DNA of 64,000 nt from Zootoca vivipara (Eukaryota): assembly GCF_963506605.1 (NCBI RefSeq), contig NC_083289.1:7502001-7566000 (forward strand). The letters run 5' to 3'. Of the stretch, positions 1 to 64,000 are shown piece by piece. A model generated the notes under the pieces. That model worked only from the letters and a program-made list of their open reading frames with translations. It did not search any database and was not told the DNA's origin. Positions within the stretch are counted from its first letter, which is position 1; every line of letters starts with the position of its first letter. The translations under genes were made by a program, and so were the position numbers.

Positions 1-24540: not shown

Positions 24541-25813
24541 CTTTGCCTTCCTTCGTGTGCTGCTTGGGGTGGGGGCTGATAGGAGGCTCCAGGGACTCTG
24601 TAGCGCCAAGAAAGTGGCTCCCCAGTGAGCCCACCCCCCTCCTTAGCTCAGCTACTCTGTCATTCAGGAATGTCGCTTGTTCTGTCTGCTGTGGGCTGAG
24701 TTTAATGGAGGCTGCTTTTCCCTTTCCAAAATGCAACGATGGAGAAATATTCAAATGTGGTGCAACTAAGGAGGGGGAACTGCCTTTCATCCAAGCATTA
24801 AAAGATTAACTTGTGCTCTTTTCCACAGCGGGATGAGCACAGCAATGTCTAAATATGCCCTTGAGGCTGACATTCACGCCCAGGTATGATCTCAGCTCTG
24901 GTGAATATATTTTAATCTATTTCCATCAAGAGGCCACAGAAGCTTGAAGAAGCACATAGTTGTTGCTGGATTGTTAATCCCTGCAGGCTCAGGAGTACTA
25001 CCAGATCTTGCACAAAAATCTACCATGGAAGCACAAATGGAGGCTTTAGCTGAGATCTTGCATTGCAGAGGGTTGGACTAGATGACCCTCAGAGTTCCTT
25101 TCAACTCTACGATTCTATGAACTATCCCATCATTGGGTCACTCAAAGCATCTTTGGAACTCTATGCCAATTTTTTCTGTATTCTCATTTTGCCCTGAAAA
25201 TCCCTGGCCTGTGTTCCACAACTTCCATCACACACTTTTCATGGAGTGCCTGTATTCAGGCCAGTGCGCAGGTTGGTCTGCCAGCCAGATAAGCCAAAGC
25301 ACTTGGATTCCAGGCCATGGCGACAGACAGACTTGAAAGGAGGCTGTGCTGCCACCCGCGAGCCTTGCTTTCAGCACAGGGGCACTTCCTTGAAGCAAAT
25401 GGGACTGAAAGTGGTCTGGAAAATGGGCTGTGGGGGCCCTGATCTTTGCATGTTGGTATATTTGGTACTGCTGTGCTGTTTCACTGTGTTATTGTGAAAC
25501 TGGAGAACTGAAACCCAGCTGGACCCCGTGGCCTCCTGACTCCTCAGTAGTAGGCAGGGCAGGGTACCCATTGCTCAGCCCATTTCCTAGGGCCAGCCCC
25601 TCTTGAGTCTTATGTAAGGAGGAAAGCCATAACTCCCCAATGCAAAAAGGCTTGGGAACTGAAGACACGGAAGGGAGGCAGCTGTTGCACACCTTGAAAG
25701 AGTATGATGGGGAAGTAGAGAAGCAGCAAGCAAGGACCAGGAAGCTGAAACCAAAAACAAGGTCCACAACATCTCCCAAACTGAGATGCCCCTGGAATCC
25801 CAAGAGCTGCAGA

Positions 25814-26346
25814 TCATAGAATCATAGAATCGTAGAGTTGGACGAGACCACAAGGGCCATCCAGTCCAACCCCCTGCCGAGCAGGAAACACCATCAAAGC
25901 ATTCTTGACATATGCCTGTCAAGCCTCTGCTTAAAGACCTCCAAAGAAGGAGACTCCACCACACTCCTTGGTAGCAAATTCCACTGCCGAACAGCTCTTA
26001 CTGTCAGGAAGTTCTTCCTAATGTTTAGGTGGAATCTTCTTTCTTGTAGTTTGAATCCATTGCTCCGTGTCCGCTTCTCTGGAGCAGCAGAAAACAACCT
26101 TTCTTCCTCCTCTATATGACATCCTTTTATATATTTGAACATGGCTATCATATCACCCCTTAACCTTCTCTTCTCCAGGCTAAACATACCCAGATCCCTG
26201 AGCCGTTCCTCATAAGGCATCGTTTCCAGGCCTTTGACAATTTTGGTTGCCCTCCTCTGGACACGTTCCAGTTTGTCAGTATCCTTCTTGAACTGTGGTG
26301 CCCAGAACTGGACACAGTACTCCAGGTGAGGTCTGACCAGAGCAGA
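25814..26346 (-). mobile_element. 5'-truncated CR1 LINE, young
   Basis: The frame [22 protein letters not shown]...LEKRRLRGD...FKQRLDRH is uninterrupted and ends in an (ATTCTATG) tail. Confidence 0.93.
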
Positions 26347-29300
26347 TGCTATGAACACCTGCAGATTCCAGATGAAAGTGGCACACCGGCCTTTTCTGAC
26401 TGTGCTGCAGGTTCCAAGCATCCTCTGTGATTTCATCAGCTATGACAGCAGGGAAGTGGCTGAGCAAACTCACGTACAGCCATGGGATGGGGGGGGGGGG
26501 GGGAGACAAGCCCTTTCCGGAAAGGCTCACTGCGAGCAAGACTTAGTGGGCTGTGGGCTGTTCACCTGACTCAACAAGGGAGCAGGCTGAAAGGAAGGAG
26601 GAAGAAGATGAATGGTGAGCAAAATGAGGAGGATATGGCCACATCAAAGGGAGCCTGCTGCAGAGAGACAGCAGGAAGGAGAGATAGGAATCTGGGTGAA
26701 GAGGCAGAAGCAAAGGAGAGAGGAGCAAAAGAGGCAGTGTGGAAGAGGAGGGGATGGAAGCAGAGGAGGCAGGCTGGTACTTCCCAGAGAAGGGAGTGTC
26801 AGAGAGGCCAGAGAATGGCAGTTGCAAGGAAGGAACAGCAGCCTGAGGAGGAGCAGCAAGATTCAACCATGACATGACATTTTGGGGAGGATGGAAGAGT
26901 AGCAAGAGCCAGTCGGACAGGGGGCAATGCACCACCACCCCAGGGCTTGCAACTGGAGATAATGAAATCTGTTAGTCCAGTGCAACAAAGCAGCGTCCGA
27001 GTCCTCCAGCCATTCATTCCCAGAGCAGTGAGCAGTCTTCCTTAGCCTGGTACCCTCCAGAGGGTGTTGGACTCCTATCAGCCCCAGCCAGCAGGGCCAA
27101 TAGACAGGCATGCTGGGAATTGTAGTTTATCAACACCCAGAGGGCACCAAGTCAGCTGGCAGAGTGGGATCCTGGTGTCTTTTGAAGCTGAGCTGCTCCC
27201 AGCAAGCCTCGCAGGACACAGCATCCCAGCAGGGCAGGCAGCGCCGCTTCATCAGAACCAGGTTCCCCTCCACCCTCAGGTGGGGCTTGCCGCTGCTTCT
27301 CGACACACTCCCAAGTGGAGTTGACTGAGATGCCTCACGGCACAAACATGCAGAGACTGAAAGATTGCACAGGCATCAGAGGCTAGAATGCAGGGAAGCA
27401 TCATTGCCTGCAGGAAGGAAGGAAGGACCACCCAAGCCCTGCCTAGAACACAGTGTAGATTAGAAGATCCCCTCCATCCCCACTCGGTATTTAAAAGAGC
27501 TGGGCAAAGCTACAGTGATGATGGCCATTGTTGGAAAGAGACCTTAGCCAATCAATGGCTCCAAAAACAACACCCACCCCGCACCCCCTGTTTGGCTGTG
27601 AGATGAATGTCACAGAATCCATGTCCTCCACCGGCCCTGAGGAAGAATCCGGCATGGACCACAGCAGACAAGAGAGGGAGAGATGCATCATCCCAGCCTC
27701 CTCTCATCTCAGCTGGGAGGCTGACCGTGGCCAGTTTCACATGAAGATCAGGCGGTGGCACAGAAGATTAAGCCACATGCAGGCCACTCCTGGTCCAGCT
27801 CAGCACCTCCCACCTGGACATTTCCACCACACCTGCAGAAACCCCCTTGGCGGCTTGTTTACATCAGCAGAGCTCAAGTTCCTGGAACCGTGTCCTGAAA
27901 TGCTTTGCTCTTATGGATTGCAGCTGGGCAGTGGGGAGGGGGCAGTCAAGACTGTTTGCATAGATCGAGACTGCAGGAGAAAAGATGACTTCTGGCTCAA
28001 CAAAACAAAAAACCTTCTGAGCGAAGACGTCGCTATACGGCAACTCAAGGGAGTCGTCTGCCGTATTGGCAGATTGGGGAAGGCAACCCCAGAAAATTTT
28101 GCGCCAGTGGTCTCTTCCTCTGAACCTCCATGAACCTGGTGCCCTCCAGATATTCTGGACTCACAGCAGCCCCCTGTGGGGCCCAATAAGTGCAAGGTGC
28201 AGCTCCCCCTCTAGGGCCAATGCTGCTTGTTTCAAGAAGGGGGGCAGCCCCTCAAAGCGAGGGGCCCAACCTCATCACTGTGCAAAGAGAGCACCAGCAC
28301 ACCTGCTTGGGAAGAGGAGGCTGTGCAGTCCCTGAGCTCGTCCCCCCCCCCCCGGTTTATGCTTGGTGAAGCTCCCTTGCCTGGGAAGAGATGTTCTGTG
28401 AGGCATGGGCCCCCCACCCACATTCAGGGCCACTGTGGGGAACAGGAAGGCAGCTCTGAAGTCAGAAAGGGGATCCCAACAGAAAGGACAGGGTTTTCTT
28501 TCACACAACTTGCCTCTGGGTCCATCACAACACTCCCACCTTATGAAAATGCAAGGTCTGATTGAAAGCTGTAGGAAAACACAGACAGCCCCAACCTGAA
28601 AAACTGCGTCAGTGTGGCTGGCCTAGAACAGCAGAATGCAACACAGCACTTCTCTCCTCTTCCGCAACCCCAAAAATGTGCCTTACACAGACAACGCTTG
28701 GCCTAGAGGCACATCAAAGGCCTTCGAGCAACTGAGCATTTGATAAATCTGAGGCCCCTTGGAACAGAGCCATAGGAACATGTCACCTATTAGGGTTCGA
28801 TGCTCAGGAGGTGTTTGAAGGCCTAAAAGTTCTCCTGAAGCCTCTTTGATCTCTGCTGGACAAGCACACCATTTATTTCCCTCTCTTGCATGTCAGATCC
28901 CCTTTTCTTCTTAGGACACAATCTGGACCACTTACTGTTAAGCAAATGACAGCAAATTGTTCAATGAATTGGACAGGCCAAAAAGATCTTGAGAAATCAG
29001 TTCCAGAACTCCCACAGGTTTGTTTTGTTTACAGAAAAGATTCCAGAATGAGGATGCTCCCATCCTGCACTTTAGAAGGAGTTTGTGTACATGATATGTA
29101 AAGCATTCATCACTTCAAGACAGAGCTAGATACATTAAAAAGGATAACATTTCAACCATCAAGAAATTCTTTTTGGGGGATACATGCAAAATGTTTGATT
29201 TACAATTCAGTTAGCCACACTTGGATGGATTTAAGCCAATTTACTCAATCAATTTCAATGGGATGAAGCATCTGAACTCTTTGGACTTAACTGAAATGTG

Positions 29301-29540
29301 GATTAGGTCGGATGACTAGTAATGTTTGGGTTAAGCTGCAAAATTCCCCTACTGAAACCAGCATCATTTCTTCTTCCTTAAGTTAAATAGTTTATGTGAT
29401 ACAGAATTCCACAGGAGAAATAGCAGCACCTACAGAACCCAAGGCATGTCCTTTAGTGATGTGTGTGTTTGTTTTTTTACATATGTATAGATACACACAA
29501 ATACACACTTATGCATTTAAAAATGTCAAAAGTGCTGTAC

Positions 29541-32514
29541 CTCCCGCAAGGATCTTCTCCTCCAGCTCACTCATCTGCTTCCTGTAAGCCCTTAAAGCAG
29601 CTTCTTTGAACGATGGCCGAACTGTTTTTTTCACTGGCATCTGAACAGGGACTTCGGGGACATTTTGATTTTCATCTTCCTGCGCTTCTGCTTCTGTTTC
29701 AACAACTGTATCCTCTGTGAATTCCATCATATCACCACCAACCACACCAGCATCGAAATAGCCATCAGGAGTGTCATCCTCTTGTGAAACAGCGCAAGGG
29801 CTTTCGTACGGAGTCTGCTCTGGCTCGTATTCCTGGACCAGTTCCTCCGATTCATTGGTACTAGTTCTGTTCTCCAGTTTAGCAAGAACTTGCTCCATGA
29901 CTTCCACATAATCCGTTTCATTCTCTCCAGCTGGCTCACTGTAGTCTTCCTCATCCTCAGCTTTGTAGTAATAAGGCTCCGTGTAAACGTCCGAATCCAG
30001 GGTTGTGCTGGATTCGTTAGCAGTGGATTGGGACAAAGTCCGGAACCTCCCCATAAAAGATGACCCGCTGTCCTCATACCCACTCAAACTCTGTGTGCTT
30101 TTATTCCATACCACTTCCAAGGCTGACCTCGCCCGCTGCAGAGTGTTTCCAAATTTAGGAAAGCTGAAAGTCTTGTCTGAAAGGTCAACGCTCAGCCTGC
30201 TGTGCCAAGACTTAGGAGGTGCTTCCTCAGAGTCGTCACTTGGAAGCTCGCTTTGGCTTCGGTACATCATGGACTTCCTGTTCTGGTTCTGATACAGGGT
30301 GTTGTCATTGGTCTCCTGGTAGTCGTCATACTGGCCAATCCACTGGCTCTCAGCTTCGTTATTGAACCCTGGGCCAGAGGGAGAGTTGCTATCCAGGGCG
30401 AAATCATAACTTTCTGTGTCATACTGGAGGTCAGAAACCTGACCGTAGTCTACCTGTTGGTCAGAAGAGCTACTCAAGTCATAAGCCAAAACTTCTTGTG
30501 TTGATGAATCTAACCCCAAGTCTGTGTTCTGTTCCAGCTGATTCCAGTCTTTCCATGGCGAAAGATCATCTTCTAAGGAGACTTGAGAGTTGCTGTAATG
30601 ACTCCTGTCTCCAGACGCACACATGATCCCATTGCTGAGCCCACTGTCAACTGTTTCTGTGTTCTCCGCATCATTCTCAACCCTGTAGGGGGGGCCACCT
30701 TGATTGAACGTCTGCTCTTGTGAACCACCCCCCCAACTGGATGGGTCGTCATGTGTCCTCTGCCAGAGTTCTCGATCAGAGGAAGACAAGAGAGAGCTGC
30801 CATTGGTTCTGCTGAAGTACTGATTCTCTGAAAAGTCTTCAGAGTAGGACTGGCAGAGTTTAGTAAAGTCAGATTCTGAACGGCTGAGCTTAAGCATTCC
30901 AAAGTCATTCTGCGACTGCCAGAGCGGGGTCATGCTGGAGTAATAGCCGCCCTTGGACTCTGCCTGCAGACTCTCAGCCCCTGGTGAGTCTTCATTATGA
31001 TTTATTTTGTTTGGGACACTGTTACCATCTGCAGCTCCTTTAGGGATTCTGCCATTTGAAGACTCTTCTCTTGCCTTTGTGGTACTTCTTTTCATTTGGG
31101 GTGCCGATTTGGAGATCTTTGCATAACTGTTCCGGTTTATATCCGATTCCAGTTCCCTGTCGCTGCTGTCAGGGGATTCCCAGGCATGTCTTTTAGTTTT
31201 GAGGTCAACAGGCACCAGTTTCATGTCCATGCTCTCGTACGTCTGCGATGAAGGCAGACTTCTGTCCTTTCTCTCTTTTGTCTCGTGAGAGATGATATCG
31301 GTTGAAACCCCAATGCCAGTTCCTTTGAGCTTGTAAGATTTTTTCAAAACTAAATCTCTTTGCTGGGGCGTTTCAAAGTACACAAGAATGGGTCTGGGCT
31401 TGGCGTTGGGGCATTTCCTGTGCTGCCCCACCCGCTGGGCAAATTCTATCTTGACAGGATTGGGGGTTTCAGAAAACCCCATTTTCTCCACTAGAGTTCT
31501 ACACACCACATGCTCAACATTTTCAAACTTCTCTTCTGGGACATTTAGAAACCTCAGGCTGGCTTTGCTTCCCGTGTGCCCAATCTGCTTGATGTAATCG
31601 TGGATGTCCCGCGTCTCCCTTCTGGATTGGACGAAGCCCGTCCGCAACTGCTCGATCTCGCTCTGCACGACTTCCACACTGCTGGAGATCTCGTCAATGG
31701 ACTGCTTCAAGGCGTTGACGTGCCCCCGCAGCTCAGAGAGCTCGGTTTCAATTTGGCTGATTCCCTGAAGCTCCTTGAAGATCATTTCCATCACATCGTG
31801 GGTCTGGCTGATGCAGCCTGTGGAACTGAAGCTGGGTTCGAGGGCGCTGGACTTGGGGGCCCGAGCTGTTCTGTCCAAGGACTTGCTCCTGAGCCCCCAG
31901 GTCTTCTTCCATGTGCTGAGCTCGGAGTCTGAGGAAACGCACTCCTGGCTCTTCTTCCATTTCCGCAGCTTCCGCAAGGCCCCGAGCTTCAAGCTGTGCA
32001 AAGTGCGCTCACCGTCCGAGCTCCCATCCGAGGGGGCGAGGCTATTTAGGCTCTTCCGGTTGCGTCTCACCGGCATCGTGTTAGATGAATACGCTTGGTC
32101 CTTACTCGGGCCCTTGACTTCGCTTAAGGACTCTGAATACGAGCTCTCGTTGGAAGATAGATCTTGGAACGGGTCCTCATTGTTATTTGTCAAGAAAACA
32201 CCCTTCTGCAGTCCGTTTGCAATTGCCACCCGATAGCTGAAGGTTGGGGAGAGGGAGAATTCTTTGTTGCTTTCCTCCTCTTCGGTGGACAAATTACGGG
32301 CAGAGGAGCACTTGGCGATCTTTTTGACCGTGCTTTTCAAAGTGTTTGAGAACTTGGGATTCTTTATGTGCCCAACCTGGGGGACGTCTTGTTCGTGTTT
32401 GCTTTGACAGCTCTCTTTCTTCTTTGTACTATTGCCCAATTTCTTTGTAAACATTCCTTTGTAAATCTTATATATGTAGGAAGAGATCAGGCTCTTAAAG
32501 AGAGCAGAAACCAT
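29541..32514 (-). CDS. UNC13C: UNC13C (Munc13-3) first coding exon (exon 2), 991 codons + 1 nt
   Basis: The ORF from MVSALFKSL to [26 protein letters not shown] matches the recalled N-terminus of vertebrate Munc13-3. The ATG is at 32514 (ctccATGG) and the phase-1 donor GAG|gtacag is at 29541/29540. Confidence 0.97.
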
Positions 32515-32751
32515 GGAGGGTGATTTCAGTGGGCCTTTTCCCACAGAGATGGCAATTTTCTATCCATGAGAATGCTGGTTTCCAACACAGTCTTCAGGCG
32601 GTCATCGTGCCGACAGTGGCAAGGGCTAATCCTGGGCGCTGGCACCGTTTCTGTATATACTCTGACAGCAAAATCAGTAGAAACCAATTCCTGAGGGAGG
32701 TCCACAGGTGAAGCAAATTTGGGTCCTGCTCCCCATCGCTCTCTGCAACAT
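32515..32751 (-). other. UNC13C: UNC13C exon 2 5' UTR portion
   Basis: The acceptor tagtaacacctctgctttccttctag|ATGTTG at 32752/32751 has a branch-like tagtaac, a pyrimidine tract and AG, 237 nt upstream of the start codon. Confidence 0.75.
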
Positions 32752-33120
32752 CTAGAAGGAAAGCAGAGGTGTTACTATGGCTCCCAAACCAAAATTTTCA
32801 ATTTCACATATGTGCCCAAGAAATGCTAGGCACTTGCTCACAACACCTGGCATTCTGCAATATGGGGTTTTAAAGAGTGAAACGGATACATTTGAAGAAT
32901 CTGCTTTTTTTGTATGCATATTAATACAGGCCGTTGATCTTAGGAGAAACTGCACTGCTGAAATCTGACTTCTAAACTAAACAGGAAAAGCTTATCAAAA
33001 GGAAGTTATTGCATGCGAGAAGTTTTCATGGCACACTTTGATATACTCAGACCTCACAGCTTCAAAGTTAAGAGGGATCTTGACTAGGAGGAGGAGGAGG
33101 AGAGGCTGTTAGCTCCTACC

Positions 33121-33466
33121 TAAAGGTAAAGGTAAAGGGACCCCTGACCATTAGGTCCAGTCGTGACTGACTCTGGGGTTGCGCGCTCATCTCGCATTAT
33201 TGGCCGAGGGAGCCGGCGTATAGCTTCCAGGTCATGTGGCCAGCATGACAAAGCCGCTTCTGGCAAACCAGAGCAGCACATGGAAATGCCGTTTACCTTC
33301 CCGCTATAGCGGTTCCTATTTATCTACTTGCATTTTGACGTGCTTTCAAACTGCTAGGTTGGCAGGAGCTAGGACCAAGCAACGGGAGCTCACCCCGTCA
33401 CAGGGATTCGAACCGCCGACCTTCTGATCAGCAAGCCCTAGGCTCAGTGGTTTAACCACAGCGCCA
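33121..33466 (-). mobile_element. Sauria SINE
   Basis: It has an (ACCTTT)n tail and the conserved body. Confidence 0.9.
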
Positions 33467-33565
33467 ACAAATCTGAATAAATTCAGCAAGACTGAAGTAC
33501 ACGCAGCCCTTTCACTCAGAAGGCATCATGGGATATGCACATTAGATCCAGGAGACTGTCTACAA

Positions 33566-34889
33566 TGCCGCTCTGTCCCATCTGAAGCAGCCAGGGAGTT
33601 ATGAGAGGCTGCTGTTCGTGGACTTTAGCTCTGCTTTTAACACTATCCTCCCCCCTAGACTGATGTCCAAACTAGAGGCGCTTGGACTTTCTAACTCCAT
33701 TTGTCTCTGGGTTTTGCATTTTCTGTCAGACCGCTCCCAGAGGGTTAGAGTAGGGTCATATATGTCCACAGCCTTTAGTCTTAACACCGGCTCCCCACAG
33801 GGTTGTGTGTTGAGTCCCCTGCTCTATACCCTCTACACGTATGATTGTACAGCTATCCACTCTAGCAACAAAACCATCAAGTTTGCTGATGACATCACTG
33901 TGGTGGGGCTCATTTCTGGGTGTGTGTGTGTGAGTCCGCCTATCGGGACGAGGTGGAGCAGCTCTTTGGTTGGTGTGGAGATAATAATCTGGTCCTTAAT
34001 ACAGTGGTACCTCGGTTTAAGTACACAATTGGTTCTGGAAGTCTGTACTTAACCTGAAGCGAACTTTCCCATTGAAAGTGGATTAATCTGTTCCAGACGG
34101 GTCCGCGGGGTACTTAAACTGAAAGTACTCAAACCGAAGCGTACTTAAACCGAGGTATGACTGTACTGCCAATACCAAGTAGCTGGTGGTGGACTACAGG
34201 AAGAAAAAGCCGGACATTCAGCCCCTGTATATTGGTGGGGACCGGGTGGAGAGGGTGGCTGTATTTAAGTTTTTGGGTGTTAGCATCGAGCAGAGTATGA
34301 CCTGGAGCGCAAATACCACTGCTCTGGCGAAGAAGGCCCAACAGAGAATATATTTCCTCAGACTTTTAAAAAGAACAAGCTGAGTGAGAGACTGCTGGTG
34401 TCCTTCTACCAAGGCTCCATAGAGAGCATTCTTACATACTGTATCTTTGCTCGATTTTCCAGCTGCACAGTCATGGATAGGAAAGTGCTCCAGAAGGTCA
34501 TAACCACAGCCCAAAAGATTATCGGTCATCCTCTCCCATCTCTGGATGAACTATACAACTCCTGTTACCTTAAAAAAGCAAATAATATTCTACAGGATTC
34601 ATCTCATCCTGGATATAGTCTTTTTGCACCGTTGCCTTTGGGCAGGAGACAATTAAATCAAGAACAAATAGATTTTAAAAAGTTTCTATCCAAGAGCTGT
34701 AACCATCTTAAATGCTGTAACTAAATAATATGATCCCGGGGAGTTGTGATGGGTGTGTATGTGTGTGTGGCTGTAATTGTGTTTTTATATTGTTTTTTTA
34801 TGGGATGGCATTCAATTTCGTTGTACTATGTACAATGACAATAAAGTATTCTATTCTATTCTATTCTTTTCTATTCTATTCTATTCTAT
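33566..34889 (+). mobile_element. Rex1/Babar-clade LINE, 5'-truncated RT, decayed
   Basis: RT motifs are LLFVDFSSAFNTI, NTGSPQGCVLSPLLYTLYTYDC, IKFADD, FKFLGV, KKAQQRIYFLR and FYQGSIESILTYC. It ends in AATAAA plus a (TATTC)n tail, with tctacaa on both flanks. Confidence 0.85.
34002..34163. mobile_element. Tc1/mariner MITE nested in the Rex1 LINE
   Basis: TIRs are cagtggtacctcggtttaagtac / gtacttaaaccgaggtatgactg, with a TA TSD splitting the NNLVLNT motif. Confidence 0.88.
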
Positions 34890-37166
34890 TCTACAAGTAA
34901 TTGCTTTGAGGAGTGCGCAGAGGATGTGTAGGAATACTTGTATGTGCGTAACTTTCTTTTTTTTTTTAAAAAGACACCCTAAAGTTTTTGGACCCTGAGA
35001 TACCTTTCTGCAAACTCAGCCAGTTGCCAGCTTGTCTGGTGCTTTCCCCCTCTGCCTATGGATTCTTACAGTTCAGCTGTTCTGCCCTTCGCATCGGCTA
35101 GAACGAGAGCAGCCAAAGAGCACTTCCTGCAGCCAGGCACCGCCGCTGACTCCTGCGATGCAAAGGATGGTTATGCAATGTGCAACTGCAGGCAGTGAAA
35201 GAACGGTGGCTCTCAGGCCATGCAGGAAGCAAGCAAAAGACCCTTCAAGACGCACAAATGTATCAGGAAACAAGCTTGCTTCTGATGAAGCGGACACGGG
35301 TGTCCACAAAGCTTACGCAATAAGCAGCATGTCTGCCTTCCAGGTGTCGGAAGGCCTTTGGGCTGTTTTTGCTGCCAGACTAGCAAGGCTGCTGACAATC
35401 CCCCACCCCCCTCCGAAGCTGTTACAGTCTTGTCCTGTCAACCCTGTGGATAATATTAATCCTTGAGATTTATCCTTTCCCCACTATTTTAATGCAGGTT
35501 GTTAATGCTTTTGTATTGATTTTTGCAATTAAGATAACAGTGTTTAGTACCAAGATTTTTAAATATGGTTTCAAAGCATTTGTCTTGTAAACACTTGAAC
35601 ACCTGAAATGATTGTCTGAGTCAAAACAGCTCATTCATAAATATCTCATTTGTTCTGCTGCAAGCAGCTTCCCAGAACGGACCTACCGGTGCTTGCAATT
35701 TAGCCACAAGGCTTGGAAGGCCCAGGAGAAAGGCAGAGATTGCATACATCTAGCTGCTCCCAGCCCAGCCCCCAACCCATTCGTGCTTTGCTAACCATGG
35801 GAAAGATTAAGGAGAGTTCAGTGGAGCACAGAAGTCAATAAGGAGTCAAGAAATCCAAGCCAGATCTCAGAGAAGCTCATCGGCACACAGTTCTCATTTG
35901 GTAGCACAAACTCCATGTACAACAAAATGAATTCCACCCGCCAGAACTTACAGCGGGATGCAGAGCTGAGCATCAGCAAGAGACAGAAGTACAGGTTATG
36001 AGGTCTTTGATGGGCACTCGCCATTTGAAAAAGACAGTAACATGAGGATGCAGCAACAGAAGGGCAGGAATGAGGTGGCCTCGGCAGTCTGTGCTGGACC
36101 CTGGTGGCTCTTGGCATTCCATGTGGTCAAGAGCCTTCAAATAACCAAAAAATGGGACTTCAATGGGAGTTTCTGAATAAGATGCTTCTAAACTGACTCA
36201 TCCTGACCGTAGGGGTGTCGCTGGAAGTGATGCTCAGGATGACATTTTAATTTTCTTTTTTTAATGACATTTTTATTTTGCACATCTCTCAATCAAGTGG
36301 AAAAGCCTCATAGATTAAAACAACTATTTAGATTTAAAAGGGAGCTGTGTGGTGTTTCTACCTAGGAAATCTCTCTTTTTACTGATGGGAGAGGCTGCTG
36401 CTTCCCTGCTCACTTGTGCTGCCCTTGGGCATTGTCTCCCTCTCACCCATGTGCTTCTGGGCTCCTACCCACCCACTCCTCACTGTGTGGCCCCGGCTTC
36501 CCCGCTATGTTCTCCCCAACAGGGCAGGCAAGATGACTCTGCCAAAGCTTGGCCAGGCCAACTTCATGTGCTTCTTTCAGGGAAAGAAATCCCCTTGGCT
36601 CATTTGGGGGAACGAACGGGGATCTGCAGTAGCAGGGGCTGCCAATCCTGCCCCTGTTCTGCTCCCGGGGCCAGCTGCACCCTGCAACTGAAATGGAAGT
36701 GGTTGGCTGAGTGACAAAGGCCACCATGGGAAGAGTGCACTGGGCCTGAGGGAGGACAGCTAGCATACCTCTTTGAATTCTTCTATATGGGGCAAATGAA
36801 TGAGTACAGGAGGAGGGGGTGGATTCAGGGAGATAAGCCACAGGTGGGTGGGGGCAAGTGGGGTGCTTAAGAGCTTTAGATAGCGAAGAAATGGGGGAGT
36901 GATTTTTTTGGGGAAACTCTGATCTTTTGGGAATTTGGGGAAATGCATCAATAGGGTATGTCCTTTTAAGTGGGGGACAGCTATCCCCTATTAGGAAAGG
37001 GACATATTTTAAAAACTGGAATGCCATGAAGAAGCTTCTAAAGGCCGAAGAGGAACACCCCAAGAGGTGTTGACCCTTTGGCTGCTTTTGGGTCTCTCTC
37101 TGGTGCTATTTACACTCTTCAGCCAGAAGGGAAAGCAAAAGAGGGACACTAAGGATGCCAAGGATA

Positions 37167-37440
37167 CAGTGGTACCTCGGTTTGCAAACGCAATCTGTTC
37201 CGTGGAGGCGTTCGCTCGCCGAGGTATTTGCTCACCGAAGGCACGCTTCTGCGCATGCGCGAAGCACCGATAGAGCACTTCTGCGCACACGCACGCTGCA
37301 CAGATTGCGGCTGCTCAGATTGCGTCTGCGCATGCTGCACAGAACGCATCTGCGCATCCAACGCCGCGGAACCTGGATGTAAACACTTCCGGGTCCGCAG
37401 CATTCGTAAACGGAGGTAGTCATAAACCTAGGTTCCACTG
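37167..37440. mobile_element. Tc1/mariner MITE
   Basis: TIRs are cagtggtacctcggttt / aaacctaggttccactg, with TA on both flanks. Confidence 0.85.
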
Positions 37441-39449
37441 TATTCTGGCCAAGGGAGGTTTTGCATTTGCTCAAAGCACTTGCCGTTTCAACAAGTGTGC
37501 AAAGGGCTTCCAGGAATGCCTCTTGGCATGATGTCCAGTGCCCAATTAGCATGATATTGACAGCTTTACTACAGTAATAGGGTTCAGCAGACTTAAGCCC
37601 TTTTGAATGAAAGTGTGTGTCAGGGCTGGGGGAGTCTGTTGCAAGAATACTTTTTCCACCTTTGGTCAGGTTGACCAAGACTGGAAGCCAGGAACATCTG
37701 GAGTGCTCCAAGTAGTCCACCCCTCAGATAGGCTATATCCAGGACTTGTGGAAAGAGATGTAGGGGAGTCTCTCTTGGTACACCCTTATAAGGCATGTGA
37801 CGAGTCCCAGAAAACAACAACGGTGAATGCATTTCAAACTCCCAGGCATCAGAGGGGGAAAGGCTCCATCCAGGCTGGCCCACAGCAGAACCAAACCCAG
37901 GGGATAAGTATTGGTGGTCATAGGGGAAGCCAAGTCCCCAGCTGGACCTTGACCTCTGCCTTGAGCAGGGCAAACAAAAGGAAGTGTAGGAGAAGGAACT
38001 TTGGGCTCAGTTGCCACACTCCAGAGAATGGTATAAAATAGGCCTTTCCTTGCATGTGCAAGGAGGGGGAAGAAAGCTGTTATTGGATTATCAATAGGCA
38101 GCCCCAACCCACAACCTCCTTCAGCAGAAATCCTTGGATGAAAATAAGCAACCAGCTCAGGAACTGGCTGGGAGAATGATAACTCCACACAGCAGAAGGA
38201 AGGCACCCACCAGCCCCTGGAGTGGTCTGCATCTGAGCTGAAACCCTCTCTGAGCCTGACCTCCATCTCTGTTAGGCCAGGACCACGCTGCAGCCACAAG
38301 TCAGAAGATCAGGTGCACAGTCTGCTGTGGGTTGTCGCATCACTCTGGGGCTCTGACCCTCTGGCTCCAAGCATGTTCCAAAGCTGGTTTTAGCTCCCAC
38401 CTCACCTACAAACTCCAACACAAGGTTTACGCAGAGAAAGATGATGCAAGTTTCTGGGGAAAGTGATATCGTCCACGTCTCCCCTACCTTGCCACCAGAA
38501 CAGGCCACATCAATGAATTCCCGCTAACTGCAGAGTCATGCTGCAAATACACTCAATACTGGCTGGATTCTTTACTGGATCACAGGGGTCTGCTTGCTCC
38601 ATCGAGGAGGGTTGGGGCGACTTTGACTCTAGTGAGAAAAACCTGACATGGGTCCAACACCTGGCCAAAATTAGATGCATTATGGATAAGTGTCTCCAGT
38701 CATGTTCTCAAGAGGATATAGCAATAACAGCCACTGCAGGAGAGCCTTGCCAAAAAATTTCTGGATTCACCCCACAAATCCAATTCTGTGTGAAGAAGCC
38801 AGACCCCTCCTGGTCCAGGCTGGGTTTGCACACTGGTGGTAGCGGAGGTTTCCCCCCTCCCGCAATGTGAAACAGAATTTGGGGCCCCAACGTTGGCAGC
38901 CACATGACTGGTAGACATTAGGCTCAAAACCAGCTTTTGGCCACATTCCATGGTTTGCTAGTATCGCTCAGAAGCGAGAGGCTGGAAGGAATCTCTTGGG
39001 AAGACACCCTGAGGACAGCAGAGGAGCTGGGGCACAGGGCTGGGAGGCACATGCCAGCAGGATGATGGCTTGGTCCCACCCTGCTGCTGCTGCTGCCACC
39101 GTCCCTTTTCCTGGCCAACAGTGACAACGGGCAGTGGAGACACATTCCTGCCAAGCAGCCCGGCCCCTGCTCCCCACAGCTCTGCGGCCAAGCTCAGGGG
39201 GCTGGCTCAGGGGAGATCCTCGGACAGCACCTTCCAGCAGGATCAGGGTTTCCCAGACGTGGAGAAAAGAGGCTTCTGAGGACAAGAGTGCAGAATGAGT
39301 GTGCACAGCTATCCTTTGGGGGAGGGGGAGAAGGACCTGAACCAAATAGATGGGGCCATTCCAATGTCCTAGCAAACCCTCCGCTGCTTAGGAAGGCATG
39401 TTTGTCTCCTGTGATGTTACTTTGGAGTCAACTCCGAAGGGTAATTGGG

Positions 39450-40900
39450 AGTCCTTTCCATCTCACTAATTCGTCGCTTGCTTTTAATGCGCCCTGAGAT
39501 CTATTGCCCGCTTCGCAACTCGCCGGCAGGAGACGGAGAGCTCCAACACTAAACCATTTTGCTCCATCAATCGCCTCTTTCGGGAGGGAGGGGAGCTGGG
39601 GGCGCTGAATCCTCCCGGCTCTCCCTCGGCGAGGAGACCCTCCAAACTCGGCAAGCCTGCAAAGGGAAAACTGACATCGGGCAACATCTCGACGTTGCTC
39701 CTCCGTCCACCACCGCCGCCTGCCCATCGCCAGCCCTCGATTTATCCTCGTTCAGGAAGAGCCTCTTTCGCAAAGCTCCGTGGATCCGTCCGGAGACGAT
39801 TTGAGGGGGGGCTCCACTAACACTGGAAGTCACCATCAAGGGTTCTCTCCCCCCTCCATACTCCAGCAGCTCACATAAGAGTCGAGGGAACTACCCCCAC
39901 CGTGGGAGAGTCCCACAGCCCCACGCCGGCATTTAATTCCCCCTCCCTCCTGCCCGCCGCGAGGGGAGACTCCGAGGGAGCTGGAAGCCGACGGAGGCGG
40001 CGGCGGGCTGGGCGCCTCTAGCATGGGGTCGCGAAGCGGGGAGGCTAAGAAGCCCGGAATGGCACCGGTGGCGAGGCTGCCCGTCGGCAGGCGGAGAGCG
40101 GGCAAGGGCGAGGCGTGTGCCGCTGCTGCTCTTGCCCGCCTCGTGGGGACGCGCCGGGAGGGCGGCTGGGTTCCCTTAGGACTCGGCGGCTGCCTTGCCT
40201 CACTCCCGGGGCCGCCACTTGACGCCTCCCAGGCCAGCGAGCGAGCCCGGAGCTGCGCGTCTCTCCGCGGCACTGCCCGGCCCAGCCTCCGCCGTCCCTC
40301 CGCCGACTTACCGGGCAATGTACGGCGGCGGCGGCTCCTGTCAGCGGCCGGAGCAGGGCGCTTCTAAGGCCGGCTCCGAGGAAAGGAGTCCACGCCGCGC
40401 CGCTTCGGTCTCCCATCGCGCCCGTCGCAGCAGCCAGTTGCTTGTTCGCTGCTCGCCTGGCACAGCGGAGCGGAGCCGAGCAGCGCGCGCCTCGGCAGCC
40501 TCGTCGTCTGTCTTCCTCCTCCTCCTCCGCTGCTACTGCAGCGCCTCCGCCTCCTCGGCGCCTCCTCCTCCTCCTCCTCTCTCCCCGCCCGCGAGGTCTC
40601 GGCCGCCCCGACGCAGCCGCCTCCCCCTGCTGGCCGCGCTGCCTCGGGAGCTCCGGGTCCGGCGGCAGAGCGAGACCAGCCGGGCCCTCCAGGGCCACGT
40701 GCCGCCAGCGGGTGGGGGAACCCCTTCCGATGCTACGCGCCCTCTCCCACCAGGCGGCTCCCGAAGGCCAGGCCGGGGCTCCAGGGGCCTGCCTGGAAGG
40801 GGGTGGGGGCGCTCTGCAGGTTTCTCTTCTCCTGCTTCTGAAAAGGTGGAGGAAACCGTGGGGGGGGAGGCGGGGCGGGGGGCTTCCTTCCGAAAACAGC
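39450..40900. promoter_or_regulatory. CpG island / UNC13C promoter
   Basis: This is the only long non-TE region with very high GC and CpG density. It has GC boxes (ggggcggg near 40870) and overlaps the putative exon 1. Confidence 0.85.
40312..40650 (-). other. UNC13C: Putative UNC13C non-coding exon 1 (5' boundary approximate)
   Basis: A consensus donor CCG|gtaagt lies at 40312/40311 inside the CpG island, with a GGC/GAG-rich leader typical of neural first exons. The TSS cannot be determined from sequence. Confidence 0.65.
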
Positions 40901-41724
40901 ACTGGCTTGCAGATCCCTCCCAAGCAAGTAGACAATTAGGGATGCAAATATCAATACCGTAATATAATACTGTATGGAGGAGTCGGTGGAAGCTTCTGCC
41001 TTAATAGGTGTGTTCAAGGTGTCCAAAGACCTTGTTTTGTTCTTCATTCCGTTTGTATCGCACGTTCCTGCCCTTGGGGGAATCTGGGGATACCTCAGGA
41101 GATGGAGAGAAATGACAGATAAAGCCATGTAATAAAGTAGCAGCAACTCAAGGGCAGTTGTGCCTAAAAGGCAAAGCAACAGGCCTCCACCACCAACTGA
41201 AGGCATCCTTCTTCCGGGGGCTGTAAAGGTGGTTCCCTCCTGCACTGTCAAAGCACCAGAGCCGACTGGGAACTGGGACAGATTCAGTCTTCAACTCTGA
41301 ACATGTGCAGGGAGAATTTGCACCACTTTGGTTCTCTGTGCATGCTCTAAAGCCTGCAGCTCTATGTGGGTGGGGAATCGGTGATCTTAGCACCAGCAAA
41401 GGCTTGGGGAGGTGATGCCCGTCACTTCCAAAGTGAATAGAGAAAGTGAATAGAGAGCACCCAAAAGAGGAGAAGGCTCTGCCTTCCAGGAAGAAAAGAA
41501 CAATGAGCAAAAGACGTTCTACAGCAGCGTCTCACATTCCTGGAAAAGGCTGAAGAAGCAGGTGTCACATGCAGTTGACAGAATGGTGTTCTTGGGGCCA
41601 GCTCCCAGATTTTGAGCTTCTTTCTTCTTCTATCAGTCTGAAAATGTTTCACGAACTGCCAGGATTTTTATTTTAAGTTACATGTAAGAGGGTGTGTGTG
41701 TGTGTGTGTGTTGTTATCACTTTG

Positions 41725-42855
41725 TCGACAGGAAACTCCCCACCGGAGTAGAAATCATATATCAAACAGATGGAAAGCTCTTCAATCTGAGCAGGCTGAA
41801 AGCAAAAAGTAATATTACCGTAACTTCCGTCATAAAGCTTCAGTATGCTGATGACAACGTAGTGTGCGCACGCTCAGAGGATGACCTCCAAACCATCCTA
41901 AATATCTTTGCAGACGCTTACGAAAAGCTTGGCCTATCACTCAACACCCAACAAACCCAAAGTGCTGCACCAACAAGTACAAAATAACCCCTCTGCAGCA
42001 CCACAAATCAACTCAGTGGTGTAACGTTGGAAAATGTTGATCACGTCTCCTACCTAGGCAGTTACCTTTCCACAAGGGCCAACATTGATGCCGAAATCCA
42101 GCATCGCCTGAGCTCTACGAGTGTGGCTTTCTCCCGATTGAAGTACAGAGTGTTTGAGGACCGGGACATTCACAGGGAAACCAAAATGCTTGTTTACAAA
42201 GCTATTGTACTACCAACCTTACTATATGCTTGTGAAACATGGACCACTTATAAACGCCATCTCCAACTCCTCGAAAGATTCCATCAACAGTGTCTCTGAA
42301 AAATTGTACACATCACTTGGGAAGACAGGCGAACTAATATCAGTGTACTGGAAGAAGCAAAGATCTCCAGTGTTGAAGCAATGATTCTTCAACATCAACT
42401 TCGTTGGACTGGTCATGTTGTGTGGATGCCTGATGATCGTCTTCCAAAGCAACTACTCTATTCCAAACTTTAAAATGGAAAGCGTAATGCTGGTGGTCAA
42501 TAAAAGAGGTTTAAAGACTGTCTCAAGGCAAATCTTTTAAAATGTAGTATAAACACTGACAGCTGGAAAACACTGGCCTGCGAGCGCTCCAATTGGAGAA
42601 CAGCCTTTAACAAAGGTGTCATGGGCTTTGAAGAAACTCAATCTCAGGACGCAAGGGAGAAGCGTGCCAAGAGGAAGGCATGCTTGGCAAATCCACACCA
42701 TGATCAACTCCTCCCCGGAAACCAATGTCCCCACTGTGGAAGGACGTGTGGATCCAGAATTGGCCTCCACAGTCACTTACGGACCCATTGTTAAAATCGT
42801 GTTTATGGAAGACAATCTTACTCGGCTACAAGTGATCGCCAAAGAAAGAAGAAAT
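41725..42855 (+). mobile_element. RTE-clade LINE (non-BovB), 5'-truncated, decayed
   Basis: It gives GVEIIYQTDGKLFNLSRLKAK, LQYADD, YLGS and VYKAIVLPTLLYACETWT, a C-terminal CPHCGR..GLHSH-type zinc finger, and a (GAA) tail. Confidence 0.88.
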
Positions 42856-44625
42856 ATATGTGGTGGTGTTTCATTCCTGCCACTCATCGGCTCAGCCTTC
42901 CTCTACAGAAACTTCCCACGTACTTTTTGTGTTGAGGCCTGAGCTCAATTCGGGAGAGATTTGGCGCCTCTTGCCTGGTGCTCTGCAGCTCATGGCTTAT
43001 AAAACAATCCCATGGAGTATATACGAGCATCTGTTAAAGTCAATTACAAGGTTATTGATCTGCCTTGGAATTAAAAGACCATAAAGAACTAGTCTTGCCA
43101 GCCAACTGTCCATTTTGGTCTTAGCAAATCTTGTCTGGGGAGTATTATAGGTTTGCACATAACAAGGTTTGGAAGGGGAGGGGCATCATCTTCCTTGGGC
43201 AAAAGTTGGTGGGGGTGGGAGGGAGGAATGCAGCTTGACTGACATCTGCAGCGTCCCTGCTTATGGTCTGGTTGACCGAGGTCTTTCGTAAAAAGGCTCC
43301 CCCCCCTCCAGATCCCTCCCAGGATCACAATCCAGCATGTTATAACAGCGAGGGCTGAATGGCAGCCTTACCGCTGCATTGGGGCCTGACTCCCCCCCCC
43401 CACACCCTTCACAAATCAGAAATGCTGAATATGTGTAGCATTTGGAATGGATCAAGACCACCAGACCTTGTTGCCCACAGACGAAACAACTAGACTGGAG
43501 CCAGGACAACCAGACCAGTTTGTTTCCATGGCAGGAGGAACTTGTGGGCAATCTGAAAACCACCCATTTCCACGAGTGCACCTCTTAGGCGTTGCTTCCC
43601 TGGTGTCTAGTTTAACCCAGGCCCTGGAAAGCGTTGCTGTTGAGAACTGTTAGGTGCATTAGGGGTGGGAAGAAAATGATGAAGAGGTAAAGTGTTATTT
43701 GCAAATGCCTGCATTGCTGCCTGGGTAGGGGGCAGAACCTGGAACCTCCTGCCTTCCTAATAAAAATGCTTCCATGGCATGCATACATAGCAGAGATTAT
43801 TCCCCCAGACAAATAATCCGGCATCAGCTACCAACAGATGACATTTCTATACTACGTAATTAGAGTAATTTCTATACGCTTCACTGCTGCAGTGAAATTG
43901 CTTTACTATAAGTGAAATTCCAGATGCAAAGAAACTGGGTTTTTTCTGCTCTTAGCCTGGGAGGCTGAAGAGTTTGCAGGGAATACAATTTTTCTCTTCA
44001 CCTGCTGGAGGGGACCCACGCCTCCATCAGCCCACTGGAGCCCTACAGAAAGCAACCGCTGTCAGCATAATTAAGACCAGAGTTGATCCTTAACTCCAAA
44101 AGACAACTTTCCAAGCTCATCAGTATCACCAGCTTGCAAAACGTGGAACAAAATGTGTGCTGAGGAGAGGCGGGGTGGGGGGGGTGGGGGTGGAGAGGGA
44201 GCTTTCTTACACATCAGATTCCTTAGCTGGATAGAACTAAGCCAAGAAGAGCTCAGTAATCCCCGGAGAGCAAATAACTTCATGGCAATTTCATTTGCAA
44301 AACATTGGAGATGGACAATGGCTCAAGCTGCAATATTACATTGCAGCGCAGAAGAAAATCACCCCCCCTTCACCGCCTGCTCTCCCGCACCCCTTAATGA
44401 ACGTCCATCCGCCTCTTTTCTTTTGCATTCAGAATTATGTCCAAAATGTGTCCAGCCCCTAGTATGAATTCAGTGATGATGGCTGGTTGTGTGTGAGAGA
44501 GCTAAGCCACCCCTGTGCAGTGTGCCTTGGAAGGAAGGGGCTCTGCTTTCAGAAAAGGACACCTTACAGGGGGGCAGGCCAGAGCTGTGGATTTGTGGGC
44601 CAGCCCGCAGGCTGTTGGCTGCACC

Positions 44626-44941
44626 CAGCAGCATAGCTAGCCACTCGGGTGCCTGGTGCAGGGGCGTGCCCTGCCCCCGGGGGCGGGGTGAGCCTCTCCA
44701 ACGCTTGGAGCCTTTCCACCGCCTCCTCCTCAGCTGTAGGGCAGCTGTAGAGGCAGACACAAGTCACATGCTGCAGTTTTAGGCAGCGTGGAACCTGCAG
44801 GCGCCTAAGCCACCACGTCACCCCTAAAAAGTTTCGTGAGCTCCCTTTTAAATATATATATATATATCTCGTTTTGTCACACCCCCCCTGAGTAATGACA
44901 CTCAGGGCGGACTGCACCCCCACCCCCTTCCTTCACCACTG
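44626..44941. mobile_element. Non-autonomous hAT element
   Basis: A perfect 8-bp TSD gctgcacc flanks cagcagcatag...tcaccactg. Confidence 0.7.
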
Positions 44942-45179
44942 GCTGCACCACACTCCTGGGGGGCTGTTTTGATACTCAGCATTATTTTATCTCACCTTCC
45001 TCTCACAAGGAGCCTAGGGTGGCAACATTTGAAAATTAAAATACGTGTCAGTTGTGGAAAATTCAGCACCTGTATTTGTTCTGTGAACCGCCTGGAGACC
45101 TCTGGGTATAGGGCAGTATATAAATTCAATAAATAATAAGAATTTGATGCATGTCAGAGCAAAAAAAATCTGAATTTCT

Positions 45180-45505
45180 CATAGATGCTCATGGGGTCTA
45201 AACTGGCAGTGACTGACCATGAACGAGATCTTGGGCTCATAGTGGATAGATAGGGATGAATTTGTCAACCCAGCATGCAGCAGCTGTGGAAAAAGGCAAT
45301 GTTCAATCCTAGTGATCATTGGGGAAAGGGTTGAAAGTAAAAGTGCCGATCTCATAAGGCCATTATACAAATCTGTGGTGTGACCACATTGGAAATGCTG
45401 TGTACAATTCTGGTCATCTTGCCTCACAAAAGATAATATAGAGTTGAAAAAGGATCAGAAATGAGCAACCCCAATGGTTAAGAGATTGGAGCTGCCCCCT
45501 ATGAG
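45180..45505 (+). mobile_element. Old CR1 LINE fragment
   Basis: It shows degenerate ERDLG, PLYKSVV.PHLE.CVQFWS-like coding. Confidence 0.65.
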
Positions 45506-45534
45506 GATATTTGGTCCTTTGACCAAGGGGGGCA

Positions 45535-45700
45535 GGGCGGCTGTAGCTCAGTGAATGATGATGTGCCTGCTTGACATGCAGAAGGTTGCAGGTTCAAATC
45601 CTGGGTGGCATCTTCACACAGGGCCAATAAAGGTGAGCAGGGGCAAGTACTGTCAATGAGTAGTAGATCCTTGTGGAACCTTGGGAGAAACAGCCTGACC
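45535..45700 (+). mobile_element. tRNA-derived SINE head (Squam3-like)
   Basis: It has A-box tagctcagtg, catgcagaagg and B-box ggttcaaatcc. Confidence 0.55.
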
Positions 45701-48700
45701 TCTCCTTGTAGTTGCTCTCTGATAGCTTGTAAATTTTCATATTTTGCACCCTCCAAGTCAAAGCCAAAAGGAGTTGTAGTTGCCACCTGGCTTCTTCCTT
45801 CTGCACTTAGAACGAAGGGACAAAACGCCTCTCTTCACTCTGAAAGCCCATTTTCAAATGTGTGTCTTAGCACCCCTCACTCCCCATGTCCAAAGGGGAG
45901 GGGAGAGTTCCCTAATATGCCTGCCCCACATTCCTCTTAGAGATGAATTTGAAGTATACAGAGAGCCCCTTACCAAGTGCTGCAAGGGGGCACCCTCTAC
46001 GATATGCCAAGGGGAATTTCCCCACCCAATGCAATCTCTGGGGTTTCTGGCTGGCTGCTTGGCGCAGATTAAAGGGGCTCCCAGTCCTTCACTCATCTCT
46101 CCCCCTGCCCCATCTGTGCTAGCAGAGTCCACAAAACCCTCCAGCTTCCTTGGCAGGCTCTGCCCAGCTATGTCAACCTCCCTGGAAAGAGGTGCAGCTG
46201 GCCAGTAATTCAGTTACAGGTCTGTCTTGGGAGCCATACAACACTCCTAATACAGTGACCAACCATAAAACCAGCAATAAATAACACCCCACAAATCTTT
46301 AAGAAAGAGAGAGCTAAACAAATCAGGGACTTGACTGCAGGGCTGAGGGACCAGTGTCCTTCCTCCTGCCAAGCTGATTCAAAAGAGCAGCAGAGGCTCC
46401 CCCGTTGCCAGAGAGGTTGCACAACCCATTGGGTTATTGTGAGATGTTTCTGCCAGGGAACCCCTGTGGGAATGTTAGGGATGTGGATTAGGATATATTA
46501 TTAGATAGATCCTATCCAAGCTTGTGTTAGCAAGCTTCCAATATCAGCAGAGTGACATTCCCCTTTTGTGCGCAGCAAAGTGTGAGCGTTAGGTTTGTTA
46601 GAACCTCTGCAACAATATTATACTTCAATATTATACTTCCTGGCAAATCCCCTTTGTCCCTCTTAAAAGAAATACACGACACAATAGTATTAAAATAAGT
46701 TAGAGTTTACTCACATGACATCCTGAGTTAACAGCATAATCTCAGAAAGGCAGGCTTTCGTAGAAAAGTTACAAATATATACATCTGGAGACTACTTAGC
46801 AAAGTGAGGCTCCATCTGGTCTCTCTCTTGGCAGCAGGCCAAGAGGGAGAACCATCCTAACTGGAGATGTGTTCCCGTTGAAGGAGAAATGGCTAAGAGA
46901 GAGAATGGCTGCTGGCTAGGGGCTTTTGTCTGCCAGCTAATCCATCTCACCTGCATATCTGGAGGAACAGGAACTGAACTTAGTCAGGTGTCCCTCTAGG
47001 TGAGTTCCTCTTAGTGGACACTCTAGGAACTGTTGTGACTTGTCTGCCTCAGTGTTCCATCCCACAACCCCTAACCCTGCCTCTCCAGGGCTTCAAGAGA
47101 GATGGGATTTCCCAGGAGCAAGCAGAGTATGATCTCTGCCCAGGCAGACAAGGCTGCCTAGTCTTTAGGCTAGGCTTCTTCAGTACTTCCCGCATCTGGC
47201 ACCACCAGCAGCAAAAGAGGACATTTTCCCAGTTGCATGTCCTTCCTGGAGGGATGGGGAAGAAATCCGAATTCGTTCACATTCCAAAGCAAAACTATGT
47301 GATCCACACATTCTGAAGCAATGCGTCAGTTAAAACACACTCCTTCAAAACCTGCATTTCTCCAAAATTTGCAATGCCATTCCCCAGCCAAGTCATGTGT
47401 TCAAAAATGCATATAGTAGGGTGAATTGTGCACAAAAATGCCCTTACAGCATAACAAATAACATAACAAGTGTGTTAGGTACAAGCCAGCTGCCCCTGTC
47501 GAACTAACACAGAGGACAGCCCAGCACGAAGGGCAGATCATTAAGCAGTTTTCCTTCAAATGTTTAAAAATGCTGGAGGATAAATCTGCCCATGGATTTT
47601 CATTACAAGACATTATTCAATGCATTGCAACAATCCTCCTTCAAAGAGCTGCTAGTGTTTGTCATCAGCATTACCGTAATCTCTCGCTTATGGAAATCTA
47701 CCCAGCCAGGGCAGCTCCTCTGCAGTCTCCATTCATGGCTCTGCACTGCACTTGCTCCTCCTGCAGAAACCTCACTAAAAGGGCAGGGAGATGGAGAGCA
47801 GGGCTGCTTACACCCAGAACCAGCTAAAGTTCCATTCATAGATCAACTCCGAATTCCTGTGGCTGAACATCAGTTTGCCCCCAGAGCAGTCAGAGGGGCC
47901 AGGATTTTCTGCCACCATCAGAGGAGTCTTTATAACTTACCAGACATTATGCCTAATTGACCAGAGAGCCTCCAGGCAGAAGTGAGGGCCCCAACAAACT
48001 GTATCAGATTTACAAAATGAATGCAGCAACCACAGAAGCATATTGAGCTCAACCGTCCCCCCAAAGTGGTCCCCCCTTGCCTTGCCTCATTCAGTACCTG
48101 TCATGTGGTTTCCTTGTCTCCTGCAGAATTTCTCCTTGTGGATTCCATGGCTTACCGTAGGCAAACTCCTCACATGGTAGCCAATCCATCTTCCTAAAGG
48201 GCTCCCAATTGCATTCAGTTTGAGAAAGCTCACAGAAACACAATCCTTAAATCTGTTTTATATACAGCACCTAGATGCTGCAGGAATTCCTGGATGCAGC
48301 AAATGAGCTGGAAGACGATGCTGGCAAGACTCATTCGCCTCCTGCCACCCAGCCCTGGGGATGAGGCACAATCAGACGCGTTGTGGTGGTAGTGAGGAAG
48401 GGGGCTGCATCCGTAGGTCTGCTCAGCAGCATCCAGTGCCCCTGGGAAGCATGGAAGCAATCTGAGGCCACCCAGAAGCTGTGCTGCTGACCCCATGGTG
48501 GCCCTGGCGCCCACAAAGAGAACAAGTGACAGCAGAACCTGCTCTGTTCAGCCTCCTCCCCCATATTCTTCCACAACTTAATGTGCCCAAAGCACAGGCA
48601 TGGACCAGTGGGGACGGATGTGAGGTGATCATGCATCCTGCTGTCTGCCCAAGTAAGGTAAGTTGTATGGGCAACCTAGCATCCGCTTCAGCCTCCAGCC

Positions 48701-48942
48701 ATCCTGAAGGCCACCTTCTCTTTCAAGGGCCACAGCAGTAGGAGTGTTCAGAGGAAGCCCCCCTAATGTGAAGCTTTTAAGGAAGCCATTCCAGACCACT
48801 CCTGAAGTCACCCAGTGTCACCAGAAAATAGGGACACAGACAGGCTGCTGCCAGGCCTATATATGTGGAGATGCCCAGGAGCGAAACAGGAAAGACCAGC
48901 AAGCTCTCCTTCCTTCTGCTGCAAGAGCTTTTTCTCCATCTC

Positions 48943-49481
48943 CTACTCTATTCTGCCTTGGTCAGACTGCACATGGAGTCTAGAGTCCAGTTCCGGGTGC
49001 CACAATTTAAGAAGGATATTGAGAAGCTGGGAGGTGTGCCAAGGAGGGTGACCAAGCTGATCAAGTGTCTGGAAACCAAGCCGGATGAGGAACGACTGCG
49101 GGAATTGGGTATGTCTAACCTGGTAAAGAGGAGACTGAGAGGGGATATAATAACCATCTTCAAATATCTGAAGGACTGCAGCACAGACGATAGAACAAGC
49201 TTGTTTCCTCCTGCTCTGGAGGCTAGGATCCGAAGCAATGCATTCAAGTTACAAGAAAGGAGATTCTGATTAAATATAAGGAAGAACTTTCTGACAATAA
49301 GAGTTTTTCAATGGTGAAAAGGACTTCCATGAGAGGTGATGGACACTACTTCCTTGGGAGGGGGGGTTAAGCAGAAGTTAGGTGGTCATCTGTCATGTAT
49401 TATTTAGTTGAGATTCCTGCATTGCAGGTGGTTGGACTAGATGACCCTCGGTGTCCCTTCTAACTCTATTTCTATGATTCA
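48943..49481 (+). mobile_element. 5'-truncated CR1 LINE
   Basis: It encodes LLYSALVRLHMESRVQF...KRRLRGD...FKLQERRF and ends in the CR1 3' tail. Confidence 0.9.
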
Positions 49482-51188
49482 ATTTTAGGCTCCCTGCCAA
49501 AGGCTGCCATAGCAGGGGATTTCAGGCAGCTAGACCCAACTTTGAGGACCTCCCTCCTCATGCCACTTCCACTCTGGTTATCATCATCACCACAACAATG
49601 TCCACCTTTGTTGTCTTGCTCCGCATTCCCCGGTCTCACAGTGCCATTAGCTTATGAGCCTTTGAGACAAAGATGCTTTCTACCAATTTGCTGAGGACAA
49701 AATTTCAGTTGACAGGTCTGCAATTTCCAAGATCCCTCCTTGATTATTTCCTTCTCAGTTGGTGCTCCATTGGCCGCCTGCCAATTTTTGCCTTTTGTCT
49801 TGGAGCTCTTCTGTAGGAACCCACAGCTCAATGGGCAGCTAAACAACATCCCCTCGCCTCTCACGGCATGAGATGCTCTCATGGCTCTTTGAGGTTGAAT
49901 CAGGCACATCACAGACAAAAAGCCCAACATCAGGCAGGCTTGGGTGGTGAGCGTCATTTCTCCAGGGGTTTTATGCAAATACTTCCATCCTCTGGCTGAT
50001 TCAAATGGCCCAGACCCATGCCCCGTAGAAAGGCCTGGTTTCAACCTCCTCTGATCACCCAACATTTACTCTGATGATGGCACTCCAATGCTCTAGCTGT
50101 ACTACAAGACTGTGGCTGCTGAGGGCCACATGCTATGGCTCACAGGTCTCTTCTGCTGGCCATTAAGGAAGGATCCATAGAGGAGCTGGCAGGAGTCAAG
50201 CGAGGCATTATGAAACACAGCTTCATCTTTTTGCAGCCTAAAAGACTTTCATCAGAACTGAGCTAAGCTGTGTTGTGAAGCTGGTTGGTGTGATCAACAG
50301 TTCTTTGGCAGGTTAATTCACCGCAGCTACAGTTAGTACAGTTCAGTGGGAGTGGAACTCACTAGAAGGAAGGCAAGGGCACAGTCAGAAAATCACAGAG
50401 GCAAAAGAGGTGGAGAAGGAGGATCCAAAAATTGTGGGAGAACCAAATCAGCTGCTGGCAAAACCTGTAGGAACAACAGCTTTCTCTTGCTTGAGACATC
50501 ATTCACTTTATAACCCTGTAGAAATATTTGGGACCAGGCAGTAGAAGAAACCATCCTGAGAAACAGACGAAGAGTTCCAAGAGTGGTGGAAAGTTCTTTC
50601 CAGTACTGACTGCAACAGCATTTTCATTCAATAACCTAGTCAATACGCACTTATTAGGAATGGGCTGAAAACAAAGAATCTCAGAGTAATTTATTATTTT
50701 CAACTCCATTAAGATGAGGCACACTGAGCCATTCTCTTATTATTTCAAAGACTTCTTTTCAAACAGAGCATTAGATGTGTGCATCACAGTTAAAATTCCA
50801 AGATACAACCAATGTTTATATATATCAAAAGTGAACCTCGAGAGCTGATCAAACCTCTCCCAAATAAACAAGCTAGTGACATGAGAATTATCAGCTCTGA
50901 GAAACGGCAGAAGCGAGAAACGTTTCCACCAACCACAAACATTCAAGCAAAATTGCTTTGAACATGGTTAATAATGATAATAGGGATGAAAGCGCTCACA
51001 TTTTACCTCCCAGTCGAGCATCCTGGAATTGCAGCTGGCTTGTCATAAAGCAAATGATAACATTCTCTACCTTTTCTATGGCTCAGACCCAGCTGGCTGT
51101 TGCAGGGCCCCTGCTTCACATCCTTAGAAAAGAAGACACAACAATCGGCTGTAAATATTAACCTGCATATCAACAACTCATCTAAGAG

Positions 51189-51447
51189 GGACTAATTGCA
51201 GCCATCAGCAGCCATTAACACCCATCTACAGGTTTACCACTCCCATCAGCCCATCTCCCATTCCCACCCACCCCCACCACCCTCTGTATATATATAGGGT
51301 CTGACACTTCTGTTTCTAGTGTATCTGAAGAAGTGTGCATGCACACGAAAGCTCATACCAAAATATAAACTTAGTTGGTCTTTAAGGTGCTACTGAAGGA
51401 ATTTTTTTATTTTGCTTCGACTCAGACCAACACGGCTACCTACCTGT
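51189..51447 (+). mobile_element. Penelope-like element pseudo-LTR (solo insertion)
   Basis: It is homologous to the 14880-15380 3' region and has a perfect 14-bp TSD aactcatctaagag. Confidence 0.85.
51321..51358 (+). ncRNA. Minimal type I hammerhead ribozyme motif
   Basis: The sequence is GTAT-CTGAAGA-a-GTGTGCATGCACAC-GAAA-GC-TC-ATAC, with stem I gtat/atac. Confidence 0.7.
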
Positions 51448-51645
51448 AACTCATCTAAGAGTACTACTTCTGCATTGCAAGCAGGTCCTCTAAAGCACAC
51501 TCACATGTAAGGTGAATCTAAGCAGAATGATTTTAATTGCTAATATGAACACACCTGCAAAAGCAGGACACCAACTCTGTGTCTCTGACTAGGGATGCAG
51601 AACCCACCCCAAATGAATTTATCTCACAAATTCTGTTTTTACAAA

Positions 51646-51800
51646 CAGGGCCGTCTCAAGCAGGTCGGGCGCCCTGGCGCTGAGGCGCGGAGATTGCTCC
51701 GGTGCCCCTGCCCTCGCAGCGCGAAGCATGACTTCTGCGCGGCTTTGCAGCGCAGCGCCCGCGCCCCGCGCCACCGGGACTACACCTAGAGCCGGGCCTG
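51646..51800. mobile_element. hAT MITE
   Basis: Ends are cagggccgtctc / gagccgggcctg, with a perfect 8-bp TSD tttacaaa. Confidence 0.85.
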
Positions 51801-51883
51801 TTTACAAAGCCAAGCATAGAACATACTTCAACACAAAGGGTTACATTCAAGTAAGTCTAAATCGGAGTAGAACCATTGAACAT

Positions 51884-52338
51884 GTTGTTGTTGTTGTTTA
51901 GTCGTTTAGTCGTGTCCGACTCTTCGTGACCCCATGGACCAGAGCACGCCAGGCACTCCTGTCTTCCACTGCCTCCCGCAGTTTGGTCAATCTCATGTTC
52001 GTAGCTTCGAGAACACTGTCCAACCATCTCGTCCTCTGTCGTCCCCTTCTCCTAGTGCCCTCAATCTTTCCCAACATCAGGGTCTTTTCCAAGGATTCTT
52101 CTCTTCTCATGAGGTGGCCAAAGTATTGGAGCCTCAGCTTCAGGATCTGTCCTTCCAGTGAGCACTCAGGGCTGATTTCCTTCAGAATGGATAGGTTTGA
52201 TCTTCTTGCAGTCCATGGGACTCTCAAGAGTCTCCTCCAGCACCATAATTCAAAAGCATCAATTCTTCGGCGATCAGCCTTCTTCATGGTCCAGCTCTCA
52301 CTTCCATACATCACTACTGGGAAAACCATAGCTTTAAC
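51884..52338 (-). mobile_element. Bov-B (RTE) LINE, 5'-truncated, young
   Basis: The frame MVFPVVMYGSESWTMKKADRRRIDAFELWCWRRLLRVPWTARRSN... is intact. It has a (CAA)n tail and an 11-bp TSD ccattgaacat. Confidence 0.95.
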
Positions 52339-53019
52339 CCATTGAACATAGCAAGCCTAATTTAGTTCGGTGTACTCTTGAGTAGAACTAGCATGAAATG
52401 CCCCTAGCATGAAATGCCCCTATCCCTTCCCTCTACCCTCGCATCTGGGTTGCTTCTATTAAAGTGTCAGTTGCAGATTTTGTATTTCTAAGGTTCTGTA
52501 AACACTTTTCAGGCACATTTCACTAACAGTCACAGTGCATAAGGGTGATTACTTCCAAAAAGGCTCCAAGCCAGTGCACCCAGCACTCCTTGGTTCAATG
52601 AACACACAGGTCTAGCTGCCTTACCCTACTCCAAGAACAAAGCAGCTTGCAGACCCCCCCCCTAATATTTCTAAAACCCAGGAACTCTGAGACAAATGCA
52701 GCCTGCACTTCCCAGGCAGTTCCCTTATAAGAATGTAAAGTCACTCTATGCTCCCCAAGTCTCACCTAGATCATGCTGGCCCCTGCTTCTAAATTTCCAA
52801 GCATCTAGGCACACATGACTTTCTAGTATCTTTTGGCACATGGGGATTCTAAAACCCTGAGGCTGGCAATTACATATACTTCAGTGGTCAAATTATGAAA
52901 CTTTATTAAAAATAAAAGGTAGAGGGAAAAGCAGGCAGAAGGTCAAAACGGATTACAAAATAAGCAAGAGCACCATGGCTCTAACACTGGAATTATTCTA
53001 GCCTACCCACTAAAGTCAA

Positions 53020-53367
53020 GGGACCCAGGTGGAGCTGTGGGCTAAACCACTGAGCCTAGGGCTTGCTGATCAGAAGGTCGGTGGTTCGAATCCTTGCGAC
53101 GGGGTGAGCTCCCGTTGCTTGGTACCAGCTCCTGCCAACCTAGAAGTTCGAAAGCACATCAAAATGCAAGTAGATAAATAGGAACCGCTATAGCGGGAAG
53201 GTAAACGGCGTTTCCATGTGCTGCTCTGGTTTGCCAGAAGCAGCTTTGTCATGCTGGCCACATGACCTGGAAGCTATACGCCGGCTCCCTCGGCCAATAA
53301 TGCGAGATGAGCGCGCAACCCCAGAGTCGGTCACGACTGGACCTAATGGTCAGGGGTCCCTTTACCT
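53020..53367 (+). mobile_element. Full-length Sauria SINE
   Basis: It has the gggacccaggtgg head, B-box ggttcgaatcc, a cctttacctt tail and TSD tacccactaaa. Confidence 0.92.
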
Positions 53368-53930
53368 TACCCACTAAAATATAATTATTCTAACTTAAAG
53401 AACATATCAGTATTTAAACTTGTGCCTTTCTGCAGAGATGATTTGATATAGATGCAAATCCCATTTGCCTTGTGAACTGTCTGGTATGTTAAATTGCTCT
53501 GTTGCCTGTGCCTTCTGAAGTCACGCAGCAATCATCTACAGCACCTACAAATTTATCTATCCCTCTCTAAAAGTGTTTTCTTATTTTCAAAAGCACTTGC
53601 TTACTTATTGGATTAGTTTTTCCTACAAACAAACCCCTTCAGCTGGAGGGGCATTTTGAACTGACAATGTCAGGATACAATAATGGAGCGAGGCTTCTAG
53701 TTAGTGAGTAAATACTTTAGCTAATATCTGTAATCCAAAACTCTTCGTTCTGAAAGTTGGGGTACACACATACTCTACCAGGCAATAACATTGAATATAT
53801 TGTTATAATAATAAAGTGCATTGTATTGCACATTCAAACTCTATTGAACTGGCCTGATGTGTTTTGAGGAAGATGGTGGTACTGTATGTGTCTGCATCTT
53901 GGGTCTCCAATATAGGGCTGGGGCAGAAAT

Positions 53931-54030
53931 CCATAAGAGGTTTTCATTATGCTGAGTCAGACCAATTGCTTATCTAGCTCAGCACTGTCTACACTGACTG
54001 GCAGCAGCTCCCAAGGGTTTCAGGCAGGTT
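53931..54030 (-). mobile_element. Squam3-like SINE 3' part
   Basis: The minus strand reads ctgccagtcagtgtagacagtgctgagctagat...ggtctgactcagcata. Confidence 0.55.
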
Positions 54031-54411
54031 TCAGTAAGGCTTTTGACCAAGTCCCCCATGATATTCTTGTGAAGAAGCTGGACAAGGTTGCTGTGAGGTG
54101 GATTTGTAGCTCGTTGACTGACTGAATCCAGAGAGTGCTCACTAATGGTTCCTCATCTTCCTGGAAAAAAGTGACAAGTGATATGCCACAGGGTTCTGTC
54201 CTGGGCCCGTTGTTGTTCAACGTCTTGGATGAAGGACTTGAGTGGACACCTGGCTTGCCAGTAGTGCATGTGAGAAGGATCAAAGGGTTTTAGCAGACCA
54301 TAAGCTTAACATGAGTCAATAGTGTGATGCAAGCAGCAGCAAAAAAACAAACAAACAAAAACAGCTAGGCTGCTTCAACAGAAGTATGGTGTCCTGATCA
54401 AGCCAAGGGAA

Positions 54412-54633
54412 ATAAAAAAATTCCTTCAGTAGCACCTTAAAGACCAACTAAGTTTATATTTTGGTATGAGCTTTCGTGTGCATGCACACTTCTTCAGAGT
54501 ATCTGTGTATCTGAAGAAGTGTGCATGCACACGAAAGCTCATACCAAAATATAAACTTAGTTTGTCTTTAAGGTGCTACTGAAGGAATTTTTTTATTTTG
54601 CTTCGACTCAGACCAACACGGCTACCTACCTGT
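54412..54633. mobile_element. Penelope pseudo-LTR insertion in inverted (head-to-head) arrangement
   Basis: It has ~87-bp inverted arms around gtatctgtgta and a 12-bp TSD aagccaagggaa. It is near-identical to the 51189 copy. Confidence 0.85.
54507..54544 (+). ncRNA. Minimal type I hammerhead ribozyme motif
   Basis: It is identical to the 51321 motif. A mirror copy on the minus strand (54464-54498) lacks the 5' strand of stem I. Confidence 0.68.
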
Positions 54634-55589
54634 AAGCCAAGGGAAGAAATAGTTCTGCTGTATTCTGCCTTGGTCAAGCCACACCTGGAGTACTGTGTCC
54701 AGTTCTGGGCACCACAATTTAAGAAGGATGTTCAAGCTGGCACATGTGAACAGGAGGACGACCAAGATAATCAAGGGTCTGGAAACCAAGCCTTATGAAG
54801 AATGGTTGAAGGAGCTGGGTATGTTTAGTCTGGAAAAGAGGAGACTGATAGTCATCTTCAATTATCTGGAGGGCTGCCACTTGGAAGATGGAGCAAGCTT
54901 ATTTTCTCCTAGTCCTGAGTTAAAAGAAAGGAGATTCCGACTAAACACCAGGAAGAACTTTCTGACAGTAAGTGCTGTTAGACAGTAGAACAGACTCCCA
55001 CAAGAGTTGGTGGACTCTCTTTACTTGGAGGTTCTTAAGCAGAGGTTGGATGGTCATCTGTCATGGATGCTTTAGTTGAGATTCCTGCTTTCCAGAGGGT
55101 TGGACCTCAGGGTCCCTTCTAAAACTACAAATCTATTATTCTATTTCCTCCCCAAAACTGCTATTTGGAGACCAGGCCAATGTTCTCAGCCCCAGCTGTG
55201 TCCCAGGTAGATTTCTTGCTGTGCTAATTGCTCATTAGTCTGCTTCTTCAGTCCACCCTGGCACTCCCCCCCCCCTGCCCCAGCCAGCAGCCAGGAAGTC
55301 TGCCACACTCAAGGGAGAAGGCAAGCTATCTGCTTCACTTGACAGAAGCCTAACAATCACAACACCCATTAACACACCAGCTGCTGCACCAAAGCAGAGA
55401 AGCTCTGGATTTCAAGCAAAAGAGCCGAGGTTACCGATCTCAGCTATTAGCAGATCACAGCAAAGGGGAATAAGCAGCACACCACCCATCTATCCGAGTA
55501 TCTGCCATGATTCTCGGTAAACAACAGCAATGCTGGGAGCCTGTGGCTGCTGAGCATAAGCAGAGCGGGGACAAGGCTTTGCCTAGGGG

Positions 55590-56740
55590 CACGTGTTTGC
55601 TCCATGTGATGTGATACACACACACGGCGGTCTCAGGGCGGTTCACAAAACAGATCAACATAAAAACCACTATATATATACTAGCTGGCCCTGCATGCGT
55701 TGCTGTGCGTTAGTCTGTGAAATGGAGGGTAATAGCCCCCCTTCAGATACCCCTGAGCCTCAGAGTCCCCCTGAGTCGAGGCGAGATACTGTGGAGAGGG
55801 CAGGTTTCATCCCTGTGTCCCCCCCTGTTCTGACCCATTACGTATCCCTGCCCTCTATTGGCCCCCCCCACCTCCACTTGGCCTAGTCTGTAAAGCAGGC
55901 CTAGTCTGCAAAGCCGAGGTGAGATATTGTGGAGAGGGCAGGTTTCATCCCTGTGTCTCCCCCCATCCTGTTCTGACCCATTACTTATCCCTGCCCTCTA
56001 TTCGCCCCCCCCCTACCTCCACTTGGCCTAGTCTGGAAAGCGGCCTAGTCTGTCTGATAATGGCCGCCTTGGTGGTTTCAGTTGCTTGGTTGATGATGTC
56101 ATTTGGTTTGTGGGTGTGGCTTAGATTTCACAGGAAGGGAGGGGGTGGAGGAGGGTACTACGCCACTTGAGGGCGCTGTTTGACTTGGTGGAAAACCAGG
56201 TCTACACCTGCCCAGGTGTGTGATTTGAGGGATTTTTGCCCCCAACAACGCTCGGGGAGTGGCCTGGATCATTGTGTCAAAATTTCAGGACGATCGGTCA
56301 AGCGGTTACGGAGAAAAGTGTAGAACGCAGTTTCACGATTTTTACATTTTTATATATATAGATATATTCAAAATAAAAACGACAACCCAATAACACCCCC
56401 CCCCAAAAGCCACATTTTAAAAAGGGCATAGGATGTTAATCAGATCAACCAAAGTCCTGGTTAAAAAGCAACGTTTTTGCCTTGTGTCTAAAGGTGTATA
56501 ATGAAGGCACAAGGCGAACTTCCCTGGGGAGAGCATTCCACAGATGGGGAGCCACTGCAGAGAAGGCCCCGTTCTCGTGTTGTCACCCTCTGGACCTCTC
56601 AAGGAGGAGGCACATGAAGAAGGGCCTCAGAAGAAGATCTCAGGGTCCAGGTAGGTTCATGTGGAAAGAGGCGGTCCTTGAGGTATTGTGGTCCTGAGCC
56701 GTTTAAGGTTTTATAGGTCAAAACCAGCACTTTGAATATG
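55590..56740 (-). mobile_element. L2 LINE 3' end (interrupted by a Helitron)
   Basis: It encodes IFKVLVLTYKTLNGSGPQYLKDRL...TLRSSSEALL, and the 3' tail tgtgaaccgccctgagac resumes on the far side of the Helitron. Confidence 0.82.
55681..56362 (-). mobile_element. Non-autonomous Helitron
   Basis: The minus strand begins A|TCTATATATATAAAAATG and ends GCACAGCAACGCATGC-agggccag-CTAG|T. This gives a 5' TC, a subterminal hairpin, a 3' CTAG, an A|T target and no TSD. Confidence 0.82.
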
Positions 56741-57227
56741 GCAGCTTCCTGTGCATGGGCTGCTGCAAGTTGGGTGACAGGTGCTGTGAGATAAGTGGAT
56801 GAGGAACCCCAATACCAGCTGCAGCGTATGGCTGCTCTTTGGGTGTGGCACAAACTGGAATCTTGTATCATTTGAGACCCCAGGAGCTTCCCTTTGGTTG
56901 AGCCACTCTTTGCTTCTGGCTGTTTTGATGGGGCAGAATCCATATCAAAAGCTGAACGAGGTTCATCTGGCCAAACCATCTGACTGAAGGGGTTTACAAC
57001 AAAAACAACCCCCCCCCCCGGCTCGTGAAGAAAGGTGCCTTGACCTGTCTTTAAGGAATCTCAAGGAAGGCAATGCCAGCAAACTACCCCAGAAAGTGAG
57101 CAAAACAAAATGCCCGTTGCATGTGGCTCTCTTCTTGTTTCTCCTATTCTGCCTTCCCATCATGCAATGCAGGAAGGAAAGAGGAGAGGCCAGGCAGTTT
57201 GGCAGGTTTGGGAGAGCCAATGAGGTG

Positions 57228-57317
57228 CATAGCTGCCAAGTTTTCCCTTTTCCCGCGAGGAAGCCTATTCAGCATAAGGGAAAATCCCTTTAAAAAAGGG
57301 ATAACTTGGCAGCTATG
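57228..57317. mobile_element. 90-bp hAT MITE
   Basis: It has perfect TIRs catagctgccaagtt and a perfect 8-bp TSD atgaggtg. Confidence 0.9.
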
Positions 57318-60038
57318 ATGAGGTGGTGTGGACCAGAATGCTGAATCTGCAGTTTGAATGGGCCAGCTAAATCTTTCGCGGCTGGCAGAGGAGCAAAGGA
57401 GTCGCGTCACTGAGATGCCGCCAACATCAGAGCAAGGCAAGAAGGAAGGAACAGCGCCCTTCCAGCCACTCTCTTCTCCTGAGCAGGCGAAGGACATCTG
57501 AGGACTGCTGGGTCAGGTGAAAGAGGACCTCTCTAGTCCAGCTCCCAGGTTGCCACTGTGGGCAATCAGAGGCTTCTGATACACACTTGTCCACCATCAT
57601 ACCAAATCTGGTCCGTACCTTTACTGTCTCCAACAATCCTCAGGTGGAAAGACGGACATACCTCACTCCCCCACAACTGAATTTCCTCGATGCCACATGC
57701 CACATCCATGTGGACTACTGGCACCCAAAATGGCTTCCACAGTCTGGCTCTGACTGATGGAACAGGTGGAGCGGCAGAAGCTGAGGGGAATCGACAGATT
57801 TCCCACAGCAGGAAACAGGCTCCTCAGAAATAGCTACTTCCTACAGCGCAGGAAGCTATTTTGCCTTGGATTTTGATAACAAAGAGCAGCAGCCATTAAG
57901 CAACACCACATTAACCTGCAGACCTAGAGCAAACGTGTGCTCTCCTCCTGAGTTCACAGCCCTTCCCAACGCCAGATGCCTGCAGACTTTCAATGATTTC
58001 TCTACGATTACCCAGCATTAGGCTTTATGCTTTGTCATCGCGCAATCTCTCTCCCTGCTCCTCCCCTGGGAAGAAGATGTTTACTCCCGTCTGCATGGGG
58101 ACCGATTGGAGAGCCACGTAAAGCAGCCGTGCTAAGGAAACAGAGGCTGGCGGAGGCAGCACTTCTGCAAGGCTGGGACTGGGGACCGGCATCATGAATG
58201 AAGAAGCAATCTCTGTTTCTCTGTTTTTAAAATTATACCCACTATTGCCAAATTGTGAGGTGGGGGTGGGGGAAACCAGAAATCATTTGTGGGGGATGGT
58301 GCAGTCTTGTGTTAACCATCTCTCCATTGAAATACTCAAGGTGTACAGAAACGATGTAAACCCCAAGACCATTCTGCAGAGCTTGGGAAGCGATGGGTTT
58401 TTTGGGGGGTAATTTTTTAAAATTAGTTTCCCAATATACCCCCCCATAATAGCCGAATGATAACAATAACAATTAATTCCCAAATTATACAATTATCAAA
58501 ATGCCAACCAACTTCCACTTAATACATTTTAGTTAAAGTAGCTCCCCGCATGGTGGATTGGGTGCATTTCCGATCTTATATCACTGTGTTCCATAATCTT
58601 AATTAATATCAGTTACATTTCAGTTATTATAATAATCCCTTAGTCAACAGCTACATAATTAATTAATTAATTTCCATTCATGATGTTATAATATATAAAT
58701 TTATAAAGCTTCAAATGAGGAACTCAAACTATTATCTTTATTCTGTCCTGCATGTGAAAACTGTTATGCCCATGGAGATTCCTTCTGTTCATATATGTTG
58801 TTGCCTCTTTCACTTCCCAGCTATTGTTTTCTCTCATCGTGACATGGTTTCTCAGAGGTCTTATCTCTCCATCCCTTGCTTCAATGTCTCAGAACAGGCG
58901 ACTGTCTGCTAGAAACCATTCTGTCTCACTAGTAAAACATGTCACAGATCTTTGTCATTTTTCTCTCAGCCTAGTAAAAGGTGGGCAATATTCAAATGTG
59001 TTAAAGATTTAATACTCCTTTCCACCTCACAGAATCTCTGCAGTGTTCTTATCTCAGTCCCCTAATTCCTTTCCTTCCAGCTAGAGATTTATGGCCAATT
59101 AAACTTTATCTTAGATTACATTCTGTCAGTAGCACAAACAAATCTCAGTCTCTTTTCCCTTGTCTGTTGTTTTTAAATGGAGGTGAGGGAATTACTCTGT
59201 AACCAATGCTCCCTCTTTCTTCCCACCCAGCCCAGAGCGGCTCTGCCCTCTGCCTGCCCCTCAGAGCCAGCGCATCATGTGGGGCTGGGCCTTGGTGGTG
59301 GCAGCCTCTCCTCTTCCTTGCCTACTCTCCAGCAACCACTACAAGCTGTCCAAGGGAGGCGGCTGGCAGTGGTGGCCATGGAGAGGCAACAAGATGCTCC
59401 CTTGCACCTGCCGCCATCACCGCCTGGGGCAAACACCAGCTACTCTTTCTCTCCCCAAGCTTGGTGGTGGCAGCACTGGCGGGGGAAAATAGGGACATTC
59501 TGGGATCAAATCAGAAGCTTTTGTAATTCTGGGACTGTCACTTAGAGGGTATGGATCCTTAGATAGGGTTGTGTGTCAGACCCCTCTAAAGATGTCCCAT
59601 TTTTCTAGTGTTTGTAATAAGGTTCCCACTAGTGTCTATCACATTCCTCCCTTTCTGCTTGATCATATTGGGCCAGAGGTTGGATGTCCACTTCCTTGTT
59701 CAAAAGTTTCATCTTGGCAGGTTGCCAAATTACCTGGTTCTCTGCCAGAGATGGCAATTACATTCTTATCTCTCTTCTGTGGACATGGATCACAACTGCA
59801 AGACCAAGATAAGATAACGGTGACAGGCGCCAGCCATTACCTTTGTGGTTTAACTTTGGAATCTTCATACTCTTATGGCAAAGTCTTTTAAAATATTGCC
59901 CTGAAGGTATTTGGAGGATTCTAACATGGCAGATTAACATAAAGTTGCCACCTGGCTTTGGATTTTTGTCCGAAGGATCTTAGAGAAGCTTTCAAGGCCT
60001 GCAGGGACTTTATTCGCTTACTTCACAAGATTTATATA

Positions 60039-60240
60039 CAGTCATACCTCATGTTTCGTCCACTGCGGGTTGCGTTTTTTCAGGTTATGAATGCGGTTGA
60101 CCCAGAAGCGTTTACTTCCGGGTTTCGCCGCACGCGCAGAAGCGTTCTTGCATGCGCAAAAGTGCTGCTCTGGTTGCAGACTTTTTGGGGTGCGAACGGC
60201 ACCCTGGAACGGATCGGGTCCGCAACCCGAGGTACCACTG
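60039..60240. mobile_element. Tc1/mariner MITE
   Basis: TIRs are cagtcatacctc / gaggtaccactg, with TA on both flanks. Confidence 0.82.
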
Positions 60241-60924
60241 TATGTAGTGCCTGATTGAAATAAAACCTCAAAGCAGTTTACAAGACTTGATTGCCCCTTT
60301 CTGGTTAAGGTGACCAGCGTGAAGTTGTGATGAGAAATTGAGGTAGCAAGGAAATTGAACTGAGGAGTTGATTATATGGTCCAAAAGAAATATATTTTAT
60401 CAGCACAGGAGCTGGAGCCCCAGACGGAATCTGGCAGGCCCTTCCTAAGATTTTCTTGGCAGACACGAAAGCTGGCTGCCATACTCGATGCTGAATTTGT
60501 GACCCAAGAGGCAAAATCCTCCTCCCTCTTTGGCTCCCACAAGTCCAACTCTCCACTTCCCAGTTTCTTTTCTCCGCCCAGATCCGAAATTAGTACTAAG
60601 GTTCCAAACTTTTGCTTTCTGCTGCCTGGGCTGAATCTCCTTGAATTAATCATTTCCCGTAGAGCTAGAAACGAAATCCCCACTGACAGTGAAATGAACC
60701 ACTTGTCAGAGGCATGAGACAAAACCCAGCCTGTGATTGGCATTTCTGGAAATCCCTGAGCCACCCGAGGCCTGACAATGTGCCCTCTTAACTTAGCAGC
60801 AAGAAATGACATTTCAGCCAAAAAAAGGGGGGGAGCGTCCACCCCACTTTCAAAATCTTCCGTGCATCAGATTCAGGGCACTGATATTTCTAGAAATGTG
60901 TTTCTTTTGGACTGAGGGACCTGG

Positions 60925-60925
60925 G

Positions 60926-60960
<35 letters not shown>
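60925..60960. repeat. (GTT)n microsatellite
   Basis: Tandem repeat seen directly. Confidence 0.9.
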
Positions 60961-60961
<1 letters not shown>

Positions 60962-61573
60962 TGCTCTTTTTGCATTTTTTTTTCAAAATCTCAAAAAATC
61001 TCAGGCAGTTTCTGAGCTATTTTTAAGGAAAATTGCAAAAACCTACACTTCACAGGCGAATCTCAGCTACGATATGTCCAGTAATTTTGGACATACAGCA
61101 AACTTAACAAAGGGTACCTTTCCCCCAAGGGGTCTCCACAACCAGCCATCTCCCTCTTTCTGTGGGTCTCATAGAAACAGCCACCAGAGCCCCCTCCCCT
61201 ACCCAGTGCTATTTTCCTAGAAAAAAAGAGGTGCCTGAACTCTCCATGAACACCTCTCTTGTTCTGTTAGAATGGCAATTGTGCCCACCTGAGAGGTGCC
61301 GGAAATTGAGTTCCTCTGAGTTCCAGCTGGGAATCCTGAGGGCAGTGCTTGTGGCACTCCACTGCCCCTGGCCAACCCTCCTGCCCGGGTCTGTCCCTCC
61401 ACTCACTCTGGGAACCTCCACACCTCTTCCCCCACCAACTGGCCATTAATGCAATGCTGGGCAGCCGAGGTGAACTTGGCCTGTGTCACCAAAGATGCCC
61501 TCTTGGGAATATGAAAAAATGAAAAGCATCAAGTGGAGGGCTTGAAATGGACCCCCCATAAAGGATAAGGGGA

Positions 61574-62470
61574 CATAGCTGTCAAGTTTTCCCTTTTCTC
61601 GCGAGGAAGCTTATTCAGCATAAGGGAATTTCCCTTTAAAAAGGGAGAATTTGTCTAGATGGTATCTTACACCAGTAAAATTAGCTAAGATTTATCATAA
61701 TCAGGATAATAAATGTTGGAAATGTAAGAAAGAGGAAGGATCTTTTTCTCACATGTGGTGGACTTGCCCACTAGTAAGGGGTTTCTGGGAGAAGATTTAT
61801 AATGAATTAAAGAGAGTGTTGAAAAACACATTTATTAAGAAACCAGAATCCTTTCTATTGGGTATAGTTGGGAAAGAGATTCCTAAGAAAAATGTTGATT
61901 TTTTTTTATGTATGCTACAACGGCGGCAAGAGTATTACTAGCCAAGAATTGGAAGACCCATGAATTACCAACAGTGGACAATTGGCAAATGAAAATGATG
62001 GAGTATATGGAACTGGCTGAGATAACCGGGAGAATCTGCGACCGGGGAGAAGAGGTGACAGAAGAAGATTGGAAAGATTTCAAAATTTATTTTTAAAAAT
62101 ATGGTAAATTTGTATATTGAGATTAGATTTAGAAGTTTATAGAAACTGCGGGTTTGGGAATTATGTGAAGTATATTGATGTATGAGAGATTTGAAAGCAT
62201 AAGGAGTTTTAAATAATGAATTGGAAATTGCTAAAGATAAAGGAGTATTGAACCGCAGACGGAGGGAACTCAAGGAATTCCCCCCCTATACAATGTTAAA
62301 AGAAAAGGATTTTGCATTTGGATTTTTGTATTTGTTGTTTTATTGTGTTTATTGTTATTTTCATATTGTTGTGTCTATTGTTATTGTGTTATTTTTATAT
62401 TGTGCTGTTTCTTTTTGTTGTAAAATCAATAAAAATTATTATAAAAAAAGGGGAGAATTTGATAGCTATG
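61574..62470. mobile_element. 90-bp hAT MITE (same family as 57228) split by an L1 insertion
   Basis: Ends are catagctgtcaag...ttgatagctatg, with a perfect 8-bp TSD taagggga. Confidence 0.85.
61654..62444 (+). mobile_element. L1-clade LINE 3' end (ORF2 CCHC knuckle + 3' UTR)
   Basis: It encodes RWYLTPVKL...KCWKC......SFSHMWWTC. It has AATAAA and an A tail, and a ~16-bp TSD aaaaagggagaatttg at a TTT|AAAA site. Confidence 0.88.
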
Positions 62471-63300
62471 TAAGGGGAGCGTGTGAGAGGTTCTGGGATG
62501 CCAGTTGATCCACTTGATCCTGCCTGACCCGTAGAAGGCAGTTGATGGACCATGTGAAGCGATCCTTGCTGGCTTCTCCGTGGCATCAGTTGGACGGAGG
62601 AGCCATCATTGCTTCTTTATATGCAAGGACCAAAGAAAGCTCCTCACAACAGAACCCTGTGTGGAAGGCATCCTGCACATCCTTCAGCAGCCAGTGGTTT
62701 GGCAGTCCACCACGCCCCGAGTCAAAACAAGCAGTTGCTTCATGGCTGCCATCATCATAAAAGCACGATGCAGGTTGCCTCGTCAACTTCTCCAGAAGTT
62801 TCTTTCTTTCTCTGCCCACTTCTCCCAACTCCCTCATTCCTGTTGTTTGGCATCCAGGGAGCCCTTTAATCAGCCCCTCATCTTTCCAGGATGGACTCAG
62901 CCTCAAGGAGCTCACCTGGCAGGTCTCTGCTTTAAACGCTGCACTCAGCACCCTCGAGTCACAAAGAACAGGGAGACAAAGGCAGTTGAACATGTCCAGG
63001 ATTTTTTGCATTGTCCTGATCCGAGTGGCAGCCAGATAAATGGATAATGTAGTAAAGTCGGGGGGGGGGGCAATATAAAATCACATGGTACCCAACTGTG
63101 GATGTCCTGAAATGCATTGTGTAAACAACTTTTTAAAATTATTATTGAAACGTGTGTTTGTGTGTGTTTGTGTGTGTAGTGATTTTGCTGGGTGCCATCA
63201 CCACACCCACTACTTCTGTTGGGAAGTGCTCCTTGGTGGAGCCCTGGTGGGGTGAGGTGTGATACACACTTCTTTTTTAAACAACAACAACAAACAACCC

Positions 63301-63355
<55 letters not shown>

Positions 63356-63675
63356 TATTTATACCCCGCCCATCTGGCTGAATTTCCCCAGCCACTCTGG
63401 GCGGCTTCCAACAGAAAATAAAACACAATAATCTATTAAACATTAAAAGCCTCCCTGAACAGGGCTGCCTTCAGATGTCTTCTAAAAGTCTGGTACAGTA
63501 ATTGTTTTCCTCTTTGACATCTGTTGGGAGGGTGTTCCACAGGGCAGGCGCCACCACCGAGAAGGCCCTCTGCCTACTTCCCTGTAACTTGGCTTCTCAT
63601 AGTGAGGGAACCGCCAGAAGGCCCTCGGTGCTGGACCTCAGTGTCCAGGCAGAATGATGGAGGTGGAGACGCAAT
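63301..63675 (-). mobile_element. L2 LINE 3' end with (AAT)n tail
   Basis: It has the tail ggaagccgcccagagtggctgggg...gggcggggtataaat followed by an AAT-type microsatellite, and upstream RAFSVVAPALWNTLP coding. Confidence 0.8.
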
Positions 63676-64000
63676 GATAACCCATTGTTGTGTGCAAGTC
63701 TGGCATATTGAAAATCTTGTATCTCAACAATTAAAAAAACCTGGCCACACACTCAGGTAAGCAAATACCTGTTGACATGCCCAGGGTGGCCCTCGGGTTC
63801 CCAGAACATGGGGGGAGAGTTCTAATTGAGGGGAGGGGTCCCCAACCCACAGTGTAAAGGCAATGCCTGCTACTGGGGACCTGGAACACTGAGACCACTC
63901 AATGAAAAAAGTTCATTTGATAAGAGCTCAGTTGAAAGTGCTCGTGTGTGGATGAACATGCACAAAACCCCATATGGGGACCTCAGATCTTTGTGACCCA

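What the first reader, a model, noticed from the sequence alone, without database searches (positions are those of the whole stretch)
31264..31797. Munc13-3 N-terminus appears to contain a domesticated LINE ORF1p module (coiled coil + RRM + CTD start)
Seen in sequence: residues ~240-417 form an island in an otherwise low-complexity, Ser/acidic ~990-aa exon. A long uninterrupted heptad repeat ([54 protein letters not shown]) is followed by [12 protein letters not shown]..., [29 protein letters not shown] and [21 protein letters not shown]. Established, from recall: LINE-1-type ORF1p (Transposase_22 family) is a trimeric coiled coil followed by an RRM and a CTD. Human ORF1p reads NLRLIGVPE..EN, VQIQEIQRT, ATPRHIIVRF, MKEKMLRAA, LKGKPIRLTADLSAETLQARR. 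The blocks align in the same order with similar spacing, and the RNA-binding RR pair (R261/R262) aligns with RK. The rest of the CTD seems lost. Inference: the giant intronless exon unique to UNC13C arose partly by exaptation of a retrotransposon ORF1, and the segment is well conserved with the recalled human protein. A presynaptic priming factor could therefore trimerise, form condensates or bind RNA through a retroelement-derived module, comparable to L1TD1 (ORF1p) or Arc (Gag). The homology may already appear in automated domain annotations; I know of no functional description.
Basis: partly seen in the sequence, partly recalled or inferred. Interest (0 to 1): 0.9.

Follow-up and report, generated by a model that had tools for sequence, protein, structure and literature searches.

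The report
LINE ORF1p-derived module in Munc13-3
The big first coding exon of the synaptic priming gene UNC13C really does contain an ancient, strongly conserved piece of a LINE retrotransposon ORF1 protein; this was noted in one paragraph of a 2025 paper, but the same piece is also in brain UNC13B, where its helix is the known ELKS1 anchor.

Summary
Observation confirmed. Window 31264-31815 (minus strand) lies in the first coding exon of a reptile UNC13C. It encodes an uninterrupted coiled coil followed by a complete beta-alpha-beta-beta-alpha-beta RRM. After about 12 more residues the chain becomes disordered.

The module is homologous to L1-type LINE ORF1p:
- 459 hits in 1.8 billion proteins.
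- A profile of 75 transposon-type hits matches human L1 ORF1p at E 1.7e-20 and the window module at E 2.3e-30.
- The ORF1p C-terminal domain is absent.

The homology is not new. Kitao et al. 2025 (Genome Res, PMC12129022, Methods) state it and left it unanalysed.

Three points were not found in print:
- The brain-specific N-terminal exon of UNC13B (bMunc13-2) carries the same coiled coil plus RRM.
- The UNC13B and UNC13C modules form one clade against 127 transposon ORF1ps (support 97), and a hagfish protein has the module. This points to one capture before the paralogues split.
- The coiled coil is the motif through which bMunc13-2 binds ELKS1 (Kawabe 2017).

The most likely present role is oligomerisation and active-zone partner binding. 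RNA binding is possible but unshown.

The parts
29541..32514 (-). First coding exon of UNC13C (Munc13-3): ATG at 32514, inferred splice donor GT just after 29541.
   Evidence: The ORF is listed. ATG and donor were read from the sequence (GGGAG|GTACAG). 110 UNC13C orthologues match it. The exon ends are inferred; no RNA evidence was used.
31264..31815 (-). Whole ORF1p-derived module (ORF residues 244-427).
   Evidence: A transposon-ORF1p profile (A2) aligns to ORF 244-427 at 150 bits, covering profile positions 47-224 of 274. hhalign gives E 2.3e-30. This is the only ORF1p-like place in the 64 kb window.
31582..31797 (-). Uninterrupted heptad coiled coil (ORF residues 250-321), 92-93% identical across the sampled vertebrates in its first 50 residues.
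   Evidence: AF2 models a helix over residues 9-95. The three-copy model has a/d contacts at strict 3-4 spacing over model residues 19-90. This part alone scores 33 bits against the ORF1p profile.
31657..31785 (-). Counterpart (ORF residues about 254-296) of the ELKS1-binding coiled-coil motif of bMunc13-2 (residues 145-187).
   Evidence: An ungapped 52-residue alignment is 50-60% identical to UNC13B proteins; horse 141-192 matches ORF 250-301. The ELKS1 mapping and the non-binding of Munc13-3(1-304) come from Kawabe 2017, PMC5379939. The numbering is transferred from horse, so it is approximate.
31306..31563 (-). Non-canonical RRM of ORF1p type (ORF residues 328-413), beta-alpha-beta-beta-alpha-beta.
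31264..31305 (-). Stub corresponding to the first residues of the ORF1p CTD ([14 protein letters not shown]), with RK at 31267-31272. The rest of the CTD is absent.
   Evidence: The hhalign alignment stops at template column 249 of 341. ORF 426-600 scores 0.6 bits against the ORF1p profile. pLDDT is about 33 after model residue 187.

Best explanation
The stretch encodes an ancient domesticated fragment of an L1-type (Transposase_22-type) LINE ORF1 protein. Its coiled coil and its non-canonical RRM are kept; its C-terminal domain is lost. The fragment is built into the first coding exon of UNC13C.

Shown here:
- The homology with L1-type ORF1p.
- The fold.
- The loss of the CTD.
- Strong conservation of the protein from shark to mammal.
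- Presence of the same module in the brain-specific N-terminal exon of UNC13B and in a hagfish UNC13C-like protein.
- Grouping of all UNC13 modules on one branch against the transposon ORF1ps.

Inferred:
- A LINE ORF1 was captured once as a 5' coding exon of an ancestral vertebrate unc13 gene, before UNC13B and UNC13C separated.
- The module now works as a protein-protein device. The coiled coil makes a parallel homo-oligomer (a trimer is plausible) and offers a surface for an active-zone scaffold partner. For bMunc13-2 this is experimentally shown to be ELKS1. For Munc13-3 the partner is unknown and is not ELKS1.
- The RRM is kept as a folded head whose ligand is unknown.

My odds: origin and architecture about 0.95; single capture about 0.8; oligomerising or anchoring role about 0.5.
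For: Sequence:
- phmmer against PDB ranks L1 ORF1p first (E 4.4e-4).
- In the N-terminal region, a profile of UNC13C orthologues hits only the four ORF1p PDB sequences (8e-5 to 2e-4).
- phmmer against 1.84 billion representatives gives 459 hits at E<=1e-3.
- A profile of 75 of the short ones matches human L1 ORF1p at E 1.7e-20 over coiled coil, RRM and CTD. It matches the window module at E 2.3e-30 and 150 bits.

Structure:
- The AF2 model has mean pLDDT 76, with 77-92 in the RRM.
- Foldseek ranks 1-12 are all ORF1p.

Conservation: the module is 72-87% identical from shark to mammal, against 41-71% for the rest of the exon.

UNC13B:
- Named UNC13B proteins carry the module.
- hhalign of the two N-terminal exons gives 165 columns, 36% identity, E 2.2e-26, plus a second collinear stretch at E 4e-4.
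- The UNC13B model has the same fold, and ORF1p fills its top eight Foldseek ranks.

Tree: the 16 UNC13 rows form one side of a branch with SH-aLRT 97, against 127 transposon rows.

Oligomer:
- The three-copy model scores 0.72 against a best control of 0.01.
- The runs agree in at least 73% of contacts, and the partner pLDDT is at least 75.
- The mark was reached by 21 of 30 proteins solved as pairs of one chain and by 0 of 23 solved as single chains.
- On eukaryotes it was reached by 17 of 29 such pairs, but by only 1 of the 7 with no older solved relative.

Function of the paralogous coiled coil: Kawabe 2017.
Against: - Pfam Transposase_22 is below its cut-off on the single sequence (13.3 bits against 22.4, E 0.11). 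Only 10 of the 75 transposon-type relatives reach it at E<=0.01, so the source family is a divergent branch of the ORF1p superfamily.
- The LINE clade of that family could not be named.
- The transposon set was picked by similarity to the UNC13C query, which could bias the tree.
- The tree is unrooted and comes from a quick search.
- The hagfish row does not sit with gnathostome UNC13C.
- Homology of the coiled coil by itself is hard to prove, since heptad composition inflates scores.
- The oligomer pass may come from the model's memory of the solved ORF1p trimer. The job had three copies, whereas the calibration used two.
- No dN/dS could be computed.
- Munc13-3(1-304) did not bind ELKS1, so the anchoring role for UNC13C is an analogy, not a result.
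Confidence: 0.85

Rival explanations
1. The module still works as ORF1p does. It forms a trimer whose basic RRM binds RNA or drives condensates at the active zone, linking a priming factor to presynaptic RNA.
For: - The RRM net charge in UNC13C (+3.5, range +1 to +6) is close to that of transposon ORF1ps (+4.7), whereas in UNC13B it has drifted to -1.0.
- The family-invariant RRM residues are kept.
- An R-K pair aligns with ORF1p R261/R262.
- The three-copy model passes its controls: 0.72 against 0.01, with the caveats given.
Against: - The CTD, which in L1 ORF1p forms the RNA-binding cleft together with the RRM (established knowledge, Khazina et al. 2011), is missing.
- The R-K pair lies in a stretch modelled as disordered.
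- The UNC13B copy has lost the basic charge yet keeps the fold, which suggests the fold is used for something else.
- No RNA-binding data exist.
Confidence: 0.2
2. UNC13B and UNC13C each captured a related LINE ORF1 independently, so the shared module reflects parallel domestication and not common descent.
For: Kitao 2025 shows that ORF1p exon capture has happened repeatedly in vertebrates. Outside the module the two exons are almost unalignable.
Against: - All 16 UNC13 rows lie on one side of a branch with SH-aLRT 97.
- The coiled coil is 50-60% identical between the paralogues, against roughly 21-38% identity of the window module to the transposon-type proteins.
- Both copies lost the CTD at the same point.
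- A second collinear similar stretch lies downstream (E 4e-4).
Confidence: 0.05
3. The resemblance is convergent or generic: an ordinary cellular coiled coil followed by an ordinary RRM, or a recent repeat insertion mis-read as coding sequence.
Against: - Sequence E-values reach 1e-10 against individual transposon proteins in a library of 1.8 billion.
- Profile E-values are 1e-20 to 1e-30.
- ORF1p stands clearly above cellular RRMs in both structure searches.
- The module sits at the same place in orthologues from hagfish to mammals.
Confidence: 0.02

Closest known systems
Human/mouse LINE-1 ORF1p (PDB 2ykp, 2yko, 2ykq, 2w7a, 2ldy; Pfam Transposase_22 PF02994)
   Different: - There is no CTD.
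- It is not next to an ORF2 or reverse transcriptase.
- It is fixed at one orthologous site in a host gene.
- It falls below the Pfam cut-off.
- It is closer to a divergent, unnamed set of 150-450 residue ORF1p-like proteins than to mammalian L1.
ORF1p fusion exons of Kitao et al. 2025 (Lyosin = L1 ORF1p-MYL4, L1-RFX5, NUP42-L1, USP4-L1), which also name UNC13C
   Same: A LINE ORF1 was turned into a coding exon spliced to host exons. It is the first coding exon, keeps coiled coil plus RRM, and is no longer recognisable as a repeat.
   Different: - In UNC13C the exon is the canonical one, not an alternative.
- It is much older: vertebrate-wide including hagfish, against Sauropsida or single orders.
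- It is embedded in about 990 residues of other sequence.
- The authors explicitly did not analyse it.
ELKS1-binding coiled-coil motif of bMunc13-2 (Kawabe et al. 2017)
   Same: It is the same homologous helix, 50-60% identical over 52 ungapped residues. In both proteins it is followed by the same RRM.
   Different: Munc13-3(1-304) did not bind ELKS1 in yeast two-hybrid or biochemical assays. The UNC13C helix is longer and runs into the RRM, whereas the UNC13B model has a low-confidence linker at residues 253-270.
L1TD1 (mammalian stand-alone gene derived from L1 ORF1)
   Same: It is a host gene derived from L1 ORF1p. This rests on established knowledge and on Kitao 2025.
   Different: By recall, L1TD1 is a free-standing gene that keeps RRM and CTD modules and binds RNA. 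The UNC13 module is a fusion exon without a CTD. This was not compared with tools here.

Membership tests
L1-type (type II, Transposase_22) LINE ORF1p superfamily, by descent | Significant sequence similarity to ORF1p RRM and coiled coil | tested here: met
   E 4.4e-4 to 2ykp with the single sequence. 459 hits in 1.84e9 proteins. Profile links of E 1.7e-20 and 2.3e-30. The RRM alone scores 110 bits against a shuffle maximum of 9.8.
L1-type (type II, Transposase_22) LINE ORF1p superfamily, by descent | Pfam PF02994 gathering score | tested here: not met
   13.3 bits against a cut-off of 22.4, E 0.11. Only 10 of 75 transposon-type relatives reach E<=0.01, so the model is narrow for this branch.
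L1-type (type II, Transposase_22) LINE ORF1p superfamily, by descent | Non-canonical RRM fold directly after a long coiled coil | tested here: met
L1-type (type II, Transposase_22) LINE ORF1p superfamily, by descent | C-terminal domain (CTD) after the RRM | tested here: not met
   The alignment ends at template column 249 of 341. The next 175 residues score 0.6 bits and are modelled as disordered.
L1-type (type II, Transposase_22) LINE ORF1p superfamily, by descent | Homotrimer through the coiled coil | tested here: inconclusive
   The three-copy model scores 0.72 against a best control of 0.01, with in-register a/d contacts over residues 19-90, at least 73% contact agreement and pLDDT at least 75. 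The calibration used two copies, and a like trimer is solved, so the pass may be from memory. Dimer against trimer was not discriminated.
Active LINE element ORF1 (a transposon gene, as opposed to a derived host exon) | Lies upstream of an ORF2 (endonuclease and reverse transcriptase), is multi-copy and is at a non-orthologous position | tested here: not met
   There is a single ORF1p-like place in the window. It is in frame inside the UNC13C exon and at the same position in orthologues from hagfish to mammals. The RT fragment at 33618-34049 is on the other strand, upstream of the gene, and unrelated.
Domesticated ORF1p fusion exon (Kitao 2025 class) | ORF1p-like coding exon spliced to host exons and conserved across genera | tested here: met
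   Full-length UNC13C and UNC13B proteins join the module to C1, C2 and MUN domains. It is stated for UNC13C in PMC12129022.
Domesticated ORF1p fusion exon (Kitao 2025 class) | Purifying selection (dN/dS below 1) | not testable with these tools
The only proxy is protein identity of 72-87% from shark to mammal, above the rest of the exon.
ELKS1-binding coiled coil of bMunc13-2 | Homologous sequence | tested here: met
   50-60% identity over 52 ungapped residues. The whole module aligns at E 2.2e-26.
ELKS1-binding coiled coil of bMunc13-2 | Binds the ELKS1 C-terminus | not testable with these tools
   The literature reports no binding for Munc13-3(1-304) (Kawabe 2017). Nothing was tested here.

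The most novel reading that the evidence does not exclude
The C2A-less Munc13 isoforms (Munc13-3 and bMunc13-2) owe their active-zone targeting device to one retrotransposon ORF1 captured in the vertebrate ancestor. The ORF1p coiled coil still trimerises the priming factor. In Munc13-3 the still-basic RRM additionally binds RNA or another polyanion, tying vesicle priming to presynaptic RNA or condensates.
Probability: 0.15. Interest if true: 0.85.

Novelty: already known. Interest (0 to 1): 0.55.

Why it matters
Synapse papers still describe the N-termini of Munc13-3 and bMunc13-2 as having no homology to any known protein, and as sharing only a 43-54 residue coiled coil. The transposon literature records the UNC13C-ORF1 likeness in one Methods paragraph and sets it aside.

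Joining the two gives a concrete picture. A roughly 165-residue folded module of retroelement origin (coiled coil plus RRM) is shared by both C2A-less Munc13 isoforms. It dates to the base of the vertebrates. It contains the one experimentally mapped active-zone anchor of bMunc13-2.

This makes several open questions directly testable:
- What recruits Munc13-3 to cerebellar active zones?
- Do these isoforms act as trimers?
- What does the unnoticed RRM bind?

It would also be one of the oldest ORF1p domestications, and a neuronal one, beside Arc and the PNMA proteins on the Gag side.

Tried and rejected
- Pfam on the whole exon and on the 212-residue module gave only weak coiled-coil families. 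On the RRM alone, Transposase_22 stayed below its cut-off. A single-sequence Pfam scan therefore cannot decide this case.
- The search for homologous proteins with the cut-out module found only five fragments, because of its length filter.
No orthologue DNA was available, so no dN/dS and no synteny or exon-structure comparison could be done.
- hhalign of the full A3 and A1 alignments returned only the shared C1-C2-MUN part. The N-terminal exons had to be cut out in a script.
- The supplementary files of Kitao 2025 (Fig. S8, Table S4) are not held.
- Cluster look-ups gave no names or taxa for the transposon-type relatives, so their LINE clade and hosts remain unknown. The Atlas search gave only unnamed clusters from Chordata, Arthropoda and Cnidaria.
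- Searches for any paper joining Munc13 or UNC13B with L1 ORF1 or Transposase_22 found nothing.
- The reads tools were not used.
- P0122 and P0263 are unnamed Logan proteins of an unidentified mammal, and their source was not traced.
- Rejected readings: cellular RRM or convergence, recent insertion or artefact, and independent capture in the two paralogues (see the rival explanations).
Full report
**What is there.**
Window 29509-32544 on the minus strand is one 1011-codon open frame. Its ATG is at 32514. A good splice donor (GGGAG|GTACAG) follows 29541. This is the large first coding exon of UNC13C (Munc13-3). Using residues 232-443 as the query returned 110 proteins, almost all named unc-13 homolog C. 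They run from a tegu (90% identical) through birds, mammals, frog, sturgeon, teleosts and sharks (71-84%) to a hagfish protein (42% over 82% of the query). The window therefore comes from a lepidosaur-like reptile.

**Is it an island?**
Partly. In an alignment of ten exon-length orthologues, ORF residues 241-300 are 92-93% identical on average and residues 301-420 are 57-76%. The module as a whole is 72-87% identical between this reptile and shark, teleosts, frog, bird and mammals. The rest of the exon is 41-71% identical. Other conserved stretches exist at residues 151-210, 541-600 and 781-900, so the exon is not featureless outside the module.

**Homology with LINE ORF1p: sequence.**
- Single-sequence Pfam fails. 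It returns only weak coiled-coil families, and on the RRM part alone Transposase_22 gets 13.3 bits against a cut-off of 22.4.
- Every more sensitive test agrees. phmmer against all PDB sequences ranks human LINE-1 ORF1p first (2ykp and 2yko, E 4.4e-4). The alignment runs from the coiled coil through the RRM to the first residues of the CTD.
- A profile of 22 UNC13C sequences hits the expected Munc13 and C2 structures. In its N-terminal part it hits only the four ORF1p sequences in PDB (8e-5 to 2e-4).
- phmmer of the 212-residue module against 1.84 billion cluster representatives gives 459 proteins at E<=1e-3. After the UNC13 proteins these are proteins of about 150-450 residues.
- An alignment of 75 of these (A2) has the consensus SRRxNL-F-G-PE..E..., RAHR-G, KPRPIIVKF, KLKGT-I-I-EDL. 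As a profile it matches human L1 ORF1p at E 1.7e-20 over coiled coil, RRM and CTD.
- The only non-coiled-coil Pfam families among those 75 are Transposase_22 (10 members) and NADAR (4 members).
- The window module aligns to that profile with hhalign probability 99.8%, E 2.3e-30, over 155 columns, and with HMMER at 150 bits.
- Split in two, the RRM alone gives 110 bits and the coiled coil alone 33 bits. The best of 200 shuffles of each reaches about 10 bits.
- One caveat: A2 was chosen by similarity to this query, so its score on the query is partly circular. The link from A2 to solved L1 ORF1p does not share that problem.

**Homology with LINE ORF1p: structure.**
- An AlphaFold2 model of the module with the orthologue alignment has mean pLDDT 76. 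It shows a long helix at model residues 9-95, then beta-alpha-beta-beta-alpha-beta at 97-182 with pLDDT 77-92. From residue 187 on there is nothing ordered.
- Foldseek against PDB puts L1 ORF1p chains at ranks 1-12 (E 1.4e-6 to 6e-5, 22-27% identity). Cellular RRMs begin at E 3e-3 with 13-18% identity.

**What is missing.**
All UNC13 sequences stop matching the transposon profile at positions 206-228 of 274. hhalign ends at template column 249 of 341. The 175 residues after the module score 0.6 bits. Only about a dozen residues corresponding to the start of the CTD remain. Among them is an R-K pair (ORF 425-426) that lines up with ORF1p R261/R262 if the structural alignment is extended without gaps. 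This stub is modelled as disordered.

The residues that are nearly invariant in the transposon family are all kept in UNC13C. These are the two E of the PE..EN motif, the R of AHR, the following G, PRP, F, and the L of LKG.

**Already known.**
Kitao, Ichiyanagi and Nakagawa (Genome Res 2025, PMC12129022) screened RefSeq proteins against Dfam ORF1ps. [quoted passage not shown] S8B)", that it was outside the scope of the study, and that "no further analysis was performed". The core of the finding is thus in print, unanalysed. No other paper in the library joins Munc13 or UNC13 with L1 ORF1 or Transposase_22.

**What I did not find in print: UNC13B.**
- The best non-UNC13C hits of the module carry C1, C2 and MUN domains. 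They are named unc-13 homolog B: Anolis P0121 and horse isoform X18 P0124.
- An emu "uncharacterized protein" (P0118) aligns to Anolis UNC13B over 796 columns (P0121 residues 1-751). A 776-residue basking-shark protein (P0120) shares only the module with the UNC13B proteins and groups with them in the tree.
- A search with the Anolis module returned 184 proteins. The 120 listed are almost all named UNC13B isoforms from squamates, turtles, a crocodile, birds, a monotreme, marsupials and placentals.
- Cut to the N-terminal exons, profiles of UNC13B and UNC13C align over 165 columns (36% identity, E 2.2e-26). The alignment covers the coiled coil and the whole RRM. A second, collinear weak match lies further downstream (E 4e-4), at window 30100-30153.
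- An AF2 model of the emu N-terminus is disordered overall. Between residues 197 and 360, however, it has a helix followed by the same beta-alpha-beta-beta-alpha-beta fold at pLDDT 70-85. Its top eight Foldseek matches are L1 ORF1p (2w7a, E 3.5e-4, rmsd 3.2 over 97 columns).

**One capture or two.**
I built a maximum-likelihood tree (IQ-TREE, quick search, 182 profile columns) of 10 UNC13C, 5 UNC13B, the shark protein and 127 transposon-type domains.
- All 16 UNC13 rows fall on one side of a branch with SH-aLRT 97.
- Gnathostome UNC13C is a clade at 99.
- The shark protein sits with UNC13B.
- The hagfish protein sits outside gnathostome UNC13C.

Both paralogues also lost the CTD at the same point, and they share the second collinear stretch. 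Together this favours one capture before UNC13B and UNC13C separated, at or before the base of the living vertebrates. The limits are an unrooted tree, a quick search, and a transposon sample biased toward the query.

**Link to function.**
- Kawabe et al. 2017 (PMC5379939) mapped ELKS1 binding and ELKS1-dependent active-zone recruitment of bMunc13-2 to its N-terminal coiled coil, residues 145-187. They noted a 52% identical coiled coil in Munc13-3 and otherwise called the N-termini unrelated. They also found that Munc13-3(1-304) does not bind ELKS1.
- Liu et al. [quoted passage not shown]
- In my alignment, horse UNC13B 141-192 matches ORF residues 250-301 without gaps at 50% identity. The ELKS1 motif therefore corresponds to window 31657-31785, the most conserved part of the ORF1p-derived coiled coil.
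- It follows that the experimentally defined active-zone anchor of bMunc13-2 is the retroelement-derived helix. The homology between the two isoforms also extends about 110 residues further, through an RRM that the synapse literature has not noticed.

**Oligomer.**
A three-copy prediction of module residues 15-190 scored 0.72 against 0.01 for the best of three controls.
- The runs agree in at least 73% of contacts, and the partner pLDDT is at least 75.
- The interface is a parallel, in-register bundle with a/d contacts at strict 3-4 spacing from model residue 19 to 90 (ORF 250-321).
- The mark was reached by 21 of 30 proteins solved as pairs of one chain and by 0 of 23 solved as single chains. 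On eukaryotes it was reached by 17 of 29 such pairs, but by only 1 of the 7 with no older solved relative.
- This job had three copies, whereas the calibration had two. The L1 ORF1p trimer is solved, so the pass may reflect memory of that structure and not binding.
- I take it as support for self-association. It is not evidence for a trimer over a dimer.

**RNA binding.**
This is untested. The RRM net charge is +3.5 in UNC13C, +4.7 in the transposon proteins and -1.0 in UNC13B. UNC13C has thus kept an ORF1p-like basic RRM and UNC13B has not. Against RNA binding, the CTD that completes the RNA cleft in L1 ORF1p is gone. I put retained nucleic-acid binding in Munc13-3 at about 0.2.

**Verdict.**
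The claim is not new, because a 2025 paper states it. The extension is not in the searchable literature and gives clear experiments. That extension comprises the UNC13B copy, a single ancient capture, identity of the coiled coil with the ELKS1 anchor, an unnoticed RRM in both isoforms, and loss of the CTD.

- The LINE clade of the source could not be named.
- The reads tools were not used.

Noticed in passing
window 33618-34049 (+): This is a reverse-transcriptase fragment (Pfam RVT_1, E 3.3e-11). It lies about 1.1 kb upstream of the UNC13C ATG on the opposite strand. It is a decayed LINE or retroelement piece unrelated to the ORF1p module.
   Followed up: partly
P0125 and 4 of the 75 members of alignment A2 (not in the window): Some transposon-type ORF1p-like proteins carry a C-terminal NADAR domain in place of the usual CTD region (P0125: NADAR at residues 264-416, E 1.1e-36). 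An ORF1p coiled coil plus RRM fused to NADAR is an architecture I do not know from described LINEs. Source organisms are unknown (Logan or ENA contigs).
   Followed up: no
window 30100-30153 (-), ORF residues 798-815: The motif [18 protein letters not shown] lies in a conserved stretch of the exon (residues 781-900). It is weakly similar to a collinear stretch of the UNC13B N-terminal exon (hhalign E 4e-4). This is a second possible shared element of the two N-termini, of unknown function.
   Followed up: partly
P0118 and P0262 (emu LOC135324444 / LOC135325099) and P0120 (basking shark LOC144685626): These are annotated as uncharacterized proteins. They look like the brain-specific N-terminal exon of UNC13B annotated as separate genes. 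P0118 aligns to Anolis UNC13B residues 1-751 at 45% identity.
   Followed up: partly
window 31915-32094 (-), ORF residues 151-210: A basic stretch just upstream of the module (…[19 protein letters not shown]…) is 73-83% identical across vertebrates. It is almost as conserved as the module, and no known domain matches it.
   Followed up: no
Atlas look-alikes of window 31264-31797 (-): Several of the nearest ESM Atlas clusters (score 0.92) carry Pfam PF25298 Baculo_FP_2nd in 64% of members. This hints at a link between baculovirus FP-type proteins and ORF1p-like modules. It is a lead only.
   Followed up: no
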